Origin: Candidatus Omnitrophota bacterium
GTDB taxonomy: Bacteria > Omnitrophota > Gorgyraeia > Duberdicusellales > 4484-171
Length of the DNA stretch: 64,000 nucleotides
Assembly (NCBI GenBank): GCA_041652815.1
Contig: JBAZGN010000001.1
Span: 573,855 to 637,854 of the forward strand
Reading direction: 5' to 3'
The notes under the pieces are model-generated. The model made no database searches, was not told the origin of the DNA, and saw only the letters and a list, made by a program, of their open reading frames with translations. Within the stretch, counting starts at the first letter, position 1, and the number at the start of each line of letters is the position of its first letter. The position numbers and the translations under genes were made by a program. Positions 1-64,000 of this stretch are shown here, one piece after another.

Positions 1-519
1 GGCCACTGGTGGTTTGAGGGTGTTTCCTGGCTTAACTTTCTTATTCGTAAAATCTGTTATGACCAGAAGACTATAAAGCTTATTACACCCAGCCGCTATC
101 TAAACATTTACCCAAAGAACCAGGTAATAAATCCGGCCCCCTCAAGCTGGGGTTGGAAAGGTTACTATGAGGTTTGGCTAAATGGTTCCAATGACTGGAT
201 ATACCCGCATTTACACCGTGCCCAGGAGAAAATGACTGAAGCCGCTAATCAGCATAGAGCCAAAGGCGATGTAAAAGAAAGAATCCTAAACCAGATGGCA
301 AGGGAGCTTTTGCTTGCGCAAGGAAGCGACTGGGCTTTTATGATGAAAACCGGGGCATTCAGCGAATACGCCAAGAAAAAAACAGTAATCCACCTGGAAA
401 GATTTTATCTGCTTAAAAGCTACCTCGACAAAGGGTTTATTAACTACGAAGTTATAGAAGACATAGAAAGAAAAGATAATATTTTCCCCGAAATCAGCTA
501 CTCGGCATTTCAATCCTAA
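1..519 (+). CDS. GH57-family glycoside hydrolase, C-terminal portion only (5' end lies outside the window); resembles the C-terminal domain of GH57 branching-enzyme-type proteins
   Basis: Frame 1 is open from nt 1 (GHWWFEGVSWLNF...). The listed 232..519 ORF is only the first internal Met. A ...LLAQGSDWAFMMKTG... motif is present. The stop overlaps the next ATG (TAATG). Confidence 0.5.
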   Translation, partial: GHWWFEGVSWLNFLIRKICYDQKTIKLITPSRYLNIYPKNQVINPAPSSWGWKGYYEVWLNGSNDWIYPHLHRAQEKMTEAANQHRAKGDVKERILNQMARELLLAQGSDWAFMMKTGAFSEYAKKKTVIHLERFYLLKSYLDKGFINYEVIEDIERKDNIFPEISYSAFQS

Positions 520-2087
520 TGGCTAAATCAACCACAAAAATTGCGTTTCTCTGGCACATGCACCAGCCTTATTATAAATACCCGGATGCACAAGGCTATT
601 GCCTCCCATGGGTAAGATTTCATGCGGTAAAAGATTATTATGGGATGATACGCACCGTAGCAAAGTTTAGTAAAGTAAAAGTTTCTTTTAACTTTAGCGG
701 AGTATTACTCGAGCAGCTTTCCGATTATGTATACAATAGGGCCAAAGACTATTATCTTACCTTAAGCCTTAAAAACCCCGCTCATCTTAAAAAAGAAGAG
801 AAAGATTTTATAATAAAAAGATTTTTTTCCGTAAACTTAGAAAGAATTGTTAAGCCCAACAGAAGGTACCTGCAGTTATACAATAAGAAGCTTTCGCCAA
901 AAGCAAAATTCAATTTGCAAGATATCACTGATTTGCAATTGCTTTTTAATCTTAGCTGGTTTCATCCCTATACTTTGCGCGAAGACAAAAATTTAAAGAA
1001 ACTATACCTTAAGGGAAAAGGCTATACTCACGCAGACATAGAATATGTAATAAAAAAGCAGTATAAAGTAATGGATGAAATATTTCCGCTTTATAAGAAA
1101 CTTGCCGACAGCGGAAGAATTGAGCTGACATTAACTCCGTTTCATCATCCGATAATGCCTATATTGTGCGATAGCGATGTAGTTAAGGAATTTTCTTATC
1201 TTAAGAAGCCGGTTTCAAGATTTATGCACCCGGAAGACTGTCTTTGGCATCTTGAAAAATCCAAGGAAACATTTAGGAAGGTTTTTGGGCATGTGCCTTG
1301 CGGCAGCTGGCCATCAGAGGGAAGCGTGTCGGAGACGGTTTTGACTTTGTACGGCAAAGAGGGCTTTAGCTGGATAGGCGCGGACGAGGCAATTCTTTTT
1401 AAGAGCTTAACCACTGATTATGTGTCATATGACATGATAAAAAACCAGCGGCATATTATATACAGGCCGTATAAATTCAAAGATATAAATATATTTTTTA
1501 GGGATAGAAATTTTTCCGATATGCTTAGTTTCGTGTACCAGGGCTGGGATGACGCTTCATTTGCCGTAGCTGACCTGCTTGCGCATTTCAAGCGTACTCA
1601 TGATTTTGCTAAAGATATTTTTAAAGAAAGAGTAATAACAATAATTATGGACGGAGAAAATGCTTGGGAATATTACAAAAATAACGGGGTAGATTTTCTG
1701 GAAACCTTGTATTCTGGGCTTGAGAAAAGCGATTGTTTGTCTACAACTACCCCGTCAGAGTTCCTGAAAAAAGAAAGCTCACGAAAATTAGAAAGGCTTA
1801 GCAGCGGTTCCTGGATAAATGGTGATTTTGGCGTATGGATAGGCTCGAAGAAGAATAACTATTATTGGAGTATATTAAGGAAAACACGCGATTTGATAGA
1901 AAAAAGCAAAGTTACCGGGATAAGCCTTGAAGGCTTAAAAAATTATTTTTACCTTATCGAAGGCAGTGATTGGTTCTGGTGGAATACATTTGAAGATTTA
2001 TCAGGAGAATTCAAGAAGATATTTTTTGCCTATGTGGGGAAAATATACAATCTTTTGGGGAAAAAGCCACCAGCACCTTTGAAGTAA
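519..2087 (+). CDS. Glycoside hydrolase family 57 (alpha-amylase / 4-alpha-glucanotransferase type)
   Basis: N-terminal WHMHQPYY motif typical of GH57; 522 aa. Translationally coupled to the upstream GH57 fragment. Confidence 0.75.
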   Translation: MAKSTTKIAFLWHMHQPYYKYPDAQGYCLPWVRFHAVKDYYGMIRTVAKFSKVKVSFNFSGVLLEQLSDYVYNRAKDYYLTLSLKNPAHLKKEEKDFIIKRFFSVNLERIVKPNRRYLQLYNKKLSPKAKFNLQDITDLQLLFNLSWFHPYTLREDKNLKKLYLKGKGYTHADIEYVIKKQYKVMDEIFPLYKKLADSGRIELTLTPFHHPIMPILCDSDVVKEFSYLKKPVSRFMHPEDCLWHLEKSKETFRKVFGHVPCGSWPSEGSVSETVLTLYGKEGFSWIGADEAILFKSLTTDYVSYDMIKNQRHIIYRPYKFKDINIFFRDRNFSDMLSFVYQGWDDASFAVADLLAHFKRTHDFAKDIFKERVITIIMDGENAWEYYKNNGVDFLETLYSGLEKSDCLSTTTPSEFLKKESSRKLERLSSGSWINGDFGVWIGSKKNNYYWSILRKTRDLIEKSKVTGISLEGLKNYFYLIEGSDWFWWNTFEDLSGEFKKIFFAYVGKIYNLLGKKPPAPLK

Positions 2088-2146
2088 AGCTATCAGCTAT
2101 CAGTCATCAGTAACTGACAGCTGAAAGCTGACGGCTGAAAGCTCAA
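2088..2146. repeat. Intergenic palindromic word repeat (GCTGAAAGCTGA / CAGCTGACAG family, 'family B')
   Basis: Contains tcagtaactga and two copies of gctgaaagctga. The same words recur at ~11141-11200, ~15768-15890, ~26164-26232 and ~32986-33025. Confidence 0.6.
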
Positions 2147-2150
2147 TATT

Positions 2151-4193
2151 ATGGGTAAATTGTATTTTGTATTCGGAGTGCATAACCACCAGCCTGTAGG
2201 GAATTTCCCGCATATTTTTAAAGAAGCCTACGAAAAATGTTACTTTCCATTCCTTTCTCTCCTCGAAGATTTTCCCAAGATAAAGTTTTGTATTCATAAT
2301 TCCGGCCCGCTTTACGATTGGATGAAGGAGTACGGTAAGGATTACCTCACGCTTCTTAAGAAGATGGTTAAACGCGGGCAGGTTGAAATTGTAAGCGGAG
2401 GGTATTATGAGCCTATTCTGCCTATAGTTTCAGATTGTGATAAATATGGCCAGATTAATCTGATGAATGATTTCATAGAAAAGGAGTTTTCAAGTAAGCC
2501 TTGCGGCATATGGACCGCAGAGAGAGTTTGGGAGCCTTATCTGGCAAGAGTAATTGGCAATTGCGATTTGAAATATACATTTTTAGACGATACGCATTTT
2601 CGTTTCGCAGGCCTGCGAAAGCCGGAGTTCTTCGGATACTACACAACCGAAGACTGCTCCCAGTCGATATCTGTGTTTCCTATAAGTAAAACTTTAAGAT
2701 ATAAAATACCCTTTTCTGAGGCGCATGAAGCTTTCAGTGTTTTAGACGGCTTAAGGCAAGAAGATGATACGCTGATTACTCTTTTTGATGATGGAGAAAA
2801 ATTCGGGCTTTGGCCCGGCACTTACGATTGGATTTACAATAAAGAATGGCTTAAGAAATTTTTGACTTTTCTTAGCAATTCGGATGATATCGAAACCATA
2901 ACCGCAAAAACGGCTTTTGAAAAATTTAAAACTAACGGGATAGTTTATCTGCCTACAGCCTCTTACGAAGAAATGGGCGAATGGGTGTTAGAACCCAAAA
3001 ATTTCTTTGCCTATGAGGAGCTTCGCGATTTACTTAAAGCAAATGATAAGCTGGAAGAATATAAAGATTTTATAAGAGGGGGGTTCTTTCGCAATTTCTA
3101 TCATAAATACCCGCGGCTTAACTATATGCAGAAAAGAATGCTTTATTTAAGCCAAAAAATAAATACAATGGCAAACCCTAAGGTTGATAAGAAAATATTT
3201 ACCAGCCTTTACAAGGCGCAGACTAATTGCGGTTATTGGCACGGAGTCTTTGGGGGGTTTTACCTCGGGCATATCCGTTCGGCAGTATATGAAAATTTAA
3301 TCGATGCAGAAAATATGCTTGATGAAAAGTATAATAGCGAAAAAATAACAGTGGACTATGCAGACATAGATTTAGACGGCAAGTATGAAATAATGCTTAA
3401 GAATGATAAACTGATTTGTTGTTTTTCGCAAAAAGGCGCGGCTCTTTGTGAAATGAGTTTACGTAATCCCCGGATTAACCTTGTTAATACGATAACGCGC
3501 AGAGAAGAATCATACCATAAAAAGATTCTGCAGAATGTAAAAAAAGAAGGGGCTGTTGCTACGATTCATGACATAGTTAAACAGAAAGACAAGGATTTGG
3601 ACAAGTTCCTTATCTATGACCAATACGAAAGGCTTTCACTTATGGATCACCTTTTGGATAAAGGCATTACCGTAAGCGATTTTAATCTCCAAAAAGGCAT
3701 AAATACTTTAAGTGATGAACTATATGAATGGAAGATTAAGAAAGAAAGCCAAAAAGTAGCCCTTAACTGCAATTTTTCCAATGGTGGCTTGGATTTTTCG
3801 AAAATAATTGAATTCTCGCAAAATTGCGGTTTTGATATAAACTATAAATTTAACAGAAAAAATATCTTGAAGGATTATAATTTTGGTATAGAATTTAATA
3901 TATCATTATTATCGCTGGGAGATGTTTTTGCGAAAATAGGTAAGGAAGAAATAAGCCTATCTGAGCCACGCGAGTTTAAAGAGGTTGGTTCTTTTACAAT
4001 AGTTGATAAGTTTAAAAAGATAATTCTCGAGTTTAATTTCGATAAAGCGCACATCTGCAGCATGCCGGTATATTCGGTTTCTTCTTCAGAGTCCGGTTTT
4101 GAAAAAGTTTATCAGCAAATAGCAATTCTTTTTATTTTCAAAGGCAAGGATACTCTGAAATTTTCTTTGGACATTAAGCACAAACACAATTAA
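2151..4193 (+). CDS. Glycoside hydrolase family 57 (large, 680 aa; amylopullulanase / glucanotransferase-like)
   Basis: VFGVHNHQPVGNF N-terminal GHF57 motif. Third consecutive GH57 gene. Confidence 0.75.
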   Translation: MGKLYFVFGVHNHQPVGNFPHIFKEAYEKCYFPFLSLLEDFPKIKFCIHNSGPLYDWMKEYGKDYLTLLKKMVKRGQVEIVSGGYYEPILPIVSDCDKYGQINLMNDFIEKEFSSKPCGIWTAERVWEPYLARVIGNCDLKYTFLDDTHFRFAGLRKPEFFGYYTTEDCSQSISVFPISKTLRYKIPFSEAHEAFSVLDGLRQEDDTLITLFDDGEKFGLWPGTYDWIYNKEWLKKFLTFLSNSDDIETITAKTAFEKFKTNGIVYLPTASYEEMGEWVLEPKNFFAYEELRDLLKANDKLEEYKDFIRGGFFRNFYHKYPRLNYMQKRMLYLSQKINTMANPKVDKKIFTSLYKAQTNCGYWHGVFGGFYLGHIRSAVYENLIDAENMLDEKYNSEKITVDYADIDLDGKYEIMLKNDKLICCFSQKGAALCEMSLRNPRINLVNTITRREESYHKKILQNVKKEGAVATIHDIVKQKDKDLDKFLIYDQYERLSLMDHLLDKGITVSDFNLQKGINTLSDELYEWKIKKESQKVALNCNFSNGGLDFSKIIEFSQNCGFDINYKFNRKNILKDYNFGIEFNISLLSLGDVFAKIGKEEISLSEPREFKEVGSFTIVDKFKKIILEFNFDKAHICSMPVYSVSSSESGFEKVYQQIAILFIFKGKDTLKFSLDIKHKHN

Positions 4194-4218
4194 TGCGCCT
4201 GGCAGGTGCATTTTGAAA

Positions 4219-4305
4219 CGCAGATGATCACAGATGACAGACGCAGATGATCACAGATGATTTTATCTGCGATCATTTGTTTTATAATCTGTGCTAATCT
4301 GTGTA
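4219..4305. promoter_or_regulatory. Promoter-region word repeat ('family A'): 2x ACGCAGATGATCACAGATGA direct repeat, then ATCTGCGATCA, TATAAT-like box and AATCTGTGCTAATCTGTGTAA just upstream of the RBS
   Basis: Direct tandem 20-mers seen in sequence. The tail motif AATCTGTGYTAATCTGTGTAA recurs upstream of the gene at 55891, and ATCTGTGATCATCTGTGTAA upstream of 16111 and 27938. Confidence 0.55.
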
Positions 4306-4321
4306 ACAAGAGGAGGATAAA

Positions 4322-4507
4322 ATGGCGTTTCCAGGAAGAAAACCTTTTACAGAAAAATCAGCTTCTAAAATTGACGAAGTGAAGCTTAACCAGATGATAA
4401 GAGAAAGAGCTTATTACATTTGGGAAAGTAAAGGCAAACCGAAAGGTCAAGATCAAAAGATCTGGCTTCAGGCAGAAAAAGAGGTTTTGTCTAGAGTAAG
4501 GAGATAA
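4322..4507 (+). CDS. DUF2934 family small protein
   Basis: RAYYIWE..G.P.G.D...WLQAEKE signature. Strong RBS AGGAGGATAAA ahead of the ATG. Confidence 0.6.
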   Translation: MAFPGRKPFTEKSASKIDEVKLNQMIRERAYYIWESKGKPKGQDQKIWLQAEKEVLSRVRR

Positions 4508-4671
4508 TCCAGCTAGAAAGAGTTCCAATAAGTAATTTTCCCTGTTTACGCCTGTAAGTTTAATTAGGGAAAAATTACAAAAGCCTGCCTACTTAACAGG
4601 TTACCTCGTGGTAGCCTACTGGACTGCCGGCAGCTCAAAGGCGTCCTGGTGGACAGGCAGGGAGGTATGTT

Positions 4672-5067
4672 ATGAAAGCGGTAAAAGGAGAGGAACTCAT
4701 ATTAACTTGCGACAACAAAGTCGGAAAACTTGAGGAACTGACAACTCTCTTAAAAGAAAAAAACATCAATTTAAGAGGTATTAGTGCTTTTGTTTATGAT
4801 TCAAAGGCGGCATTTCGGCTCATAACGTCCGATAATATAAAGGCGAAAGAAGTAATTAAGAAAATAGGTTCTCTAGAGATGAAAGAAGTAATCATCGTAG
4901 ATGTGCCTGATGAAGTTGGGCAACTTAATTTAATTGCAAAGAAACTAAAAGATGCCAACATAGACCTTACTCATATTTATGGAACCACCTCTAAGCCTCA
5001 CGAATCAGCAATCATCGTATTTGCTTCAAGCGACAACAATAAAGCGCTTGCAATTATTGCTGCTTAG
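4672..5067 (+). CDS. ACT-domain containing protein (tandem ACT-like halves)
   Basis: 131 aa, two similar halves with ACT-like beta-alpha-beta-beta-alpha-beta patterning. RBS GGGAGGT before the ATG. Confidence 0.45.
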   Translation: MKAVKGEELILTCDNKVGKLEELTTLLKEKNINLRGISAFVYDSKAAFRLITSDNIKAKEVIKKIGSLEMKEVIIVDVPDEVGQLNLIAKKLKDANIDLTHIYGTTSKPHESAIIVFASSDNNKALAIIAA

Positions 5068-5072
5068 GTTTA

Positions 5073-6368
5073 ATGCGCAATCATATATCTACAAAGCATG
5101 CTATCGCCCCCTCAATTCAGCCTTTGACTTCGCTTGGGACAAGCCCTTCAGTTTCATTTAAGTTTCACTTTCCATCATCATTTTTGTGGGGAGCGGCCAT
5201 TTCAAGCTACCAGACGGAAGGAGCAAATTATAATTCTGACTGGTACGTTTTCGAAAAGGAAAAAAAGATACAAGAAGCTGCTCGCGCCGCAAATCACTAT
5301 GAACTTTTTTCCAAGGATTTTAAGCTGGCAAAAGAGCTTAATCTTAAGGCTGTCAGATTATCTTTTGAGTGGGCAAGAATTAATCCTAAGCCTGGCGTTT
5401 ATTTAGAGGAAGAAATAAATCACTATAAGGAAGTAATCCAAACGCTTAAAATCCTCGATTTGAAGCCTTTTGTAACCCTCCATCATTTTACAAACCCTAT
5501 ATGGTTTGCGCAAAGCGGTAGCTTCCAATCTTCAAAAAACATCGATTATTTCCTGGGATATCTTAAAAGAATAGTAGAAGAATTTAAAGATGACATCCAG
5601 CACTGGTTAATTTTTAATGAGCCCCTTGTGTATGTATATAACGGTTATATCTGTGGCAGATGGGCGCCTGGCGTAAAATCCATACGCACAGCTCAAAAGG
5701 TTTTGCGCAATGTCATAAGCGCTTATATTGATGGCTACAAGGAAATAAAAAATATTTACAAGGAAGATAATATTCCCTCTTATGTTTCGGTTGTAAACCA
5801 CATAAGGAAATTTTCTCCCTGCCCTAGTTTTAACTTTGGACAAAATTCTATTTCAGCTTATTTTAAAAATAAGATATCAAATTTCGACATAATTGATTAT
5901 TTAACAAAAAAAACAAGCCTTGATTACCTGGCGGTAAATTATTACTGCAAAGAATATGTAAAGTTTAAAGGGTTAATAGGTTGCGAGTGCCCGCATCAAT
6001 TTCATAAGGAAAGAAAAAATTATTTAGGCTGGTATATTTATCCGCAAGGCCTCTATGAACTGCTTAAAAAGCTTAAAGGGTATAATTTGCCGATTTATGT
6101 AATGGAAAATGGCTCTGCCGAGACAGAGGATTCTTTATATAAAGAGTATTTATTTTCTCATTTAAAGTGTGTAGCCAGGGCTATGTCAGAGGGCATAGAC
6201 ATAAGGGGTTATTTTTGGTGGTCGTTAATAGATAACTTTGAATGGGATAAGGGTTTTGGCCCCAGGTTTGGTTTAATTGATGTAAATTATGATACATTTG
6301 AAAGAAGAATAAAACCATTCGCCTATGAATATGCTAAAATATGCAAGGAGAACAAGATAGAGATATAG
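5073..6368 (+). CDS. Glycoside hydrolase family 1 (beta-glucosidase-like)
   Basis: FLWGAAISSYQTEG N-terminal motif, LIFNEP acid/base motif, YVMENG nucleophile motif. The listed N-terminal ~35 aa are low-complexity; the true start is probably a downstream TTG/GTG ~20 aa before FLWG. Confidence 0.7.
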   Translation: MRNHISTKHAIAPSIQPLTSLGTSPSVSFKFHFPSSFLWGAAISSYQTEGANYNSDWYVFEKEKKIQEAARAANHYELFSKDFKLAKELNLKAVRLSFEWARINPKPGVYLEEEINHYKEVIQTLKILDLKPFVTLHHFTNPIWFAQSGSFQSSKNIDYFLGYLKRIVEEFKDDIQHWLIFNEPLVYVYNGYICGRWAPGVKSIRTAQKVLRNVISAYIDGYKEIKNIYKEDNIPSYVSVVNHIRKFSPCPSFNFGQNSISAYFKNKISNFDIIDYLTKKTSLDYLAVNYYCKEYVKFKGLIGCECPHQFHKERKNYLGWYIYPQGLYELLKKLKGYNLPIYVMENGSAETEDSLYKEYLFSHLKCVARAMSEGIDIRGYFWWSLIDNFEWDKGFGPRFGLIDVNYDTFERRIKPFAYEYAKICKENKIEI

Positions 6369-6379
6369 ATAGTAAATAA

Positions 6380-6520
6380 AATCACAAATCACAATATACA
6401 AATTACAAACAATTTACAATAAACAATGACTAAAATTACAAATAGAAAGATATCTTTTCGGTATTGTGATTTTGTAATTGTTTATTGTTTGTAATTTGCG
6501 ATTTGGTAATTGTAATTTTT
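6380..6520. promoter_or_regulatory. Large imperfect inverted repeat built from ACAAATTACAAACAATTTACAATAAACAAT words, upstream of the cNMP-patatin gene
   Basis: Left arm ~6380-6425 is the reverse complement of right arm ~6460-6515. Confidence 0.5.
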
Positions 6521-6527
6521 AAAAAAT

Positions 6528-8405
6528 ATGGATATCAAAGAAGCGAAATTCATTTTAGCGAATACGTTGCCTTTTAATAAATTAAAAGAAGAAGAGATTG
6601 ACGAATTTTTAAGCATTTGCGAATTACGTAAATTGAGCCACGGAGAAATTTTATACAAAGACCAAGATCCCCCTGATTATTTTTATTTTTTATTGCGCGG
6701 AAGAATTGTTATTTTAAAGCAAGATGATATGCAAGAATCAGAAATAGAGCTTATAAAGAGAGGAACATCTTTTGGTATAATTTCTCTTTTTAACGAAGAG
6801 CCGCATTCAGTAACTACAAAATCAATAGAAGAGTCGTTCGTACTTAAAGCAGACAAAGAAAGGTTCAAGGATTTTTTAAATAAATACCCTTTAATTTCTT
6901 TGGAATTTTACAGAATACTTTCACAAAGGATACGTGCGCGTTCCGGAAAGAAAAAAATCTTTCAGTGTAAACGTATAGCCGTTATGGGCGCACATTTAAG
7001 CGGTAAAACCAGCTATATGTTTAACCTGGGAGTTAAATTAAAAGAGCAGACCCGCAAAAACGTAATATGTATTGAATTTAGTTCATCCGATAGTTTCGGC
7101 CTTGATAAACTTACGATTTACAGTAAAATACTTAACCTTGAAGATTATAAAGAAGAAACACTTAAAGATTACATAATAAAAAGTAATTTACAAAATAATA
7201 ATGAAATAGCTATTGATTGTCTTTTAGTAAAGATAAATGATATCCTTGAAATACCTTCTTTGCTTAATTTCCTTTCTGAAAATTATCATTTTATAATTTA
7301 CGAAATGCCGGATCAGTTCTTTGATACTAATGTGCAAAATTGTGTATCCCCGGTTGACTATTTTCATTTTCTTGTTTTACCCAACAAGGAAGGCGCGTTA
7401 AAAGCTGCTTCAGTGATAACAGCTCTCAACGAGGCTGATCCTTTAAGCATTGACAGGGTAAAAGTTATTTTGAGTTATTTTGCCGCGCAAGACCGTCTGC
7501 CGGCGAAAGACATAAAAGAAATTCTGCACGCGAATATCTACGCAACTTTGCCTTCGTTCGGTGAAGAGTACGTAAACGCGGTAAGAAGAATAAGCAAAGA
7601 GGTAGGTGAAGTAGTAATCGGGCTTGCTTTAGGAAGCGGCGGAGCATATGGTTTTGCCCACATAGGAGTATTAAGAGTGCTTGAGGAAAATCATATACCC
7701 ATAGATATTATATGTGGTTCAAGTATAGGCTCTGTCATCGCCAGCCTTTGGGCGCTTGGGAAAACTCCGGATGAAATTGAAAAGTTCATGATTGAATTTG
7801 CAAAGAAGCTAAATCTTTTTTCAGTTCGTGGTTTTTCTTTTCCTTTCAAGGGCTTGTGGCGTGCCAAATACCTGGAAAATATATTAAAAAAAGTCTTCAA
7901 AGATAAAACTTTCTACGATCTCAAACACCCGCTTAAAGTAGTTGTGTTCGATTTTTTAAGAAAAGAAGCGAAAATCTTGGAAGATGGCCCTCTTTATAAA
8001 GCTGTTGCTGCAAGTTGTGCTTTGCCTGGTGTTTTTGAGCCAATAAACTTTAAAAACAGAATGTTGCTTGATGGAGGGGTTTTAAATCCTTTGCCTACTA
8101 AAGTGCTTTTGAATTATGGCGCAGATAAAATAATAGCCGTAAATGTTACGCCTTCCCAGGAAGAAATTATTGAAGAATACGATAAAAAAAATAAATTTCA
8201 TATCCTTGATTTTATATTCGGAAGCATTGAAACAATGCAAAGGCAATTTATCGAACAGGCAGTAACTGTTGCTGATTGCGTCATACATCCAAATTTCGGC
8301 ACTTTACGCTGGCTTGAGTTTGAAAAAGTGCAGGATTTTATAAAGAAAGGCGAATTAGCTACCGTAAACAAACTGGATGAGTTAAAAAAGATGATTAATG
8401 TTTAA
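6528..8405 (+). CDS. Tri-domain protein: N-terminal cyclic-nucleotide-binding (CAP-type) domain + central degenerate MinD/ParA-like P-loop domain + C-terminal patatin-like phospholipase
   Basis: cNMP-binding fold at aa ~20-130. Central domain has IAVMGAHLSGKTS...NLG, a Walker A in a ParA/MinD-like context with the signature Lys replaced by Ala. Patatin motifs GLALGSGGAYGFAHIGVL (Gly-rich), GSSIGS (GxSxG) and LLDGG (DGA/G). Confidence 0.8.
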   Translation: MDIKEAKFILANTLPFNKLKEEEIDEFLSICELRKLSHGEILYKDQDPPDYFYFLLRGRIVILKQDDMQESEIELIKRGTSFGIISLFNEEPHSVTTKSIEESFVLKADKERFKDFLNKYPLISLEFYRILSQRIRARSGKKKIFQCKRIAVMGAHLSGKTSYMFNLGVKLKEQTRKNVICIEFSSSDSFGLDKLTIYSKILNLEDYKEETLKDYIIKSNLQNNNEIAIDCLLVKINDILEIPSLLNFLSENYHFIIYEMPDQFFDTNVQNCVSPVDYFHFLVLPNKEGALKAASVITALNEADPLSIDRVKVILSYFAAQDRLPAKDIKEILHANIYATLPSFGEEYVNAVRRISKEVGEVVIGLALGSGGAYGFAHIGVLRVLEENHIPIDIICGSSIGSVIASLWALGKTPDEIEKFMIEFAKKLNLFSVRGFSFPFKGLWRAKYLENILKKVFKDKTFYDLKHPLKVVVFDFLRKEAKILEDGPLYKAVAASCALPGVFEPINFKNRMLLDGGVLNPLPTKVLLNYGADKIIAVNVTPSQEEIIEEYDKKNKFHILDFIFGSIETMQRQFIEQAVTVADCVIHPNFGTLRWLEFEKVQDFIKKGELATVNKLDELKKMINV

Positions 8406-8614
8406 TCCCTTTTGCCAGAATTCCCTGCCCGCTCGCCCGCCCGCCGTACGGCGGACAGGGCTACGACCGCGGATGAATAGCGGAAAGGGGTGCCGTCCGC
8501 TTTAAGTGGGCGAAAGGAAAATAGCCCATGGCACGCCTGTCTACCAGGCTGAAAGCCTGTTGGACTGCCTTCGGCAGCCAGGCCAGTGCGGGCTCCAGAA
8601 AGGAAAGATTTATA

Positions 8615-9334
8615 ATGAAGAAAAAATTGGGATTGTTCAGCAAATGGTGCAGCTTATTTTTTTTATGTTTTGTTTTAACGTCCGGCTTAGGTTTATGTGA
8701 GGATATCGAGGAAAGATTTGGGCCGGAACACTCATTGTTTTATGAAGTTTTTTTTAACGGTATTCCTACCGGAAAGATAGAATGGAGATATTTAGGAAGA
8801 GAAGTCGTTGACGGCCGCAATGCAGAAGTAATTCTGCTTAATTCCGATACAAATATACTTAAGCTTCTTAACCTAGAAAGCAAAGAAAAAGTATTCATAG
8901 ACTCGAAAACTTATCTTCCGCTTAAAGTAGAAAGGGACGTGGTATTCTTCGGAAAAAAAGAGTTGATAAAAGAAGTATATAATCAGGATACAGGATTAAT
9001 TACTATAACTAAAAGCAATTCCGGCAAGAAAGAAGTATATTTGCGCCAAAAAAAACCCATACACAATATTTTGTCTTTGTTGTATTTTTTCCCGAAAAAT
9101 ATAGATTTGGTAAAAAACAAATTACTTTACTTTAATCTGCCCACGCAAAAAATTACAATAAAGATGTTGTATGAAAAGGATATTGCTTTCGGCAAAGGCA
9201 CAAAAGATATTTATTTTTTATCAGGCAGGGGAGACAAGAAGTTTAATCTTTGGCTTGATAAGAGAGAAAGAATTCCGGTTAAAATGGAATTTATAGTTCC
9301 TTTAGGCAAAATTACAATCGTCAGAAAAAGCTGA
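8615..9334 (+). CDS. Secreted/lipoprotein-like hypothetical protein (possibly DUF3108-like)
   Basis: Internal Met of the listed 8528 ORF followed by the signal-like MKKKLGLFSKWCSLFFLCFVLTSGLGLC. The upstream 29 codons lie in a GC-rich structured leader. Confidence 0.45.
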   Translation: MKKKLGLFSKWCSLFFLCFVLTSGLGLCEDIEERFGPEHSLFYEVFFNGIPTGKIEWRYLGREVVDGRNAEVILLNSDTNILKLLNLESKEKVFIDSKTYLPLKVERDVVFFGKKELIKEVYNQDTGLITITKSNSGKKEVYLRQKKPIHNILSLLYFFPKNIDLVKNKLLYFNLPTQKITIKMLYEKDIAFGKGTKDIYFLSGRGDKKFNLWLDKRERIPVKMEFIVPLGKITIVRKS

Positions 9335-9354
9335 CAACGCGAATTAACGTTTGT

Positions 9355-10377
9355 TCATTCAATAATAATAAGCGAATTTTTCCCGCCGTATGAATCATCC
9401 TCGCTAAGTTTATTATGCGGGTCGGTAATCCAAGCGCCACCTGCCAGGAATTTATAACGGTATTTACCTTTCTCGAGAGGAATATTTAAAGTCCATATAT
9501 CTTCGCCTATCTTTCTTAATTTATAGCTTTCCTGTTTTTGCCAGTTATTAAAATCACCTATAACGTATACGTTGTCTACCTTTTCTCCTTTCAGGAAAAG
9601 TTGAGTCCAGGCTTTGCCGGAAGTTATATTTAATATTTCTTGCGCCAGTGCCGTAAAATCTTCGGCTCCCCTTGAGTCAGGCATATAATCAAATATATTT
9701 TTGCCGTTGGCAGCGGCTTCTTTAAGATGGACATTTGAACGTACGGCTGTATTTAACAACAAACTGCCGAGTTGTTCCTTAACTCTCTGGATAAAGTTCA
9801 ATGCGAACCGTGAACGTTTATCCAGCTGATTCAAAAGGTAAAAACATATAGGGGTTTTACCTTTAAATTCTTTAAGCATGATAATTATGTCTTTTAGTAT
9901 TTCGACACCGCGAAGGGAAAAATCACAAATACTAAGAGGAATAAGCGAATATTCGCTTGCTTGCAGTGCATTTAGCGTAATCAATCCCAGGTTAGGAGGG
10001 CAATCTAAAATGCAATAGTCGAAATCCGCGGATACAGCTTTAAGAAACAAAGAAAGAATATCCAACCGGTCATCTCTTTGGGAAAATTTATGCTCGAGCG
10101 CAGCAAGCCCTATGCGTGAGCCTATGAAGTAAAAATTTTCAGAAACGGATTGATATAGCGTAGCTTCCGGCAAGCTTTCATTTTTTGCTATTTTTTCTAA
10201 GATATCGGTTATGTTAAAAACGCTTTCTTTTCTAAGGGCAAATGTTGCATGTGCCTGGGGGTCTAAATCTATGAGCAAAGTTTTAAATCCCTTTTTGCTT
10301 AAAGCCGCCGATAGATTAACCGCGCTAATTGTTTTTCCGCAGCCGCCTTTTTGATTGACTACAGAAATTATTTTCAT
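9355..10377 (-). CDS. ParA/MinD-family ATPase fused to a C-terminal CBM48 / AMPK-beta-type glycogen-binding domain
   Basis: Deviant Walker A NQKGGCGKT at the N-terminus with a ParA/Soj-like body. The last ~85 aa (VYVIGDFNNWQ...W.L...G.YRYKF.A.G.W..DP...GG.NS.I) match the AMPK1_CBM/CBM48 consensus. RBS GGGAGG lies 6 nt before the ATG. Confidence 0.8.
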   Translation of the reverse strand: MKIISVVNQKGGCGKTISAVNLSAALSKKGFKTLLIDLDPQAHATFALRKESVFNITDILEKIAKNESLPEATLYQSVSENFYFIGSRIGLAALEHKFSQRDDRLDILSLFLKAVSADFDYCILDCPPNLGLITLNALQASEYSLIPLSICDFSLRGVEILKDIIIMLKEFKGKTPICFYLLNQLDKRSRFALNFIQRVKEQLGSLLLNTAVRSNVHLKEAAANGKNIFDYMPDSRGAEDFTALAQEILNITSGKAWTQLFLKGEKVDNVYVIGDFNNWQKQESYKLRKIGEDIWTLNIPLEKGKYRYKFLAGGAWITDPHNKLSEDDSYGGKNSLIIIE

Positions 10378-10427
10378 TTTAACCTCCCTAATTCTGCCCT
10401 GCCCGCTTTATAAGCGGGGTTGATCCA

Positions 10428-11087
10428 TTAAATTAAAATAAGATCTTTAATCAGTGTCCAATTTATCTTCTCTTTATCCTGAGGATAAAAATAGAGGATA
10501 ATCTGTTTTACCTGGTAGAGGTTCGTATTCTGTAAATTTGAGCCGGTAAAGTTTATCGGCACTTTTATGAAAGAAGGGTCGTTCTGGGTTACTTCAATTA
10601 TAACCGGGTTTAAGGAGTTTGAGAAAAACCTGGTATCTTTCACAACAACCGCTATATTTAATGGCGCATCAGACTTTTTTAAATACAGAGAAAGAGAATT
10701 TGACCGTAAATCTATTGGTTTTTTAAGATTAAAGCTTATTGCAACGCGTTCCTTAGGAATTGTCAGATAGATAAAAGCATTTTCTTTTTTCATCAACCGT
10801 TCGTCCTGGGCTATGCACCTGGTTGATTCAAGCATGTCTTTCGAAAGAAGAGAGATTCCGCTATTAGAGGTATCCGGTATTTGCCGCGCTATGACCATGA
10901 AATCATATTTCATAAAAAAGAATATGCCTGCAGCAAGAATTAGGATGGCGCTCGCTCCAAGTAAAGCAAATCTTTTTTTAGAGGTTTTCTTTTTGCGTTT
11001 CTTTTTGGGAGGAGAAAAAAAGGTGTCCTTTAGCCTCTGAGAGTCTAAATAAGCGTAAGAAAAGAAAGGATTGTCTCGCTTGTCCAC
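10428..11087 (-). CDS. Bitopic membrane protein (basic cytoplasmic N-terminal tail KKKRKKK, one TM, beta-rich C-terminal domain); immediately upstream, same strand, of the ParA-CBM48 gene
   Basis: One hydrophobic segment ALLGASAILILAAGIFFFM. 50-nt gap to the parA-like gene contains a small hairpin. Confidence 0.45.
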   Translation of the reverse strand: MDKRDNPFFSYAYLDSQRLKDTFFSPPKKKRKKKTSKKRFALLGASAILILAAGIFFFMKYDFMVIARQIPDTSNSGISLLSKDMLESTRCIAQDERLMKKENAFIYLTIPKERVAISFNLKKPIDLRSNSLSLYLKKSDAPLNIAVVVKDTRFFSNSLNPVIIEVTQNDPSFIKVPINFTGSNLQNTNLYQVKQIILYFYPQDKEKINWTLIKDLILI

Positions 11088-11140
11088 AAAAATATATTAG
11101 CATTGAATTTTGAAAAATCAACTATATAATTGGTAAAAAG

Positions 11141-11200
11141 CCTTCAGTCGTCAGTCTTCAGCTATCAGCTGGAAGCTGAAGACTGATAGCTGAAAGCTGA
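11141..11200. repeat. Family B palindromic word repeat (cttcagtcgtcagtcttcagc ... gctgaagactgatagctgaaagctga)
   Basis: Nested inverted repeats seen directly. Upstream of the amrS-like gene. Confidence 0.6.
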
Positions 11201-11202
11201 AC

Positions 11203-12210
11203 ATGAAAGAAGCCTTATTCTACACGAAAAATAAAGACAATACCGTTGATTGTTTTCTCTGTAATCATCATTGTCGCATCAACGATGAAGCTTATGGTAT
11301 ATGCAATGTGCGGATAAACAAGAAAGGCACACTGTATTCATTAAGTTACGGTAAAGTTGTCGCAGCCAACATTGACCCAATAGAAAAAAAGCCTTTGTAT
11401 CATTTTCTGCCTGGCTCAAAATCCTATTCCATAGCTTGTGTTGGGTGCAATTTTAAATGCGGGTTCTGCCAAAATTGGCAAATTTCCCAGGCGAAAATCG
11501 CCCAAGAACTCAATTTATTCGAGTATCGATTAAGCCCTCAAGCTATAGTTGAGCAAACCTTGTCTAATAATTGCCCCAGTATTTCTTATACCTACACAGA
11601 GCCTACTATTTATTTTGAGTTTGCTTATGAGGTGGCAAAATTAGCAAAAGAAAAAGGGCTTTTTAATATATTTGTGACCAACGGTTATATGAGCAAAGAA
11701 TCTCTTGAGCATATAAAACCGGTTCTTTCCGCCGCTAACGTTGATTTGAAAGCTTTTAGTGAAGATTTTTACCGCAAAATATGCCAGGCCTCTTTAAAGC
11801 CGGTTTTAGAAAATATAATCTTGATGAAAAAGCTTGGGCTTTGGATAGAAATAACGACTTTAATTATTCCCGGTAAAAATGACGGAAAGATTGAACTTAA
11901 GCAAATAGCTGAATTTATTGCTTCGGTGGATAAAAATATACCATGGCACTTATCGCGTTTCCATCCGGATTTTGAATTTAATAAAATTGCAGTAACCCCT
12001 TCGGAAAGCCTTTTACTCGCTTATGATATCGCAAAAAAGTCTGGGCTTAAATATGTTTATATCGGTAATGCGGATACAGATTATGAAAATACGACTTGTC
12101 CGGCTTGTGGCAAAGTTTTAATTGCGAGAAAAGGTTTTTTTGTTGAAAGTAAAAATATAAAACAAGGCCGATGCGAGTATTGCAAAGAACAGATAGAAGG
12201 CATTTGGTAG
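11203..12210 (+). CDS. amrS: AmmeMemoRadiSam-system radical SAM enzyme (AmrS-like)
   Basis: Y.K..D..V.C.LC.H.C.I N-terminus and a CNFKCGFCQN CxxxCxxC cluster; 335 aa. Confidence 0.7.
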   Translation: MKEALFYTKNKDNTVDCFLCNHHCRINDEAYGICNVRINKKGTLYSLSYGKVVAANIDPIEKKPLYHFLPGSKSYSIACVGCNFKCGFCQNWQISQAKIAQELNLFEYRLSPQAIVEQTLSNNCPSISYTYTEPTIYFEFAYEVAKLAKEKGLFNIFVTNGYMSKESLEHIKPVLSAANVDLKAFSEDFYRKICQASLKPVLENIILMKKLGLWIEITTLIIPGKNDGKIELKQIAEFIASVDKNIPWHLSRFHPDFEFNKIAVTPSESLLLAYDIAKKSGLKYVYIGNADTDYENTTCPACGKVLIARKGFFVESKNIKQGRCEYCKEQIEGIW

Positions 12211-12214
12211 TTAT

Positions 12215-12616
12215 ATGCGAAATATCAGATTTAAGCTTTTACTTGTTTTCTTGGTTTTGTTGCTAAGCGGCCTCATCTTTTGGCTTACGGCAATATTCAG
12301 GTTTCCGCTTGAACAAAAAAGAATGGAAGTTTCCGGTAAGCAATTAATTGTTTGGGTGGCTGACACTTATGATAAGCGTTTGCAGGGACTGCAAAATATC
12401 ATCTGGATGCCGAAAGACAGAGGTATGCTTTTTATTTTTGATAGCGCCGACCGGTATTGTTTCTGGAATAAAAATACTTTAATGCCGCTTAAGCTTATTT
12501 TTATGCGGCAAGGCATAATAACAGAGGAAATCGAGCTTGTGCCAATATGGAAAGGTAAACAGACAGTCTGCCCAAGATATGAGGCAGATAGCGTTATTGA
12601 GGTAATTGATAGATAA
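12215..12616 (+). CDS. DUF192 domain protein
   Basis: N-terminal TM, then a DUF192-like core (M..TLMPLD.IF). Confidence 0.55.
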   Translation: MRNIRFKLLLVFLVLLLSGLIFWLTAIFRFPLEQKRMEVSGKQLIVWVADTYDKRLQGLQNIIWMPKDRGMLFIFDSADRYCFWNKNTLMPLKLIFMRQGIITEEIELVPIWKGKQTVCPRYEADSVIEVIDR

Positions 12617-12624
12617 ATTATGAG

Positions 12625-12765
12625 TTTAGATTACGGTTGCGTAAAGCGGTTGCGCCGCTCGTTACGCCTACCGTCTATCGGTTGCGTCTTAATGACGATG
12701 GACGATTGACGCAACCGAGACGAGTTGCGCAACCATAACCGAAAAACGCAACCGGAGCGCACAAT
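12625..12765. repeat. Word repeat 'family E' (GGTTGCG / CGCAACC / GACGATGGACGA words), shared with ~24500-24680
   Basis: The second copy sits in the ilvB-ilvN spacer. Both contain gacgatggacga and multiple gttgcg/cgcaacc inverted words. Confidence 0.5.
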
Positions 12766-13285
12766 GAAGTTTGAACATAAAAATTTCAAAGGCAAAATTT
12801 TGAATGTTTCTGTAAAAAAAATCCGCCTTCCTAACGGATATCTTGCGCGCTTTGAAATTGTAAAGCATCCCGGAGCGGTATTAGTTGTGCCTTTGCTTGG
12901 CAAAAACAAAGTAATAATGCTGAGGCAACTCAGGCCGGTAATTAATTCCTACATTTACGAACTTCCCGCAGGGACCCTTGAGAAAGGGGAACGTCCGGAA
13001 GCCTGCGCGCGCAGAGAAATAGTTGAAGAAACAGGCTATAAAAGTAATAAATTTATTAAGTTAGGTTTAATTTTTCCCGTTCCAGGGTATTCCACAGAAA
13101 AAATTTTTATTTATAAAGCGCAAAATCTAGTTAAAACAAAACCACTTCACCAGAAAGATGAGGTTATAGAAACATTCGTATTTACTAAAAGAGAAATTCA
13201 AAAAATGTTCAAGGAAGGCAAAATAATAGATGCAAAAACAATTTGTGGTTTTGCGTTATGTGGGTGGCTTAAGGAGGCAAGCTAA
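12764..13285 (+). CDS. NUDIX hydrolase (ADP-ribose pyrophosphatase-like)
   Basis: Nudix box GTLEKGERPEACARREIVEETG. Start moved to internal MKFEHKNF; upstream codons lie in the family E repeat. Confidence 0.75.
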   Translation: MKFEHKNFKGKILNVSVKKIRLPNGYLARFEIVKHPGAVLVVPLLGKNKVIMLRQLRPVINSYIYELPAGTLEKGERPEACARREIVEETGYKSNKFIKLGLIFPVPGYSTEKIFIYKAQNLVKTKPLHQKDEVIETFVFTKREIQKMFKEGKIIDAKTICGFALCGWLKEAS

Positions 13286-13288
13286 AAA

Positions 13289-14935
13289 ATGAGTAAGAAT
13301 AAAAGCATAAAAGATATCCTGATTTTGATTGTTGTTTCGGGTTTGTTGTTTCTGTTAGGAAATAACATAATAAGCCTGACTAATGATAACGAAGTTTTTT
13401 ATGCTCAGACTGCCAAGGAAATGATTCAGCAAAATACCTGGTCAACGCCTTATTTATTCGGCCAGCCGCAATTTGAGAAGCCGATTTTTATATATTGGCT
13501 TCTTAGGTTTAGCTTCATGATTTTTGGGGTCAATGCAGCTGCCGCGCGTTTTTTTCCCGCAATTTTTGGAGTGTTAGGTGTAATTACACTTTATTTTCTT
13601 GGTTTGCTTGGATTCAAAGACCGCTCAAAGGCATTCCTTTCAAGTATTATTCTAATGTCCTGCGGTATGTATATCGGGCTAGCCAAAACAGTGTTTACCG
13701 ATATGTTTTTTTCGGTACTTATTATGATGTCGCTTTCATTTTTCTTTTTCGCCTATGTAAATCAAAAGAAAAAGTTAATCGGATTATTATTGTCGGCAAT
13801 CTGCATGGGTTTTGCAGTTTTGACCAAGGGCCCGCTCGGCATATTAATACCGTGTTTCGCCATAATTGCCTTTTTGTTGATTAAGAAAGATTTAAGATTT
13901 CTATTTTGCAAAGAGACAATATGGTCATTTTTTGTTTTATTTTTAACAATTGCCCCTTGGTATATACTTATGATTCAAAAGTACGGAAATACTTTCGTGA
14001 ATGAATTTATTTTAAATGATAATTTAAGAAGAGCAGTAGAAGCTCAACACGGCGGGCACGATACCTGGTATTACTATCCTTCCCTGATTGTTTCCGGCAT
14101 GCTTCCTTGGAGTTTGTTTGTTTTGGGGGCTTTAGCTTTTTTATATAAGGGGCTAAGGCAAAAAGAGAATTCATTCTATATTTTTCTGGTTTGCTGGATA
14201 GGTTCGGTATTTTTGATATTTCAGGTTGCGCATTCTAAAGTAGCAAATTATATTTTTCCTGCCTTTGCGCCAATGGCTTTGCTTACTGGAGGCTTCATAC
14301 GTGATATTTTAAGCAACAACAAATATAAAAGCATTTTATATGTAGTTTTATCTGTAATATCATTTTTTGTTTTGTCTATTCCAATTGCTTTGTTTTTTAG
14401 TTCCAAAAAATACGCAAACTACATAGGAAATTCTGCCGGGGTATACTTTTTAATTGCCGGGTTTTTATTGTTAGCCGCGGCAATTTTATTTTGTATATAC
14501 AGGAAAAAACTATCAGCAGCGATTTATCTGGTGGGAGCAATAGTCCCGATATTTTTATGCAGCCTGCCGCTTATCCATAATAATTTTGAACCCTATATTT
14601 CTTCAAAAGCTGCTTCAGAATATTTATTAAAGAATGCAGAAATAAACAACACTATAATTTGCTCAAAAACTTTTGTCCGCGGGGTGAAGTATTATACCGA
14701 CAAAGATGTCGCAGTGTTAGATATACCGGGTAAGCAGTTTTTTAGCAAGCACCCTTTAATCTTCCTATCTTCGGACCGGGAATTGAAGGAATTTTTGTTT
14801 AAACAGGTAACGACTTATTGCGTAGTGGGCAAATCATTAGCCGCAGACATAAAACGCATAGCAAACAATGATTTTAAAGTTACTGTTTTAAAAATAATAG
14901 GCAACGAATATATTATAGAGGTTCAGCGTCTTTAG
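13289..14935 (+). CDS. Glycosyltransferase family 39 (ArnT/PMT-like, polytopic membrane)
   Basis: Multiple TM segments and the N-terminal loop motif typical of ArnT-like GT39. Confidence 0.7.
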   Translation: MSKNKSIKDILILIVVSGLLFLLGNNIISLTNDNEVFYAQTAKEMIQQNTWSTPYLFGQPQFEKPIFIYWLLRFSFMIFGVNAAAARFFPAIFGVLGVITLYFLGLLGFKDRSKAFLSSIILMSCGMYIGLAKTVFTDMFFSVLIMMSLSFFFFAYVNQKKKLIGLLLSAICMGFAVLTKGPLGILIPCFAIIAFLLIKKDLRFLFCKETIWSFFVLFLTIAPWYILMIQKYGNTFVNEFILNDNLRRAVEAQHGGHDTWYYYPSLIVSGMLPWSLFVLGALAFLYKGLRQKENSFYIFLVCWIGSVFLIFQVAHSKVANYIFPAFAPMALLTGGFIRDILSNNKYKSILYVVLSVISFFVLSIPIALFFSSKKYANYIGNSAGVYFLIAGFLLLAAAILFCIYRKKLSAAIYLVGAIVPIFLCSLPLIHNNFEPYISSKAASEYLLKNAEINNTIICSKTFVRGVKYYTDKDVAVLDIPGKQFFSKHPLIFLSSDRELKEFLFKQVTTYCVVGKSLAADIKRIANNDFKVTVLKIIGNEYIIEVQRL

Positions 14936-15719
14936 GCGCAGGTTCATTGCTTGAAGTGTTTTTGAATATTTTTGAAGCAAAAACCAGCCAGCCGGTATGT
15001 GACGGCATATGTTGTTCGGGTCGGGTTTTACCGCGGCGAACAAGTATATTTCGAATAAAAACTTCTATACTGTCAATATTAATAAACCCTTTTTCTTCAA
15101 GCGCGAATACTGTTTTTGTAAGTTGTTCAAAGGTGGGGCATATTGTTGCAAGGCGCGAGCCGCCTTTTAGCGCTTTATAGGCAGCGTCAATTAAGTCCCA
15201 CTGGCTTCCAATGTCAATCATTACAAAATCAACTTCGCTTTCATCGTAACTGTCAGTTACTTCACGAAGTTTAAACTCAACATACTCGCTAAGCCCGTAT
15301 TTTTCAATATTCTTTTTGGCGTTTTCAAGAAACTCTTTATTCCTGTCATAGCTGTAAACTTTTCCGCCGGGCCTTACGAAATTTGCTAATGCCGTTGTGA
15401 GCGCTCCGCTTCCAGCGCCTGATTCAATTACCCGTGCTCCGGGAAATATATTTGCTCTCGTAAGTATTATTCCGATATCTTTAGGATAAAGAATCTGGGT
15501 TTTCCTTTTTACTTTCATTACCATTTCATGCAGGTATGGCCGCAAAATATAGAAGGTATGCTTAAGGTTGGTTTCAATTTTTTGCCCGAATTCTTTGCCG
15601 ATTATATCTTTTAATTCAAGGAAGCCTAAATCGGTGTGAAGCCTGCCGCCCTGTATTTTTATAAGATAATTGCGTTTTTCGTCTTTATAAAGAAATACCA
15701 GCTCTCCTTCGTTAATCAT
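14913..15719 (-). CDS. trmI: tRNA (adenine-N1)-methyltransferase TrmI/GCD14 family
   Basis: SAM-binding VIESGAGSGALTTALA motif and GCD14 architecture. 3' end overlaps the GT39 gene by 23 nt (convergent). Confidence 0.75.
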   Translation of the reverse strand: MINEGELVFLYKDEKRNYLIKIQGGRLHTDLGFLELKDIIGKEFGQKIETNLKHTFYILRPYLHEMVMKVKRKTQILYPKDIGIILTRANIFPGARVIESGAGSGALTTALANFVRPGGKVYSYDRNKEFLENAKKNIEKYGLSEYVEFKLREVTDSYDESEVDFVMIDIGSQWDLIDAAYKALKGGSRLATICPTFEQLTKTVFALEEKGFINIDSIEVFIRNILVRRGKTRPEQHMPSHTGWLVFASKIFKNTSSNEPAPKDAEPL

Positions 15720-15969
15720 AATAGTTATAATAATACAGTTTGGAGATTATTTTGCAATAGAAATATACAGCTGTCAGCCTTCAGCCGTCAGCTTTCAGTT
15801 CTATTTTTTTGCTGAAAGCCCCGCCACCTTATAAAAACATTTAAGCGGGTCAACCTGTTGGTTGAGAAGACTGATAGCTGACAGCTAGCCCAGAAAACCC
15901 TTGCAAAATAAAGGGGATTGTAATAAACTTTTGATACGCAGATGAGCACAGATTGGAAAGCGGACGATT

Positions 15970-16119
15970 ACAGATTTATTATTATCGTTTATGTACCACG
16001 TATCAGGTAACACGTAACAGGCCTTTACGGCGTGATACGTGTTACCTGATACGTGATACAGAATCTATGCTATCTGTGATCATCTGTGTAAGCCGAACGG
16101 AGTGAGGCAAATGAAATAT
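15970..16119. repeat. ~150-bp dispersed element, copy 1: 19-bp perfect palindrome CACGTATCAGGTAACACGT/ACGTGTTACCTGATACGTG, CTGTGATCATCTGTGTAA, RBS GGAGTGAGG and ATGAAATAT start
   Basis: ~94% identical to 27797..27946, mismatches concentrated in the right palindrome arm. Includes the first codons (MKY) of the downstream gene. Confidence 0.75.
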
Positions 16120-17310
16120 ATATTCATAGTTCCCGACGGAGCAGCGGATTATCCCAATGAAATTCTCGGCGGCAAAACTCCGCTGGAAGCTGCGGATAAA
16201 CCTTTTATGAACCAACTAGCAAAAGAAGGGGTATTAGGAAGAGTAAAAACTGTTCCTTCAGGATTTCAGCCGGCGAGTGATGTGGCAAATCTTTCGCTTC
16301 TTGGCTATGAACCGGAAAAGTATTATTGCGGCCGCGGCCCGCTCGAAGCCGCTAATTTCGGCATAACACTGGGGGAAGATGATTTGGCTTTTCGTTGTAA
16401 CCTCATTAGCGAGTCAGAAGGAAAACTTCTTGATTATAGCGCGGGGCACATCAGCGACAGAGAAGCCCGTATCCTCATAGAACATCTCGATAAAAATCTT
16501 GGAACAGAAGATATAAAATTTTATGCCGGAAAAAGTTACCGCCATCTTATGGTTTATAAAAAGGGAGTTAAGCTTTTATTGGAGAAGCTTAATTTCTTCG
16601 CTCCGCACGATATTATGGGTAGAGGTATTAAGAAGCATCTACCGTCCGGCCGTGGAAGCGAACATATAATTACGCTTATGAACCGTTCAAGAGAGCTTCT
16701 AAAAGACCACGAAATAAATAAAGTGCGTATAGATTTAGGAGAAAATCCTGCTAATATGATTTGGCTTTGGGGCGCGGGGCGCCGGCTCGCGATTCCTGCA
16801 TTTAAAGAAAAGTTTGCAATCTCCGGTGCAGTAATTTCCGCAGTTGACCTTATAAATGGCATTGGCAAAATCATAGGCTTAAAAGTTATTGAAGTTTCCG
16901 GCGCCAATGGTTATTATGATACGAATTATAAAGGCAAAGCTGAGGCAGCAATAAAGGCGCTGGATGATTGTGATTTCGTATTTATTCATATAGAAGCAAC
17001 AGATGAAGCCGGCCACAACAATGATTTAAGGATGAAAATTACCTGTATTGAACGGATAGACAAGCTTGTTGTAGGGACTATTGTGGAGAGAATGAAAGGC
17101 AAAGATTACCGGATTATAATTACACCTGATCATCCCACACCTGTTTCAAAACGCACGCATACAGATGAGCCTGTTCCGTTTGTTTTAGCCGGCCCCGGCA
17201 TAAATAGGCAGAATTTTTCCTCGTATTGTGAAGCAGAAGCCGCAAATTCAAGCCTCTACTTTGCAAGCGGGCCAGACCTGATGAATTATTTTCTAGGTAG
17301 TTTTCGCTGA
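16111..17310 (+). CDS. apgM: 2,3-bisphosphoglycerate-independent phosphoglycerate mutase, archaeal-type (ApgM family)
   Basis: Full-length cofactor-independent PGM (ApgM/COG3635) similarity. Start taken as the ATG inside the shared repeat (MKYIFIVPDG); the listed 16102 start is GTG. Confidence 0.8.
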   Translation: MKYIFIVPDGAADYPNEILGGKTPLEAADKPFMNQLAKEGVLGRVKTVPSGFQPASDVANLSLLGYEPEKYYCGRGPLEAANFGITLGEDDLAFRCNLISESEGKLLDYSAGHISDREARILIEHLDKNLGTEDIKFYAGKSYRHLMVYKKGVKLLLEKLNFFAPHDIMGRGIKKHLPSGRGSEHIITLMNRSRELLKDHEINKVRIDLGENPANMIWLWGAGRRLAIPAFKEKFAISGAVISAVDLINGIGKIIGLKVIEVSGANGYYDTNYKGKAEAAIKALDDCDFVFIHIEATDEAGHNNDLRMKITCIERIDKLVVGTIVERMKGKDYRIIITPDHPTPVSKRTHTDEPVPFVLAGPGINRQNFSSYCEAEAANSSLYFASGPDLMNYFLGSFR

Positions 17311-17471
17311 ATAACCTTTCAGCGAAAACTAGATAAAATATGCAGCAAATAAATTTAACGTTTAAAACAAAACATCTACTTGCTCAAGAAAAATTAAAGT
17401 TGTAAAATTGTATTTATTGAATAAGGCATATCCGGTATATTTATTTTTTCTAACGGCGGGAAAGAAAAATT

Positions 17472-18701
17472 ATGCAAAATAAATTAATAGTACAAAAATA
17501 CGGCGGTTCATCAGTTGCCGATGTAAGCAGAATTGAGAAGGTTTGCGAGAGAATAATTTCTTACGCAAAAAAAGGAAACAAGCTCGCTATTGTAGTCTCC
17601 GCAATGGGAGATACGACTGATGAGCTTATAACGCTGGCCAGAAAGATAAACCCCGACCCGGAAGAACGGGAAATGGATATGCTTATATCAACAGGCGAGC
17701 AAATATCATCCGCGCTTTTGGCCATGGCTATACACAGGCAGGGCTACGAGGCAATTTCTTTTACCGGTTCCCAGGTAGGGATAATTACGGATAAGTATCA
17801 TACCAAAGCAAAGATTTTAAAAATTGAAACCGACAGGATAAAAAAAGAATTATCCGCGGGTAAAATCGTAATTATCGCTGGCTTCCAGGGTAAAAGCACA
17901 AAATCAGAAATTACTACCTTAGGCCGCGGTGGCTCGGATTTAAGCGCGGTAGCTTTGGCGGTTGCACTTTCTGCCGATATGTGCGAAATTTATACCGACG
18001 TAGAAGGTATTTATACTGCAGACCCGCGCATTATCAAAAATGCAAAAAAACTAAACTATATAACTTTTGATGAGATGCTGGAGTTAGCCGCAAGGGGTGC
18101 GCAGGTAATGCAAACAAGGGCTGTTGAGGTAGGTAAAAAATTTAATATGCCAATATATGTTAAGTCGAGTTTTTCCAAAAAGGAGGGAACTGTAATCATG
18201 GATAAGCTTCCGCATATTGAGGAATCTGTTGTAAGAGGAGTGGCCTTAACCGAAAACGAAGCTAAAATTACCGTTTGCGATGTTCCGGATAAGCCGGGCA
18301 TTGCCGCAAGAATATTCAATGACCTTGCCAAACAAAATGTCAACATAGATATGATAGTTCAAAACGTAAGCCACAAGAAAATGACGGATATTTCTTTTAC
18401 TGTTCCTAAAGATAACATTGCAAAAGTGCTTAAGGTATCCAAGAAAATTGCAGATAACATTGGTGCTGGAGGAATTATCTCTGATGAGGCAATCGCTAAA
18501 GTTTCGATAGTCGGAGTGGGCATGAAATCGCAGTCAGGAGTTGCTGCAAAATGCTTTTCTTGCCTGGCAAAGCATAAAATTAATATCGAAATGATTTCTA
18601 CATCAGAAATAAGCATTTCCTGCGTAGTTAAAAAAGATTTAGGTAAAGAAGCATTAAAGGTTTTGCATAAAGAGTTCGGGCTTGATAAAATAAAAGGATA
18701 A
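17472..18701 (+). CDS. lysC: Aspartate kinase
   Basis: KYGGSS N-terminus, kinase core and two C-terminal ACT domains. Confidence 0.85.
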   Translation: MQNKLIVQKYGGSSVADVSRIEKVCERIISYAKKGNKLAIVVSAMGDTTDELITLARKINPDPEEREMDMLISTGEQISSALLAMAIHRQGYEAISFTGSQVGIITDKYHTKAKILKIETDRIKKELSAGKIVIIAGFQGKSTKSEITTLGRGGSDLSAVALAVALSADMCEIYTDVEGIYTADPRIIKNAKKLNYITFDEMLELAARGAQVMQTRAVEVGKKFNMPIYVKSSFSKKEGTVIMDKLPHIEESVVRGVALTENEAKITVCDVPDKPGIAARIFNDLAKQNVNIDMIVQNVSHKKMTDISFTVPKDNIAKVLKVSKKIADNIGAGGIISDEAIAKVSIVGVGMKSQSGVAAKCFSCLAKHKINIEMISTSEISISCVVKKDLGKEALKVLHKEFGLDKIKG

Positions 18702-18775
18702 TAGTAGCACGTCGCATGTAACACGCATCAAGCCAAGGCGTGTTACTTGATACGTGTTACCTGATACGTGAACAA
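18700..18775. promoter_or_regulatory. Family A palindromic words upstream of cimA (GTAACACGCATCAAGCCAAGGCGTGTTAC hairpin + ACGTGTTACCTGATACGTG arm)
   Basis: Shares the exact 19-mer arm with the 15970 element. Confidence 0.55.
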
Positions 18776-20350
18776 ATGAAGAAAATATTTATCTACGACA
18801 CAACCTTACGCGACGGAGCACAGACCGAAGGCATTTCTTATTCGTTGCACGATAAAATTAATATCACTAAACGGCTTGATGATTTCGGTATAAGTTTTAT
18901 TGAAGGCGGATGGCCTTATTCAAATCCGAAAGATAAGGAGCTTTTTGAATATTTCAGAAAGCACCCTTTAAAAAAAGCCAAAATTGTCCCTTTCGGTTCT
19001 ACTGCGCATCCATCACACCCCGCGTCAAAAGATAAAAATCTGTTAAGTCTTGTAAAAAGCAATACAGAATACGTAACAATTTTTGGAAAAACCTGGGATT
19101 TGCACGTAAGAGATATCCTTAAAATACCGCTTGAGGATAACCTGAAAATAATTTTTGAAAGTGTAAAGTTTTTAAAAAAACAAGGCAAGAAAGTTTTTTA
19201 TGACGCAGAACATTTTTTTGACGGTTTTAAAGCTAATTCCAATTACGCATTAAAAACCATTCGTGCAGCACTTGAAGCAGGAGCAGATTTGGTTATTTTT
19301 TGCGATACAAACGGGGGAACGCTTACCTGGCAGGCGCTTGACATCATAAAACAGGTAAAAGAGGCATTATCCATAAATGATTTTGGAATGCATTGCCATA
19401 ATGATTTAGACCTAGCCGTAAGCAACTCTATTTCTGCCGTAAAATATGGCTGCAGCCATATTCAAGGGACAATAAATGGTTATGGAGAACGTTGCGGCAA
19501 TGCCGATTTGATTTCAATTATGGCGATACTTCAGCTTAAGATGGGTTATGATATCATACCTGCAAATAAAATGCCCACACTTGCGCATTTGTCTTATTAT
19601 GTAAGTGAAGTAAGCAATGTTGCTCATCACGATAACCATCCTTTTGTAGGTAAATCTGCGTTTGCGCATAAAGGGGGTATTCATATAGATGCAGTAATCA
19701 AAAATCCCCTGGCTTACGAACATATTTTGCCTTCCGCAGTAGGGAACAAAAGCAGGTTTATAGTTTCTGAATTAGCCGGAAAATCTACATTGGTAGTAAA
19801 AGCTAAGGAATTGGAATTTGATTTGAATAAAAAATCCCCGCAGGCAATAAGAATACATAAGCTTATACAGGAGCTTGAGAGGCAAGGCTATCAATTTGAA
19901 GCAGCAGAAGGCTCTTTTAAGCTTCTTTTGCAGAAAGAATTTAGAAAGTATAAAAAGTTTTTTAGCCTCCTAGGCTTTAGGGTCAGCGTTGAAAAAAGAG
20001 AAGATGGCCGTCTTATATCGGAAGCGGTAATTAAGCTTAAAATAAATGATAAATTAGAACATAGCGCCGCAGAAGGCGATGGCCCGGTTAATGCCCTGGA
20101 TAATGCTTTGAGAAAAGCGCTGGCTAAATTTTACCCGACTATTTCTAAAATGCATCTTACTGATTTTAAGGTAAGGGTTCTTGATGAGAAATGCGGCACC
20201 GCCGGAAAGGTGCGCGTGTTAATACAGTCGCAGGATGAGGATGAAGACTGGTCGACCATAGGCGTTTCGGAGAATATTATCGAAGCAAGCTGGCAAGCCC
20301 TGCTTGACTCTGTCGAATACAAACTCCTTAAAGACTCCAAGAATAAGTAA
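18776..20350 (+). CDS. cimA: (R)-citramalate synthase / LeuA-family HMGL-like enzyme
   Basis: IYDTTLRDGAQ N-terminus, ~525 aa with a C-terminal LeuA-dimer-like domain. Start moved to internal MKKIFIYD. Confidence 0.75.
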   Translation: MKKIFIYDTTLRDGAQTEGISYSLHDKINITKRLDDFGISFIEGGWPYSNPKDKELFEYFRKHPLKKAKIVPFGSTAHPSHPASKDKNLLSLVKSNTEYVTIFGKTWDLHVRDILKIPLEDNLKIIFESVKFLKKQGKKVFYDAEHFFDGFKANSNYALKTIRAALEAGADLVIFCDTNGGTLTWQALDIIKQVKEALSINDFGMHCHNDLDLAVSNSISAVKYGCSHIQGTINGYGERCGNADLISIMAILQLKMGYDIIPANKMPTLAHLSYYVSEVSNVAHHDNHPFVGKSAFAHKGGIHIDAVIKNPLAYEHILPSAVGNKSRFIVSELAGKSTLVVKAKELEFDLNKKSPQAIRIHKLIQELERQGYQFEAAEGSFKLLLQKEFRKYKKFFSLLGFRVSVEKREDGRLISEAVIKLKINDKLEHSAAEGDGPVNALDNALRKALAKFYPTISKMHLTDFKVRVLDEKCGTAGKVRVLIQSQDEDEDWSTIGVSENIIEASWQALLDSVEYKLLKDSKNK

Positions 20351-20480
20351 ATCTTGAAATTTTAAATAACCAAGCTCCAATTTCCAATAACCAAAAAATA
20401 ACCAATAACCAAATTCTAATATCCAAAAAGATAAGAAAAAAATGTTTGGTTATTGATTATTGGGATTTATTTGGTTATTG
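20345..20480. promoter_or_regulatory. Inverted repeat of CCAATAACCAAA words
   Basis: ccaataaccaaaaaataaccaataaccaaa ... tttggttattgattattgg ... ttggttattgtatcttggttattgg. The listed ORF start at 20453 lies inside it. Confidence 0.5.
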
Positions 20481-20509
20481 TATCTTGGTTATTGGTCATT
20501 TTAAAAACT

Positions 20510-21403
20510 ATGCCCAAGAAACCTATCAAAGCTTATTTTGAAATAAAAAATAACGAACTTTTTTATTATCCTCCCAGCCAAACAACAAATAAACTTCCCC
20601 ATAGTCTAAAATTAGAAGGCAAATGGCGCCTTTTAAATGGGAATTGCGTATTCGACTTAAATGAATCTTACAATACTGTTTTTGGGCAAAGCATAAGTTT
20701 TTCGGCAAAAATAGAGAAAGCTTCAAAAAATTATATCCGGTTTAATATTCTTAACAGAACTACTCCTAAATTACGCAGCCGCACATCAGTGCAATTTAGC
20801 GGGCGATGGAATGTAGATACTTGCAATAACCTGGTTTTTGAAGTTCAGAGGGCCAGTGCATTCGATGAATTTATTTTTGGGAATAACTGGCAGGTTACAA
20901 AAGAAAACAATATTTTGCTGCTCTACAAAAGAAGATTTCTTAAAAAAGAAATAATAAGCTCTTTGGTGCTTAACGGCAGCTGGGAGCTCGGCAGAAACGC
21001 GCTTAATTTTACAATAGAGAATTCAAGCAAAAATAAGCTTAAATTTGATCTTGCCCTGGCTGCAAAGACAATAATATTTAATAAAGAAAAAATTGATTTA
21101 ACAATAGGATTACGCAAGGATTCAATAAAAACTATTTCTTTATATGGAAGGTGCAAATACTTTAAGGATAAAATTGAATTTACGGCAATTTTTGGCCGGC
21201 AAGCGTTGACTTGGATTTTTAAGCTTAATAAGCGTTTATCTGGCGATAAGGAGCTAATTTTTGAACTGATAAATGAAGAAAATAAACCTCTTGGCCTGCA
21301 GATTACTTTTTCAAAGAAGATTGCAGCAGCCGGTAATCTATTTATACGTGCAAAGGCTGCAGATGACAAGCGCATAGAAGCGGGTTTATATTTGCCTTTT
21401 TAA
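20510..21403 (+). CDS. Hypothetical beta-rich protein
   Basis: Long ORF with no recognisable motif. Start chosen at the ATG after the repeat region. Confidence 0.35.
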   Translation: MPKKPIKAYFEIKNNELFYYPPSQTTNKLPHSLKLEGKWRLLNGNCVFDLNESYNTVFGQSISFSAKIEKASKNYIRFNILNRTTPKLRSRTSVQFSGRWNVDTCNNLVFEVQRASAFDEFIFGNNWQVTKENNILLLYKRRFLKKEIISSLVLNGSWELGRNALNFTIENSSKNKLKFDLALAAKTIIFNKEKIDLTIGLRKDSIKTISLYGRCKYFKDKIEFTAIFGRQALTWIFKLNKRLSGDKELIFELINEENKPLGLQITFSKKIAAAGNLFIRAKAADDKRIEAGLYLPF

Positions 21404-21510
21404 TTGATACGCTAGATACCCCGAACTAAATCCCCAAGCTTTAGTCCATAGAGATTCAGTTGGAAAAATTTTGTTGTTTTTTTTATGATTAATCATTAAA
21501 ATAAACCCAT

Positions 21511-22605
21511 ATGAGGAAGAAGTTTTTTATCCGCCTTCGCAAGATGTCACCGCTATGGCTGTGGGTGAATGTGAAAAAATATGCTTCGGCGAATGTCATT
21601 AAATGGGCAAGCCCTGAGAAGGCGGATAACCCGCCGAAGCCTTGGCGTAGGCGGGTATATATAGGTGTCACGGGCTTGCCCGTGGGGTGTTCCATATTAT
21701 TATTGCTTTTAGCTGTTTTTGTGCCTGTCTACGCAGAAACAGTAGTTTTAAAAAACGGGAAATCAATAGAGGGCGGCATTGTCGAAAGAACAGAGAAATA
21801 TATAAAGATAGATGTATTTGGCGTGGCCGTGACCTACTATCTTGAGGATATCGAAAGCATAGACGGGAAAAAAATTATGCCTATAGCAGTAAATCTTGTT
21901 GAAAGTGACGTATCACACAGTGATGCCTCTGGCGGGGTAAAGAAAGAACCTGAAGTTAAAACAGAGCTTAACAACGTAAAAGAAAAGATAAATTTCGAAC
22001 CACAAGCAAAAAAAAATCTTTCCTTGGGTGAAGTCAAAGAAGCGCAGGAATGTTTTCAAAAAGGTATAAACTATTTTAGAGAGAAAAAACATGAAGAGGC
22101 AATAGCCGAATTCGAAAAAGCATTGAAAATCGACCCTAACCTTGCAGAAGGCTATTATGGTTTGGGATATACCTATTGCTCTAAAAATCAATGCGAGGCG
22201 TCCCTTGCGTATTTTCAGAAAGCAATAGAACTTTCGCCAAATTACGTAGATGCTTACAATGGTATGGCTTATGCTTATAATATTTTAGGCAAATATGACG
22301 ACACTATAAAATATTATCTAAAAACTTTACAGTTAAAAGCGGACAATTTAGATGCTTTAAACGGACTAGGCTATGCTTATGCTTCAATAGGAAAATATCA
22401 AGATGCGGTCAATTATTTTAAAAAAGCTATAAAAATTAACCCCGAATATGCGCCGGCTTATAGCGGCTTGGGCGTGATTTATTATTCCCTTAGCCAGCTT
22501 CTCGACGCAAAGGAGAATTTCCTTAAAGCAAAAGAATTATTTAAGAAAAATAATGACGAACAGGGAGTAAAAGCCATAGAAGAATATCTTAGTAAACTCC
22601 CCTAA
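21511..22605 (+). CDS. TPR-repeat protein with N-terminal signal peptide
   Basis: Five-plus TPR units (AEGYYGLGYTY..., VDAYNGMAYAY..., APAYSGLGVIY...). The listed first ~55 codons overlap hairpins; the true start may be the GTG at ~21682 giving signal MGCSILLLLLAVFVPVYA. Confidence 0.55.
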   Translation: MRKKFFIRLRKMSPLWLWVNVKKYASANVIKWASPEKADNPPKPWRRRVYIGVTGLPVGCSILLLLLAVFVPVYAETVVLKNGKSIEGGIVERTEKYIKIDVFGVAVTYYLEDIESIDGKKIMPIAVNLVESDVSHSDASGGVKKEPEVKTELNNVKEKINFEPQAKKNLSLGEVKEAQECFQKGINYFREKKHEEAIAEFEKALKIDPNLAEGYYGLGYTYCSKNQCEASLAYFQKAIELSPNYVDAYNGMAYAYNILGKYDDTIKYYLKTLQLKADNLDALNGLGYAYASIGKYQDAVNYFKKAIKINPEYAPAYSGLGVIYYSLSQLLDAKENFLKAKELFKKNNDEQGVKAIEEYLSKLP

Positions 22606-22689
22606 ATTTATATAAAACACCTGCCTTTTGCTGAAATTACCCGTAAAAGCAATTATTGTTTTTTAGGGCTTAAGTGATATAATCTATCC

Positions 22690-22833
22690 CGTTGCCTGAA
22701 TCCCTGCTGCCCCTGGCGGCAGGGATGAATGGTGGAAAGGGGCGTCGCCCTTACGGGCCCCAGTAATCAGTATTTCGAAAGGCTGGTTATATCCAGAAAT
22801 AGCAAAAAGTTATTTAAAAATTTAAATAGTGAT
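22690..22833. promoter_or_regulatory. GC-rich structured leader upstream of ilvB; related to the element at ~8408-8530
   Basis: Both carry a CCCTGC..GGCGGCAGGG hairpin, then GGATGAAT-RGYGG-AAAGGGG-YG.CG. Confidence 0.4.
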
Positions 22834-24498
22834 ATGAAAGGCGCAAATATATTAATCGAGAGCTTACTGAAGGAGAACGTTGAAGTTATCTTTGGCTATC
22901 CTGGCGGTTCGGTTTTACCGATTTTTGACTGTCTTTACGATGCCCCTGTAAAATTTATACTTCCCAGGCACGAACAGGCAGCAGCACATATGGCTGACGG
23001 TTATGCCAGAGCAACAGGCAAAGTAGGTGTTTGCCTGGCAACTAGCGGCCCAGGTGCAACAAATTTAACTACCGGCATAGCTACTGCTTATATGGATTCT
23101 ATACCGATGGTCGCCATAACCGGCCAGGTAAAAACTTCTTTAATCGGAAATGATGCATTTCAGGAAGCCGACATTACAGGCATAACCAGGTCAATAACCA
23201 AGCATAATTATTTGGTCAAAGATGCCCGTGATTTGGCACGCACCATAAAAGAAGCATTTCACGTGGCGCGAACCGGCAGGCCCGGGCCCGTGTTAATTGA
23301 TATACCGGTAGACGTACAACAGCAAGATACAGAATTTGTATGGCCTGATGAAGTAGCTATCCGCGGATATAAGCCTACTTATTTCGGACATCCCGGGCAA
23401 ATTAAAAGATGTGCGAAAATAATAACTTCTGCCAAAAAACCTGTTATTTATGCCGGCGGAGGAGTTATAAGCTCAGGAGCGTACCAGGAACTTAAAGAAT
23501 TGGCGGAAAAAATCCAGGCGCCGGTAACAATGACTTTAATGGGTTTGGGCGGTTTCCCTGCCACGCATGAGCTTTCCTTAGGCATGCTTGGTATGCACGG
23601 AACAGCTTATGCTAATCATGCCATAATGGAAGCGGATTTAATTATAGCCATAGGCGCTCGTTTTGACGATAGGGTAACAGGTAGAATTGATGCTTTTGCG
23701 CCAAACGCAAAAATTATACATATAGACATTGATCCTTCCTCGATAAGTAAAAATGTAAGAGTAGATATCCCTATTGTTGGCGACGTCAAACACGTTTTGG
23801 GCCAGCTTCTTGAGGAGATAAAAGTTGCTTGTGATACAAGTAGCTGGCTTAAGATAGTTGAGGGCTGGAAAAAGAAATATCCCCTGGCCTACAAAGATAA
23901 AAAAAGAATAAGCCCTCAATATATAATGGAAGAGATTTACGAAATTACAAAAGGAGAGGCGATCATAACAACAGAAGTAGGCCAAAACCAGATGTGGGCA
24001 GCCCAGTGGTATAAATACACGCATCCGCACACTTTTATTTCAAGTGGAGGGCTAGGCACTATGGGTTTTGGTTTTCCGGCAAGCATGGGCGCTAAAATAG
24101 GCTGTCCGGAAAAAACAGTTTTTGATATCGCGGGTGACGGTTCAATCCAAATGAACATACAGGAACTTGCTACCTGCGTATGCAATAAGATAAACGTAAA
24201 AGTTGCCATACTAAATAATGGTTACCTTGGCATGGTTAGGCAATGGCAGGAACTATTTTACAAAAAGCGTTACTCTTATACCTGTATCTCGGGGCCTGAT
24301 TTTGTAAAACTTGCAGAAAGCTACGGCGCCGTAGGTATACGCGTTACGAAAAAAGAAGAAGTGCGCAAAGCAATAGAAAAAGCCATATCAATAGATAACG
24401 TTGTGTTTATTGATTTTCATATCGAGCAGGAGGAAAATGTTTTCCCGATGGTTCCCGCGGGGGAAGCCATAAATAGAATGATTGGTGGCATGGCTTGA
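22834..24498 (+). CDS. ilvB: Acetolactate synthase large subunit
   Basis: ThDP enzyme, IlvB N-terminus MKGANILIESLLKENVEVIFGYPGG. Start moved downstream of the structured leader. Confidence 0.85.
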   Translation: MKGANILIESLLKENVEVIFGYPGGSVLPIFDCLYDAPVKFILPRHEQAAAHMADGYARATGKVGVCLATSGPGATNLTTGIATAYMDSIPMVAITGQVKTSLIGNDAFQEADITGITRSITKHNYLVKDARDLARTIKEAFHVARTGRPGPVLIDIPVDVQQQDTEFVWPDEVAIRGYKPTYFGHPGQIKRCAKIITSAKKPVIYAGGGVISSGAYQELKELAEKIQAPVTMTLMGLGGFPATHELSLGMLGMHGTAYANHAIMEADLIIAIGARFDDRVTGRIDAFAPNAKIIHIDIDPSSISKNVRVDIPIVGDVKHVLGQLLEEIKVACDTSSWLKIVEGWKKKYPLAYKDKKRISPQYIMEEIYEITKGEAIITTEVGQNQMWAAQWYKYTHPHTFISSGGLGTMGFGFPASMGAKIGCPEKTVFDIAGDGSIQMNIQELATCVCNKINVKVAILNNGYLGMVRQWQELFYKKRYSYTCISGPDFVKLAESYGAVGIRVTKKEEVRKAIEKAISIDNVVFIDFHIEQEENVFPMVPAGEAINRMIGGMA

Positions 24499-24685
24499 GG
24501 TACAGATGATTGCAGATAAAAGATAGTCGTCAAACGTTGCGGTTACCCGCCCACCGGAGGCGGGCGAGCTCGTCATGGTTGCGTTAAACGTAAGACGTCT
24601 GACGATGGACGAAACGAGTCGCACAACCGATTGACGTAAGACAATTTATGATATATTAATCTGTGTATGAGGAGCGAAGCGACGA

Positions 24686-25156
24686 ATGAGGCATACGATA
24701 TCAGTTACAGTCGAAAATAAGCCGGGAGTCCTGGCGCGGGTCGCAGGTTTGTTTAGCGCACGAGGCTACAATATCGCATCTCTTGCAGTAAGCGAAACAA
24801 TGGATCCGACAATTTCGTATATGACCATGGTTGTTGAGGCGCAAGATGAAAGGATACTGGAGCAGATTAAAAAACAGCTTAACAAATTGATAGATATAAT
24901 TACTGTTACTGATTTTACCAAGAAAGAGCACGTTGATAGAGAGCTTGTTCTTTTAAAGATAAATTATTCTTCAAAAGACAAAACAAAGATAGAATCAATT
25001 TTGGATAAGCATACAGCAAAAATTGTTTCTCACAAGGCAGATGCGGCAATTATCGAAGCCATGGGCAATCAAGACCAAATAAAACAGCTTTTATCCAGCT
25101 TGCAGCAATTTGGCATACAGGAAATGGTTAGGACCGGTAAATTAGCTATAGCATAA
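24686..25156 (+). CDS. ilvN: Acetolactate synthase small (regulatory) subunit
   Basis: ACT domain [26 protein letters not shown]. Confidence 0.8.
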
Positions 25157-25170
25157 TAAGGAGGTTTGAT

Positions 25171-26163
25171 ATGGCAAAGGTGTATTACGACAAAGATGCG
25201 GATTTGAATCTTTTAAAAGGAAAAACTATTGCAATCATCGGCTATGGTATACAAGGCCGCGGACAGGCATTATGCCTTCGCGATTCAGGCTGTAACGTTA
25301 TAGTATCAGAAATGCAAGGAACCCCTAATTACGAACAGGCAAAGAAAGACGGATTTAATCCTGTTTCAGCGAGCGAAGCCGCTAAAGAAGCCGATATAAT
25401 ACAAATTCTTACACAAGACCATGTGCAGGCAAAGGTTTATGGCGAAAGTATTAAAGCAAATTTGAAGAAAGGAAAAGCCCTTTGTTTTTCACATGGTTTT
25501 AATATACGTTTCAAGCAAATAAAGCCGCCTAAAAAAGTTGATGTATTTATGGTCGCGCCCAAAGGCCCGGGTGCTTTGGTTAGAAGAATGTATGAAGAAG
25601 GAAAAGGAGTCCCCTGCCTCGTTGCAGTACACCAGGATGCAACCGGACAGGCTAAGCAGATTGCACTAGCTTACGCAAAAGCAATCGGCGGAACACGTAT
25701 GGGTGTGATTGAAACTACTTTTGCCGAAGAAACTGAAACAGATTTATTCGGAGAGCAGGCAGTTCTCTGCGGCGGTGTTAGCGAAATGATTAAGGCGGGT
25801 TTTGATACTTTAATTGAAGCCGGATACCAGCCTGAAATTGCATATTTTGAGGTTTTGCATGAATTAAAGCTTATCACTGATTTAATCCAGGAGTACGGTA
25901 TAAGCGGAATGCGCCGCAGGGTTTCAAATACAGCTTGTTACGGTGATTTAACCAGAGGCCCGCGTATAATCAATGAAAGAACAAGAAAAGAAATGAAAAA
26001 AATTCTAAAAGAAATCAAGTCTGGAAAATTCGCCAAAGAATGGATTAAGGAAAATGAAACCGGAAGAGCAAATTTCGATAGTCTTTTAAAAGCCGGAGAT
26101 GGGCATAAGATTGAAGAAGTAGGTAAGCAGTTACGAGAAATGATGCCTTGGATGAAGAAATAA
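25171..26163 (+). CDS. ilvC: Ketol-acid reductoisomerase
   Basis: [14 protein letters not shown] Rossmann motif and KARI core. Confidence 0.9.
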
Positions 26164-26232
26164 ATAGCTATCAGCCATCAGTCGTCAGCCTTCAGTAGCT
26201 GACAGCTGAGAGCTGACAGCTGAGAGCTAAAA
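26164..26232. repeat. Family B palindromic word repeat between ilvC and leuA
   Basis: atagctatcagccatcagtcgtcagccttcagtagctgacagctgagagctgacagctgagagct. Confidence 0.6.
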
Positions 26233-27732
26233 ATGGAAAGGATAATAATATTTGATACGACATTACGCGATGGGGAGCAGGCTCCCGGCGCGTCTTTAAC
26301 TGCCGAGCAGAAGCTGGAGGTAGCTTTCCAGCTGGAAAGGCTGGGGGTAGATGTAATTGAGGCAGGTTTTCCTATTGCAAGCCCGGGGGATTTTAACGCG
26401 GTAAATTCCGTTGCGCGCAACATAAAAAACTGTATCGTCTGCGGCCTTGCAAGGTGCGTTAAGGCAGACATAGAAGCCGCATATAAATCTTTACGTAAAG
26501 CAAAGAATCCCCGCATTCACGTTTTTCTCGCTACCTCAAAAATTCATCTTCAGTACAAATTCAAAAAAGCCGAAGAAGAGATTCTGGATTTGGGCCGCTA
26601 TGCGCTAAAGCTTGCGCGGAATTATTTTGAGGACATAGAATTTTCTCCTGAGGATGCAACGCGTACGGAAAAAGAATTTTTGTTCAAAGTTATCGAAATG
26701 GCTATAGATGAAGGCGCAAAAACAATAAATATTCCCGATACTGTAGGCTATAGTTATCCGCATGAAATCAGTTCCCTGATTTCTTCTATCGCCGGCAATG
26801 TGCCGAATATAAATAAAGCAGTAATTTCTATACATTGCCATGATGATTTGGGTATGGCTGTTGCTAATTCTGTTTCTGCAGTTTTGGGCGGTGCTCGGCA
26901 GGTGCATTGTACGGTAAACGGAATTGGTGAACGCGCAGGTAATGCATCCCTTGAAGAAATAGTTATGGCTTTAAGGACGCGTAAAGATGTATTTGGTAAA
27001 TTTTACAATAATATAAATACAAAAGAACTTTGCCGCACATCCAAAATGGTAAGCACCTTAACCGGGTTTGTTGTTCCTCCCAATAAAGCCATAGTGGGTG
27101 ATAATGCTTTCAGGCACGAAAGCGGTATACACCAGGACGCGGTTTTAAAAAAACGGACAACTTATGAAATAATCGACCCTAAAGACGTGGGAATGGGGGA
27201 AAGCGAGCTTGTTTTAGGCAAACACTCAGGCCGCCACGCGCTTATTGCGAGATTAAAAAATTTAGGGCTTAAGCTTGACGATAAAAAAACAGATTTAATT
27301 TTTAAAAGATTTAAAGAATTAGCCGATAAGAAAAAAGAAATTTTCGATGAAGATCTTATTACTTTGGTTGAGGAAGAAACAAAAGAAAAAAGGCAAGGCT
27401 ATGAACTTTTATCTATCCGGGTTTTTACCGGGACAGATGTAGTGCCGCAGGCGACCGTAAAAATAAAATATAAAAAGAAAATATATGAGGCAGCCTCCAG
27501 CGGAGACGGCCCGGTTGATGCATGCTATAAAGCTATAGACAAAATTACAAAAATAAAGACAAAACTTATTACTTATAGCCTGGAAGCTATTACAAAAGGA
27601 AGAGACGCTCAAGGGCTTGCCAGAGTAGAAATAAAAGCGAAGGCCAAGTTTACTTACGGTAAAGGCGCAAGCACCGATATTTTAGAGGCATCAGCTAAAG
27701 CATACCTTGATGCCTTAAATAGGCTTGGTTGA
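26233..27732 (+). CDS. leuA: 2-isopropylmalate synthase
   Basis: [24 protein letters not shown] and a LeuA dimerisation domain. Confidence 0.85.
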
Positions 27733-27796
27733 TTTACGCAAATTACTGCGAATTAAGAAATTCCTGCCAGCCGGCGGGGATGTAAAGCTGATGGTC

Positions 27797-27946
27797 ACAG
27801 ATTTATTATTACCGTTTATGTACCACGTATCAGGTAACACGTAACAGGCCTTTACGGCGTGATACGTGTTACGTGCGACGTGATACAGAATTTATGCTAT
27901 CTGTGATCATCTGTGTAAGCCGAACGGAGTGAGGCGAATGAAATAT
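27797..27946. repeat. ~150-bp dispersed element, copy 2 (right palindrome arm degenerate)
   Basis: Aligns base-for-base with 15970..16119 with about 9 substitutions. Confidence 0.75.
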
Positions 27947-28393
27947 GTAGTAAACGTAATTGCTATCTTTGTAGTAGTAATTATAGTTGTTCTTGCCGTA
28001 ACCTTCAGGAATAATACAGATAGGCTTCCCTTCCAATACGAAATCAAAAAATTTTTCAACGAATTCTCGCAAATGATAAAAACAAGGACTGCCAATGTCA
28101 AGATGGAGCTCGCTCCCTCAAGAAGAAAAAAAACCACCTTCATAGATAAAGAAGAACAATTACGCCAATTCATTCCGGATGTGTTTGGAAAATTCAGCGA
28201 ATCTGACTGGCGCAATTTCTGGTCATTTATTTACGACCCTGTTTACGACAAAAAGAGTAAATACGGCGGGAAAAGATACCGCACTAAAGAAGAAATCGAA
28301 AGTTTTCTTCGTAACCGGTTCTCTATCTTCAATTATCTTGATATCGGGCACTGGCATTATTTCTGGAGTATCGTGGATGTAAAGTTCGAATAA
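27938..28393 (+). CDS. Hypothetical membrane-anchored protein (one N-terminal TM)
   Basis: Shares its 5' UTR and first three codons (MKY) with apgM through the repeat. Confidence 0.45.
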   Translation: MKYVVNVIAIFVVVIIVVLAVTFRNNTDRLPFQYEIKKFFNEFSQMIKTRTANVKMELAPSRRKKTTFIDKEEQLRQFIPDVFGKFSESDWRNFWSFIYDPVYDKKSKYGGKRYRTKEEIESFLRNRFSIFNYLDIGHWHYFWSIVDVKFE

Positions 28394-28423
28394 CTACGTT
28401 TTTCACCACTCTATAAAAATTGA

Positions 28424-29323
28424 ATGGCTAAAACTCCTTTAATATTCGGTCTTATCGGTTTCCCTATTAAGCACAGTTTTTCTCCTGCTATGCATAATGC
28501 CGCGTTTAAAAAGCTTGGCATAAACGCTGAATACAAACGATTCGAAGTAAAACCGGAGGAATTGGAAGATTTTCTTCATTCTCTTAGGGAAAAAGGTATA
28601 TGCGGTTTAAACGTTACTATTCCCTATAAAGAAAAAGTATTAGAGTTCGTAGAGTTAGAGTCAAAAAATAATTCGTTTTACGTTAAACAGATAAAAGCAG
28701 TAAATACAATAATAATTAGAGACGGTATCCTAAAATACTTTAACACCGATATACCTGGATTCGGCAGAGCTTTAGTAGAAAAAAACGGTAGCGCGAAGGA
28801 CAAACGAATAGCTATATTGGGTGCAGGCGGAGCATCGCGGGCAGTTGCCTTTGTTTTAGCTGAACATAAGGCTAAGGAAATAGCTATATACGATATTGAC
28901 AAAACAAAATCACTGAATATAGTGGAATTAATAAGAGATAGATTTCCTGATTTTCCTATTCATTCAGTAGACAATATAGAGGACTTGAAGATTAAAGAAA
29001 AAAATTTGCTAATTAATGCAACTCCGATAGGCATGAAGCCGGATGATCGTTGTTTGATAACGGAAGAAATGCTTCATAAAAATTTGTTTGTGTATGACCT
29101 CATTTATAATCCACCCGAAACAAAATTATTAGCTTTAGCAAATAAAGCGAAAATAGGGCATTCAAATGGTTTAAATATGCTTTTGTATCAAGGCGTGTGT
29201 TCCCTAGAACTTTTTATAGACCGAAAAGTACCTTTTGAAATTATCGAAGTAATGCGCCAAGCGCTTATAAATGAGATAAATAAAGTAAAACTGGACGATC
29301 GTTTCCATAAACAAGGAGATTAA
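28424..29323 (+). CDS. aroE: Shikimate dehydrogenase
   Basis: GLIGFPIKHSFSP N-terminus and GAGGASRAV NAD(P) motif. Confidence 0.8.
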   Translation: MAKTPLIFGLIGFPIKHSFSPAMHNAAFKKLGINAEYKRFEVKPEELEDFLHSLREKGICGLNVTIPYKEKVLEFVELESKNNSFYVKQIKAVNTIIIRDGILKYFNTDIPGFGRALVEKNGSAKDKRIAILGAGGASRAVAFVLAEHKAKEIAIYDIDKTKSLNIVELIRDRFPDFPIHSVDNIEDLKIKEKNLLINATPIGMKPDDRCLITEEMLHKNLFVYDLIYNPPETKLLALANKAKIGHSNGLNMLLYQGVCSLELFIDRKVPFEIIEVMRQALINEINKVKLDDRFHKQGD

Positions 29324-29325
29324 AA

Positions 29326-30168
29326 ATGCCTGAAATCCTGAGCCGAATATTGGTATTTATCTTAGGCAGCTGCGTAGGTAGCTTTCTAAATGTTTGTATC
29401 CACAGGCTCCCCAAGGATATATCTATAATTAAGCCGCGTTCTTTTTGCCCACATTGCAAACAAATGATACGCTGGTATGACAACATACCAATACTCAGTT
29501 ATTTAATATTAAAAGGAAAATGCCGCGCCTGCAATGCCGCAATTTCTCTAAGATACCCTTTCGTAGAACTCGTTACTGCCGTAATTTTTCTTGTCCTTTA
29601 CGCGCATTTTGGCCTTTGCTGGAATTTAATAAAATATCTTTTCTTCTTTTGCTTTCTTATAGTTGTTTCTTTCATAGATATAGATTATCACGCTATTCCC
29701 GCATATTTATGTTTTGTGGCGATTGCGGTTGGTTTGTTTTTTGATATAAGAGCGACAATCGTTTACTTAAAGGCAGGTATGCCTTTGGATTTTAAGTTTT
29801 TGCCAATATTTAGGGCTTTTAGGGCATTACTTTTCGGCTTAGGATTTACATATCTTTTTAAGCTGTTTGGTGATATATTCATTAACATATATCTTGCATT
29901 ACGCAAAAAAGAATCAATAGAAGGCGAGAAAGAATCTTTGGGGCTTGGTGATGTTGATTTTATGGGAGTGGTTGGAATTTTTCTTGGGATAAAAGCGGTT
30001 ATTTTCGTATTTTTCCTTGCTCCTTTTTTTGCGCTTCTTTATTCTGTTGTGGCAATGGTTTTTAAAAAATCGCACCTTATACCGTATTTACCTTATTTAT
30101 CCCTTGCATCTGTTGCTATGTTTTTTTGGGGAAACCATATAGTTAGATTTATAGGAATTGTTTTCTAG
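29326..30168 (+). CDS. pilD: Type IV prepilin peptidase (A24 family)
   Basis: N-terminal CxxC...CxxC zinc-binding box and polytopic membrane peptidase body. Confidence 0.8.
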   Translation: MPEILSRILVFILGSCVGSFLNVCIHRLPKDISIIKPRSFCPHCKQMIRWYDNIPILSYLILKGKCRACNAAISLRYPFVELVTAVIFLVLYAHFGLCWNLIKYLFFFCFLIVVSFIDIDYHAIPAYLCFVAIAVGLFFDIRATIVYLKAGMPLDFKFLPIFRAFRALLFGLGFTYLFKLFGDIFINIYLALRKKESIEGEKESLGLGDVDFMGVVGIFLGIKAVIFVFFLAPFFALLYSVVAMVFKKSHLIPYLPYLSLASVAMFFWGNHIVRFIGIVF

Positions 30169-30169
30169 A

Positions 30170-30262
30170 AGCGGATTCCCGCGGATAGCAACGCGGATTT
30201 ACGCAAGCGAGCTATGAGCGTTTATCCGCGTATAGATCCACGGATATCCGCCTCTACAGTGG
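30170..30262. promoter_or_regulatory. Word IR cluster (CGCGGAT / ATCCGCG words) upstream of aroC
   Basis: gcggattcccgcggatagcaacgcggattt ... tatccgcgtatagatccacggatatccgcc. Confidence 0.45.
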
Positions 30263-30269
30263 AGGTACA

Positions 30270-31406
30270 ATGAGAATACTAACTGCGGGAGAATCTCACG
30301 GAGAATATTTAAGTACAATCATAGAAGGTTTCCCCAAAGGCGTACGCATTGAGCAGGATTTTATAAATCAGGAATTAAAAAGGCGAATGTCTGGTGTCGG
30401 CCGCGGCAAGAGAATGTCTTTAGAAGATGATAAAGTAGAAATTATATCGGGCCTGCGTAATAAAATCACCCTCGGAAGCCCCATAACCATACTGGTTAAG
30501 AATAAGGATGTAAAAATATTCTCCCAAAACAAAGATGAATTCCCGCCTCTTTACATACCAAGGCCTGCCCATGCGGATTTATCCGGAGCGCTTAAATATA
30601 ATGAATCCGATATCAGAAATATTCTTGAAAGAGCTTCCGCGCGGGAAACTGTTTCCAGAGTATGCGTAGGTGCAGTTTGCAAGCAATTTCTTTTAAACTT
30701 TAACATAGATATAGCAAGTTTTACAGCTGGCGTAGGCACTATTCTGTCAGAATTAAAACCAAAGAGCGTTTCGGATATCAAAGCAAAAACAAAAGTATCG
30801 CAGCTTAATTGCATTGACCAGAAAAAAGAAAAATTGATGATTAAGGAAATAGAAAAATCCCAAACAGAGAAAGACAGCTTGGGCGGGATTACGGAAATCT
30901 GGATAGAAGGAGTTCCCTGTGGCCTTGGTACATTTATGCATTTTGACAAGCGGCTTGATAGTAAACTTGCATATTATCTTATGAGTATACCGGCGGTTAA
31001 AGGGGTCGAAGTCGGCCTTGGTTTTGAATATGCTAAAATGCGCGGTTCTTTGTCTCACGATGAAATTTACTATTCTAAAGCTAAAGGTTTTTATAGAAAT
31101 ACCAATAATTCAGGAGGCATAGAGGGTGGGATTTCAACTGGAGAGCCGATTGTTTTAAGAATAGCGATGAAACCCATTGCAACTTTAAGAAGGCCGCTTA
31201 AATCGGTAAATTTAATTACTAAGAGCGCGGAAAAAGCCATAGTCGAGCGTTCAGATACCTGTGCAATAGCCGCTTGTGCGATTATTGCCGAAGGTATGAG
31301 CGCTATAGCGATAACCGAAAGTTTCCTTGAGAAGTTCGGTAGCGACACCCTTTCAGAGATAAAAACAGCATATCGTACATATGCCAAAAATCTTGACAAT
31401 CTATAA
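30270..31406 (+). CDS. aroC: Chorismate synthase
   Basis: TAGESHG N-terminus and full AroC core. Confidence 0.85.
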   Translation: MRILTAGESHGEYLSTIIEGFPKGVRIEQDFINQELKRRMSGVGRGKRMSLEDDKVEIISGLRNKITLGSPITILVKNKDVKIFSQNKDEFPPLYIPRPAHADLSGALKYNESDIRNILERASARETVSRVCVGAVCKQFLLNFNIDIASFTAGVGTILSELKPKSVSDIKAKTKVSQLNCIDQKKEKLMIKEIEKSQTEKDSLGGITEIWIEGVPCGLGTFMHFDKRLDSKLAYYLMSIPAVKGVEVGLGFEYAKMRGSLSHDEIYYSKAKGFYRNTNNSGGIEGGISTGEPIVLRIAMKPIATLRRPLKSVNLITKSAEKAIVERSDTCAIAACAIIAEGMSAIAITESFLEKFGSDTLSEIKTAYRTYAKNLDNL

Positions 31407-31494
31407 ATTTTCTGTAAAATTTTTACTTATTCCTGCTGTTAGAACCCCATGGGGGACCCAGGTAACTGTTGTAAAGTTATGAGGAGGTGAATGA

Positions 31495-31845
31495 ATGATT
31501 AAGTTACACAGGATTACTTTATGTATTTTATGTTTGGTGGCGTCGGCAATTGTGAATTTACCTGTTACATTTTCACAAAATATTACCGAGCCCGTTATAA
31601 AAGAAGCTTCAGGCAAGATACTTTCTGTAAACATATTAGATTCAACTGTGGTTGCGAGATTTTCTAGCGACGAAACTGGAGAAAGCTATAACGACGTTAT
31701 GCTTTCAGTGGATAGTGATACCTTAATAACGAGTCAGGATTCCAGTTTAGCTATTTCTGATTTAAAACCCGAAAGCAAAGTAGTAATAGTTTACGAAACT
31801 AACTCCGACGGTCAAAATACAGCAAAATCGATAATGGTAAGATAA
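31495..31845 (+). CDS. Hypothetical secreted protein
   Basis: Signal peptide; RBS AGGAGGTGAATG. Confidence 0.4.
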   Translation: MIKLHRITLCILCLVASAIVNLPVTFSQNITEPVIKEASGKILSVNILDSTVVARFSSDETGESYNDVMLSVDSDTLITSQDSSLAISDLKPESKVVIVYETNSDGQNTAKSIMVR

Positions 31846-31894
31846 TATGAATAATGCAATGGAAAGTTATTCTAATAATCATAAGGAGAAAAAA

Positions 31895-32329
31895 ATGAAA
31901 AAAATTGTATTTTTAATGGTATGTATACTGGTACTTTCTATTTCCTGTGCTAAGAAGGCCGAAAAACCTCAGTCGGATTTGGAATCTGAAATGATTATGC
32001 CGGAAGCTGGCAGCACGTTGGAAGCGCAACCAGCCGAAGGGGCAGTTGCGAAAGACGCTTTAACGCAACAGTTGCCTGCTCAGACAGTAGTTGTTCCTGA
32101 AAAGCCTTCTGCAGAAGACATCCAAAAAGCACTAAAGAATGCCGGTTTATATACAGGAAATATTGATGGCAAAATAGGCCCAAAAACAAAAAAAGCCATT
32201 GAGGCATTTCAGTCACAAAACGGTTTAACCGTTGATGGAAAAGTTGGTGCAAGAACTTGGGAAAAGCTTGGAGTTTATTTGACTAAAGTAGAGGACGCGC
32301 CATCTGCAACGAGTGGTAATCTTCAGTAA
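31895..32329 (+). CDS. Lipoprotein with C-terminal peptidoglycan-binding domain (PG_binding_1)
   Basis: Lipobox LSISC. LKNAG.YTG.IDGKIGPKTKKAIEAFQ..NGL..DG.VG..TW. Start moved to MKKIVFL after RBS AAGGAG. Confidence 0.6.
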   Translation: MKKIVFLMVCILVLSISCAKKAEKPQSDLESEMIMPEAGSTLEAQPAEGAVAKDALTQQLPAQTVVVPEKPSAEDIQKALKNAGLYTGNIDGKIGPKTKKAIEAFQSQNGLTVDGKVGARTWEKLGVYLTKVEDAPSATSGNLQ

Positions 32330-32397
32330 TTTTTTAAGAAAATATCCGCGGATAAACGTTTTTAACTAATATACGTAGAAGGAAAATGATATGGCCT

Positions 32398-32535
32398 ATT
32401 AAAGAAGATACTTCGGACGCTCTTATTTATCGCGTCCTCAGTATCAATTCGCACTATCATTTTTTCTGCGCCACGCCCGCATAGCGGCGGTCAGGGCTTG
32501 AAAAAATGATGTGCCCATTGAGGAGGTGTTTAATG
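32398..32535. promoter_or_regulatory. Modular 5' leader, copy 1: conserved AAGATACTTCGGACGCTCTTAT(T/C)TATCGCGTCCTCAGTATCAATTCGC + variable long hairpin + conserved CATTGAGGAGGTGTTT RBS
   Basis: Same architecture at ~39056-39192 upstream of spoVG. The middle hairpins differ in sequence but each is a perfect ~10-bp stem. Confidence 0.6.
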
Positions 32536-32952
32536 TTTTCAAGGATTTTATTGTCCGTAGTAATTATTTTGGCCTTGGCAGGGTGCGCAACAACAAAGAA
32601 AACTGCTACAGGTAGCGAAGTAGAAGAGCTTCGAACGAAAGTTTCCGATCTCGAAAAGCAATTACAGGAAAAAGACGAAGAAGTCCGCGACTTGGAAGAA
32701 AGATTATCTAAGATAAAAACACCCGAATCAGAAGAAATAGTAAATGCACAGGAAGTAGACATTTCTAAGGTTACGCCAAAGAGAATTCAAACTGCTTTGA
32801 AGAATGCGGGATTTTATTCTGGTGCAATAGACGGGAAAATAGGCAGAAAGACCAAAGAGGCAATTAAAGAATTTCAAAAAGCAAATAATTTAAAGCCCGA
32901 TGGAATCGTTGGTAAGCAAACTTGGGCCAGATTGCTTAAATATTTAGAATAA
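32533..32952 (+). CDS. Lipoprotein with coiled-coil segment and C-terminal peptidoglycan-binding domain
   Basis: Lipobox LAGC. PG_binding_1 motif (LKNAGFYSGAIDGKIGRKTKEAIKEFQ). Paralog of 31895..32329. Confidence 0.6.
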   Translation: MFSRILLSVVIILALAGCATTKKTATGSEVEELRTKVSDLEKQLQEKDEEVRDLEERLSKIKTPESEEIVNAQEVDISKVTPKRIQTALKNAGFYSGAIDGKIGRKTKEAIKEFQKANNLKPDGIVGKQTWARLLKYLE

Positions 32953-33029
32953 TTATGGATAAAAAACCGGTTATTTCCTTTGTCAGCCTGAAAGCTGAAA
33001 ACTTGAAGGCTGAAAGTTTATCGAGAAGA

Positions 33030-33989
33030 ATGCTACGTAATAGCATTATAGGTTCTAGTTTATTCTTATCGATTTTTATTTTTTCAATCTTTATAGTTCC
33101 GGCTTTTGCAGGAACCAACGAAGAGAAAAAAAACGAAGATTTAAAGCTTCTTCAGGAAAAATTTACCTGGTGGCCGAGCGATGCGAAGCCTGATCCGGTA
33201 AAAGATGAAAAAACAGGAGGCTTCTGGTGGTGGCCAACTAATCCCGGCCAGGCATCACCCTGGGGAAATCGTGGTTATGTTTATGTCTACAAGATAATTT
33301 TTGATTATAAGGAGGAAGAGCTCCCACCGCCGCAGGCCCAGGAAAAAAGGCCATCGCTTCTCATTAAGAAAATAATCAAAAATGTAAAAGTGTATTTTGA
33401 TTTTGATAGCGCTATCTTAAGAGATGATGCTATAACCATATTGGAAGGCGCTGTAAAAACTTTGAACAAAAATCCGCAAACGAATATTCTAATAACCGGT
33501 AACTGCGATACCCGTGGCTCGGAAAGCTACAATTTAAAGCTCGGAAGTAAGCGTGCGTATTCAGTTAAGAATTTCATGATTGAAAATGGTATACCAGAAG
33601 AGCGTATTAAGATAGTAAGCCGAGGAAAGCTTGATGCCGTTAGCCCGGTAACAGACCTGCCGGGGATGCAAAAAGACAGGAATGCTCAATTTATGATTGC
33701 CGAGGTAGAAGAGGTTATGATTCCTTATAACGGAGAAGGCATGCCGGCAGATGCAACTCGAGTAGAAGAAGGAAAATTTGTCGAAGAGGTTGAGGAGCCG
33801 GTTGAGAGTGAAGTTAAAGTTTCAACAAGAGAGTATACGATAAAAAAAGGCGATACACTTTGGAAAATTGCAGAGCATGAGTTAGGTAAGGGGCACCGCT
33901 GGAAATATATCTATGAATTAAACAAGGATGTTATTAAAAACCCCAACAAACTTAAAGCGGGTAAGAAAATTTTGATACCAGTTGAATAA
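33030..33989 (+). CDS. OmpA-family protein with C-terminal LysM domain
   Basis: OmpA_C core (VYFDFDSAIL...GNCDTRGSESYNLKLGSKRA) and LysM (YTIKKGDTLWKIA). Start moved to MLRNSII; upstream codons lie in a family B repeat. Confidence 0.7.
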   Translation: MLRNSIIGSSLFLSIFIFSIFIVPAFAGTNEEKKNEDLKLLQEKFTWWPSDAKPDPVKDEKTGGFWWWPTNPGQASPWGNRGYVYVYKIIFDYKEEELPPPQAQEKRPSLLIKKIIKNVKVYFDFDSAILRDDAITILEGAVKTLNKNPQTNILITGNCDTRGSESYNLKLGSKRAYSVKNFMIENGIPEERIKIVSRGKLDAVSPVTDLPGMQKDRNAQFMIAEVEEVMIPYNGEGMPADATRVEEGKFVEEVEEPVESEVKVSTREYTIKKGDTLWKIAEHELGKGHRWKYIYELNKDVIKNPNKLKAGKKILIPVE

Positions 33990-34073
33990 TTAATTTTAGG
34001 TCGAGAGGAAAAACGCTGACGCTAACTATAATAGTGTCAGCGTTTTTTAATATGTAAATGCAATTAAAAAACA

Positions 34074-34520
34074 TTGCCTTTTTCTTTGTATTGTTTTAAA
34101 ATGAATCTAACTATGAAAATCATAACTATTCTTATTTTCGCACTTATCATGTTTATCCCAGGGTTTTTTACTTATGCAGTAGAAAAAACGATAGGCGATA
34201 CAATAGTAGAAACCGGACACTGCGATAGGGATATTATGCCGTTTTTGGAAACAGCAGCAGCGAAGTGGGGAGAGCATTTTATTAAAATATACGGCGAATG
34301 TAATAATGGGAGTATATCAATAAGAATAGATTCAAGTGGAAAATACGAAACATTTAATGAGATTAAAAAAACAAGCTTTTCTTTCGTAAAAGAATTAGCG
34401 CTGATATTTCCTTTATCTACCGCTCAGGTTGAAGTTTTTCCTGCAGAAGTTGAAAAATCATGGCATATTATCCGGTGGGAGGTAAAAAACGGAGAGATAA
34501 CTTCCTATCAGGAAAACTAG
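34074..34520 (+). CDS. Hypothetical membrane-anchored protein
   Basis: ORF with a single TM; no motif. Confidence 0.3.
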   Translation: MPFSLYCFKMNLTMKIITILIFALIMFIPGFFTYAVEKTIGDTIVETGHCDRDIMPFLETAAAKWGEHFIKIYGECNNGSISIRIDSSGKYETFNEIKKTSFSFVKELALIFPLSTAQVEVFPAEVEKSWHIIRWEVKNGEITSYQEN

Positions 34521-34639
34521 CTGAGTTACCATTCTAACCCTCAAAGAATATTTAAAACAAATCATATATGCGTCCGGGAAAACGTTTTCATAATTGCTAT
34601 TAACAAATTTGTTTTACTGTCAATTATATGTTATTTTTT

Positions 34640-34775
34640 AGGTAGTTATATCTAAAAAGTTACGGATGTTACGAAAATTACGTTAACCATTCCGCCGATG
34701 ACGGAATGGTTAAGTTACGAAGGTTACAATAAACTAAGTGTCTTAACGGTAACCTTCGTAACATATAATACGGGG
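34640..34775. promoter_or_regulatory. Two nested perfect hairpins of GTTACG/TAACC words (ttaaccattccgccgatgacggaatggttaa; ttacgaaggttac...gtaaccttcgtaa)
   Basis: Seen directly. Precedes RBS GGGGGAGGTG of the 34786 gene. Confidence 0.5.
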
Positions 34776-34785
34776 GAGGTGTTAT

Positions 34786-35199
34786 ATGAAGATAACAATA
34801 TTTGTCATATTTTTGTTGGTATTTTCTTGCGGTATGTCTCGCGAGGTTTTTGCCGAATATCCTGAATTAATTGGAAGGGAACTTACAATGCACGGGCCTT
34901 ATTCCTGGCAAAGCCTCGGTGTTGCTCTTAGTGAAAGAAAAGGCGATGATTTGATATACGCCTATAGGATGCGAGACAAAAATGCATTTACGGCAATACT
35001 TGAATCTTATGATGTGTTAAGAGTTACAAAAGATACCAGAGTGCTTGTGCTTGATGAAGAACTTTTGAAAGGCAAGGCGCATGTTGTAATTACCAGCGGA
35101 ATCTATAAAGGTATGTCTGGTTGGGTCCCTATTGAATGGATTAAAGGAAATAACCGGCATTATCTTTCCAGAGAAGGAGTTGGAAAAAACAAGATTTGA
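34786..35199 (+). CDS. Hypothetical secreted protein
   Basis: Signal peptide; strong RBS. Confidence 0.4.
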   Translation: MKITIFVIFLLVFSCGMSREVFAEYPELIGRELTMHGPYSWQSLGVALSERKGDDLIYAYRMRDKNAFTAILESYDVLRVTKDTRVLVLDEELLKGKAHVVITSGIYKGMSGWVPIEWIKGNNRHYLSREGVGKNKI

Positions 35200-35329
35200 T
35201 TTTTTAGCTTATATCCATATTTTTGTTGAAAAAAATCTTGCAGGTAGTATCATTATCAAAGATATGGATATTTATTAGACTTTAAAGCGGCTCATATAAA
35301 TGAGCCGCTTTTTGTTTTTAAGACACAGA

Positions 35330-35412
35330 TGCTAATAATTTAGCAGATAGCGTTTAGCGTAGGGCGTGGAGAGACCTACTAAACGCTATCTGCTATACAC
35401 TAAACGCTATAA
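35330..35412. promoter_or_regulatory. Perfect 16-bp inverted repeat AGCAGATAGCGTTTAG / CTAAACGCTATCTGCT plus an extra CTAAACGCTAT copy
   Basis: Seen directly upstream of 35426. Confidence 0.5.
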
Positions 35413-35425
35413 AAGGGGGTAATAA

Positions 35426-35833
35426 ATGAAAAAAATTCTATTTATTTTAGGCTGTTTGGTAGTTATGCTAAATTTATGCAGTTATGCGCAAAGCACTTAT
35501 GACGGCAAGGAATGGATATTATTGAACAGATATATAGAGGGAAGAACAATGCGTAAAGTTCTTATCCAGGGTATTTGCGAAGGAGCAGAAGTTATGCAAG
35601 GCGAACGCGCAAGGCAAATTTATTATATAGGTAATTATGAACAACTTGCATTAATAATTGATGAGTTCTATAATGACGAGAAAAATTTATCCATACCAGT
35701 TACCCATGCTTTATTTATAGCTTCAATGAAGCTTAAGAATAAGCCTAAGAGCGAAATCGACGAAGCTATTAAGAAGTTTCGTGAGGGTTACAGAATGCAA
35801 TTTATGAAAGAAGAAAACAAAAGCGAAAAATAA
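35426..35833 (+). CDS. Hypothetical secreted protein
   Basis: Signal peptide; RBS AAGGGGG. Confidence 0.4.
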   Translation: MKKILFILGCLVVMLNLCSYAQSTYDGKEWILLNRYIEGRTMRKVLIQGICEGAEVMQGERARQIYYIGNYEQLALIIDEFYNDEKNLSIPVTHALFIASMKLKNKPKSEIDEAIKKFREGYRMQFMKEENKSEK

Positions 35834-35897
35834 TTAGCTCCTATGGCCAATCTTTTTATATAAGTTGACATAAAAAAAGGATATGATAAATTAAAAA

Positions 35898-36272
35898 TTG
35901 ATGATAGAACAACGGCAGCATCTTAGAATAAATAAATCAGCAATCGTGCGCTTTAGGCTTTCAGGAGGCCATTTGGGCATGTCTTCCCGGTGTGAGGATA
36001 TTTCCGAAGGGGGTATGCGCCTAAATGTCTTACAAAGGCTTGACTTGGGCATGAACCTTAATTTAAATTTCAAACTGGATGATTATGCAGAGTCAATTAT
36101 CGCCAAGGCAAAAATAATATGGCAGGATAGCAGAGATAACGCCTATTATCCTTTTGCAGTAGGTTTAAAGTTCTTTAAAATAAATTCTGCTGATAGTAAA
36201 AAAATACATAATTACGTAAACAAAACAATTTGTAAAGAAGATTCAGAGGATACTACCAAAATTACGAGCTAA
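35898..36272 (+). CDS. PilZ-domain protein (putative c-di-GMP receptor)
   Basis: RQHLR...DISEGGMRL PilZ signature. Confidence 0.6.
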   Translation: MMIEQRQHLRINKSAIVRFRLSGGHLGMSSRCEDISEGGMRLNVLQRLDLGMNLNLNFKLDDYAESIIAKAKIIWQDSRDNAYYPFAVGLKFFKINSADSKKIHNYVNKTICKEDSEDTTKITS

Positions 36273-36297
36273 CTCTGGTTATCTTTATCCCGTTTAT

Positions 36298-37140
36298 ATG
36301 AATTATAAAATAAAGAGAAGCATAACGAGAGAAAGCATTCTATTCCTAGTATTCTTAACTGGGATTTTGTTGATAACGTTAGCACCAAATTACAAAACAA
36401 TAGCTATAGCAGAGCAATCCAGCAAAAGTTTTTTTTCCGGTAAACTTTTTGTAGTTATCCCGGATGGTATTAGTTTGCCACCGGATGGCGTAAATGATTC
36501 ATACGTAGTAAAATATTTATTTTTGCATAAGCTTGGGCTTACATTATTATTTTTATATCTTTTGTATCTTATCATTCGATTTATTTCTTGGGCAGCCAGA
36601 AGAATAAGAGCAAAATATTCTAAGAATTTGACGAAAGGAGGCTTAAGTATGAGTATCTGGGCAAAACAAAATTGGTTTAAGCTCGGGGTATTACTGTCAT
36701 TTTTTATTATAAGCCTTTCGGTCGCCTATTATTTTGTGTTATTTTTGCCTCGCAGCCAAGAGTTTCCTGCTAAATCAGTATCAAAATCTTCCACCGAGAT
36801 TATGGAATTAGAGAATAAGTGTTTTTTAGCGGCGAGCGATTTTTTTAAAGAAAATGGATTTAATCCTAAGAATTGCGGATTTCAAAATCACTATAACAGT
36901 AAATTAAATAAATGTTTTATAAATATAAAATCAGCCAAGATGGAAGAAGGCGGGCGTTTAAGCTTTCACAAGCTGCTGTATGATGTTTATAACCGCAAAA
37001 AGTACGGTGAATATTCCTGGAAACCTGAAGATGGAAAAAACTACTGGGAAGTTAAACCATCCATCTGTTTTACGTTAGATAAATCTTGCCGGGCCGTTGA
37101 AGATTACGAGAGTTTTGCAAAAGAATATATGGAGGAATAA
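36298..37140 (+). CDS. Hypothetical membrane protein
   Basis: Several TM segments; Cys-rich C-terminal domain. Confidence 0.35.
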   Translation: MNYKIKRSITRESILFLVFLTGILLITLAPNYKTIAIAEQSSKSFFSGKLFVVIPDGISLPPDGVNDSYVVKYLFLHKLGLTLLFLYLLYLIIRFISWAARRIRAKYSKNLTKGGLSMSIWAKQNWFKLGVLLSFFIISLSVAYYFVLFLPRSQEFPAKSVSKSSTEIMELENKCFLAASDFFKENGFNPKNCGFQNHYNSKLNKCFINIKSAKMEEGGRLSFHKLLYDVYNRKKYGEYSWKPEDGKNYWEVKPSICFTLDKSCRAVEDYESFAKEYMEE

Positions 37141-37356
37141 CCCGTCCCGGAGCTTAAAATCCTCTTGCCTAAATAAGCCTCTATGCTATAATTCTCTACA
37201 TTATAAATAATATTTAGCCATTACGTTTTTAATAGCGTTACGCAAGCGTTGAGGCGGATTTAGCTTTAAGATTGTTTCGTCTAAATAAAAAATTTGAACA
37301 TAGCAAATAGCTTATTTTTGATAAAAACATAGCCCTGTAAAGGGCTTTTCACAAGT

Positions 37357-37429
37357 GCCGAGGTAGCTCAGTCGGTAGAGCGATGGACTGAAAATCCATG
37401 CGTGGGGAGTTCGATTCTCTCCCTCGGCA
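37357..37429 (+). tRNA. tRNA-Phe (GAA)
   Basis: Cloverleaf with acceptor GCCGAGG/CCTCGGC, anticodon loop CTGAAAA, T-loop GTTCGATTC. Preceded by hairpin agccctgtaaagggct. Confidence 0.85.
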
Positions 37430-37642
37430 CTGTTTATTTTGCTTGAGTTTTACGGTATTGTTTTTCTCAACTTCCAACAGCTGGCCGATAATTGATATTA
37501 AATGATTTTTGCGGTTCTTATCCTAAAAAATTAACAACTCTTCTTGCATCTTCGACAGCCTTCACCGGTTTTGTATTCACTCGAAGCCATAGTAAACGCT
37601 ATATCATTATTCAATCTCAGGCCTTTTAATTTATAAGCAAAG

Positions 37643-38215
37643 ATGAATGAAACAGAACTTATAGGGCGCTGTATAAACAAGGAAAAACAAGCGTGGGATA
37701 TCTTTGTTGAGCGTTACAGCAGGTTGATTTATTGGGCAATCAGAAAACGGCTTAAGGCGAGCAGCTTTACATTTAGCGAAGATGATGTTCAGAATATTTT
37801 TCAGGAAGTATTTCTTTCTATCCTTGAAGGCGAAAAGCTTACTCAGTTAAGAGATGCCAAGCTGATTTGCAGCTGGTTGGCAATGATAGCTTCCAATAAA
37901 GCCTTTGATTTTATGCGGGGAACGCTTCGTAACAAGCAGCGTTTCATCGCAGATGTTATATTATTGAAGAATAAGGATTGCGAGCAAAATTTATCCGATA
38001 GAGAAACTATAAACATTCTAGAAAACATAATTAATACCCTCTCTGACCGGGAAAAAATCATTATTTCTTTGAATCTTCTTGAAGAAAAAACACATAAGGA
38101 AATTTCCGGTATCCTGGGGATACCCATTAATACCGCCTCAACCATAATTGCCAGGACTAAAGAAAAAATCAAAAAAGAACTGGGTAAATATGGAATAAGC
38201 GGGCAATCTATTTGA
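37643..38215 (+). CDS. ECF-type RNA polymerase sigma-70 factor
   Basis: Sigma-70 region 2 (IFVERYSRLIYWAIRKRL...FQEVFLSI) and region 4 HTH. Confidence 0.8.
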   Translation: MNETELIGRCINKEKQAWDIFVERYSRLIYWAIRKRLKASSFTFSEDDVQNIFQEVFLSILEGEKLTQLRDAKLICSWLAMIASNKAFDFMRGTLRNKQRFIADVILLKNKDCEQNLSDRETINILENIINTLSDREKIIISLNLLEEKTHKEISGILGIPINTASTIIARTKEKIKKELGKYGISGQSI

Positions 38216-38263
38216 GTTGAAAGAAAATGCCAAGTTCAATCGTCTATTAAAGAGGAGAAGGAA

Positions 38264-38827
38264 ATGACAGAGATTGAAAATATACTAAAAAAGTACCTAA
38301 CGGCACGTTTTAATTCCGTCAGCCCGGAAAAGGACAGTAATTGCCCCTCAGAGGAAACTCTATTGGATTACATGGGGAATAAATTGTCAGGACAAGGGCT
38401 GATGCTTATAGAAGAGCATATTAGCGGATGCAGGTTTTGCCTATCGCAGCTGAGCTTGGCAATAGAGGCTAAAAGTCTAAGTAACGAACAATTTCCGTCT
38501 TTACCTAAAAATTTAATCGAAAAGGCAAAAAACCTTATTGGTATTGATAAGAATCTTCAGGCAGCTAAGGCAGCCAGAAAACGAAGAATGAAAAAGAACT
38601 TATTTCTTGCAGCAACAATCATATTTTTTATCCTTTCTTTTATCATTCATGAATATTTCATGCAATTTCTGGCTGGCGCGCTTATTCTCGGATTTCGCTG
38701 GGCGTTCGAAAGCGAAAGTGGCCGTACGCTTATCATGGTGCTTGATTCCTGGCGGAAGCATTCTCATGATGAAGATGACGAAATATCACGCCGCCTGAAA
38801 GACAGATTTTCCAAGCACGATTTGTAA
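38264..38827 (+). CDS. Putative zinc-finger (zf-HC2) anti-sigma factor with a single TM
   Basis: H.SGCRFC motif, TM at aa ~110-130, immediately downstream of the ECF sigma gene. Confidence 0.6.
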   Translation: MTEIENILKKYLTARFNSVSPEKDSNCPSEETLLDYMGNKLSGQGLMLIEEHISGCRFCLSQLSLAIEAKSLSNEQFPSLPKNLIEKAKNLIGIDKNLQAAKAARKRRMKKNLFLAATIIFFILSFIIHEYFMQFLAGALILGFRWAFESESGRTLIMVLDSWRKHSHDEDDEISRRLKDRFSKHDL

Positions 38828-39055
38828 AAGTTAAATAATTTTTTAAAGCCCGCCTTATTTATGCTTATCTAATTTACACTCCCAGGTAAATCCTCATATC
38901 TAAAAAATTAAAAATTTTTGAAAGAATTTTTCATGATGCCGCGTCTATTAAGTAAAGGGGATAGATAACTCATTTTACAAGATACTACCTATTCTAATGC
39001 GCTTCTAAACACAGCAACTGATGAGTTTTTTTGATTGACGGGAAAAGGGTTTGTT

Positions 39056-39192
39056 TATTAAAGATACTTCGGACGCTCTTATTCATCGCGTCCTCAGTAT
39101 CAATTCGCGCATACAACTTATGTTCGCCCTGCCTGCCAGAGGCAGGCGTAGCTGCCATAAGTTGTGCGCTCATTGAGGAGGTGTTTGCTATG
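39056..39192. promoter_or_regulatory. Modular 5' leader, copy 2, upstream of spoVG
   Basis: Conserved 5' module and CATTGAGGAGGTGTTTGCTATG 3' module identical to copy 1. Variable central hairpin acaacttatg...cataagttgt with inner gcctgcc..ggcaggc. Confidence 0.6.
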
Positions 39193-39447
39193 GGGTTAGA
39201 ATTCAAAGTTGCAAGGCTTCACAAATTTGATGGTAACGGCGCGATAAAAGCAATGTGTGATATCTCAATTTCTGATCAGCTTGTGGTCAAGGGTTTTAAA
39301 ATTATTGAGGGTAAAAACGGCTTATTTGTAGGAGTGCCGCAGGAAAAAGGCAAAAATGGCAAGTGGTACGATAACGTTTTTCCTTTAACGCCAGAAGTGC
39401 TTGAAACTATTAGAAAAACCGTGCTTTCTGCGTATCAGGGTGATTGA
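39190..39447 (+). CDS. spoVG: SpoVG-family protein
   Basis: KAMCDISISDQLVVKGFKIIEGKNGLFVGVP matches the SpoVG core. Start moved to internal MGLEFKV after GGAGG. Confidence 0.8.
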   Translation: MGLEFKVARLHKFDGNGAIKAMCDISISDQLVVKGFKIIEGKNGLFVGVPQEKGKNGKWYDNVFPLTPEVLETIRKTVLSAYQGD

Positions 39448-39538
39448 TTCAATACTCGCCTAATGCTTGCGCTAGGCGAATTCTGCCTGGTGCAAGCTCT
39501 TTAAAATCACAATCTGTGATTTTAAGATATGGGGGGTT

Positions 39539-40063
39539 ATGCATAAGATGCTAATTATTGAAGAAGCAGTTGAGAGGAAAATCTATTTAATCCGCGGCCG
39601 TAAAGTGATGCTTGATAGAGATTTGGCTGAATTGTATAAGGTTTCAACAAAGGTATTAAATCAGGCAGTTAAGCGGAATACAAAAAGATTCCCGCCAGAT
39701 TTCATGTTTCGGTTAACGGATGAAGAAAAAAATGAACTGGTCACAAATTGTGACCGGTTCAGCGCCTTGAAACATTCCACGGTAACGCCAAACGTTTTTA
39801 CCGAACACGGTATTCTAATGCTTTCCAGTGTTTTAAATAGCGAACATGCAATACAGGTCAATATTGCAATTATGCGTGTGTTTGTAAAGCTTCGCGAAGT
39901 CATTTCAGGCTACAAAGAACTTGCTGTTAAGCTAAACGAATTAGAGCGAAAAATTGAAAAACACGATAATGAGATAAAGGCTATTTTTGATGCTATCCGT
40001 CAGCTTATGCTGGCTGAAGAAAAACCAAAGCGTAAAATAGGATTTCATGAAAATCAGGCTTAA
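39539..40063 (+). CDS. ORF6N (KilA-N-like) domain protein
   Basis: IRGRKVMLDRDLAELYKVSTKVLNQAVKRNTKRFPPDFMFRLTDEE is the canonical ORF6N N-terminal domain. Confidence 0.7.
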   Translation: MHKMLIIEEAVERKIYLIRGRKVMLDRDLAELYKVSTKVLNQAVKRNTKRFPPDFMFRLTDEEKNELVTNCDRFSALKHSTVTPNVFTEHGILMLSSVLNSEHAIQVNIAIMRVFVKLREVISGYKELAVKLNELERKIEKHDNEIKAIFDAIRQLMLAEEKPKRKIGFHENQA

Positions 40064-40172
40064 GGGTTATTTTGACAAAAATAAAAATAATTTGACAAAT
40101 CATCAAATTTATGTTACAAAAAATTATACTGTTTTTAATGATTTAGTTTCGGATTAAAATAATAAATTTAGT

Positions 40173-41657
40173 ATGAGAAACTTAAAAAGCATTTGCAGAA
40201 AAAAGGCACTTCTATTCTGCTTTTTAATAATACCCGTCTCAAGCGCCTTTGCAATTTTCGTAAGCGTTGAAACAATAGATGACGCGCATATAAAAAGAAT
40301 CGCCATCTCGCCGCTTGACGAAAACCTCATTTACGTCGGCTCCGCTAACTCGCTTTTTAAAAGCAAAGACCACGGAAAAAATTTCGAAAAAATATACGTA
40401 TTTAAAGATGAAGAATTAACTGATATTGTTTTTGATTCTTACGTCCCCGATATCTGTTATGTGACTGCATCTCGGCACGTTTATCGAATTGGCGATAGGC
40501 AAGAAATGATATTCTCGGCACCGGAAGAAGAATCGGTTTTAAGTATAGCAAAATATAAAGGCGAAATATATATGGGGACAACTGCAGGGTTATATTTTAT
40601 TTCAGAAGGTATTTTAAAATGGCAGAAAATCGGAGGTCTGTCCGATGGGGTTTCTGTATATTATCTTGAACCGGCAGATAATGGTTTATATATGGCCACC
40701 AATAAAGGAGTGTATCTGCTGAAAGATAAAAATAATCTTGAGAGGCTATTTGTAATAAGGGAAAAAGAAACAGCAGGGGAAGAAGAAAGCGGGATAGTGC
40801 CAAATATTATAAAGATAGATATTTTCGATAAAAATAAACTTTGGCTCGGCACTAATAAAGGATTATTCTTATCAAAAGATAAAGGTAGCACTTGGAATAA
40901 GTTTTATGCGGATGGAATAAACAACATCATTATTTATTCTGTAGCCCAAACAAGTTTAGAAAAAAATTCTTTATATCTTGGTTCTTCGAAAGGCTTTTTT
41001 AAGATAGACCTAAAAAAAGATTGTGCAAGAAAAATTTCCGAAGGGCTTTATTCCAATGAAATATTCTGGGCAGTATTCTCAAGTGAAGGAGAGATTTATC
41101 TAGCCACCCCCAGGGGTTTATTCAAGAGTGCATACTTCAGCCCTCCTTCGAATACAAAAAATTTGCAGGAAATTCTCGCTAAGGAGCCTTCGATACATGA
41201 AGTCCAGCAGGCAGCATTACGTTACAACGAGACAGATCCCAGTAAAATAAGAAGATGGAGGAACGCTTTGAAAGTGAGAGCTCTATTTCCAACCATAAAA
41301 CTGGATTACGATAAAACTATAACTACCGCTTTAGGCGCTACGTATGACCGTGTTCAGGTGGGCCCGCGCGATTGGGGTATATCTTTTTCCTGGGATGTGG
41401 GGGATCTTGTCTGGAATAGTTACGAGGACGATATAGATACAAGAAGCAGGCTTAATACGCAATTACGTTTGGATATACTTGATGAGATAAATAGGGTATA
41501 CTTTGAAAGATTGAGGCTTAAAAAAGAAGTTATTTGCAACAATCTCAGCGAAGAAGAGCTTTGTCAAAAAGACTTGAGGTTAGGAGAATTAACTGCTATC
41601 ATAGATGGGTATACTGGAGGATATTTTTCTAAAAGGCTTGTCGAATTGGCAAATTGA
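40173..41657 (+). CDS. Secreted beta-propeller protein (Reg_prop/BNR-like repeats) with C-terminal beta-rich domain
   Basis: Repeated ~40-aa units with L(Y/W)xGTxxG(L/V)(F/Y)xSxDxG.xW; signal peptide. Confidence 0.5.
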   Translation: MRNLKSICRKKALLFCFLIIPVSSAFAIFVSVETIDDAHIKRIAISPLDENLIYVGSANSLFKSKDHGKNFEKIYVFKDEELTDIVFDSYVPDICYVTASRHVYRIGDRQEMIFSAPEEESVLSIAKYKGEIYMGTTAGLYFISEGILKWQKIGGLSDGVSVYYLEPADNGLYMATNKGVYLLKDKNNLERLFVIREKETAGEEESGIVPNIIKIDIFDKNKLWLGTNKGLFLSKDKGSTWNKFYADGINNIIIYSVAQTSLEKNSLYLGSSKGFFKIDLKKDCARKISEGLYSNEIFWAVFSSEGEIYLATPRGLFKSAYFSPPSNTKNLQEILAKEPSIHEVQQAALRYNETDPSKIRRWRNALKVRALFPTIKLDYDKTITTALGATYDRVQVGPRDWGISFSWDVGDLVWNSYEDDIDTRSRLNTQLRLDILDEINRVYFERLRLKKEVICNNLSEEELCQKDLRLGELTAIIDGYTGGYFSKRLVELAN

Positions 41658-41671
41658 TAGATAAGGCATAA

Positions 41672-42715
41672 ATGCAGGATAAACCGATAATCTTGATACT
41701 TTGCGGAGGCCGTTCTTTACGGCTTTGGCCGCTTTGCGAGTGTAAAAGCAAAAATTTTCTGGATATCTTTGGTTTTTCCCCTTTAGAGCTTACCATAAAG
41801 CGTTTCCTCAAAATAACCACTTCCAACAATATTTTTCTTATCGCAAACGAAAAAGAAAAAGATGCTTTGTTGAAGCTTAAATCGATAAAAAAAGAAAATA
41901 TCTTTTTTGAGCCGGAAAGCAAAAATACAGCTGCTGCGATATTGTTTTCGCTTAATCATCTTAAGCAAAGATTTCCTCCAGACAAAGTCCTTATTATTTC
42001 TCCGGTTGACCATCTTATCAAAGAAAAAAAGGAATTTTATGACGCGCTTAAAAAAACCATCAATGTTGCCAAAGAGGGATGGATTTCTACTTTGGGAATA
42101 CAGCCTGATACGCCTACCCCTAATTTCGGATATATCCAGATAGAAGAGGAAATAGAAAAAGATGTTTTTTCGATAAAAAAATTTGTTGAAAAACCAACCC
42201 GCCCTGCAGCAGAAGAGCTCATACGCAAAGGCAATTCTTTCTATAATAGCGGGATATTTATATCCTGCCTTTCCACGCTTGATAAAGAATATAAAAAGTA
42301 TTATCCATACTACGATGATTTTATGGATATTTTTAAAAAAGATGCTTACGAAAACGCCTTGCGTAGCCTATATGGAAAAATAGAAGATTCTCCTTTCGAT
42401 AAGGCAATTATGGAAAAAACTACCAGCGCAAGGCTGGTTAAGGCAAGTTTTTTCTGGAAAGATTTCGGCACTTGGCATGCAATATATGAGTCATTGCCGA
42501 AGGATAAATCCGGCAATGTAAAAAGAGGAAGGGTTTTTATCCATAATGGAAGTAATAACCTTATATATCTAAACAATTTAAAGAAAAATGTCCTTGTCGT
42601 AGGCCTTGAGGATGTTTTTTTTATCGATACCGAAAAATATACCCTGATTACTAACCGCCGCAACTTAGATAATCTTAAACCCGCCCTGAAAGAGCTTAAA
42701 ACAAAATTTAAATAA
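41672..42715 (+). CDS. Sugar-phosphate nucleotidyltransferase (mannose-1-phosphate guanylyltransferase-like)
   Basis: N-terminal ILCGGRSLRLWPL (G-x-G-x-R-L motif) and NTP_transferase fold. Confidence 0.65.
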   Translation: MQDKPIILILCGGRSLRLWPLCECKSKNFLDIFGFSPLELTIKRFLKITTSNNIFLIANEKEKDALLKLKSIKKENIFFEPESKNTAAAILFSLNHLKQRFPPDKVLIISPVDHLIKEKKEFYDALKKTINVAKEGWISTLGIQPDTPTPNFGYIQIEEEIEKDVFSIKKFVEKPTRPAAEELIRKGNSFYNSGIFISCLSTLDKEYKKYYPYYDDFMDIFKKDAYENALRSLYGKIEDSPFDKAIMEKTTSARLVKASFFWKDFGTWHAIYESLPKDKSGNVKRGRVFIHNGSNNLIYLNNLKKNVLVVGLEDVFFIDTEKYTLITNRRNLDNLKPALKELKTKFK

Positions 42716-42836
42716 CGCCATCCACTCGGTTTTTTGTTTCTTCCGGCAATTATAATTACTATCGCTATTGGATTATTTTTGAAGTAATACAAAGTTGAGC
42801 CCGAAGGGCACCTTATTGGATTTTTTCAATTTGTTA

Positions 42837-43211
42837 TCACTCAACTTTGACTTTATAATCGACTAGACGCATTGGCACTGATTTAAACATAGGAAGATTC
42901 TTAACATGTTTTTTATGTTCTTCTATATCGTTATATGCCCGGTTTTTAAAATATTCTTTAAGCTTCAAGAGGGTTTCACCATTTGCTACTTTTCCAGAAA
43001 CTTCTAAAATAACGCCATGGTCAGGATCAGGAATAGTTTTAAGTATAACATTGGGAAATTCTTGTTGATAGTATGCATTTGATTGAAATTGAATGATATC
43101 AACAGATATGAATTTTTGGTTTTGAATTCTATCTGTTTTATTATTGACAAAGAAAAAAATCAGCCCAATTATAAGTAAAATAATCAATGAAATCAGATTT
43201 CTTTTTTTCAT
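42837..43211 (-). CDS. Hypothetical membrane-anchored small protein
   Basis: Start moved to MKKRNLISL, preceded by AAGGAGG. Single TM. Confidence 0.35.
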   Translation of the reverse strand: MKKRNLISLIILLIIGLIFFFVNNKTDRIQNQKFISVDIIQFQSNAYYQQEFPNVILKTIPDPDHGVILEVSGKVANGETLLKLKEYFKNRAYNDIEEHKKHVKNLPMFKSVPMRLVDYKVKVE

Positions 43212-43321
43212 TATTCCTCCTTTTCCTGCATTTACTATGGAAATAACGGCTGAATTCATCAACAGAATCAAGAAATGGCGAGTTTGTTCCGGTTAGTTAA
43301 TTTGTTAGGCAATATTTATTA

Positions 43322-43960
43322 TTACAAATATTCTAATTCTTTTAATCTATCATAGAATCTCAGAGCAAGGTCAATGAGCTTGTTGTATTTGTCTAAGGTT
43401 ACAAAGCCTTTTTCAGTGTAGAAAGCCTTAAAGTAATTGTCTTTAATTTCAATCGCTGGCCCAAGAGAAACAATATTTTTATTTACAAGAAGTTCATTTT
43501 TGATATCATGAGTAAGTAATTCTGCCATAAACTTCTTATCGTTGCATTCAATTATGAATTCTTTATCAAATGGAGCATTACCACTTTTTTGAATAGTTTT
43601 ATTTCTCATTAAAGAAATACTTAAAACCGGATTATTTTTTAGTATCTTCAAATAAATTCTTGTAGAATTTTTTAAATAAAAGGATGCGCTTGTCCACGTT
43701 TGTCCATATTTTCCGCCACCGACAATGTCTTGATAACAATAAATATTAGTTTCTTTGTAGGGAAAGATCGCCATAAAGAGAGATTTCCTTACTTTACCCG
43801 GAATACTTATATCGGATGAATATTTTTTAACCGCACCTTTATGTTGCTTTGCCAGGCTATTAAAAACTTCTTTTACCTTCTTGGTGCCTTCGATGGCCGA
43901 TAAGGCAATGGCTGCCACCAAAGATAATATTAACAATGTTAAGACTACGCCATAAATCAT
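43322..43960 (-). CDS. Hypothetical protein with N-terminal TM
   Basis: Long ORF in an AT-rich island. The 17-mer TGATTTTTGTGTTAGAT (minus-strand sense) sits directly upstream. Confidence 0.4.
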   Translation of the reverse strand: MIYGVVLTLLILSLVAAIALSAIEGTKKVKEVFNSLAKQHKGAVKKYSSDISIPGKVRKSLFMAIFPYKETNIYCYQDIVGGGKYGQTWTSASFYLKNSTRIYLKILKNNPVLSISLMRNKTIQKSGNAPFDKEFIIECNDKKFMAELLTHDIKNELLVNKNIVSLGPAIEIKDNYFKAFYTEKGFVTLDKYNKLIDLALRFYDRLKELEYL

Positions 43961-44014
43961 AATTAATTTTTATTTTATATATCTAACACAAAAATCAACT
44001 TTCTTTTTAAGGCA

Positions 44015-44341
44015 TCAATAATTTGGTTCTCTTGTCTTTGCAAAAAAATTCCACCATATGAAATGCCAAATCCAGATAAGTATAATAAAAGATATCACTA
44101 AAGTAGGAGCGATATTTTTATTCAACTTGCCTATAAATTTTGACATTATTAAAGCAATAATTATAATGGTGGTAGCGTGTATGCAGACCGAAGGGTAACT
44201 TAAGCGACATTGGACACTACAATAGGGACAGTCAAACATTGCTCCTATTCTACGGTACCAATTTATCTTGAAGTATTTGAAATAACCTTTCCAGAAGGCC
44301 AATTGGCTTATATTCTTATTACAATTATAACATTGCGCCAT
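44015..44341 (-). CDS. Small zinc-ribbon membrane protein (CxxC...CPYC + 2 TM; DUF983-like)
   Basis: CYNC...CPYC followed by two hydrophobic helices. The same upstream 17-mer as the 43322 gene. Confidence 0.4.
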   Translation of the reverse strand: MAQCYNCNKNISQLAFWKGYFKYFKINWYRRIGAMFDCPYCSVQCRLSYPSVCIHATTIIIIALIMSKFIGKLNKNIAPTLVISFIILIWIWHFIWWNFFAKTREPNY

Positions 44342-44425
44342 TTTCTACCTGTCTTTCTTTAATTTTTTAATCTAACACAAAAATCAGCCGCTAATCCCGC
44401 CGGCTGGAATGAATTGTTAGAAATA

Positions 44426-44845
44426 TTATTTGTCATATGGTGCAAAAGGTTTTTCTAATTCAGTGATTTCGACCGAAAGAAACTTATCCATAGGTTTTTG
44501 AATCACTTTTTCATCCATTTTTATCTGATCTTCTTCTGTTGCGTATCTGGTATTGATTATGACCTGAAATATGAATGGCCCCTGGGAACCTTTAGGTTTT
44601 GCATACAATTTATAGGGCCCAAAGCGTTTACCAACATATTCCTCAGGCATAGCCGAGCCGTGGCCAACGTGTACTTCGGCAATTGCAGTGTGATAAAAAT
44701 CCAATGTTGGATAAAGAAAATCTGCAATTTTTGGTCTTTGATTGATTACCAATTCCACTTCCTTAAAATCGACCGTTCCCCCAGCAAGAGAAACAAGCGG
44801 AGATATGAAGATGAATAAAGAAAATAGATAAATTTTGGTTTTCAT
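44426..44845 (-). CDS. Hypothetical secreted protein
   Basis: Start moved to MKTKIYLFSLF (signal peptide). The listed start is GTG, 13 codons upstream. Confidence 0.4.
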   Translation of the reverse strand: MKTKIYLFSLFIFISPLVSLAGGTVDFKEVELVINQRPKIADFLYPTLDFYHTAIAEVHVGHGSAMPEEYVGKRFGPYKLYAKPKGSQGPFIFQVIINTRYATEEDQIKMDEKVIQKPMDKFLSVEITELEKPFAPYDK

Positions 44846-44989
44846 ATATTTATAGCTAATATAAAAATCAGCAACTGGATTCACCCAACGCGATAGGACA
44901 ATCTATTAAGATAAAGATAGCACTTTTTACTGAAAAATCAATCTATTCAACGAAACGATAAAATCCTTGTCGGGTTCAGCATTTTGTCT

Positions 44990-45150
44990 ATAATATCACT
45001 AACGCGAATATTCGCGAATTTAAATCTTGATAGTTTTATTAAGGTATAAACGCGAATACACGCGAATGGAAAACAAGGCGAATAAGGTTATTCGCGGCCA
45101 TTTGCGTTACCTGCCCGCTGGTAGGCGGGGATTCGCGATAATTAGCGTAA
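44990..45150. promoter_or_regulatory. Word cluster of CGCGAATA units: perfect palindrome CGCGAATATTCGCG, ACGCGAATACACGCGAATGG, GCGAATAAGGTTATTCGC, CCCGCTGGTAGGCGGG
   Basis: Seen directly upstream of the radical SAM gene. The listed ORF start 45027 lies inside it. Confidence 0.5.
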
Positions 45151-45155
45151 AAAAT

Positions 45156-46088
45156 ATGAGTTATTTTTACGGCCCTGTTCCATCCAGACGGTTAGGTTTT
45201 TCCCTGGGCGTTAATTTGACGCCGAAAAAGTTCTGTACGCTTGATTGTATATACTGCCAATTGAGGAAAACTACTAAAAAGACCGTAAAAAGGTTTTTTT
45301 ACGTTGACCTGATTGAATTTAAAAAAGAACTTACAAAAATAATAAACAATAACCCAAAAATTGATTATATATCAATATCCGGCTCAGGAGAGCCGACATT
45401 GCATAAAAGGCTTGATAAGATAATAGATACTATCAAGGAAACGACGAACAACGAATACCGCGTTTGCGTCATAACTAATTCTTCCCTTTTGTATAAAAAA
45501 GAAGTTAGAAATGAATTGAGTGGGGCAGATTTAATAATACCTTCCCTTGATGCTGCAACAAATAAAAGTTTTTCACGCATTGATAAGCCGCATAAACAAA
45601 TAACACTTAAAAAGGTGGTCGATGGTTTGATTAATTTGAGAAAAGAATTTAAAGGAAAAATCTGGCTTGAAATAATGCTTTTGGGCGGCATCAACGATTC
45701 ATTGGCAGAGGCCAAAAAGTTTAAAATTCTTGTAGCTAAAATTAAGCCGGATAAGGTACAGCTTAATCTGCCTGTGCGTCCCGCAGGGATTAATATAACT
45801 TTACCCGATTACAAAAGAATTAAGGAAATAAAAAAGATAATTGGTAAAAGATGCGAAATCGTACTTTCTTTTTATAAAGACGCGCAGAAAAAATTTTCAA
45901 AAAGCGTGCAAAACGATATTATAAAATATCTAAACATAAGGCCGGCAACAATGCGGGATTTAGAAAAATCCGTAGGCTTGGGGAAAAATGTTTTGGCTAA
46001 GCAGATTGAAAAGATGCTGAATTTGGGGCTTATAATAAAAAAAATGTATAACCGTAAAGTGTATTTTATTTGCGACAAGGCCGCATGA
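45156..46088 (+). CDS. Radical SAM domain protein with C-terminal winged-helix-like region
   Basis: GPVPSRRLGFSLGVNL...CTLDCIYCQL (CxxxCxxC). Start moved to MSYFYGPVPS. TGA overlaps the next ATG (ATGA). Confidence 0.6.
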   Translation: MSYFYGPVPSRRLGFSLGVNLTPKKFCTLDCIYCQLRKTTKKTVKRFFYVDLIEFKKELTKIINNNPKIDYISISGSGEPTLHKRLDKIIDTIKETTNNEYRVCVITNSSLLYKKEVRNELSGADLIIPSLDAATNKSFSRIDKPHKQITLKKVVDGLINLRKEFKGKIWLEIMLLGGINDSLAEAKKFKILVAKIKPDKVQLNLPVRPAGINITLPDYKRIKEIKKIIGKRCEIVLSFYKDAQKKFSKSVQNDIIKYLNIRPATMRDLEKSVGLGKNVLAKQIEKMLNLGLIIKKMYNRKVYFICDKAA

Positions 46089-46735
46089 TTAAAGAAAATT
46101 TTATAAAAATTAGAAATGAAATCCCAACGAACGTAGAATTGGTAGTTGTTGCTAAAACAAGAACTGTTGCCGAGATTCAAGAAGTAATTTCTGCCGGCGC
46201 TACGATAATTGGCGAAAACTACGTCAAAGAAGCGGGTGAGAAATACGCAACAATTGGTAAAAAAGTGCAGTGGCATTTAGTCGGCCATCTGCAGAAAAAT
46301 AAAGTTAAAGACGCAGTAAGAATTTTTGATATGATGGAAAGCCTTGATTCGCTGGATTTGGCGGCTGCAATAAATAAAGAGTGCCGAAAAGTGCAGAAAA
46401 TCATGCCGGTGCTGATTGAGATAAATTGCGCCGCCGAGTGGCAAAAAGCCGGAATTTTACCGGAAGGCCTCAACGCTTTTGTGCAGGAGTTATTAAAGTT
46501 AAAAACCATAAAGCCGATGGGTTTAATGACTATGGGGCCGTTGCTGAAGAATCCGCAAGAGCTGCGGCCTTATTTTGAAAAAACCCGGCAAATTTTCGAA
46601 AAAGCTAAAAAAATTTTTGCACTTGCCGATTGGAAATTTCTTTCAATGGGTATGAGTGACAGCTATAAAGTGGCAATAGAGGAGGGAGCCAATATGGTAA
46701 GAATAGGAACAGCCATATTTGGCCAGAGAAGTTAA
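46085..46735 (+). CDS. yggS: YggS-family pyridoxal-phosphate homeostasis protein
   Basis: LVVVAKT...IGENYVKE...WHLVGHLQKNK alanine-racemase-N fold, single-domain YggS type. Confidence 0.8.
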   Translation: MIKENFIKIRNEIPTNVELVVVAKTRTVAEIQEVISAGATIIGENYVKEAGEKYATIGKKVQWHLVGHLQKNKVKDAVRIFDMMESLDSLDLAAAINKECRKVQKIMPVLIEINCAAEWQKAGILPEGLNAFVQELLKLKTIKPMGLMTMGPLLKNPQELRPYFEKTRQIFEKAKKIFALADWKFLSMGMSDSYKVAIEEGANMVRIGTAIFGQRS

Positions 46736-47440
46736 ATGAAATTAAAAATACTCTTCGACAAAGAAAGAATAGATGACAGGTTTGAAAGCGGCTGGGGGTT
46801 GTCTTATTTGTTGGAAGATACGCTGTTTGATACAGGAGAAAAATTTGATTATTTGTTAAAAAACATCCAGGCGTTTGGCGTGAGTTTAGATACAATAAAA
46901 AAATTAGTAATTTCGCATAATCACTGGAATCACCGCACGGGACTTACGGAATTACTTAAGCTGCGAAATGACCTGAAAATATACGGTTGTTCTGACTTTT
47001 TCCAGGAATTCAAAGATAGGATAAATTCTTCTAACTTTATCGAAATAACTAATTTTAGTCAGATAAGTAAAGATATTTACACAACAGGCCCGTTTAAAAC
47101 GCTGTATAAGGCGTCCCCCATACTTGAGCAGTCACTTATCGTAAGGACAAAAGAAGGAATATCAATAATCTGTGCTTGCGCTCACATGAGCCTTATTGAA
47201 TTGATAAACAGAGCAAAATTTCTTTTTGCTAATCAAAAAATAAATTTTCTAATCGGCGGCTTTCATTTCATCGATACTGATAACCGTTTAATAGAATATA
47301 TAGTAAAAGAAGTAAAAAATATGGGAATTGAAAATATAGCCCCTTCTCATTGCAGCGGTTATGAAGCGACAAGGTTATTTAAGGGGCTTTATGGTAAAAA
47401 TTTTATTGAAATAAAGGCAGGTATGGTACTTGAATTATAA
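46736..47440 (+). CDS. MBL-fold metallo-hydrolase (COG1237-like)
   Basis: ISHNHWNH metal-binding motif and beta-lactamase-like fold length. Confidence 0.55.
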   Translation: MKLKILFDKERIDDRFESGWGLSYLLEDTLFDTGEKFDYLLKNIQAFGVSLDTIKKLVISHNHWNHRTGLTELLKLRNDLKIYGCSDFFQEFKDRINSSNFIEITNFSQISKDIYTTGPFKTLYKASPILEQSLIVRTKEGISIICACAHMSLIELINRAKFLFANQKINFLIGGFHFIDTDNRLIEYIVKEVKNMGIENIAPSHCSGYEATRLFKGLYGKNFIEIKAGMVLEL

Positions 47441-47442
47441 CT

Positions 47443-47826
47443 ATGCAAAATCGCCAATTTCTGAAATATAAAAATTTACCGGGTTTTTTAGAGCTTGTTT
47501 TTTCGTTAATTTTTTTATCCGGATGCGCTCGCGTTGGCGATTATGTCGGCGCAACGCACGGTTACCTTACTGTAGGGAGAAAATTAAAATTCGGCGACGG
47601 AGGAGAGAAAAAAAATTACTATGCACTCGATGACATAACTGTTATTGCCCCCGGTGAGTTAAAGCAGGCTGTCCGGGAAAAAATCGGTTTACCGGATAAA
47701 GTTGAAAGTAACAATGAAGGTTATGAAATTTGGATATATAAAGACAGGAACATAAAACTTTTTTTTGAAAAAGAAAAGTTTAGAGAATGGGCATACGCAG
47801 ACGATCGCAGGCTTAAAAGCAGATGA
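47443..47826 (+). CDS. Hypothetical lipoprotein
   Basis: Lipobox LSGC. Confidence 0.4.
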   Translation: MQNRQFLKYKNLPGFLELVFSLIFLSGCARVGDYVGATHGYLTVGRKLKFGDGGEKKNYYALDDITVIAPGELKQAVREKIGLPDKVESNNEGYEIWIYKDRNIKLFFEKEKFREWAYADDRRLKSR

Positions 47827-48033
47827 GCGCAAACGATTGGAGCAAAGAGAAACAATAAACTTCCATCAATTCCCTAATCTCTACCAATTTTCCGCCAGAG
47901 GCGGATCCGCCCACATATAAAAAGTCATCGGTGGCGGACAATCGAAATTAATTGAAATTTGCTTCGCGAAATTGATTGAAATTTATTGTTTAATGAAATT
48001 TTTTTATTCTTGTATATCTGCGGCTATCTGTGT

Positions 48034-49335
48034 TTATAGTTTCTTGTTCAATTCCCTTACAAAATTTTTTATTTCCCAGAAATCACGGATACTATTATTA
48101 CCATAAGCCGGCTTATAAAATCCGAAGATTGAATTATTTTGCAGCAGGGGTTCATTGAATTCTTTCGGATATTCTTCAAATAATGTTGTTCCCGGTACCG
48201 GAGAGAATTCAGCCAGAGAAACACGTGCTCCCAGAGAATTTAGGAATTCAACATCCTTTTTTAGGCTATCCAAATCCTGGTTAGGGAAACCAAGCAATAA
48301 ATAAACACTAAATTCGCCATCTTTAAATCCCGCAGCCTTAAGTAGTTTCAAGCCCTCAATGAGGTCATGCCTATTTACCTTATCACCCCAAAGTTTTTGC
48401 AGGGAAGGGTTTAGCGTTTCCAGGCCAAAATGCGGGTTGGTAAACCCGGTATTTTTTAAAAGTAAAGCCAGCTCACGGTCAAGAAATCTCAAGTGCAAAG
48501 CATTAGGGGTATGAAAATTAATGTTTAATTTCAATTCGTCGATTTTTCTAAGCACGCTTTTTGCGTAATCAGGTTCATAGAAAAAAGCATCGTCATAGAG
48601 CACGAAATCTTTTATTCCCTTTAAGGCGTATTTTCTGATGAAACTTACAATTTTTTCCTCAGGCAGCCTGAAAAATCCGGGAAAAAGTTTTTTTATCGCG
48701 CAGTAATTACAATCAAAGGGGCACCCCCAGGAAGTCCTTAGTGCCACATAGTCAAGTTTTGTGTAGAAATCTTCGTATACAGGAAGGTTTTCGTAAAGTT
48801 CAGTATAATTAAAATCTACGCCTAAAGTTTTAAAAAAGCCCTCTAAATTTTCATTACTGAATACAAAATCGCACCCGCTTGTTTTTTTCGCGTGGGCGTT
48901 GCATAAAGTTGCATAAGTGCCTCCCAGAATTATTTTTGCCGCCGGGAATTTTTTTCGCAGTATCTTTACCGCCTCAATTATTCCGGGATACCAGTAGGTC
49001 ATAGAGCTGGTTATGAGGATATAATCGAAATTTTTTCCCATAAGTTTTGTTTCAAAATCTTTCAGGTTTATTCCGTATCTTTTGAAATAGCGCGGTATGG
49101 ATTTAAATAGGTCGGGTTTTTTAACTATTTCGTTTGGGTATTTACCCCTGCCGAACGTTGCCTTGATTGTTTTTTCATCAAGGCAGTCTATGTAGTCTAT
49201 GTGTATGCCTTTTTCTTTGAGGTAATTAAGTATGACTAAAAAACCATAGGGTTTAAGCCAGAAATCATAAGCAGCGAAATCGTATATCCAGGGGTTAATT
49301 GCCAGCATATTCATAATGGTAAAGATCCTTGACAT
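48034..49335 (-). CDS. B12-binding-domain radical SAM protein (class B)
   Basis: N-terminal B12-binding-like region (ILITSSMTYWYPG...IILGG) and WGCPFDCNYC cluster. Confidence 0.7.
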   Translation of the reverse strand: MSRIFTIMNMLAINPWIYDFAAYDFWLKPYGFLVILNYLKEKGIHIDYIDCLDEKTIKATFGRGKYPNEIVKKPDLFKSIPRYFKRYGINLKDFETKLMGKNFDYILITSSMTYWYPGIIEAVKILRKKFPAAKIILGGTYATLCNAHAKKTSGCDFVFSNENLEGFFKTLGVDFNYTELYENLPVYEDFYTKLDYVALRTSWGCPFDCNYCAIKKLFPGFFRLPEEKIVSFIRKYALKGIKDFVLYDDAFFYEPDYAKSVLRKIDELKLNINFHTPNALHLRFLDRELALLLKNTGFTNPHFGLETLNPSLQKLWGDKVNRHDLIEGLKLLKAAGFKDGEFSVYLLLGFPNQDLDSLKKDVEFLNSLGARVSLAEFSPVPGTTLFEEYPKEFNEPLLQNNSIFGFYKPAYGNNSIRDFWEIKNFVRELNKKL

Positions 49336-49400
49336 TTACCTTAAAAAACATCAAAGTAAATGTCAAGGATTTAATTCGCACTATTATTTTTTCAAACTGT
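49336..49400. promoter_or_regulatory. Perfect 15-bp inverted repeat ATCCTTGACATTTAC / GTAAATGTCAAGGAT containing TTGACA, upstream of the B12-rSAM gene (minus strand)
   Basis: Seen directly. Candidate operator overlapping a -35-like hexamer. Confidence 0.45.
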
Positions 49401-49469
49401 TTGCCCCAGGTAAGCGCGCAGAAAAAACAATGTGCTCATTAAAATTATAACAGATATGGTATAATATTA

Positions 49470-49548
49470 AACTAATTTAGACCAAGGTTGAGGTTAAGGC
49501 TAAGGTTAAGTTAGGAATTTTAGCCTAAACCTCAACCTCAGCCTTAAC
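49470..49548. promoter_or_regulatory. Inverted repeat of GGTTAAGG/GAGGTTGAGG words (ggttgaggttaaggctaaggttaag ... cttaaacctcaacctcagccttaac) upstream of tilS
   Basis: Seen directly. Confidence 0.5.
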
Positions 49549-50547
49549 ATGGATGCAAAGATGGTAGAAGAAACTTTTAGAAATACAATTAAACGTTATA
49601 ATTTGCTGGAACGCAAAGACCGCTTAATGCTTGGGACCTCCGGCGGGCCGGATTCCATATTCATGCTTTACCAGTTTTATAGCTTAGCTAAAGAGTATAA
49701 ACTACAACTGGTTTGTGCACATTTTAATCATATGCTTCGGCCGGAAGCAGACAGTGAAGAAGAATTTGTAAAAAATATCTGTAAAGGCCTTGGAATAAAA
49801 TTCGTAGCCGAGAGAAAAGACGTTAATAAATTTTTTAAAGGCGATTCGCTTGAGCAAACTGCAAGAAATTTGCGGTTTGATTTTTTCCTAAATTCAAGCC
49901 GCCACTTTAAAATAAAGAAACTTGCTCTTGCGCATCATAAGGATGATCTCGTAGAAACCGTGCTTATGCGTATTATTAGAGGCACTGGCCTTAAGGGCCT
50001 TCGGGCATTTTTGCCTAAATCAAAATTCAGGAGTTTAACCATAATCAGGCCGCTTATTGAGCTGCATAAAAAAGATATCCTTAAGTGGCTGGAAAGTAAA
50101 AATATATCTTATTGTGTAGATAAAAGTAATTTTGAGGATAAGTTTCTGCGTAACCGTATAAGGCTTAAACTTATGCCACAGCTATGCGAAATTAACCCTA
50201 GCATAGCGCAAAATTTATATAATCTAAGCATTAATACAGCACTGGATTACGATTTTATTTATACATTTTCCCGCAAAGAGTTTGAGAAACTAAAAAGAGG
50301 AGAAACAAAAAGAGAAATAAAGCTTGATTTAGAAGGGCTTAAAAAAAACCACCCGGCTATACTTAACAATATAATAAGAATAGCAATTGAGGAATTAAAG
50401 GGAGATACGCGCAAGCTGGAGCTTAGGCATCTTGATGAAATAAAAGACCTGATTGAAAACAGGCCTTCCGGGAGTGTAGTCCATCTGCCCGGGCTTTCCG
50501 TCCGCAAAGAAGAAAAACGCCTCATTATACAAACCTTGATTTTATAA
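49549..50547 (+). CDS. tilS: tRNA(Ile)-lysidine synthetase
   Basis: PP-loop LGTSGGPDS. Confidence 0.8.
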   Translation: MDAKMVEETFRNTIKRYNLLERKDRLMLGTSGGPDSIFMLYQFYSLAKEYKLQLVCAHFNHMLRPEADSEEEFVKNICKGLGIKFVAERKDVNKFFKGDSLEQTARNLRFDFFLNSSRHFKIKKLALAHHKDDLVETVLMRIIRGTGLKGLRAFLPKSKFRSLTIIRPLIELHKKDILKWLESKNISYCVDKSNFEDKFLRNRIRLKLMPQLCEINPSIAQNLYNLSINTALDYDFIYTFSRKEFEKLKRGETKREIKLDLEGLKKNHPAILNNIIRIAIEELKGDTRKLELRHLDEIKDLIENRPSGSVVHLPGLSVRKEEKRLIIQTLIL

Positions 50548-50572
50548 TCTTATAAAGTATAATACCTTACCT

Positions 50573-52465
50573 ATGGAAAAGAAGAAGAAAAAAGAGCAAG
50601 CTCCGCGGCCGAACCTTTTAAGGGGGGGATTTTTTTGGATTCTGATTTTTCTAGGCATAATGTATATTACCAATCTTTTTAATGCCGGAATGGGTGGATT
50701 AGTTAAGAAACTAAGTTACACAGAATTCTATTCTAAGCTCGAGAATAACCTCGTTAATCCGGAAATCAAATCCGTAAAGAAAACCGAAAATACCATTCAG
50801 GGAGAATATACCGAAACTGCCGGCGGAGGAAAATTTTATGTTTATGTACCGGAAGAAGACAAAGACCTTATTGCGCTTTTAAGAAAGAACGTAAAAAGCT
50901 TCGAAATCGAGCCCCCACGTACATTCCTTACGCAGTTGCTTTTTTCCCTTATCCCAATGGGCCTTCTAATAGCATTTTTTTGGTATGTTTCCTATAAAGG
51001 TAATCAGCTTGGTTCACGCGTATGGACTTTCGGAAGAAGCCGCGCGCAGATTATAGAAAAGGAAAAAGCAACACGTATTACCTTTAAAGATGTTGCCGGA
51101 ATAGATGAGGCAAAAGAAGAGTTAACGGAAGTCATAGAATATCTTAAAGACCCGAAAAGGTTTCAACGCCTCGGTGGGCGCATTCCAAAGGGAGTTATAC
51201 TGGTGGGCCCTCCGGGATGCGGTAAAACCCTTCTTGCGAAAGCTGTAGCAGGCGAGGCTGAGGTGCCATTTTTTAGCATAAGCGGTTCTGATTTCGTAGA
51301 AATGTTTGTCGGTGTCGGTGCCTCACGCGTGCGCGATCTATTCGAACAGGCAAAAAAAGCTGCCAAAATAGGAGGAAGGGGTTGTATTATTTTTATTGAT
51401 GAAATAGATGCAGTAGGCAGGCAGCGTTTCGCAGGAATCGGCGGCGGACACGATGAAAGAGAGCAGACTTTAAATCAGTTGCTTGCGGAAATGGATGGTT
51501 TCCAGACAGAAGAAGGCATAATCGTTATGGCAGCAACAAACCGGCCTGATGTGTTAGACGCAGCGCTTCTTCGCCCGGGCAGATTCGACAGGCACGTAAT
51601 TGTAACCCTCCCGGATATTAAAGGCAGAGCTGAAGTGCTTAAGGTGCATACAATAAAAGTAAAGCTTGCGGAAAATGTTGATTTAAAATCTATAGCAAGT
51701 CAGACTCCCGGATTTTCCGGAGCAGACCTGGCAAACCTTTGTAACGAAGCAGCTCTTTTAGCGGCAAGGCATAATAAAGAATCAGTAGAGCAGACTGATT
51801 TTGAAAAATCAATTGAAAGGCTGATGATTGGCCCTGAGAAGAAAAGCCACATTATGTCAAAGAAGGATAAGGAAATTACGGCAATACATGAAGCAGGGCA
51901 CGCTCTTATATCGCTACTGATGCCCGAACTTGACCCGCCAAAAAGAATTTCAATAATCCCAAGGGGAGTTGCCGGCGGCTATACCTTTGCTCCTCCCTTA
52001 GAAGATAAACATCATTGGTTTAAAAATGAAATACTCGCGCGTATTATTTTTGCCCTTGGCGGAAGAGCCTCTGAAGAGATAAATCTGCACGATATAACAA
52101 CCGGCGCGCAGGATGACCTTGAAAAAGCAACTCAAATGGCGCGGCACATGGTTACAAAATTCGGTATGTCGGAAAAACTTGGTAATATTACTTTAGGCCG
52201 GCGCGAAGGCCCGGTATTTTTAGGTAGAGACTTGCTTGAAGAAAAAAACTATAGCGAAGAAACTGCCCGAATAATAGACGAAGAAGTAAAAAAAGTTATA
52301 GATGAATCATTCGCAAAAGCAAAAGCATATATTTTACAAAATCAAGATAAACTTAAAGCGCTATCGGACGCTTTACTTAATAAAGAGGTTATCGATGGAG
52401 AAGAAGCAAAGAAAATAACTGGCCTGAGAAATACAAGCAGTGAAAAAGAAGAACCTGCGGTTTAA
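50573..52465 (+). CDS. ftsH: ATP-dependent zinc metalloprotease FtsH
   Basis: Two N-terminal TMs, AAA Walker [17 protein letters not shown] zinc motif. Confidence 0.9.
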
Positions 52466-52490
52466 TTACCTTCAAACTTCAAAACTGTAA

Positions 52491-53702
52491 ATGATAATCA
52501 CTCCTCTTAGAATAGAAAACGAAAAAAACGCAAAAGGCTTATTGTCTTCGGTAGGCGTAAGCTGCGAAGGCATAGATATACTTTCTCCCAAATGTGTATA
52601 TAGCGCTTTTAGGATTGAGGGCATTAAGTCATGGGAAGCAAATATCATAAAGCAACATTTGCTTTCTCTGGGAAGCGACAGCGCTGTTGAGAGGAGTGCG
52701 TTAGTTAAGAATATAAAGACGGATACTGTAATATTCGGCAGCATAACCCAACTTAAAAAATTATGTGAAAAGCTGAAGAATCAGCCTTTTACTCTTAAAG
52801 AAATTTCACAAAGCCTGTCTTTGTATCTGGATAATTTATTCAAGCAGGAATTTATTTTAAGGGCACGCGATAAAACAATAAAAATAAAAAAACCCCTTAT
52901 CTGCGGTATAATTAATCTAACAACCGATTCTTTTTCCGGGGATGGTTTGCTTATTGAGGCCAGCGGCCGCAAGCTTAAGGATTTGGTTTTACGAAAAATA
53001 GAGGAAATGGTTACTTCCGGCGCAGCAATGATTGATATGGGCGCTGAATCATCAAGGCCCTATTCTAAGCCTATAATGGAAAAAGAAGAAATAGCAAGGC
53101 TCGCCCCGGTTATTTGCGCCGCGAGAAAAAGATTCAAAGAAATTTTGATTTCCGTAGATACCAACAAATTAAATGTGGCAAAGGTAGTTGCCGAGGAAGG
53201 GGCAGATATAATAAACGATATTACTGCTTTACGTAAATCCCCCGGCATTATAAACTTGATAAAGAAACATAAGCTTGGAGTTATTTTAATGCATATGAAG
53301 GCTAGCCCCTTGACTATGCAGGTAAATCCGAAATACAAAAAAGTGACGGAAGAAATTATCAGTTTTTTTAAGGAAAGAATTTCGATGCTAAATAAGGAAA
53401 AAATCAATCCGGAGCAAATTCTAATTGACCCCGGTATAGGTTTTGGCAAAACCACTCAGGATAATCTTAAAATTATAAATGAGCTTTATAAGTTTAAAAT
53501 TTTCGGCCTGCCTATTTTTATAGGTTTATCTAGAAAATCTTTCATAGGTAAAATTACCGGTAAAAAAGCAGACCAGAGGCTTTACGGAACAATTGCCTCT
53601 GGGATTATCGCTGTATTACGAGGGGCAAATATTTTAAGGGTTCATGATGTTAAAGAAAACAAACAAGCGCTCGACTTAGCGGCAAGCATAATTAACAACT
53701 AA
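52491..53702 (+). CDS. folP: Dihydropteroate synthase with ~130-aa N-terminal extension of unknown function
   Basis: Pterin-binding core from ICGIINLTTDSFSGDG to GIGFGKT. The N-terminal 130 aa have no motif I recognise. Confidence 0.75.
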   Translation: MIITPLRIENEKNAKGLLSSVGVSCEGIDILSPKCVYSAFRIEGIKSWEANIIKQHLLSLGSDSAVERSALVKNIKTDTVIFGSITQLKKLCEKLKNQPFTLKEISQSLSLYLDNLFKQEFILRARDKTIKIKKPLICGIINLTTDSFSGDGLLIEASGRKLKDLVLRKIEEMVTSGAAMIDMGAESSRPYSKPIMEKEEIARLAPVICAARKRFKEILISVDTNKLNVAKVVAEEGADIINDITALRKSPGIINLIKKHKLGVILMHMKASPLTMQVNPKYKKVTEEIISFFKERISMLNKEKINPEQILIDPGIGFGKTTQDNLKIINELYKFKIFGLPIFIGLSRKSFIGKITGKKADQRLYGTIASGIIAVLRGANILRVHDVKENKQALDLAASIINN

Positions 53703-53705
53703 CTT

Positions 53706-54455
53706 ATGTTTTTAAGATTCCTTAATCTAAAAACTGTTTTTGAGATTATTATCCTTTGGATAGTCATCTACAGGGTAGTTGTGTCGCTTCAGGGTACAAA
53801 AGGTGCCTATCTTATAAGGGGAGTTATAGTATTAATAGCTTCTTATTTTATTTTCCAAAAATTAAATTTAACTGTTTTAAGCTGGCTGCTTACCAACTTT
53901 TTCGCTTTTTATTTAATAATTATAGTAGTTATATTCCAGCCGGAACTAAGAGAAGCTCTTATAAGGCTTGGCCAACGCCACATTTTTTATAAAGGCCTCG
54001 GCAAAGAGGAAATAGAAAAGATATTAAGAGAAATTGTTTCAGCTGTCAGCATACTCTCAAGGAAAAAAACCGGCGCACTTATCGCGATAAAAAGAGAAAT
54101 GGGCCTTAATGATTACATAGAAAGCGGTGTTTTGATTAATGCCGATTTAACCTCTGAGTTGCTGCAAAATATATTTCATCCCCTGGCACCGCTGCACGAC
54201 GGAGGGCTGATTATTGACGGCGCTAAAATAATTGCCACCAGCTGTCTTTTTCCGCACAGCGAAAGTTTGAACCTGGAAAAAACTTTAGGTATGCGTCACC
54301 GGTCAGGAATAGGCCTTTCCGAGCATAGCGACGCTTTGGTTATAATAGTTTCAGAAGAAAACGGGCAGGTATCGTTAGCTATAAACGGCCAGCTAACTGG
54401 AGATTTAACACCGCAAGACCTTCTTACTATTCTAAAAGGGCAATTAAGTAAGTGA
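53706..54455 (+). CDS. cdaA: Diadenylate cyclase (membrane-anchored, CdaA-type)
   Basis: Three N-terminal TMs. DAC domain with HDGGLII (DGA-type) and MRHRSGIG (RHR) motifs. Confidence 0.8.
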   Translation: MFLRFLNLKTVFEIIILWIVIYRVVVSLQGTKGAYLIRGVIVLIASYFIFQKLNLTVLSWLLTNFFAFYLIIIVVIFQPELREALIRLGQRHIFYKGLGKEEIEKILREIVSAVSILSRKKTGALIAIKREMGLNDYIESGVLINADLTSELLQNIFHPLAPLHDGGLIIDGAKIIATSCLFPHSESLNLEKTLGMRHRSGIGLSEHSDALVIIVSEENGQVSLAINGQLTGDLTPQDLLTILKGQLSK

Positions 54456-54465
54456 GGATATAAAT

Positions 54466-54606
54466 ATGAAGCTTTTTCGATTAAGAAAAATAAACCTAAA
54501 AGAACTTGTAACTTACAATTTTTGGCTTAAGCTAATTTCCTTGGTTTTGGCAATAATTGTCTGGTTGTACGTAAGCAGCGAAATAACTAAAGGCGTTAAA
54601 ATTTGA
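54466..54606 (+). pseudogene. 46-aa remnant resembling the N-terminal TM region of CdaR/YbbR (cdaA regulator); truncated where a family A repeat begins
   Basis: MKLFRLRKINLKELVTYNFWLKLISLVLAIIVWLYVSSE resembles YbbR N-termini. RBS GTGAGG upstream. The ORF stops at the first base of the CAGATGATCACAGATG repeat. Confidence 0.35.
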
Positions 54607-54680
54607 TACACAGATGATCACAGATGGTAGACGCAGATGATCACAGATAAAAATCTGCGATTATCTGTATACTAAAAAAG
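54605..54680. promoter_or_regulatory. Family A repeat (ACACAGATGATCACAGATGG TAG ACGCAGATGATCACAGATAA + ATCTGCGATTATCTGTATACT) upstream of pdxJ
   Basis: Near-copy of the 4219-4305 arrangement. Confidence 0.55.
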
Positions 54681-55397
54681 ATGAAATTAGGCGTTAACAT
54701 TGACCATATAGCCACTTTAAGAGAAGCCAGAGGCACAGTCTATCCTGATCCGGTTGTCGGCGCCTTACTTTGCGAATACGCAGGATGCAATTCAATAGTT
54801 GCGCATTTACGGGAAGACCGCCGGCACATAAAAGAAAGAGACATCTTATTTATTAAAAAAGCAATCAAAGTGCCTTTTAATATGGAAATGTCCGTAAATA
54901 AAGACATAGTTGATTTTGCCTTAAATATTAAGCCCGAACAATCTACGCTTGTTCCGGAGCGCAGGCGCGAACTTACTACCGAAGGCGGGATTGACCTTAT
55001 GAATCGTAATAATTATAAAAAAGTAGAGAAAGCGGTTGAGAGTTTAAAACAGGGCGGTATCGTTGTAAGCCTTTTTATAGACCCAAATAAAAAGCAAATT
55101 GAGAAAGCAAAAAAAACAGGCGCGGACCTGATTGAATTTAATACCGGAAAATACTCTGAAGCTAAATCAGTAGCAGGGGTAAAACGAGAATTGATAAAAA
55201 TAAAACAAGCTGCCAGGTTTGCCAAAACTTTAGGGTTTTTTGTTGCCGCCGGCCACGGCCTTGATTATGAAAACGTAAAAGACATAGCTAAAATAAAAGA
55301 GATAGAAGAGCTTAACATAGGCCATTCAATAATCTGCCGTTCAGTATTTGTAGGCCTGGTTGCGGCAGTTGAGGAAATGTTTGGGCTGGTAAGTTAA
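54681..55397 (+). CDS. pdxJ: Pyridoxine 5'-phosphate synthase
   Basis: LGVNIDHIATLR...HLREDRRHI. Confidence 0.85.
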   Translation: MKLGVNIDHIATLREARGTVYPDPVVGALLCEYAGCNSIVAHLREDRRHIKERDILFIKKAIKVPFNMEMSVNKDIVDFALNIKPEQSTLVPERRRELTTEGGIDLMNRNNYKKVEKAVESLKQGGIVVSLFIDPNKKQIEKAKKTGADLIEFNTGKYSEAKSVAGVKRELIKIKQAARFAKTLGFFVAAGHGLDYENVKDIAKIKEIEELNIGHSIICRSVFVGLVAAVEEMFGLVS

Positions 55398-55409
55398 TTT
55401 ATAAGTAAA

Positions 55410-55763
55410 ATGGTAATGGGCATAGGCATAGATATGGTTAAGGTGGGGAAAATGCAAAGCGCCATTGAAAAGTGGGGTAAGGATTTTCTTAAGCGCGTTT
55501 TTGATAGTAAGGAACTGAAAAATATATCTGACGGAAAAATGTATTATCAGCGTTTGGCTGCCAGATTTGCCGCAAAAGAGGCAGTGATTAAGGCGATTTC
55601 AAAAGAATACCCACTGGCATTAAACGACATAATAATACTTAATCGTAAAAATGGCGCTCCTTATTGTGAGTTCAAAAAAAAGCTTGATGTAGAAATTTTA
55701 CTTTCAATAAGCCACATTGAGGATTATGCTGTGGCTTGTGCTGTTGCGCAGAAACACAGATGA
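55410..55763 (+). CDS. acpS: Holo-[acyl-carrier-protein] synthase
   Basis: GIGIDMV N-terminus and RFAAKEAVIKA core. Confidence 0.8.
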   Translation: MVMGIGIDMVKVGKMQSAIEKWGKDFLKRVFDSKELKNISDGKMYYQRLAARFAAKEAVIKAISKEYPLALNDIIILNRKNGAPYCEFKKKLDVEILLSISHIEDYAVACAVAQKHR

Positions 55764-55890
55764 TCGCAGAAGCAAAACAGATGATCGCAGATTTTGAGAA
55801 AGTATCATGTAACACGTCTTTAAAAACGTGTTACATGCTACGTGTGGCGTGATACGTAATCTGTGTTAATCTGTGTAAAGCAAAAATAAG
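55760..55890. promoter_or_regulatory. Family A repeat block (2x CAGATGATCGCAG; GTAACACGTCTTTAAAAACGTGTTAC hairpin; AATCTGTGTTAATCTGTGTAAAGC) upstream of nnrD, overlapping the acpS stop
   Basis: Seen directly. Confidence 0.55.
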
Positions 55891-56751
55891 ATGAAGCTGC
55901 CGAAACAACTAATAAAGCGTAAACTTGACACCTATAAAGGCGATTATGGTTATGTTTTTGTTTTGGGAGGCTCGCCGGGGCTAACCGGAGCAGTTTCTTT
56001 ATGCGCAAATGCCGCTTTAAGGATGGGCGCGGGTTTAGTAAGAGCAGCAGTTCCCGCATCCCTCGGTAATATACTCTCAACTAAACTTACAGAAGCGACA
56101 AGCCTTTTTCTTAACGAAGAAAATGGTTATCTTTCGGAAAAAGGCTTTCAGCAAATAACCGATTTGTTAGAAAGGATAGACGTAGTTGCTTTAGGTGGAG
56201 GAGCTTCTCAAGCTCCATGTGCTCAAAAGCTACTTTTAAAAGTAATTAAGAATGTCGACAAGCCAATGGTTATAGACGCAGATGCTTTAAACGCAATTTC
56301 TACTGTTTTAACCGTTTTGAAAGAAAGAAAATCAAAAAATATAGTTTTAACTCCGCATCTGGCTGAATTTTCCCGCTTAACCGGGCTTACGCTTAAAGCA
56401 ATAAAAGCAAAAAGAAAAGAACTTGTCAAGGAATTCGCTTTTAAGTATAATTTAACCCTCATTCTTAAGGGCAATCGCACCCTTGTAAGCAATGGCAAAA
56501 CGTTATTTGAAAATAATACCGGCAATCCCGGTATGGCAACAGCAGGTTGCGGCGATGTGTTGACAGGTATTATTGTCGGCTTAATGGCTCAAGGTATAGA
56601 TGTACTTACGGCAGCGAAGTTTGGGGTGTATATACACGGCTTAGCCGGTGATTTAGCTGCAAAAGATAAAACCGAAACCTGTTTGATTGCTTCCGATATA
56701 ATTGAGTATTTACCGAAAGCAGTAAAGAGATTAGCAACACGTAACACGTAA
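55891..56751 (+). CDS. nnrD: ADP-dependent NAD(P)H-hydrate dehydratase (YjeF C-terminal domain)
   Basis: KGDYGYVFVLGGSPGLTGA...GCGDVLTG motifs. Confidence 0.75.
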   Translation: MKLPKQLIKRKLDTYKGDYGYVFVLGGSPGLTGAVSLCANAALRMGAGLVRAAVPASLGNILSTKLTEATSLFLNEENGYLSEKGFQQITDLLERIDVVALGGGASQAPCAQKLLLKVIKNVDKPMVIDADALNAISTVLTVLKERKSKNIVLTPHLAEFSRLTGLTLKAIKAKRKELVKEFAFKYNLTLILKGNRTLVSNGKTLFENNTGNPGMATAGCGDVLTGIIVGLMAQGIDVLTAAKFGVYIHGLAGDLAAKDKTETCLIASDIIEYLPKAVKRLATRNT

Positions 56752-56863
56752 CAAGTAACACGTATCACGTTTCTAAAAACGTGTTACCTCCACTCCAAGT
56801 GGACTCACCTAAATATTTTTATATGGTGGCGAGGATACATGTGACGTGATACATGATAAATGC

Positions 56864-56936
56864 GCCCAGGTAGCTCAGTTGGTAGAGCAGGGGTTTTGTA
56901 AACCTCAGGTCGAAGGTTCGAGTCCTTTCCTGGGCT
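56864..56936 (+). tRNA. tRNA-Thr (TGT)
   Basis: Acceptor GCCCAGG/CCTGGGC, anticodon loop TTTGTAA, T-loop GGTTCGAGTCC. Flanked on both sides by family A words. Confidence 0.8.
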
Positions 56937-57144
56937 TTAAACACAGATGGTCACAGATTGGAAATCACAGATGAGCACAGATAGATTGTGTATCACGTCG
57001 CACGTAACACGTATCACGCCTTTTTAAATTCTCTGTTTATTCAATGACGTGTTACGTGATACCTGTTACCTGATACTTTCTCAAATCTGTGATCATCTGT
57101 TTTGTAAATCTGTGATTATCTGTGCAAAACGATCTGTGAAAAAC

Positions 57145-57227
57145 GGGCAGGTTCCTGAGCGGTCAAAAGGGACAGACTGTAAATCTGTTGTGCTTGCACT
57201 TCGGAGGTTCAAATCCTCCCCTGCCCA
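57145..57227 (+). tRNA. tRNA-Tyr (GTA), long variable arm
   Basis: Acceptor GGGCAGG/CCTGCCC, anticodon loop CTGTAAA, long variable arm, T-loop GGTTCAAATCC. Confidence 0.8.
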
Positions 57228-57475
57228 TTCTTCTTCGCCTTACACTAATTTAAACCACCGGTAAGGCTTCGAAGGAACAGGTTCTTTTGTTTCGCCGGGC
57301 GAAGAAGAATGCTCCTGCGAAGCCGCACCGAAGTATTATGGTGGCGAATGGCGAAGCAGGGCATATAATTTACTGATGATTTGCTGGCATTGATTAGCCT
57401 GACAAAATTTTAGTTTATAGCAGCGGATATTTGGATGCACCACAAAGAATCTTCGGCTTCGCCGAAGGGCGCATA

Positions 57476-57494
57476 CAAATCCTCCCCTGCCCAT
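57476..57494. repeat. 19-bp direct duplicate of the tRNA-Tyr 3' end (CAAATCCTCCCCTGCCCAT), 247 bp downstream of the gene
   Basis: Exact match to 57210-57228. Intervening segment is rich in GCGAAG/CTTCGC words. Confidence 0.6.
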
Positions 57495-57513
57495 GTCTGA
57501 TAGCTGGAATAAC

Positions 57514-57587
57514 GCGGGCGTAGTTCAATGGCAGAACACTAGCCTTCCAAGCTGGATATGTCGGTTCGATCCCGATCGCCCGCTCCA
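57514..57587 (+). tRNA. tRNA-Gly (TCC), CCA encoded
   Basis: Acceptor GCGGGCG/CGCCCGC, anticodon loop CTTCCAA, T-loop GGTTCGATCCC, 3' TCCA. Followed by a hairpin/IR at ~57588-57660. Confidence 0.85.
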
Positions 57588-57701
57588 TTTAGTCCATAGT
57601 CGACAGTTAATAGTCCACAGAATTAAACTATGGGCTATGGTCTATTGACTGTGGACTATTTATGCTTTAATAACTATCACAAATAAAGAAGAGGAGAAGA
57701 G

Positions 57702-58706
57702 TTGAAAGAGACAGTATCTATATTAGGTGCGGGAAGCTGGGGAACAACTCTGGCGGTAATTCTTTCCGAAAAAAGCAACCTTCAAATAACTTTATGGTCT
57801 CCATTTGAGGCAGAAGTTAAAAAAATAATAAAGAATCAAGAGAACAAAGATTTCCTTCCTTCAATAGAAATACCCTTCAATGTTTGTGTTACTTCAGACT
57901 TAAAAGCTGCGCTGCTTAACCGCATTATTATAATCGCGGTTCCGGTAGAGCATTTGAAGCCTGTTTTAAGAAGAATCAATGATGCGAAGGTTAAATTTAA
58001 AAATAAAATCTTTATAAGCGTAATGAAAGGTATCGAGATAAAAAGCCTCAAGCGGCCAAGCGAAATAATAAAACAGGAATTAAATATCAATTCCAAACAA
58101 ATAGTAGTTTTGTCCGGGCCGACAATAGCAAAAGAAGTAGCAAAAAATATTCCTACGGTTGCTACTGTTGCATCGCATTCTTCTAAGAATGCAGAAAAAA
58201 TACAGGAATTATTTAAAGAAACAAATTTAAGGTTATATACTAATAGTGATGTGGAGGGAATTGAAACAGCTGGCGCTTTAAAAAATGTAATAGCAATTGC
58301 TTGCGGTATATCCGACGGTTTAGGCTTCGGTACAAATACAAAATCAGCGCTTATTTGCCGAGGCCTCAAGGAAATGATGCGTTTTGCCCGAGCTTTAAAA
58401 ATAAATGAGAAAGCCTTTCTTGGTATAAGTGGGATAGGTGATTTATGTACTACTTGTTTTTCTATGTTTTCAAGAAATCGCTATGTTGGCGAGAAAATCG
58501 GAAAAGGTGAAAAGATTGATAATATATTGAAAAATATGAAAATGGTCGCAGAAGGTGTGACTACTGTAAAATCGGTTTACAATTTGAGCAGAAAATATAA
58601 AATAGATATGCCGATAACAAGAGAAATCTATTATATGCTTTATAAGAATAAATCGCCAATAGCGGCTGTAAAAGATTTAATGAATCGCCCGCTTAAGGCT
58701 GAATAG
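57702..58706 (+). CDS. gpsA: NAD(P)H-dependent glycerol-3-phosphate dehydrogenase
   Basis: ILGAGSWGTTLA Rossmann motif and GpsA core. TTG start per the ORF track. Confidence 0.85.
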   Translation: MKETVSILGAGSWGTTLAVILSEKSNLQITLWSPFEAEVKKIIKNQENKDFLPSIEIPFNVCVTSDLKAALLNRIIIIAVPVEHLKPVLRRINDAKVKFKNKIFISVMKGIEIKSLKRPSEIIKQELNINSKQIVVLSGPTIAKEVAKNIPTVATVASHSSKNAEKIQELFKETNLRLYTNSDVEGIETAGALKNVIAIACGISDGLGFGTNTKSALICRGLKEMMRFARALKINEKAFLGISGIGDLCTTCFSMFSRNRYVGEKIGKGEKIDNILKNMKMVAEGVTTVKSVYNLSRKYKIDMPITREIYYMLYKNKSPIAAVKDLMNRPLKAE

Positions 58707-58744
58707 CGGTTTCGGAAAGTTTATAAAATAGAGGAGGTTCAAAA

Positions 58745-59209
58745 ATGAAAAAGGTATTATTTGTTTTGTGCGGTTTTCTGATTATGTGCAGTTATGGTTG
58801 CGAAAGTAATAAAACAAGAGTTGCCGAAGGTGCTGTAATTGGCGGTCTTATTGGGGGTGCGGCAGGAGGAATTATAGGGCATCAAAGCGGTCACGGTGGA
58901 GCAGGCGCTGGCATAGGCATTGCAGCGGGAGCGCTTACAGGAGCGCTTGTAGGAAGCCAGATTGATAAACCTCAAAAGCAGGAAACTGTTGAAAGCGCAG
59001 CTCAAACCATTGAAGAAAAATCTCCCGAAACCAAACAGCTTTCTATGCAGCAGATAATAAATATGAGTAAGCAAGGTTTAAAAGACGATGATATAATCAA
59101 AGAAATCCGCTCCACAGATTCAAAATTCAACCTTTCGGCAGAAGGTATTAATTACCTGAAAAAGGAAGGTGTGGGCGAACGAGTCATCTCTGCAATGCAG
59201 GGAAAATAA
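58745..59209 (+). CDS. Glycine-zipper (Gly-zipper_2TM-like) lipoprotein
   Basis: Lipobox SYGC. GAVIGGLIGGAAGGIIGHQSGHGGAGAGIGIAAGALTGALVG. Confidence 0.5.
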   Translation: MKKVLFVLCGFLIMCSYGCESNKTRVAEGAVIGGLIGGAAGGIIGHQSGHGGAGAGIGIAAGALTGALVGSQIDKPQKQETVESAAQTIEEKSPETKQLSMQQIINMSKQGLKDDDIIKEIRSTDSKFNLSAEGINYLKKEGVGERVISAMQGK

Positions 59210-59328
59210 TTGATTTATTCTTGACAGCCCCAGTATTACACCGGGGCTGTTTCTTTTACATTGGTCGGTGAATTATTCCTGTTGTGGAATAACAATGGGA
59301 TGGTAAAATTATATAATAAATTGTTAGT

Positions 59329-59673
59329 ATGGGTGATTTTGGCATTGAATGGCAAACAATTAAAAGAAGTTTTTTGGCATATTTTTATGAGTTGGTGCAT
59401 TTTAATTTTTCTGTTACCAACCCGGTATTTTGGCTGTTTTTCCTTATATTGTTATTCGTTTTATTAAAGTCCTGGAAAATAAAAAAAGCATTTTCTTTCT
59501 GTTTTGTCATTGCATTGATATTGTTGAGTGTTACAAAGATAGAGAATTATATAATGAAATTATTCAGGAAAAGCGGCGAATCGTTTGACCCACTAGTAAC
59601 ACGCATATCTTGCATTATTTTTATTCTTGTTGTAGCGCTATATTATTTTTTTATAGCGGGAAACGATGACTGA
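59329..59673 (+). CDS. Hypothetical small membrane protein (3 TM)
   Basis: Hydrophobic ORF only. The overlapping 59261..59467 ORF is an alternative reading. Confidence 0.3.
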   Translation: MGDFGIEWQTIKRSFLAYFYELVHFNFSVTNPVFWLFFLILLFVLLKSWKIKKAFSFCFVIALILLSVTKIENYIMKLFRKSGESFDPLVTRISCIIFILVVALYYFFIAGNDD

Positions 59674-59892
59674 ATTTATTTTAAGGAAGAAGTATGTATT
59701 GCGAAATATGCAAGAGTTTACAAACAGAGGGTAAAAGCGAATTGTTAATTTTTTCAGCTCGTGCCTATGCGCAGGTTGTTTCAATTTTAAAGATATCCAA
59801 AAATAACCCTGTAGAGAAAATCAATGAAGAAAATTCATGTATGTCACTATGTATAAAATGTTTGCAAGGGTTTTAATTAAAAGGAGGAAAAT

Positions 59893-60291
59893 ATGATAAG
59901 AAATATCGTTACTCTTTTTGCGGCAGGTGTATTTGTTGTATTTTTTTCTTCCATCTGCCTCTGCCAGGATAATGTTAATACCCCCGTTAGTAACAGCAGC
60001 AGCATAACTGACAAGGGTGCGGATAAAGATACTGTTGGGGGAAAGACCGAAGAGAAAAAGGTAAAAACGGATGAAGAAATAAAAAAGGAAAAAGAGAAGG
60101 CGGAAGAAAAGAAAGAAGAAAAGAAAGAAAAAAAGAAGGAAGAAATGGAAGAAGAAACGGAAGAAGAAAATCCGTCAGCCTCAGAAGAAACTCTTGATGC
60201 ATGGGATGACTCCACGCCGGCAGGAAGCGATCTTGATAGTGACGGAAGTATTAATATTTGGAAAGATGACCAGGGTTTCATAGATCGTTGA
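59893..60291 (+). CDS. Secreted Lys/Glu-rich low-complexity protein
   Basis: Signal peptide + (KE)n tract. RBS AAGGAGGAAAATATG. Confidence 0.4.
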   Translation: MIRNIVTLFAAGVFVVFFSSICLCQDNVNTPVSNSSSITDKGADKDTVGGKTEEKKVKTDEEIKKEKEKAEEKKEEKKEKKKEEMEEETEEENPSASEETLDAWDDSTPAGSDLDSDGSINIWKDDQGFIDR

Positions 60292-60458
60292 TTTATCTTG
60301 CCTCATAAACAGCGGATCATTTGCGCGAATCTTGTTCTTTACAGCCTTAAAAAGCCTAGTATAATAAATAAAATCAATCATTTTAGCGCATAAAGAGGTT
60401 TTGTTTCTTTGAGATTACACATGTTGGTTTAAAGGGGCTAAACCCCTAGATTTCCAAT

Positions 60459-60534
60459 CGGGGGGTAGCGCAGTCCGGATTAGCGCACTTGCATGGGGTG
60501 CAAGGGGCCGAGAGTTCAAATCTCTCTCCCCCGA
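60459..60534 (+). tRNA. tRNA-Pro (GGG)
   Basis: Acceptor CGGGGGG/TCCCCCG (C1-G72 Pro identity), anticodon loop ATGGGGT, T-loop GTTCAAATC. Confidence 0.8.
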
Positions 60535-60685
60535 TTTTGAATTTTGATAGAGAATCGTGTTACTTGTCATAGCAAATGAATAACTAAAGTTAATTATGGC
60601 AATTATGCATTTTGCTATAACTTTTCGAAGAGGGTTAGGGCAGGCAGGAGCGAATTTAAGTTCTTGCTTTTAAGGAGGTAAGAAT

Positions 60686-61051
60686 ATGGAGAAATATACA
60701 GGAGCAGAAAGAAGAAAATATCCCAGGGCAAATGCTAATTTTGTAGTAAGCTACAGGATAAAACAATACCCGGGGACGTATGACCTTAGCCAAACCAAGA
60801 ATATAAGCCAGGGTGGGCTCCTTATTACTACGAATAAAAAATTTGAAAACGGTACTCAGCTTGCCATGACGCTCAGATTTCCTTTTGTTGAGCAGAAAAT
60901 AGAAATTACGGGAGAAGTTGTTGATTCTAAAGAAATAGTGAAGGGCCTTATCTATGAAACAAGGTTAAGATTCACTGATTTACCGCAGGAGTTTTTTAAG
61001 GAATTAGGTATTTACATAAAAGAGTTGTTGGAAAAATGGTCAAAAAAATAG
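60686..61051 (+). CDS. PilZ-domain protein
   Basis: RRKYPR...NISQGG PilZ signature. Confidence 0.6.
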   Translation: MEKYTGAERRKYPRANANFVVSYRIKQYPGTYDLSQTKNISQGGLLITTNKKFENGTQLAMTLRFPFVEQKIEITGEVVDSKEIVKGLIYETRLRFTDLPQEFFKELGIYIKELLEKWSKK

Positions 61052-62304
61052 GAATAATTGGCCTGGGTAATGTCGGTTCTGCTACGCTTAAATCATTGGC
61101 GCAATATTCTTCTCTTGTTAACCGGCGCATTTCTTTAAAAATAGAAGTAAAATTGTCCTGCGACTTAAGGAAAGGCAAAGGGAAGGTCGCCGCAAAGTAC
61201 GGTGTGCCTTTTACTACGGATGTTTCAAAGGTTATAAACGACCCTCAGATAGATACGATAGTTGAATTAATCGGCGGCATTGAGCCCGCCTATAGTTTTA
61301 TTAAAGAAGCTCTTTTAAAAGGGAAAAATATCGTTACTGCAAATAAAGCTCTTTTGGCGGAGCATGGACGTGAACTTTTTTCTCTTGCGCGTAAGTTTGG
61401 AAAAAACATAGGGTTTGAGGCTTCTGTTTGTGGAGCGATACCTCTTATAAAAAGCATTTCCGAGGGTTTAGTCTCCTGCGAAATAAAAAAAATATATGGT
61501 ATTTTAAACGGAACGACCAATTATATACTTTATAAAATGGGCCAGGAAAAAATTGATTTTTCATCTGCTCTTCGCCGTGCCCAGAAAAAAGGCGTTGCAG
61601 AGAGAAAACCGCATTTTGACATATCCGGGCGTGATACACTTAATAAATTATGCATTTTAAGTTATCTTTGTTTCGGAGTGTGGCCTTCTTTGAAACGTGT
61701 GTATACCGAGGGTATATCTAAAATTAATATGCTTGATATCGTTTATGCGGAACAGTTAAATTACAGGGTAAAACTTTTGGCTATCGCGAAACGCCAGAGT
61801 AAATTTCTTGATTTAAGGGTCCATCCAACTCTTGTACCGATAGGCCATCCACTGTCTGAGGTTTCATCTACCTACAATGCCGTATACCTTGATACTCAGC
61901 CGGCAGGAGACTTACTTTTTTATGGTAGAGGAGCCGGCGGGTTGGCTACGTCATCGGCTGTTATCTCCGATATCGTAAGCATGTCGTTAGATAGTAAAAT
62001 TTCAGAAAGAAAAAAAGAAAACATAAACCTTAGAAATATAAATACTGTAAGATCGCGTTATTATATGAGATTTATGGCTCACGATGAGCCAGGCGTCTTG
62101 GCAAAAGTTTCAAGAATTCTTGCTTCGCAGCATATTAGCATTGCTTCTGTTACGCAAAAGGAAAAGCTGCGCAGGAAATTTGTTCCTGTGATAATGATTA
62201 CGCACGCAGCAAAAGAGTCAGATATGCAAAAAGCTCTTTTAAAAATTGACAAACTTTCCGTAATAAAAAGCCCATCACAGATAATACGAATAGAGGATTT
62301 TTAA
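61036..62304 (+). CDS. hom: Homoserine dehydrogenase
   Basis: IGIIGLGNVG NAD motif, HSDH catalytic domain, C-terminal ACT domain. Confidence 0.85.
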   Translation: MVKKIGIIGLGNVGSATLKSLAQYSSLVNRRISLKIEVKLSCDLRKGKGKVAAKYGVPFTTDVSKVINDPQIDTIVELIGGIEPAYSFIKEALLKGKNIVTANKALLAEHGRELFSLARKFGKNIGFEASVCGAIPLIKSISEGLVSCEIKKIYGILNGTTNYILYKMGQEKIDFSSALRRAQKKGVAERKPHFDISGRDTLNKLCILSYLCFGVWPSLKRVYTEGISKINMLDIVYAEQLNYRVKLLAIAKRQSKFLDLRVHPTLVPIGHPLSEVSSTYNAVYLDTQPAGDLLFYGRGAGGLATSSAVISDIVSMSLDSKISERKKENINLRNINTVRSRYYMRFMAHDEPGVLAKVSRILASQHISIASVTQKEKLRRKFVPVIMITHAAKESDMQKALLKIDKLSVIKSPSQIIRIEDF

Positions 62305-63374
62305 TGGCTTATCAAGGTTTGATTTTACGCTACAAAAATTTTCTGCCTATAACCAAAAATACCCCAATAATCACTTTGCTTGAAGGTAACACCCCGCTAA
62401 TATATTCGCCTAAAATTTCGCGCATAATCGGCAAAAATTTTAAAGTTTATCTTAAATATGAAGGGCTTAATCCTACAGGCTCATTTAAAGATAGAGGTAT
62501 GACCGTTGCTATTTCAAAAGCAAAAGAGGCAGGCGCCCGTGCTGTTATTTGTGCGTCAACCGGAAATACTTCCGCTTCAGCTGCTGCCTATGCGGCACGT
62601 GCAAATTTAAAATGTATAGTTGTGATACCGGAAGGCGCAATTGCTCTCGGTAAATTGGCACAGGCGCTTATACACAACGCAAAGGTGGTAGCGGTAAAGG
62701 GAAATTTCGATGATGCTTTAAGGATAGTCAGAGAGATTTCTTCAAAACACCATGTTGAGTTGGTAAATTCCATAAATCCTTATCGCATAGAAGGCCAAAA
62801 AACAGCTTCTTTTGAGATCTGCGATTATCTTGGCGATGCCCCTCATTTTCATATTCTTCCCGTGGGTAACGCAGGAAACATTACTGCTTACTGGAAAGGG
62901 TATAAAGAATATTATGCATATAAAAAGATACATCATCTTCCGCGCATGCTCGGTTTCCAGGCTAAAGGTGCTGCTCCAATAGTCAGGGGATATCCTATAA
63001 AAAAGCCTAAAACAATAGCAACTGCTATTAAAATCGGCAACCCTGCCAGTTGGGAAAGCGCCGTAAGCGCAAAAGAGGAGTCCTTTGGTTTAATTGATAT
63101 GGTAAGCGACAGAGAAATAATTAACGCATATAAATACTTGGCCAGCGCCGAAGGCGTCTTTGCCGAACCTGCCTCTGCCGCTTCTGTGGCGGGGCTTTTT
63201 CTGCTTAAAAAAACCGGTTTTTTTAATAAAGTTTCTAATAAAAAAGAAATTATCATTACCTGCACTCTTACCGGCCACGGCCTGAAAGATCCACAGCTTG
63301 CCATAAAAAGCATAAAACTGCCGCCCGTAGTAGCTGTAAAATTAGACGCAGTAGTCAAAGCCGCAGGCATCTAA
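62304..63374 (+). CDS. thrC: Threonine synthase
   Basis: PLP-lysine motif NPTGSFKDRG. ATG overlaps the hom stop. Confidence 0.85.
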   Translation: MAYQGLILRYKNFLPITKNTPIITLLEGNTPLIYSPKISRIIGKNFKVYLKYEGLNPTGSFKDRGMTVAISKAKEAGARAVICASTGNTSASAAAYAARANLKCIVVIPEGAIALGKLAQALIHNAKVVAVKGNFDDALRIVREISSKHHVELVNSINPYRIEGQKTASFEICDYLGDAPHFHILPVGNAGNITAYWKGYKEYYAYKKIHHLPRMLGFQAKGAAPIVRGYPIKKPKTIATAIKIGNPASWESAVSAKEESFGLIDMVSDREIINAYKYLASAEGVFAEPASAASVAGLFLLKKTGFFNKVSNKKEIIITCTLTGHGLKDPQLAIKSIKLPPVVAVKLDAVVKAAGI

Positions 63375-63390
63375 AACCAAAAAATCAGTT

Positions 63391-64000
63391 ATGAAAGGAT
63401 TTTATCAAAAATTTTCTAAAGTTTTAGAAGACATAGTAAAAAAGGAATACGAAACCGAACTAGACCCGCCTTTATGGGAAGTGCCGTCGCGCCAGGATTT
63501 CGGTGATCTTTCCACGATGGTTTCTTTAAAACTTGCCTCTAAGTTGAAAAAAGACCCGCTTGAAGTAGCAACATGCCTTAAGGGGATTTTAGAAAAACAG
63601 ATAGGGGAAGGAATAGAAAAAATAGAAATTTTAAAACCCGGTTTTATAAATATATTTTTTGCAAAAGATGCTTTGATAAAATCGTTAAATGAATTAATAG
63701 AAAATAAAGATAAATTCTTTCGCCACAATATTAAAAAGAAAATCATTCTTGAATTTTTAAGTGCAAATCCAACCGGCCCACTTTCTATAGCGCACGGCCG
63801 CCAGGCTGTTGTCGGGGATTGCTTGGGTAATATCCTTAAGTTTTGCGGCGTAAATGTCGAAAGAGAATATTACGTAAATGATGCCGGTAAACAATTAGAT
63901 CTTTTTATCAAATCGGTTAACGAACGCATAAAAGAAATACAAGGTCAAAGTTTTAAGCTTCCTGAAGGAGGCTATCAGGGGGAATACGTAAAAGATATTG
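63391..64000 (+). CDS. argS: Arginine--tRNA ligase, N-terminal part (3' end outside window)
   Basis: Open frame from the ATG at 63391 to the window end. SANPTGPLSIAHGR class-I HIGH-type motif. Not in the ORF track because it has no in-window stop. Confidence 0.8.
   Translation, partial: MKGFYQKFSKVLEDIVKKEYETELDPPLWEVPSRQDFGDLSTMVSLKLASKLKKDPLEVATCLKGILEKQIGEGIEKIEILKPGFINIFFAKDALIKSLNELIENKDKFFRHNIKKKIILEFLSANPTGPLSIAHGRQAVVGDCLGNILKFCGVNVEREYYVNDAGKQLDLFIKSVNERIKEIQGQSFKLPEGGYQGEYVKDI

Follow-up and report, generated by a model that had tools for sequence, protein, structure and literature searches.

The DNA analysed here, referred to as the window, is a 64,000-nt chromosome fragment of a Candidatus Omnitrophota bacterium. 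Its genes are of the housekeeping kind, and include those for glycogen enzymes, ilvBNC, leuA, aroC, aroE, aspartokinase, phosphoglycerate mutase, tilS, ftsH, folP, pdxJ, and tRNAs. Between a GH1 gene (stop at 6368) and a cNMP-patatin gene (ATG at 6528) lies a 142-nt hairpin, the left arm of which is a run of ACAAATN/AATCACA heptads, while the right arm consists of the reverse complements of the same heptads. The two arms are 73–77% complementary, and at this site TRF detects 4.4 copies of AAATCAC (6379–6409) and five copies of TTTGTAA (6488–6522). Two genes served to find relatives for comparison. The cNMP-patatin protein (6528–8405) has syntenic relatives that are 89%, 78%, and 63% identical in three Omnitrophota MAGs (L001–L003), and relatives of IlvC (25171–26163) with 83–98% identity occur on 80 metagenome contigs (L081–L160). 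Among the latter, L081–L084 are 80–86% identical to the window at the nucleotide level, and L082 and L083 are 93% identical to each other overall. A set of 66 unrelated loci was used as a control.

Hairpins far more stable than their shuffled counterparts (z between -4 and -12), with arms made of iterated words, were found in 17–20 of the 38 window spacers of at least 60 nt, a range that includes a few masked by over-extended ORF calls. In the same set of spacers, an excess of inverted 7-mers is strong in about 13 and an excess of direct 7-mers is seen in about nine. Dinucleotide shuffles, applied to folding energy and to direct and inverted 7-mers alike, rule out a chance origin. An assembly artefact is ruled out as well, because the same architecture, sometimes with the same word at the same site, recurs in independent assemblies from many samples. 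The elements of the window are as follows, with z denoting the fold relative to shuffles and no strand assigned except where one is given.

6378–6519: focal hairpin, 51 pairs, dG -35.3 kcal/mol, z -4.9 to -5.3 versus dinucleotide shuffles
2088–2143: TCAGNNN heptad hairpin; it takes up the 63-nt spacer that separates two GH57 genes; z -5.7
4218–4304: CACAGAT-word hairpin, word spacing 10–11 nt, upstream of an SD and a DUF2934 small ORF (4322–4507); z -7.5
11139–11198: TCAGNNN heptad hairpin, beginning 8 nt past a conserved TTGAAT-16-TATAAT promoter and ending 4 nt upstream of ATG 11203; z -7.2
12634–12754: GGTTGCG / GACGATGGACGA element upstream of a NUDIX gene (true ATG 12764); z -4.9
15770–15885: TCAGNNN-armed hairpin between two divergent promoters; z -8.0
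15935–16090: composite with CACAGAT outer arms around a GTAWCAS heptad hairpin, between a conserved promoter and an SD with ATG 16111; z -11.4
18704–18772: GTAWCAS heptad hairpin that stops 3 nt before the true ATG 18776
20360–20506: CCAATAA heptad hairpin that stops 3 nt before the true ATG 20510; z -5.3
24529–24642: second copy of the GGTTGCG / GACGATGGACGA element, in the ilvB-ilvN spacer; fold not significant, z -1.5
26165–26229: TCAGNNN heptad hairpin of 5-bp helices and 2x2 internal loops that fills the ilvC-leuA spacer; z -5.8
27787–27914: second copy of the CACAGAT and GTAWCAS composite, upstream of ATG 27938; z -5.1
30166–30256: GCGGAT-word hairpin, word spacing 10–12 nt, upstream of the aroC SD; z -4.7
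34683–34713 and 34714–34762: pair of neighbouring hairpins, TTAACCATTCCG and GTTACGAAGGTTAC, flanked by a conserved leader and an SD; z -4.9 and -5.8
35341–35395: AGCAGATAGCGTTTAG hairpin upstream of an SD, preceded by a canonical terminator (35284–35311) and a TGCTAATAAT -10-like box; z -5.0
44999–45145: CGCGAAT-word structure in a divergent spacer; z -5.1
49485–49538: GGTTAAG / GGTTGAG hairpin between a TGGTATAAT box and ATG 49549 (tilS); z -5.6
55772–55881: composite of CACAGAT arms and a GTAACAC hairpin, upstream of ATG 55891; z -5.2
56736–56790: five direct GTAACAC-type heptads followed by a short inverted partner, an array given as downstream of the stop at 56751; fold z about -2.6 to -3
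56942–57124: 183-nt composite hairpin, CACAGAT outer and GTAWCAS inner arms, 68 pairs, between tRNA-Thr and tRNA-Tyr; z -8.2
57622–57660, plus strand: direct CTATGGN heptad array after tRNA-Gly

An earlier note on this DNA had proposed that nearly every intergenic region is built from a private, iterated word, and had tied that claim to an excess of direct and inverted repeats over dinucleotide shuffles. The excess is present and the structures are real, but they occupy about half of the spacers (17 of 38 at z of -3.5 or lower) rather than nearly all. Most of the sites that it listed fold better than their shuffles, the exceptions being 24529–24642 and a pair at 43961–43980 and 44375–44395. 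At the latter, a direct word occurs twice, some 30 nt ahead of two ATGGCG starts arranged in tandem on the minus strand, and it is promoter-like with no hairpin. As for privacy, several words are confined to a single site within the 64 kb, but TCAGNNN recurs in four to five spacers, GTAWCAS in five to six, CACAGAT in five, and GGTTGCG / GACGATGGACGA in two (plus L003). Its warning that ORF-track starts over-extend into the structures was borne out by seven corrected, conserved starts in the window (12764, 16111, 18776, 20510, 27938, 32533, and 39190).

The unit of most of these elements is seven nucleotides. In the pooled intergenic DNA of the window, sequence identity peaks at lags of 7, 14, and 21 (z 9.4, 9.6, and 4.4, respectively) and at no other lag, and sliding windows with high lag-7 identity are intergenic except for one low-complexity coding stretch. 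The lag-7 signal reaches z 14.0 in 43 kb of intergenic DNA from 80 related loci, versus a mean z of 0.74 in the 66 unrelated loci, where the exceptions are three Bacteroidota loci with heptad arrays of their own. By TRF, 128 of 233 intergenic arrays have a period of 7, 14, or 21 (84, 39, and five arrays, respectively), and higher-order units of 14 nt are present, whereas coding arrays have periods of 9, 12, or 6. The CACAGAT, GCGGAT, and CGCGAAT words are spaced at 10–12 nt instead of 7. The 7-nt period does not appear in the earlier note.

The 64 kb contain a minimum of 12 words, and the clade a minimum of 20. CACAGAT often forms the outer arms around a GTAWCAS hairpin. Under strict word regexes, three consecutive GTAWCAS units, three consecutive GCGGAT units, and GTTACGAAGGTTAC have no match in any of the 83 further Omnitrophota loci; most matches to a looser regex, written for the TTCGCAC...GTGCTCATT family, were false. 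The predicted folds are regular, with 5–6-bp helices split by 1x1 or 2x2 internal loops, as at 26165–26229 and, with a different word, in L147.

Chained reverse-complement heptads lie within 150 nt of the direct array in 32 of 66 cases, versus none of 66 when reversed words serve as the control; the control loci have inverted pairs as well, at nine of 23 arrays. Variation between units is focused on one or two of the seven columns (z 7.5, or z 2.4 and p ~0.015 with a conservative count of events), and in 29 of 66 arrays a single column carries three or four different bases. Where two columns vary, they are adjacent in 21 of 51 cases against an expected one third, which is not significant (p 0.15). 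This limitation to one or two columns is not predicted by plain neutral slippage, and hints at either constraint on a 5–6-nt core or a biased mechanism. A stop codon on the sense strand is present in 61 of 84 heptads, with 46 of 84 expected.

The two arms of a hairpin share only the core word. Identity between the left arm and the reverse complement of the right arm is 0.839, and it is 0.844 when the units are permuted. This equality indicates that the arms neither covary nor were copied in register. Strand preference was similarly absent. The window hairpins contain 57 G.U pairs on each of the two strands and fold equally well on both. Across 87 spacers there is a raw bias toward the sense strand (468 versus 302 G.U pairs, p 0.0008), but the excess stability over each strand's own shuffles is equal (-20.1 kcal/mol for sense and -20.4 kcal/mol for antisense, p 0.63), and the raw bias is therefore an effect of composition.

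The hairpins usually lie between a -10 box and the SD or ATG, or fill a stop-to-start spacer. They occur in 46% of co-directional and 40% of divergent spacers, but in only 17% of convergent ones (3 of 18, versus 122 of 265 for the others; p 0.015). The array start falls between -10 and +3 nt from the upstream stop in 37 of 118 arrays, and the stop itself is overlapped in 20 of 118. The rarity in convergent spacers, together with the excess of stop codons, suggests selection or a link to transcription or translation. The genes 3′ of the hairpins are unrelated housekeeping genes without a common function (GH57, phosphoglycerate mutase, ilvN, leuA, aroC, tilS, and tRNAs). Rho-independent termination was considered and rejected: in the regions scanned, canonical sense-strand terminators scored elsewhere (35284–35311) and none at the word hairpins. 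A T run follows the hairpin only at 6378–6519 and 20360–20506, and convergent spacers have the fewest hairpins. At gathering score, Rfam identifies just five tRNAs in the whole window, and a permissive search of 49330–49560 gave sub-threshold matches only, nearly all of them to miRNA-precursor models.

Comparison of orthologous spacers, which had been recommended as a check on the sequence-based reading, reveals rapid turnover, in that words differ or vanish between relatives while the flanking genes stay 80–93% identical. Relative to L081–L084, the promoters, SD sites, and canonical terminator are conserved, and the word hairpins between them are lineage-specific additions. The spacer between the GH1 and patatin genes carries a TTCCAAAT hairpin in L001 and a GGTTGCG-type hairpin in L003, and is just 36 nt long in L002. 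The promoter upstream of 11139–11198 is kept in L002 and L003, but other elements follow it there. The hairpin at 15770–15885 and the pair at 34683–34762 are absent in L081–L083. L081 lacks the composite at 15935–16090, L082 and L083 have a GGTTAAG hairpin in its place, and where the second composite stands (27787–27914), the stop-to-ATG spacer of L082 and L083 measures 11 nt. A TCAGNNN hairpin occupies the 18704–18772 site in L082 and L083. For the CCAATAA hairpin at 20360–20506, L084 has a CTAGATN hairpin and L081–L083 have none, and the ilvB-ilvN spacer contains a CACAGAT element in L081 and an AAAATCA heptad hairpin in L082 and L084. Retention of a word family at an orthologous site is seen at 2088–2143, where L001 also has TCAGNNN.

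The ilvC-leuA spacer provides the most extensive comparison, with at least ten different words across 69 distinct versions. Twelve versions are heptad hairpins, ten are direct heptad arrays, and 27 are other strong hairpins; the rest comprise ten spacers shorter than 25 nt, five longer than 400 nt, and five with nothing. An array or strong hairpin is thus present in 49 of the 54 spacers of 25–400 nt.

Smaller changes are visible between the closest relatives. Hairpins of L082 and L083 are reshuffled, one 7-nt unit apart, or absent, and differences of a single 7-nt unit were found both between these two and between the window and L001. At 30166–30256, three to four GCGGAT pairs in the window correspond to one AAGCGGAT...ATCCGCTT pair in L083, which points to growth in place. 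Similarly, L129 has a direct TTCATAG array, and L147 has the same array together with an inverted arm. Indels between close relatives do not peak at 7 nt (15, versus 24 of 6 nt and 18 of 8 nt), a count to be read with the fact that most arrays are unalignable.

Heptanucleotide repeats in intergenic DNA are themselves known; what is new here is the phylum, the large number of words, the systematic arrangement into hairpins, and the documented turnover. In the literature, no report of such repeats was found for Omnitrophota. Cyanobacterial STRR heptanucleotide repeats were reportedly described by Mazel et al. in 1990. The present elements share with STRR and long simple repeats a 7-nt unit, an intergenic location, several words per genome, degenerate copies, and slippage as the proposed origin. 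By STRR-type criteria, head-to-tail 7-nt units exceed chance here and are confined to non-coding DNA. They differ in that roughly one array in two has an inverted counterpart, which turns the entire spacer into a single hairpin, in the many more words, in the documented orthologous turnover, and in their occurrence in Omnitrophota. As relayed by later papers, the long simple repeats of many bacteria are most often heptanucleotides, and polymerase slippage has been proposed as their cause (Mrazek 2007, via PMC4679880, PMC4692102). TTGTCAG/CTGAC heptamer words are also present in a Nostoc spacer (PMC2408588).

Two further systems resemble the Omnitrophota arrays. TAACTGA direct repeats occur in marine Beggiatoaceae, some cyanobacteria, and Bacteroidetes, often at sites without a canonical SD (PMC4679880). 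This heptamer likewise contains stops and stands in two to six copies directly before the starts of unrelated, even essential, genes; however, it is a single word with 169 direct sets versus one inverted set (PMC4679880), whereas the present arrays have many words and frequent inverted pairs. The GGGAATC / GGGGAYT heptads of Xanthomonas and Nostoc are also intergenic, with conserved and variable positions and occasional inverted pairs, and the orthologous spacers of related species vary widely in length and sequence (PMC4692102). Those heptads are G-rich, with one word per genus, and quadruplexes have been proposed for them (PMC4692102), but the words described here are not G-rich.

Overall, the elements resemble rapidly evolving repeat DNA and not the binding sites of numerous dedicated regulators. 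The best explanation, to which we assign a probability of about one half, is that they are heptanucleotide slippage arrays with an inverted duplication, hypervariable, and either tolerated or slightly beneficial as stem-loops, irrespective of their sequence, in 5′ leaders and intercistronic regions. Arrays, mainly of heptanucleotides and partly of 10–12-nt words, would arise in place in the non-coding spacers of this lineage. A 7-nt unit, often one overlapping the upstream stop codon, would be duplicated through replication slippage, and an inverted copy of the array would then be made nearby through strand switching, that is, by fold-back synthesis. Afterwards the arms would evolve separately via more slippage. 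Such independent evolution would explain why they retain just a shared core word and form a long imperfect hairpin of 5–6-bp helices with regular mismatches. A few composite versions may also have been copied into other spacers of the genome. Persistence would follow from the self-contained nature of the stem-loop, which, by extending from -10 box to SD or start, or from stop to start, leaves the neighbouring signals undisturbed. A generic, sequence-independent role, such as a stem-loop that protects mRNA ends, may be added to this.

Of the two origins offered in the earlier note, a slippage or template-switching process has indirect support from the 7-nt period, the differences in unit number, growth in place at the GCGGAT site, the L129 and L147 arrays, and the arrays that overlap stops. 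The anatomy, the periodicity, the turnover, the positions, and the missing covariation of the arms are observations; the slippage step, the strand-switch step, and any benefit at the RNA level are inferred. Template switching is an error of replication by which inverted repeats are created or made perfect, and in E. coli it is a mechanism of point-mutation hotspots. The formation and correction of quasipalindromes by intramolecular template switching is reportedly due to the work of Ripley in 1982 and of Lovett and co-workers. Such a process would explain how an inverted arm arises beside a direct array, although its known role is not that of a generator of 50–150-nt repeat hairpins, so that it is invoked here by extension. 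The other origin, a large repertoire of dedicated DNA-binding regulators, is unsupported, owing to the gene content, the turnover of words at orthologous housekeeping sites, and the number of words. Only three nucleic-acid-binding proteins are encoded in the window, versus at least 12 words.

An unlikely alternative is that the hairpins belong to families of non-coding miniature mobile elements, of MITE, REPIN, or BOX type, which a transposase or recombination would have carried into permissive spacers, with the different words at one site representing independent insertions. The composite (15935, 27787) and GGTTGCG families do act like dispersed elements, against a purely local origin. The two composites (15960–16110 and 27790–27937) are about 95% identical over about 150 nt at non-orthologous sites, and are missing from the orthologous sites of L081–L083, while the GGTTGCG/GACGATGGACGA element gives an alignment of about 130 nt among 12617–12765, 24520–24650, and a non-orthologous site in L003 (200–355). 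Presence and absence vary across orthologous sites in general, and TCAGNNN, GGTTAAG, CACAGAT, and TAGCGNN are found at different sites in several genomes; the GGTTAAG/GGTTGAG family, for example, appears at other sites in L082, L083, and L138, and TAGCGNN arrays, comparable to 35341–35395, are present in L002 and L088. However, comparison of occupied and empty orthologous spacers revealed no target-site duplication, no clean empty-site boundary, and, apart from the arrays themselves, no terminal inverted repeats, and the window proteins scanned include no transposase or RAYT. Many arrays are made from local sequence, the neighbouring stop codon included, the GCGGAT case is an expansion in place, and GTAWCAS in three copies has no match in any of the 83 other Omnitrophota loci. 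The second composite copy adjoins ATGAAATA, a sequence native to both genes, which fits microhomology-guided copying better than transposition.

REPs are mostly located at the 3′ ends of genes. Like REP, BIME, and REPIN sequences, the elements are imperfect spacer palindromes and hairpin-forming doublets, with several families per genome, each dispensable at a given site (PMC3116915, PMC3733652). REPs, however, are units of 20–40 nt in hundreds of near-identical copies, with a GTAG/CGTC head and a RAYT transposase (PMC3116915, PMC3733652). The arms described here are internally repetitive, their copies are unlike one another, and convergent spacers are avoided; no head motif is common to the listed and aligned arms, no RAYT was seen in the window, and there is just one pair of near-identical copies.

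Selection on RNA elements of the sense transcript is a still less likely cause. Here the hairpins would protect mRNA ends, provide processing sites, or couple translation by bringing a stop or 5′ end to the next start, and repeated words would merely be the easiest way of building stem-loops. The location between -10 box and SD or ATG, or from stop to start, is as this reading predicts, as are the scarcity in convergent spacers and the existence of canonical terminators as separate structures; imperfect arms, moreover, would speak against cruciform extrusion. Occupancy of the ilvC-leuA spacer could mean that hairpins there are wanted, not merely tolerated. Against this, the sense strand has no stability excess once composition is controlled (p 0.63), paired units show no compensatory variation, one hairpin (15770–15885) lies between two divergent promoters, and ten relatives do with an ilvC-leuA spacer of less than 25 nt.

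Improbable to a greater degree is the proposal that heptad arrays are operators for proteins that bind cooperatively to 7-bp units in the manner of the ribbon-helix-helix (RHH) omega repressor, or targets of a single-strand-binding protein whose footprint spans about 7 nt. Omega of plasmid pSM19035 is an established case of heptad operators that run both direct and inverted; near promoters, its 7-bp units keep a constant core while their edges vary (PMC9499535, PMC2441792). The arrays here comprise at least two consecutive units, direct or inverted, with a conserved 5–6-nt core and one or two variable positions per heptad. Their arms share the word but not the variable positions, many stand immediately 3′ of -10 boxes, and the focal arm opens with AATCACA AATCACA, a match to the omega word WATCACW. 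Yet omega involves one word, one protein, and a handful of plasmid promoters (PMC9499535, PMC2441792), while here dozens of words are chromosomal. One protein per word would mean 12 or more for these 64 kb and 20 or more for the clade, and the scanned proteins of the window include no RHH domain. Genomes with 80–93% identity have exchanged or lost words at orthologous housekeeping operons, elements also lie between tRNA genes and inside operons, and the downstream genes share no function. For subsets of the elements, the mobile-element, operator, and selected-RNA readings are each possible.

Least probable, and a long shot by our estimate, is a distinct class of sequence-independent cis-element, or a dedicated heptad-generating activity shared with some Bacteroidota, cyanobacteria, and Beggiatoaceae, which, if true, would repeatedly write a 5–6-nt core and a hypervariable position, in both orientations, beside stops and starts, so that the spacer is looped out, the upstream stop or mRNA 5′ end comes to lie beside the next start, stops are supplied in all three frames, and translational coupling and mRNA stability are set genome-wide.

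Slippage with inverted duplication, the preferred reading, has consequences for how such genomes are annotated and understood. Gene callers extend N-termini into the arrays, and the resulting annotation errors were mended for seven starts in this window; motif finders will likewise output spurious 'regulons' from them. In the ilvC-leuA spacer, a single site with dozens of natural variants that are independent of one another, the slippage, protein, and RNA readings can be compared, and the arrays bear on the puzzle of heptanucleotide repeats in general, namely why the unit is seven, why it stands beside start codons, and why its core is conserved. If the preferred reading is true, most of the 'extra' intergenic DNA in this clade would come from one repeat-generating process rather than from foreign insertion or regulatory sites, and spacers with arrays would be among the fastest-evolving parts of the genome.

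Among the heptad arrays, in which 7-nt words stand head to tail in spacers, often with an inverted arm forming a hairpin, the words are rich in stop codons. In the window, the three Omnitrophota loci syntenic with its cNMP-patatin gene (L001-L003), and the metagenome contigs carrying ilvC relatives (L081-L160), a sense-strand stop codon is present in 61 of 84 consensus words of period-7 arrays, where 46 would be expected; the antisense strand has one in 44. When repeated in an array, such a heptad places stops in all three frames, and in 20 of 118 arrays the repeat takes in the stop codon of the gene upstream. In addition, 29 of 66 arrays have one hypervariable column, in which four units show three or four different bases; the remaining columns do not vary, as in one ilvC contig:

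L157 5342-5372, hypervariable-column array, ACCATTG ACCATCG ACCATGG ACCATAG

Heptad runs also occur in three Bacteroidota loci (one Bacteroidota MAG and two Pedobacter) from the unrelated controls:

L068 892-996 and 8469-8587, heptad runs
L077 12748-13342, heptad run
L079 12758-13022, heptad run

In these runs, several distinct degenerate heptads (TTGATAC, AAAGTTG, GGTTTAC, TTCACTA) adjoin one another, with a lag-7 z of about 8. Inverted partners accompany 9 of 23 arrays across all control loci, a count that includes other phyla and draws only some of its arrays from these three loci.

The repeat structures also bear on gene calls. The earlier note had warned that open reading frame starts falling within them would over-extend N-termini, and this is borne out at seven longest-ORF starts in the window, each followed downstream by a conserved ATG (12725 to 12764, 16102 to 16111, 18740 to 18776, 20453 to 20510, 27929 to 27938, 32506 to 32533, and 39031 to 39190). 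A SpoVG Pfam match starts at residue 61 of an over-long ORF. An apparent 478-nt spacer of the ORF list (cut-off at least 80 aa) holds a DUF2934 ORF (window 4322-4507, 61 aa), which is kept in L001 and L002.

Other elements are as follows:

Window 32408-32532 and 39063-39189, leader module; partial copy at 49375-49440; also L002 1157-1285
Window 35226-35311, promoter-like site (TTGAAA-16-TATCAT, 10/12 matches), then terminator
Window 43961-43980 and 44375-44395, minus strand, TGATTTTTGTGTTAGAT
Window 8406-8527, L081 2378-2579 and L082 7512-7667, G+C-rich element TCCCTTTTGCCAGAATTCCCTGCCCGC ... GCTTTAAGYGGGCGAA
Window 4218-4304, 15935-15960, 16068-16090 and 56942-57124, CACAGAT-family sites with recurring GATC

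The leader module is conserved in the order GATACTTCGGACGC...GCGTCCTCAGTATC, AATTCGCRC, a variable hairpin, GYGCYCATT, GAGGAGG, and ATG. Hairpins flanked by TTCGC...GCTCAT are also found in seven ilvC contigs (L082, L104, L130, L138, L140, L142, and L157), where the stems differ in sequence between loci yet stay complementary. The module, a candidate for a structured RNA or element, drew no match when the window was searched against Rfam. At 35226-35311, a canonical terminator (35284-35311) lies about 30 nt past the promoter-like site, and the entire unit, a candidate small RNA or leader, is kept in L081-L083. Two tandem minus-strand genes of unassigned function each start with ATGGCG, and TGATTTTTGTGTTAGAT stands about 30 nt 5′ of both starts. 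It resembles an extended -10 promoter common to the two genes and was not found in any of the 160 comparison loci. The G+C-rich element, whose window copy is 63% G+C, is a further dispersed family, occupying non-orthologous spacers in related genomes. In the CACAGAT family, the GATC tetranucleotide recurs at 10-11 nt intervals (TGATCACAGATGATCACAGAT), approximately one DNA helical turn.

Finally, the end of ilvC is itself repeated:

L155 11015-11316, ilvC 3′-end repeat, downstream of ilvC; also in L151, L138, L141, L142, and L157

Here the final ilvC codons and stop (ATGCCNTGGATGAARAARTAR) are present in two or three copies downstream of the gene. In L155 and L151, each copy is preceded by a hairpin that is rich in G+C and some 70 nt long, an arrangement which suggests that these repeats arose as tandem duplications spanning the stop codon.

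Follow-up and report, generated by a model that had tools for sequence, protein, structure and literature searches.

A patatin-type lipase family of Omnitrophota with CNB-fold and MinD/ParA-fold domains ahead of the enzyme

The window, the whole 64,000-nucleotide stretch of Candidatus Omnitrophota DNA analysed here, carries a complete open reading frame whose 625-residue product is 100% identical to P0001 in NCBI/JGI/ENA. The existing database name of this protein is "patatin-like phospholipase family protein", and members of its family bear the JGI label 'NTE family protein'. A preliminary description had read three domains in the product; a CNB fold, a MinD/ParA fold and a patatin domain were all recovered using Pfam, AlphaFold2, Foldseek and HHalign. 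The features of the gene and its product, with conservation where it was counted, are as follows.

6528..8405, + strand: gene for the CNB-fold / MinD-ParA-fold / patatin protein; complete ORF, 625 codons plus stop
6528..6932, + strand: CNB-fold sensor domain, residues 1-135, Pfam core 34-120 (PF00027; Foldseek)
6762..6815, + strand: non-canonical phosphate-binding cassette GTSFGIISLFNEEPHSVT (aligned to CRP, PKA RI-alpha and a PDB CNB domain)
6933..6965, + strand: linker RARSGKKKIFQ with Lys142 and Phe145 as invariant columns in alignment A1; low pLDDT at 135-139
6966..7607, + strand: central MinD/ParA-fold (SIMIBI) domain, residues 147-360
6987..7010, + strand: classic Walker A GAHLSGKT, residues 154-161, of the GxxxxGK[ST] form, without the ParA/MinD signature lysine
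7257..7310, + strand: family signature SLLNFLSENYHFIIYEMP, including the Walker-B-equivalent strand; Glu259 at the ParA/MinD Asp position
7617..8402, + strand: patatin-like lipid acyl hydrolase domain with RssA/PlpD-type C-terminal extension, residues 364-625 (PF01734)
7629..7652, + strand: Gly-rich oxyanion-hole loop LGSGGAYG, residues 368-375; G371 in 289/289 homologues
7716..7730, + strand: GxSxG nucleophile elbow GSSIG, residues 397-401; Ser399 in 288/289, G397 in 287/289, G401 in 289/289
8070..8078, + strand: DGG motif, residues 515-517, with catalytic Asp515; Asp515 in 288/289, G516 in 289/289

The full-length AlphaFold2 model of the 625-residue protein had a pLDDT of 81.6 and a pTM of 0.79, and its low-confidence stretches were only short linkers, at residues 135-139, 220-225 and 433-440, which is consistent with a compact three-domain unit. 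Short linkers join the MinD-fold insert to its neighbours, the final helix of one domain leading almost at once into the opening strand of the domain after it.

Searches for relatives returned more than 120 members of clade A, to which the window protein belongs, and more than 500 from the search with the sister clade B; all conservation counts were made over 289 homologues, 124 of clade A and 165 of clade B. Wherever the source gives a name the relatives are called Omnitrophica or Omnitrophota, with rare exceptions, and the family occurs essentially only in Omnitrophota. A scan of contigs with a profile of the family alignment found, among the matches listed, mostly patatin-only proteins (Mycobacterium, Nitrospirota and others), and just four full-length relatives, at loci L001-L004. 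One of the matches, L028 from Mycobacterium, was considered as a cNMP-patatin comparator and set aside, being a stand-alone RssA-like patatin of 320 residues. No relevant description of a CNB-MinD-patatin architecture was found in the literature searched (Omnitrophota with patatin, patatin with cNMP, and patatin with ParA/MinD). The architecture had been called unusual, and relative to described proteins it is; with more than 500 family members, many of them carrying precomputed AAA_31/CbiA hits, it is not a one-off. The three-domain architecture is thus real and undescribed in the literature searched, as a variant of known parts and not a new kind of system.

The lipase domain was the most straightforward to assign. 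The Pfam Patatin model (PF01734) matched residues 366-527 with an E value of 1e-36 and 127.4 bits, against a gathering cut-off of 27.7. Foldseek aligned the domain with PlpD (5fya, E 1e-18, TM 0.85 normalised by target length) and with potato patatin (1oxw, E 6e-10), identifying the patatin alpha/beta fold. A complete patatin with catalytic Ser and Asp had been proposed at the outset, and careful alignment bore this out: the Gly-rich loop, Ser399 and Asp515 are all present. The predicted Ser399-Asp515 dyad is intact, as is its oxyanion loop, and the conservation of both is nearly absolute. The activity is predicted to be of the phospholipase A, lysophospholipase or galactolipase-like type.

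Residues 364-613 were matched best, in sequence as in structure, by PlpD of Pseudomonas aeruginosa (5fqu, E 3e-27 by sequence) and RssA of E. coli, which have in common with the Omnitrophota domain the Gly-rich loop, GxSxG, DGG and a C-terminal helical extension. The RssA equivalog model NF007623 gave 113.1 bits against a cut-off of 272, which rules out an RssA orthologue and indicates a related subfamily. PlpD is reportedly a secreted passenger linked to Omp85 of the outer membrane and RssA is a stand-alone enzyme; neither has a CNB or a MinD-fold domain.

At the N-terminus, Pfam cNMP_binding (PF00027) matched residues 34-120 (E 5e-17, 62 bits against a gathering cut-off of 27.5), and the Foldseek matches of the domain were CRP, GlxR and the CNB domains of PKA and PKG, with E values of approximately 1e-9 to 1e-10. 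The first 30 residues are helical and form part of the CNB fold. In the canonical phosphate-binding cassette, F-G-E-[LI]-A-L...R-[ST]-A, the Glu contacts the ribose 2′-OH and the Arg contacts the cyclic phosphate. In the computed alignments the window protein reads FGIISLFNEEPHSVT, with Ile84 at the Glu site and His93 at the Arg site, and both canonical cNMP contacts are therefore missing. In these alignments the His93 column is that of Arg82 in CRP and Arg209 in PKA RI-alpha. His93 is kept in 287 of the 289 homologues, and position 84 is Glu in just 23 of them. The preliminary description had spoken of a nucleotide-gated lipase; a cassette that has lost both contacts makes gating by cAMP or cGMP doubtful. 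A histidine can still touch phosphate, so the CNB domain may yet bind a cyclic nucleotide. A His that almost never varies, at the site of the cyclic-phosphate Arg, hints at a ligand specificity not recognised so far.

Pfam ParA-type models (AAA_31, CbiA and ParA) gave no match above threshold to the middle domain, either in the whole window protein or in the isolated domain, on which AAA_31 scored 15.7 bits against a cut-off of 27. The fold was recovered by structure and by profile comparison. An AlphaFold2 model of residues 138-362 had a pLDDT of 88.7 and a pTM of 0.88, and all 50 of its top 50 Foldseek matches in the PDB were MinD/ParA/NifH-type proteins, with the TadZ structure 3fkq and the ParA-family ATPase 3ea0 ranking among the top. 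The nearest non-fused relatives consist of a receiver-like N-domain of approximately 140 residues followed by a MinD/CpaE-type domain, and HHalign of the family profile against these relatives gave a probability of 99.7% (E 9e-26, 194 columns). Of 1.84 billion representatives, only 196 matched the middle-domain profile. The domain is truly homologous to SIMIBI NTPases of the MinD/CpaE type, and the MinD/ParA layout first read from the letters was correct.

The nucleotide-binding motifs of this domain depart from those of ParA and MinD. The ATP-sandwich dimer of ParA/MinD requires the signature lysine of the deviant Walker A motif, xKGGxxGK[ST]. The window protein has GAHLSGKT here, and no clade A member carries Lys at either candidate position for the signature lysine, 155 or 156; across the 289 homologues the signature position likewise has no Lys. 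The original observation of a classic Walker A without this lysine therefore holds. GxxxxGK[ST] is intact in 100 of 124 clade A members (81%) and in none of the 165 of clade B, and GK[ST] is missing from approximately 19% of clade A and 84% of clade B. The P-loop lysine itself, Lys160, is present in 112/124 (~90%) and 28/165 (17%) respectively. In clade B its column is Arg in 82/165 and the adjacent Thr/Ser is kept in 146/165; the equivalent Thr/Ser161 is found in 113 of the 124 clade A members. HHalign registers the Walker-B-equivalent strand of SLLNFLSENYHFIIYEMP with 'YDYIIIDTP', and the aspartates expected in switch I and Walker B (hhhhD) are replaced at the aligned sites by Glu183 and Glu259. 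Position 259 is Glu in 110/124 of clade A and Asp in 138/165 of clade B. The most conserved motif of the whole domain is LSExYHF, in which E251, Y253 and H254 are invariant in clade A.

Lying inside the protein, the domain cannot end in an amphipathic helix of the MinD membrane-targeting type at the C-terminus. The suggestion that the lipase is surface- or nucleoid-localised was thus not upheld: the signature lysine, the switch I and Walker B aspartates and the terminal helix are all lacking, and most of clade B has lost the P-loop lysine as well. This loss, set against retention of the patatin dyad in ~100% of members, would make the middle domain a decaying NTPase, which probably serves as a coupling or dimerisation module. 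In clade A, the intact P-loop (81%) and the acidic residues at the Glu183-equivalent site and at Glu259 could instead mark an NTPase with a remodelled site rather than decay.

We also compared the genes around the lipase gene in the window and at the loci of its relatives. Those flanking it in the window are the following.

4672..5067, + strand: ACT-domain protein gene, upstream of the GH1 gene (PF01842/PF19571; found in 9/13 assessable contexts)
5073..6368, + strand: GH1 glycosidase gene, upstream of the lipase gene (PF00232, E 3e-72; NEP and ENG catalytic motifs present)
8528/8615-9334, + strand: DUF3108-like gene, downstream (weak PF11306, E 1e-4, below cut-off; kept downstream in 8/13 assessable contexts)
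9355..10377, - strand: genuine ParA (KGGCGKT) fused to an AMPK1_CBM/CBM48 glycogen-binding module (AAA_31 E 1e-43, AMPK1_CBM E 1.5e-11)

The GH1 gene is the most constant genomic partner of the lipase gene, lying immediately upstream in 11 of 14 contexts and overlapping it in two (L004 and L089). The lipase gene is syntenic with the ACT, GH1 and DUF3108-like genes, and the string often shows overlaps of 4-20 nt or gaps of ~10 nt. In the window, 159 nt separate the GH1 gene from the lipase gene and ~210 nt separate the lipase gene from the next, so that co-transcription there is putative only. The likely true start of the DUF3108-like gene is the ATG at 8615 (MKKKLGLF...), which by inspection gives a signal-peptide-like N-terminus. 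This setting of housekeeping and glycan-metabolism genes is stable across members from 45% to 63% identity. At a single locus, that of one clade-B member, MlaE/F/D genes of the Mla phospholipid-transport operon adjoin the lipase gene. The GC-rich intergenic stretch downstream was negative against Rfam and against the syntenic loci.

As first described, the lipase gene is convergent with the ParA-CBM48 gene, with one secreted-like gene, the DUF3108-like gene, between them. A functional pairing of the two was also considered, and this fared less well. ParA-CBM48 is adjacent in 5 of 13 assessable contexts, which span 50-63% identity, and lies ~5-6 kb away in one further context (a member at 34% identity). 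It is absent from 6-7 of the 13, including both clade-B contexts and at least four of clade A. ParA-CBM48 is therefore a lineage-specific neighbour and no constant partner of the lipase gene. Nor is there significant similarity between the two ParA-type modules beyond the P-loop: when HHalign compared the profile of the middle domain with the one ParA sequence next door, the probability was 0.6% and the match covered the P-loop only, and the middle domain as a recent copy of the neighbouring ParA was rejected.

Among characterised proteins, NTE (PNPLA6-PNPLA7) and the bacterial 'NTE family' likewise place a CNB-fold regulator N-terminal to a patatin Ser-Asp hydrolase. PNPLA6, an enzyme that hydrolyses both PC and LPC, also has CNB sites of still unclear role (PMC9025805). 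The Omnitrophota protein differs in having one CNB domain where NTE has three, no evident N-terminal membrane anchor where NTE has a transmembrane one (the CNB Pfam hit begins at residue 34), and His/Ile instead of Arg/Glu in the cassette. It also has, between sensor and lipase, a MinD/ParA-fold domain of ~215 residues that is absent from the described NTE architecture. With a single CNB domain, and a lipase domain closest by sequence to the RssA/PlpD subgroup, it is not an orthologue of eukaryotic NTE.

A sensor-like domain beside an atypical MinD/ParA ATPase domain is found in TadZ/CpaE, and a similar logic is proposed here for the Omnitrophota protein. In TadZ the atypical ATPase domain binds ATP for dimerisation and stands beside an atypical receiver domain (PMC13170226). 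The Omnitrophota sensor has a CNB fold instead of a receiver fold; its Walker A motif is classic and without the signature Lys, with Asp to Glu changes at switch I and Walker B; its gene context lacks Tad pilus genes, and an enzyme domain is fused C-terminally.

CBASS CapV/CapE and Pycsar also couple nucleotide sensing to an effector, be it a patatin lipase or some other, and the likeness to them is at the level of domain HMMs and structure. CapV/CapE sense their ligand inside the lipase itself and lie beside a CD-NTase, and Pycsar effectors lie beside a pyrimidine cyclase; the Omnitrophota gene has no cyclase neighbour in the 11 annotated neighbourhoods, a housekeeping-like conserved synteny and an extra MinD-fold domain.

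Control of patatin-like lipases usually comes from partner proteins, from secretion or from a ligand bound by the lipase itself. The reading to which we lean is that the protein is a cytoplasmic, allosterically regulated patatin-type lipase with a MinD-fold coupling module, acting in envelope-lipid or glycolipid turnover. The CNB-fold domain would be a sensor of a small ligand, which the His cassette (together with the loss of Glu in clade A) would hold differently from cAMP or cGMP in CRP or PKA, and which is perhaps no cyclic nucleotide. The MinD-fold domain, lacking the signature Lys, with altered acidic residues and with a P-loop Lys that clade B can dispense with, would no longer be a ParA-type ATP-hydrolysing positioning switch; it would act as a rigid coupling module, probably homodimerising. 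Where clade A keeps GxxxxGK[ST], a nucleotide may bind as a structural or allosteric cofactor, by analogy with the atypical MinD-fold domains of TadZ/CpaE that bind ATP for dimerisation. Ligand status would pass through the MinD module and open or close the patatin active site. The string of ACT, GH1, lipase and DUF3108-like genes and the one Mla-adjacent clade-B locus suggest, as judged by gene neighbourhood, a housekeeping role in envelope-lipid or glycolipid turnover, rather than in defence or in the positioning of DNA or cargo.

Three other readings were weighed against this one. That the lipase is gated by cAMP or cGMP and placed on the nucleoid or membrane by an ATP-cycling ParA/MinD module, together with ParA-CBM48, has in its favour that both folds are real, that GK[ST] persists in the window protein along with acidic residues at switch I and Walker B, and that ParA-CBM48 is adjacent or nearby in the six contexts given above. 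We nevertheless hold it to be distinctly improbable, given the cassette without canonical Arg and Glu, the absent signature Lys, the internal domain with no terminal amphipathic helix, a P-loop Lys lost in 83% of clade B, the 6-7 of 13 contexts (all of clade B included) that lack ParA-CBM48, and the dissimilarity of the two modules beyond the P-loop. An effector of CBASS- or Pycsar-type abortive infection, in which infection triggers synthesis of a cyclic nucleotide whose binding to the CNB domain frees the patatin on the cell's own membrane, is very improbable. In PADLOC the patatin domain did hit CBASS phospholipase effectors (E 8e-15), and hits to Pycsar TIR effectors came from the CNB domain (E 1e-6 to 1e-8), both at domain level only, and the CBASS lipase CapE gave the second-best structural matches of the lipase domain. 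However, no CD-NTase, pyrimidine cyclase or other defence gene was found in 11 annotated neighbourhoods, and the stable gene setting from 45% to 63% identity argues for vertical inheritance and not for a mobile defence island; NCBIfam CBASS_lipase reached 44.9 bits against a cut-off of 200, and the phosphate-binding cassette is non-canonical. With PADLOC and the neighbourhoods checked, we rejected the defence reading as unlikely.

The remaining alternative, that the middle domain is a pure pseudoenzyme spacer which binds no nucleotide in any member and fixes the geometry of sensor and lipase, would account for the members without GK[ST] in both clades, for the sub-threshold Pfam ParA-type models in the window protein, and for a most conserved motif, LSExYHF, that is no ParA/MinD nucleotide-binding motif. 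It is weakened by the clade-A P-loop (100/124), Thr/Ser161 and Glu259, which are kept far beyond neutral decay at 45-50% overall identity. In clade B the lysine has mostly become Arg, a conservative change, and the Thr/Ser beside it is kept, which suggests that the geometry of a phosphate-binding loop is still selected. We regard such a spacer as unlikely. About as unlikely, in our estimate, is a more ambitious version of the coupled lipase, in which a rebuilt nucleotide-dependent dimerisation switch and a CNB domain of a new 'His cassette' class, with a ligand other than cAMP or cGMP, gate a lipase acting with GH1 on envelope lipids. The MinD-fold insert, with its classic P-loop, Glu for Asp and no signature Lys, would then integrate the energy state of the cell with the second signal, read by the CNB domain, and the lipase and the putatively co-transcribed GH1 glycosidase would act on envelope glycolipids or phospholipids.

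The names 'patatin-like phospholipase family protein' and 'NTE family protein' conceal two-thirds of the protein. To our knowledge, ParA/MinD-fold domains nearly always occur as stand-alone ATPases for positioning or assembly, and the fusion family offers a natural series for the passage of a SIMIBI NTPase to a pseudoenzyme, from clade A with its P-loop intact to clade B with the Lys replaced by Arg or lost. Omnitrophota are ultra-small and partly host-dependent, and we know of no cultured model for the phylum; the CNB/MinD/patatin protein is a candidate marker protein and lipid-homeostasis enzyme for it. If the rebuilt-switch reading were true, this would be the first ParA/MinD-type module directly controlling a lipid hydrolase, and part of a phylum-specific lipid-remodelling circuit in Omnitrophota.

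The lipase gene is present in one copy in the window, where it lies among the following features:

4322-4507, tiny DUF2934 gene
5073-6368, forward strand, GH1 gene (NEP at 182, ENG at 345)
6369-6527, AT-rich intergenic region between the GH1 and lipase genes, containing an imperfect 51-nt inverted repeat
6528-8405, forward strand, lipase gene (CNB/MinD-fold/patatin), an uninterrupted ORF encoding 625 aa
8406-8615, GC-rich intergenic stretch of 210 nt, from the lipase stop codon to ATG 8615, the probable start codon of a DUF3108-like gene
9355-10377, reverse strand, ParA (KGGCGKT) fused to an AMPK1_CBM/CBM48 glycogen-binding module
10428-11087, reverse strand, 219-aa protein without known domain, following ParA-CBM48

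Pfam identified cNMP_binding at residues 34-120 (E 5e-17) and Patatin at residues 366-527 (E 1e-36) of the 625-aa protein, and gave no significant match for residues ~140-360. The patatin hallmarks are complete: LGSGGAYG, GSSIG with Ser399, and DGG with Asp515. Among NCBIfam models the patatin part was nearest to RssA (113 bits, with an equivalog cut-off of 272 bits), and its likeness to CBASS and other defence lipases was weak and at domain level. The closest solved structure by sequence was the Pseudomonas aeruginosa PlpD passenger domain (5fqu, E 3e-27). Ser399 and Asp515 were each kept in 288 of 289 full-length homologues, indicating that the lipase is under strict selection.

To characterise the middle segment, 35 full-length homologues were aligned (A1) and residues 138-362 were cut from the alignment (A2). 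The best PDB match of the A2 profile was the ParA-family ATPase 3ea0 (E 0.002), with MinD structures weaker; taken singly, 13 of 31 members touched AAA_31 and 9 of 31 CbiA. The AlphaFold2 model of the segment (pLDDT 88.7, pTM 0.88) showed an alternating beta-alpha pattern, and the top 50 Foldseek matches in the PDB were all MinD, FlhG, FleN, ParA, NifH or BchL (E down to 7e-10, TM about 0.65-0.72). An exhaustive HMM search with A2 returned only 196 proteins at E <= 1e-3 among 1.84 billion representatives, comprising the family itself, a divergent clade of three-domain proteins of 640-713 aa, and a weak tail of proteins of ~390 aa. AAA_31 exceeded the Pfam gathering score in two members of the divergent clade, P0130 and P0165. 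The tail proteins are receiver-domain plus MinD/CpaE-type ATPases, which matched A2 in profile-profile comparison with 99.7% probability (E 9e-26, 194 aligned columns) and with Walker A, switch I and Walker B in register. The model, the Foldseek matches and the profile-profile comparison thus clearly bear out the MinD/ParA fold proposed in the preliminary description. Together with the Pfam matches at either end, they show that the three-domain ORF is real and was correctly described: an intact patatin-type hydrolase is joined to a CNB-fold domain via a bona fide MinD/ParA-fold domain.

The Walker A motif of the window protein is the classic GAHLSGKT (residues 154-161). The signature-lysine position corresponds to Ala155 in alignment with the adjoining genuine ParA, or to His156 with the one-residue gap preferred by HHalign. 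Lysine was never found at either position in clade A (n=124), in agreement with the earlier reading of a classic Walker A lacking the signature lysine. At the positions of the MinD/CpaE switch I and Walker B aspartates the window protein has Glu183 and Glu259. Motifs were counted in the 289 homologues, divided into the branch that includes the window protein (clade A, n=124, median 620 aa) and a sister branch sharing the three-domain layout (clade B, n=165, median 683 aa). GxxxxGK[ST] was intact in 100/124 clade A and 0/165 clade B members, GK[ST] was present in 104/124 and 26/165, and the P-loop Lys160 in 112/124 and 28/165 (Arg in 82 of clade B). Walker B position 259 was Glu in 110/124 clade A members and Asp in 138/165 of clade B, and traces of the deviant KGxG motif were seen in 30/165 of the latter.

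Judged by these motifs, the MinD-type catalytic signature is degenerate, which weakens the proposal of a nucleoid- or surface-positioned lipase. In contrast to the strictly selected lipase, the NTPase chemistry is relaxed, and its remodelling has differed between the two clades. We read the middle domain as MinD/CpaE-derived and becoming, or already, a pseudo-NTPase, possibly with nucleotide binding kept in clade A. In alignment A3 and the 289-sequence alignment the changes at positions 154-161 and 259 were coupled, clade A combining a classic P-loop with Glu at Walker B and clade B a KGxG[KR]T-like loop with Asp. This pattern suggests compensatory remodelling of the nucleotide site, not simple decay. 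Switch I position 183 shifts likewise between the clades by eye, the counts covering Walker B only.

The N-terminal CNB fold is genuine by both Pfam and Foldseek. In a canonical CNB cassette an Arg (CRP R82) contacts the cyclic phosphate and a Glu (CRP E72) the ribose 2'-OH. In the window protein these positions are occupied by His93 and Ile84, respectively, both when HMMER aligns it with a PDB CNB domain and when MAFFT aligns it with manually entered reference sequences of E. coli CRP and PKA RI-alpha CNB-A. His93 was present in 287/289 homologues, and Glu at position 84 in only 23, all in clade B. The phosphate-binding cassette is non-canonical, and because both contact residues are replaced, canonical cAMP/cGMP binding is doubtful; the suggested gating by cyclic nucleotides loses ground accordingly.

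The full-length AlphaFold2 model (pLDDT 81.6, pTM 0.79) had only short low-confidence stretches (135-139, 220-225 and 433-440). The CNB C-helix and beta-1 of the MinD-fold domain are joined by a linker of 11 residues, two of which (Lys142 and Phe145) are invariant. Patatin beta-1 begins within three residues of the end of the last MinD-fold helix (346-360), in which Arg354 is invariant. Structural searching found no solved structure matching more than one of the domains.

Database entries for a protein of identical sequence (P0001) carry the names 'patatin-like phospholipase family protein [Candidatus Omnitrophica]' and, at JGI, 'NTE family protein'. More than 120 clade A homologues were listed at 43-90% identity. 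A search seeded with P0130, a clade B member, yielded 524 proteins at E <= 1e-20, and for many of these AAA_31, CbiA or ParA matches had been precomputed. Homologues with a named organism were from Omnitrophica/Omnitrophota, except for one 'Aenigmatarchaeota' MAG and a few 'uncultured Planctomycetia' MAG labels, which probably reflect binning or labelling noise. The three-domain family thus has many members, is conserved and is essentially restricted to Omnitrophota. The existing database entries give the protein a generic name, and no description of its architecture was found in the literature searched.

Gene neighbourhoods were compared in 14 independent contexts: the window, L001, L002, L003 (counted together with L084/L085), L004, L081-L083, L086 (same as L087) and L088-L092. 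The most constant neighbour was the GH1 gene, immediately upstream in 11/14; the GH1 glycosidase retains both catalytic motifs. The overlap of this gene with the lipase gene is 4 nt in L004 (6001-7194, 34% identity) and 20 nt in L089 (6791-8020). An ACT-domain gene lay upstream of GH1 in 9/13 assessable contexts, and a DUF3108-like gene downstream of the lipase gene in 8/13. The convergent ParA-CBM48 gene, put forward as a partner of the lipase, was adjacent in only 5/13 (window, L081, L083, L088 and L089); it was 5 kb upstream in L004, with unrelated genes separating it from the GH1/lipase pair, and absent from L002, L003/L084, L082, L086, L090 and both clade B loci, so that the case for partnership is weakened. 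Neither a cyclase nor a recognisable defence gene was found in any neighbourhood examined, and PADLOC matches to the protein were domain-level only.

ParA-CBM48 and the 219-aa protein are conserved as a pair in L081, L083, L088 and L089 (59-79% and 34-69% identity), next to GH57 genes of glycogen metabolism, and are candidates for a ParA-type positioning system for glycogen granules and its partner. The upstream glycogen/alpha-glucan cluster contains a GH57 branching-enzyme-like gene, a second GH57 and a GH57 4-alpha-glucanotransferase (window 2151-4193, forward strand; also upstream in L081, L088 and L089). The DUF2934 gene lies 3' of this cluster, and all of these genes are syntenic across members at 54-63% identity. 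In the clade B locus L092 (10035-12698) a phospholipid-transport operon begins directly after the lipase gene and comprises MlaE, a small ORF, an MlaF-like ABC ATPase and MlaD.

The lipase gene is flanked by 159 nt of AT-rich sequence on one side and ~210 nt of GC-rich sequence on the other, neither with a convincing promoter or terminator consensus. The inverted-repeat arms in the former (6385-6435 and 6455-6505) are 71% complementary, with ACAAAT/TTGTAA-like units and no second copy within the window. The 8406-8615 stretch is 60% GC, against a window average of 38%, and contains several hairpins, for example GCCGUACGGC and GCCUUCGGC (RNA fold z-score -2.4). Neither Rfam nor a blastn search of the syntenic loci gave a match to this stretch, which could encode a structured leader or a small RNA specific to the lineage.

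We propose that the signal read by the CNB-fold domain is a small ligand, which need not be a cyclic nucleotide. The MinD-fold domain would serve for coupling or for dimerisation, and may still bind nucleotide in clade A. Precedent for such a role next to a sensor is provided by TadZ/CpaE, whose atypical MinD-fold domain lies beside a sensor-like domain and binds ATP in order to dimerise (PMC13170226). The enzyme may function in housekeeping turnover of envelope lipids or glycolipids, alongside the GH1, ACT and secreted DUF3108-like proteins encoded nearby. As potato patatin hydrolyses glycolipids, it is conceivable that GH1 and the lipase share a glycolipid substrate. The protein is built of familiar parts, being related to NTE-like cNMP-patatin lipases and to SIMIBI pseudo-NTPase modules, and its attraction lies in what it may offer for pseudoenzyme evolution, the ligand diversity of CNB domains and the biology of Omnitrophota.

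Follow-up and report, generated by a model that had tools for sequence, protein, structure and literature searches.

ATPases of the ParA/MinD family are the general means by which bacteria place chromosomes, plasmids, carboxysomes, chemoreceptor arrays and division sites. To our knowledge, the known systems reach non-DNA cargo through a separate adaptor. Peptides of ParB, ParG, MinE and McdB stimulate hydrolysis by their ATPases. Among bacterial carbon stores, glycogen is the most widespread, yet we found no system in the literature by which its granules are positioned or inherited. A literature search for ParA together with glycogen or a CBM returned nothing relevant, which agrees with the statement in the original prediction, made from this DNA sequence, that no described ParA-type system for glycogen was known to its author.

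Here we report a candidate for such a system in Omnitrophota DNA. The window, i.e., the whole stretch of DNA analysed, is 64,000 nucleotides long. It encodes a ParA-type ATPase fused to a CBM48 module, a putative membrane-bound partner and, as context outside this operon, alpha-glucan enzymes:

9355-10377, minus strand: ParA-CBM48 fusion gene, an ORF of 340 aa with an ATG start (stop codon 9355-9357)
9622-10377, minus strand: ParA/Soj-type ATPase core, residues 1-252, assigned from structure and sequence relatives and invariant residues
10330-10350, minus strand: deviant Walker A motif KGGCGKT, residues 10-16, including the signature lysine K10, read from the sequence
9358-9618, minus strand: predicted CBM48 / AMPK-beta-type glycogen-binding module, residues 254-340, from Pfam, alignment to 1z0n and AF2 strands
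10383-10388, minus strand: Shine-Dalgarno sequence GGGAGG, 5 nt ahead of the fusion-gene ATG, read from the sequence
10428-11087, minus strand: ORF encoding the bitopic partner (219 aa; start codon GTG), which lies 50 bp upstream of the fusion gene
11013-11057, minus strand: N-terminal cytoplasmic peptide of the partner, YAYLDSQRLKDTFFS, residues 11-25, proposed from conservation and a model to be a ParA-interaction / ATPase-activating helix
10911-11006, minus strand: polybasic stretch of the partner (residues 28-39, KKKRKKKTSKKR) followed by a single predicted TM helix (about residues 40-59), from sequence and model
10431-10856, minus strand: extracytoplasmic beta-jelly-roll of the partner with a CBM-like fold, residues 78-219, from fold similarity
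1-4193, plus strand: three GH57 alpha-glucan enzyme genes, from Pfam and homology, as follows
1-518, plus strand: C-terminal end (partial) of a branching-enzyme-type GH57, homologous to the GH57+BE_C gene of locus L001 (E 3e-98)
519-2087, plus strand: GH57 gene (Pfam)
2151-4193, plus strand: GH57 of the 4-alpha-glucanotransferase type (Pfam)

An Rfam scan of the whole window returned five tRNAs only, none of them near the operon, and a promoter and terminator scan gave generic consensus matches only.

The fusion that had been predicted is real. Its ORF and both domains are found on the minus strand at the positions listed, and the canonical ParA/Soj deviant Walker A motif is present, as claimed. 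Profile searches likewise match AAA_31 and CbiA to the N-terminal part and AMPK1_CBM and CBM_48 to the C-terminal part, above cut-offs. More than 120 clusters (46-90% identity) share the ~340-aa architecture, and at least 120 further clusters of ~358 aa occur in Latescibacterota/Krumholzibacteriota. With both domains together in over 240 clusters of constant length, an assembly artefact or chance fusion is ruled out. The ParA-CBM48 module is shared by at least three phyla (Omnitrophota, Latescibacterota and Krumholzibacteriota) and is not peculiar to the source genome.

For the N-terminal part, Pfam identified AAA_31 (1e-43, residues 1-169) and CbiA (3e-18, residues 4-227). The closest solved structure is ParA 8ray (E 4e-33), and Foldseek comparison of the core with ParA/Soj gave TM-scores of 0.89-0.92 (target-normalised; E 7e-24). 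McdA is structurally more remote (Foldseek E ~1e-16 versus ~1e-23 for ParA/Soj). KGGCGKT is the sole KGGxGK[ST] motif found in a scan of the window. In an alignment of 34 homologues (46-81% identity), K10, K15, D37, D39, D125, D186 and R188 are invariant, so that the Walker A' and Walker B acidic residues of the ParA/MinD superfamily (D37, D39, D125) are present; the Walker A motif is constant save for one Gly-to-Ala change at G14, and its Cys is invariant. The minD_bact model TIGR01968 is not passed (37.9 bits versus a cut-off of 212.9), and no min genes were found near the fusion in the window. The invariant R188 aligns to position 182 of 1wcv, which is R182 of TtSoj and R189 of BsSoj, the nsDNA-binding arginine (PMC5393062). 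The second arginine of the Soj DNA-binding region, in the PRNxRL motif, is replaced by His, Ser, Tyr, Thr or Gln in the family, so nucleoid binding is uncertain. As the core keeps one Soj arginine, the binding surface may be the nucleoid, glycogen or both.

Could the protein be the lineage's chromosomal ParA (Soj) with an accessory domain, acting in segregation with ParB, the CBM48 being either incidental or a means of coupling segregation to carbon status? We consider this very unlikely, even though chromosomal ParA/Soj proteins are the closest solved relatives and the nsDNA-binding arginine of Soj is invariant. Members of the family are annotated "chromosome partitioning protein" by JGI, a label that favors segregation, but the ParA_partition equivalog NF041546 is not passed (100.3 bits, cut-off 180). 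None of the 26 loci has parB adjacent to the fusion, and in the window we found neither a canonical parAB (phmmer and motif scan) nor the ParB-box motif GERRxRA. Moreover, the family has a conserved partner of its own, and the fusion gene is present twice on one complete Latescibacterota chromosome (CP070677), at sites 0.8 Mb apart. The fusion does lie near gidA/mnmG, a classical origin-region neighbor of parAB, in three loci (L012, L014 and L025). We rejected this linkage as a chromosomal parA locus: the gene after gidA encodes a radical SAM enzyme, not parB. A second P-loop ORF in L020 was also considered as a canonical ParA and rejected, as it encodes an EPS tyrosine autokinase.

The C-terminal domain is an AMPK-beta-type CBM48 and, judged by its sequence, is predicted to bind glycogen. 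AMPK1_CBM (PF16561, gathering score 26.8) scores 44.8 bits on the whole protein (residues 268-337) and 48.7 bits on the C-terminal 91 aa alone; CBM_48 (PF02922, cut-off 22.4) also passes, with 23.0 bits on the whole protein and 26.4 on the domain alone. The C-terminus matches solved AMPK beta1/beta2 CBM structures (best E 5.7e-6), and the AF2 model places beta-strands across residues 256-339. In AMPK, the sugar contacts include W100, K126, W133, L146 and T148, and their mutation markedly lowers glycogen binding (PMC2642990). W279, K309, W316 and N334 of the fusion align to W100, K126, W133 and N150 of rat AMPK beta1 (1z0n) and are invariant in the 34 homologues; L146 and T148 are replaced by Y/F330 and G332, leaving four of six carbohydrate-contacting residues identical. 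The AMPK-beta/CBM48 resemblance claimed for this domain is thus significant and extends to invariant residues aligned with sugar contacts. An NCBIfam match to a T9SS plug (residues 217-313, 27.9 bits versus a cut-off of 100) was dismissed as reflecting a shared beta-sandwich.

The AF2 model of the 340-aa monomer has a pLDDT of 91 and a pTM of 0.90, and both model and sequence join the CBM48 directly to the final ParA helix. The high pTM suggests that the module is docked on the ParA core, not flexibly tethered. A fixed, possibly allosteric contact of this kind would suit a glycogen or maltodextrin sensor, in which the CBM48 reports on the glucan store and allosterically gates the ParA switch, glycogen being the signal and not the cargo. 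The output would then pass via the partner to, e.g., a membrane or periplasmic process, cell division or DNA transactions. There is a parallel in AMPK, where a module of the same type has a regulatory role and inhibits the kinase upon glycogen binding (PMC2642990). We nevertheless regard sensing as unlikely. There is no recognizable output domain or downstream effector, and operon linkage is to glycogen enzymes, not regulators. Well-studied ParA/MinD proteins are, in addition, spatial organizers.

The upstream gene on the same strand had been suggested to encode a partner, and synteny in related genomes upholds this: a partner-type gene adjoins the fusion at 22 of the 26 loci. In L001-L007, L012, L014 and L018 the partner gene immediately precedes the fusion gene, and the two genes abut or overlap in many loci. 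The Omnitrophota-type partner has 47 homologue clusters, none with a Pfam domain, and all source-named ones are from Omnitrophota. Pfam and NCBIfam searches assigned no family to this protein, to the Latescibacterota partner or to the small downstream proteins. The single predicted TM helix falls within a model helix at residues 37-60, and the jelly-roll resembles solved CBMs in fold (galactose-binding-domain-like). The poly-Lys/Arg tail described in the original prediction is present at residues 28-39, but the conserved feature is instead the N-terminal peptide. This is the most conserved portion of the protein, with D15, R18, F23 and F24 invariant, Y11, L14, S16, L19, K20, T22 and S25 nearly so, and residues 8-24 modelled as a helix (core SQRLKDTFFS). 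The motif [RHQD]-[LIV]-x-x-x-[FY]-[FLIY], which was defined after the sequences had been seen, occurs in the adjacent gene at 22 of 26 loci versus ~0.2% of other ORFs. The peptide recurs in three partner families that show no other sequence relationship. In Latescibacterota the partners are soluble, with no TM segment, yet carry a similar N-terminal peptide ("RHIRDIAHLYIS"); since the peptide is also present in these soluble proteins, membrane anchoring appears to be a clade-specific elaboration. A structural precedent exists in an N-terminal partner peptide that becomes helical at the interface of a ParA dimer (PMC5393062).

These features of the partner bear on sensing as well. A membrane-spanning protein with a CBM-like domain in the periplasm would suit trans-membrane signalling, whereas the soluble Latescibacterota partners would not. 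The window also holds a gene for a cNMP-binding patatin that is conserved nearby in L002 and L004, which could be counted in favor of a signalling role.

Of the 26 loci, 11 have alpha-glucan genes (GH57, GT5, glgC or a stand-alone CBM48 protein) in their flanks, arranged in at least four ways; the examined flanks of the other 15 have none. Three GH57 genes are near the module in L001 and in the window, where they lie 5.2-9.3 kb from the fusion, matching the predicted 5-9 kb. GH57, partner and fusion genes follow one another on one strand in L013, L015, L017 and L020, and L012 has glgC close to the module. In L016 the fusion is followed by a CBM48-only protein, two GT5-like synthases and a GH57 branching enzyme, and L084 is similar. 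NCBIfam provided no equivalog with which to name the GH57 genes, that of L020 giving weak branching-enzyme matches only. Glycogen synthesis is encoded in Omnitrophota genomes (PMC8542988).

Genes of a different kind are found at a few loci. An Alginate_exp outer-membrane barrel is encoded directly upstream of the module in L010 and L017, and in L020 there are genes for Wza, Wzz and BY-kinase at a distance of 2-5 kb; bcs genes were found in no locus examined. Together with the CBM-type fold of the partner's outer domain and a weak Pfam/NCBIfam similarity to BcsQ, these neighbors raise the idea of a trans-envelope alpha-glucan or exopolysaccharide machine, like BcsQ or the split CapA/CapB (Wzc-type) pair of activator and P-loop protein. 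The cytoplasmic CBM48 would hold nascent or imported glucan, and the periplasmic jelly-roll of the partner would bind glucan outside. This seems to us distinctly improbable, given that the BcsQ model TIGR03371 (76 bits, cut-off 157.85) and the eps BY-kinase model TIGR01007 (31.4 bits, cut-off 108.05) fall far short and that ParA/Soj is closest both by sequence and by fold. A synthase, a translocon and a C-terminal tyrosine cluster are all absent, and the Latescibacterota partners, without a TM segment, do not fit. The linked enzymes (GH57 branching enzyme, 4-alpha-glucanotransferase, GT5 synthase and GlgC) belong to the classical glycogen pathway of the cytoplasm.

The explanation we prefer, and to which we would give roughly an even chance, is that a ParA dimer, switched by ATP, binds glycogen directly via its pair of CBM48 modules and is driven through its cycle by the N-terminal peptide of the partner, granules being organized or partitioned as a result. 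The two genes would form a ParA-type module that serves alpha-glucan (glycogen) particles of the cytoplasm. ATP binding would generate a sandwich dimer through the signature lysine K10, and the dimer would present two CBM48 modules, converting weak monovalent sugar binding into avid binding on the multivalent glycogen surface. MinD offers a parallel: its membrane helix is likewise placed at the C-terminus, and only the dimer binds stably through it. The core may simultaneously bind nucleoid DNA via R188 and so tether granules to the nucleoid. Docking of the N-terminal helix of the partner on the dimer would stimulate ATP hydrolysis and release the ATPase. In Omnitrophota, the proposed activator is predicted to sit in the inner membrane, with a CBM-like domain on the periplasmic side; because of this anchoring, we propose that turnover is confined to the cell periphery. 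The outcome would be ATP-driven organization of glycogen granules, i.e., their spacing, partitioning at division or anchoring.

We infer granule positioning by the fusion, and several observations count against it. A membrane-anchored activator with a periplasmic domain exceeds the needs of simple cytoplasmic positioning, and the Alginate_exp barrel lies beside the module at two loci. The replacement of L146 and T148 of AMPK beta1 and the 15 of 26 loci without a nearby alpha-glucan gene also weigh against the granule model. More tentatively, and with somewhat greater doubt than belief, we suggest that these proteins may represent a new ParA/MinD class in which the glycogen granule itself is the ATP-dependent binding surface ("MinD for glycogen"), the ATPase having its own surface module and the cycle being driven by the peptide, carried on interchangeable partner bodies that are anchored in the membrane in Omnitrophota and soluble in Latescibacterota/Krumholzibacteriota.

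The ParA-CBM48 fusion is a widespread candidate for glycogen-granule organization in bacteria. If the proposal is correct, active spacing, anchoring or partitioning of glycogen granules would occur in at least three phyla. The fusion is also a natural experiment that asks whether a polysaccharide surface can serve the ParA switch in place of DNA or membrane, a question testable with one soluble protein, one peptide and commercial glycogen. Further, the finding corrects the routine annotation "chromosome partitioning protein" and provides a functional lead for two Pfam-less protein families of poorly understood candidate phyla.

Compared with described polysaccharide-linked systems, the fusion shares with BcsQ/BcsR a ParA/MinD-family ATPase, a link to polysaccharide and a small partner. 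However, structural similarity to BcsQ is lower, no bcs genes lie beside the fusion, and BcsQ has no carbohydrate-binding domain. The C-terminus also distinguishes it from BY-kinases (Wzc/CapB type), being a CBM48. Relative to AMPK beta and other CBM48 proteins (PF16561; rat beta1, 1z0n), the module keeps W100, K126, W133 and N150 in a predicted beta-sandwich of the same length, with L146 changed to Y/F and T148 to G. It sits, however, on a bacterial cytoplasmic ParA ATPase rather than on a kinase scaffold or a GH13 enzyme.

Chromosomal ParA/Soj of type Ib ParABS (1wcv/2bek, T. thermophilus Soj; 6iub, H. pylori Soj; 8ray, ParA) is ~28-35% identical to the fusion and has in common with it the deviant Walker A with signature lysine, the Walker A'/B aspartates, the fold and the nsDNA-binding arginine. 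The fusion differs in its C-terminal CBM48, found in no solved ParA, and in the invariant Cys of its P-loop (KGGCGKT versus KGGVGKT). It also has no adjacent parB, has a dedicated partner of its own and may occur twice per chromosome. The likeness to MinD is one of functional analogy: a surface-binding element at the extreme C-terminus, so that stable binding should require the ATP dimer, and a partner peptide that would trigger hydrolysis and release. In MinD this element is a short amphipathic membrane helix, whereas in the fusion it is an 87-aa carbohydrate-binding domain; the fusion has no minC/minE neighbors, and its sequence and fold are nearer to Soj than to MinD. With McdA/McdB and the orphan systems PomZ/PomXY, ParC/ParP and PpfA, it shares the arrangement of an orphan ParA-like ATPase encoded beside a small partner that evolves fast and probably activates the ATPase through its N-terminal peptide, and the cargo would again be a non-DNA cytoplasmic body. 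The Omnitrophota partner differs from theirs in being a membrane protein and not a cargo-bound adaptor, and while those ATPases reach cargo only via an adaptor, the fusion has a predicted cargo-binding module built in.

The original prediction had described a ParA ATPase fused to a glycogen-binding module, a neighboring membrane protein and nearby GH57 genes for alpha-glucan enzymes, and its factual elements (the ORFs, Walker A motif, CBM48 match and GH57 neighbors) were all borne out. The window contains the following features:

First 4.2 kb: three GH57 genes, of which the first is truncated at the window edge
6528-8405, plus strand: protein of 625 aa (cyclic-nucleotide-binding domain N-terminal, patatin-like phospholipase domain C-terminal)
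8528-9334, plus strand: DUF3108-like protein with a signal-peptide-like N-terminus, convergent with the fusion gene
9355..10377, minus strand: fusion gene (ORF, 340 aa)
5 nt before the fusion ATG, minus strand: Shine-Dalgarno GGGAGG, read from the sequence
10397-10414, minus strand: GC-rich hairpin CCCGCTT-ATAA-AGCGGG, without a T-run
10428..11087, minus strand: partner gene (ORF, 219 aa, GTG start)
11139-11200: imperfect abutting palindrome, 30+30 nt, 80% complementary, with CAGC/TGAAG-type short repeats
56864-60534: tRNA cluster region (Rfam), with four genes at 56864-57584 and one at 60459; another tRNA gene lies at 37357

The hairpin falls within the 50 bp that separate the partner stop codon from the fusion start and may form an intercistronic stem-loop. 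The palindrome lies between the divergently oriented partner gene and a radical-SAM gene at 11203, and may serve as an operator or form a hairpin; Rfam gave no match there, its only matches in the window being tRNA genes. The DUF3108-like and fusion genes end 20 bp apart, and the same convergent neighbor is kept in L001 and L002, two of the 26 loci that encode a fusion. Orthologues of the 625-aa protein, whose middle ~240 aa match no assigned domain and contain a P-loop-like GAHLSGKTS, adjoin the module in L002 and L004.

The N-terminal part of the fusion protein matches Pfam AAA_31 (9.9e-44, residues 1-169) and CbiA (3.3e-18, residues 4-227). No deviant Walker A other than KGGCGKT (residues 10-16) occurs in the 64-kb window, and neither a ParA paralogue nor a ParB-box motif was found there. 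By sequence, the nearest solved structures are chromosomal ParA/Soj proteins (8ray ParA, E 4e-33, then H. pylori and T. thermophilus Soj), and the AF2 model (pLDDT 91, pTM 0.90) superposes on ParA/Soj with target-normalized TM-scores of 0.89-0.92, McdA scoring lower, followed by MinD, BcsQ and FlhG. No solved protein has the ParA-CBM48 architecture, because PDB chains cover at most the first ~255 residues of the model (TMq <=0.68). The protein failed the NCBIfam cut-offs for the ParA_partition equivalog (100 versus 180), MinD (38 versus 213), BcsQ (76 versus 158) and the eps BY-kinase family (31 versus 108). It is a member of the ParA/MinD superfamily, nearest to Soj and outside every curated functional subfamily.

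Across 34 fusion homologues (46-81% identity), catalytic residues K10, G11, G12, K15, T16, D37, D39 and D125 are invariant. So is R188, aligned with position 182 of T. thermophilus Soj; Arg182 there (B. subtilis Soj Arg189) is involved in non-specific DNA binding (PMC5393062). Cys13, a family-specific residue, is likewise invariant. Soj has a second arginine in its PRNxRL motif, which probably also contributes to DNA binding; the corresponding residue of the fusion varies (H/S/Y/T/Q). Because R188 is kept but this second position varies, binding of nucleoid DNA by the fusion core is plausible, not established.

The C-terminal part matches AMPK1_CBM (PF16561), the AMPK-beta glycogen-binding module, at residues 268-337 (44.8 bits; gathering score 26.8). 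The last 91 aa alone score 48.7 bits, pass the CBM_48 (PF02922) threshold and match the solved AMPK beta2 and beta1 modules (E 6e-6 to 2e-5), followed by the CBM48 modules of plant LSF1, GlgB and pullulanase. Alignment to rat beta1 (1z0n, chain position 23 being residue 90) pairs W100 with W279, K126 with K309, W133 with W316 and N150 with N334; L146 and T148 align with the non-identical Y330 and G332. The AMPK crystal structure has the bound sugar in contact with W100, K126, W133, L146 and T148, and glycogen binding drops markedly when these residues are mutated (PMC2642990). W279, K309, W316 and N334 are invariant in the 34-homologue alignment, as are F276, Y306, Y308, F310, D319, P320, N322, G331 and G332. 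This purifying selection on the sugar face, more than any other single observation, argues that the module still binds an alpha-glucan. MinD carries a membrane-targeting helix at its C-terminus; in the fusion model a beta-sandwich starts at ~254, straight after the last ParA helix (236-252), and the CBM thus stands in the place of that helix.

The architecture is widespread. A search of 5.8 billion proteins with the window fusion returned >120 homologue clusters (46-90% identity), nearly all ~340 aa and full-length, with a few truncated, and nearly all with PF16561; every cluster named by a source is Candidatus Omnitrophota/Omnitrophica. A scan of species-representative genomes with an alignment of the ParA C-terminal helices and CBM only recovered full-length fusions in 18 further loci. 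Among them are a divergent Omnitrophota subfamily whose proteins (360-420 aa) have a longer linker, one Latescibacterota MAG and MAGs labelled Planctomycetia/Planctomycetota, of which at least one (L005) has the same gene layout as an Omnitrophota locus (L006). The Latescibacterota protein as query gave at least 120 more clusters (58-100% identity, ~358 aa), all with PF16561, the named ones being Latescibacterota and Krumholzibacteriota. Recurrence of both domains in many genomes and several phyla rules out an assembly artefact. Source annotations read only 'AAA family ATPase' or 'chromosome partitioning protein'.

A complete 4.3-Mb Latescibacterota chromosome (CP070677.1) encodes two paralogous fusions, L084 (~1.79 Mb) and L085 (~0.96 Mb), with 72% and 70% identity to the protein of the Latescibacterota locus L016 and in differing contexts; one follows an F-type ATP synthase operon, near a stand-alone CBM48 gene and a GT5 fragment. 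The possibility that the protein is an ordinary chromosomal Soj with an extra domain, to which its nearest structures might point, is weakened by these two copies on one chromosome, by the failed ParA_partition cut-off and by the absence of parB from 26/26 loci. In an Omnitrophota clade the conserved gene order runs to gidA, after which there is no parB (L012, L014 and L025); in L012, gidA is followed by a radical SAM gene. At L025 there is no upstream partner, and a 140-aa multi-TM ORF lies downstream instead.

L012:1-7029, L014:691-4770, L025:1688-9536: purL-purQ-(partner)-fusion-LOG (lysine-decarboxylase-like)-gidA/mnmG

The 219-aa partner matched no Pfam or NCBIfam family. Its homologues form 47 clusters, the named ones all Omnitrophota, and for eleven of the 47 a fusion homologue is known from a contig of equal length. 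In L001, L002 and L003 a partner homologue is the co-oriented gene immediately upstream of the fusion, and in L003 it is kept though every other neighbor differs; a local HMM search found homologues in 10 loci. A 25-member alignment shows conservation to be highest in the cytoplasmic N-terminus YAYLDSQRLKDTFFSPPKKK, with D15, R18, F23, F24 and K29 invariant. The AF2 model (pLDDT 79) has a helix (8-24), a TM helix (37-60) and a confident beta-sandwich (78-219). Within the divergent Omnitrophota subfamily, L012 and L014 are the only loci where the partner HMM picks up the upstream gene, yet the product of this gene remains short and bitopic, carrying an N-terminal helix motif (for example KKEIYEHLARIYLD, DHLVDTYFYQKK or GQLADVYFAG), a basic run and a TM helix. 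Latescibacterota and Krumholzibacteriota have a conserved adjacent gene downstream for a soluble protein of unrelated body with the N-terminus RHIRDIAHLYIS, followed in 3/4 loci (L085 being the exception) by a second conserved small protein, which suggests a three-gene module.

L084:7978-8907, L085:8095-8665, L086:8097-8969, L087:8067-8900: soluble Pfam-less RHIRDIAHLYIS protein after the fusion
L084:8864-9211, L086:8923-9183, L087:8851-9222: second small protein (...CRIVPYRELxH...WExRIR..)

The pattern [RHQDE][LIV][KAVER][DRHQNKTES][TIVLSA][FY][FLIY], sought within the first 70 residues, occurs in 28/2737 ORFs from all loci and the window, 22 of them adjoining a fusion gene (background 6/2711, ~0.2%), a count that is partly circular because the pattern was written after the sequences were seen. 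A pattern-bearing neighbor is present at 22 of the 26 fusion loci. Since the pattern is shared by otherwise unrelated partners, the conserved unit is ParA-CBM48 together with a partner whose defining feature is its short N-terminal peptide, the remainder of the partner being interchangeable. ParA/MinD activators likewise combine a short N-terminal peptide with a variable remainder, MinE, McdB and PomX being parallels. A ParB N-terminal peptide folds as a helix in the ParA dimer interface (PMC5393062).

Alpha-glucan genes lie within the fetched flanks of 11/26 loci, and at least four arrangements can be told apart. Genes for a GH57 branching-type enzyme, a GH57 protein and a GH57 4-alpha-glucanotransferase lie a few kb off in the window and in L001, with a remnant in L002; the truncated gene at the window edge has a homologue in L001, a GH57+BE_C branching-enzyme gene. 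In L013, L015, L017 and L020, GH57, partner and fusion follow one another on one strand with small gaps, and GH57 is also upstream in L009. In L012, glgC is 3.8 kb from the module. In L016 the fusion is followed, co-oriented, by a stand-alone CBM48 protein, two GT4/GT5 starch-synthase-like genes and GH57+BE_C; a similar remnant occurs in L084. If a genome has a handful of glycogen genes, we roughly estimate that a random stretch of 12-15 kb would contain one of them in only a few per cent of cases. That such genes recur in differing layouts and phyla therefore argues for a functional link between module and glycogen genes. Omnitrophota MAGs are reported to encode glycogen synthesis (PMC8542988). 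The flanks hold unrelated genes in L003, L085, L086 and L087.

Two other neighbors recur:

L010:3193-4644, L017:1597-3093, same strand as the module: outer-membrane Alginate_exp (AlgE-like) beta-barrel
L010:6794-7216, L011:4372-4731, L013:4828-5352, L015:3588-4001, L017:7323-7775, L020:6490-6867: small poly-Lys protein

The barrel gene, directly upstream of the module in L010 and of GH57, partner and fusion in L017, hints at a link to glycan passage across the envelope. The small protein, encoded <=~1.5 kb downstream of the fusion in these six divergent-subfamily loci and absent from the window and L001-L007, combines an N-terminal poly-Lys tail resembling that of histone H1 with a conserved C-terminal domain of ~70 aa (GIxTHYFPxV...IKGHTTDF...GQEIGLLV). 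No Pfam family matches this protein, which shows just a faint similarity to EF-Tu domain 2 and might be either a nucleoid-associated protein or a third component.

The best-supported reading is an ATP-switched ParA dimer that would attach straight to glycogen via two CBM48 modules and be cycled by the N-terminal peptide of the partner. The AMPK module binds beta-cyclodextrin with a KD of 0.3 mM (PMC2642990); given this sub-millimolar monovalent affinity and the analogy with the MinD C-terminal helix, we infer that the dimer would attach avidly through its two modules. The partner peptide would stimulate ATP hydrolysis, R188 may bind the nucleoid at the same time, and granules would be spaced, partitioned or anchored. 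Granule positioning, as originally predicted, is partly supported and a strong candidate given the domain identities, the invariant catalytic and sugar-contact residues, the conserved two-gene unit and the glycogen-gene linkage; the function itself is predicted from sequence. A simple granule model leaves the membrane anchor and periplasmic CBM-like domain of the Omnitrophota partner unexplained, and these features leave room for two less probable alternatives: a glycogen-sensing switch signalling across the membrane, and a trans-envelope role in glucan handling.

Full-text searches turned up no described ParA/MinD-type system tied to glycogen or a CBM, though absence from the searchable literature does not prove that none has been described. 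If dimeric attachment to glycogen is the correct reading, storage polysaccharide would be a new class of cargo or surface, and the partners a new set of proteins. Set against the known ParA/MinD positioning systems, it would also differ in having the binding module fused to the ATPase rather than supplied by an adaptor.
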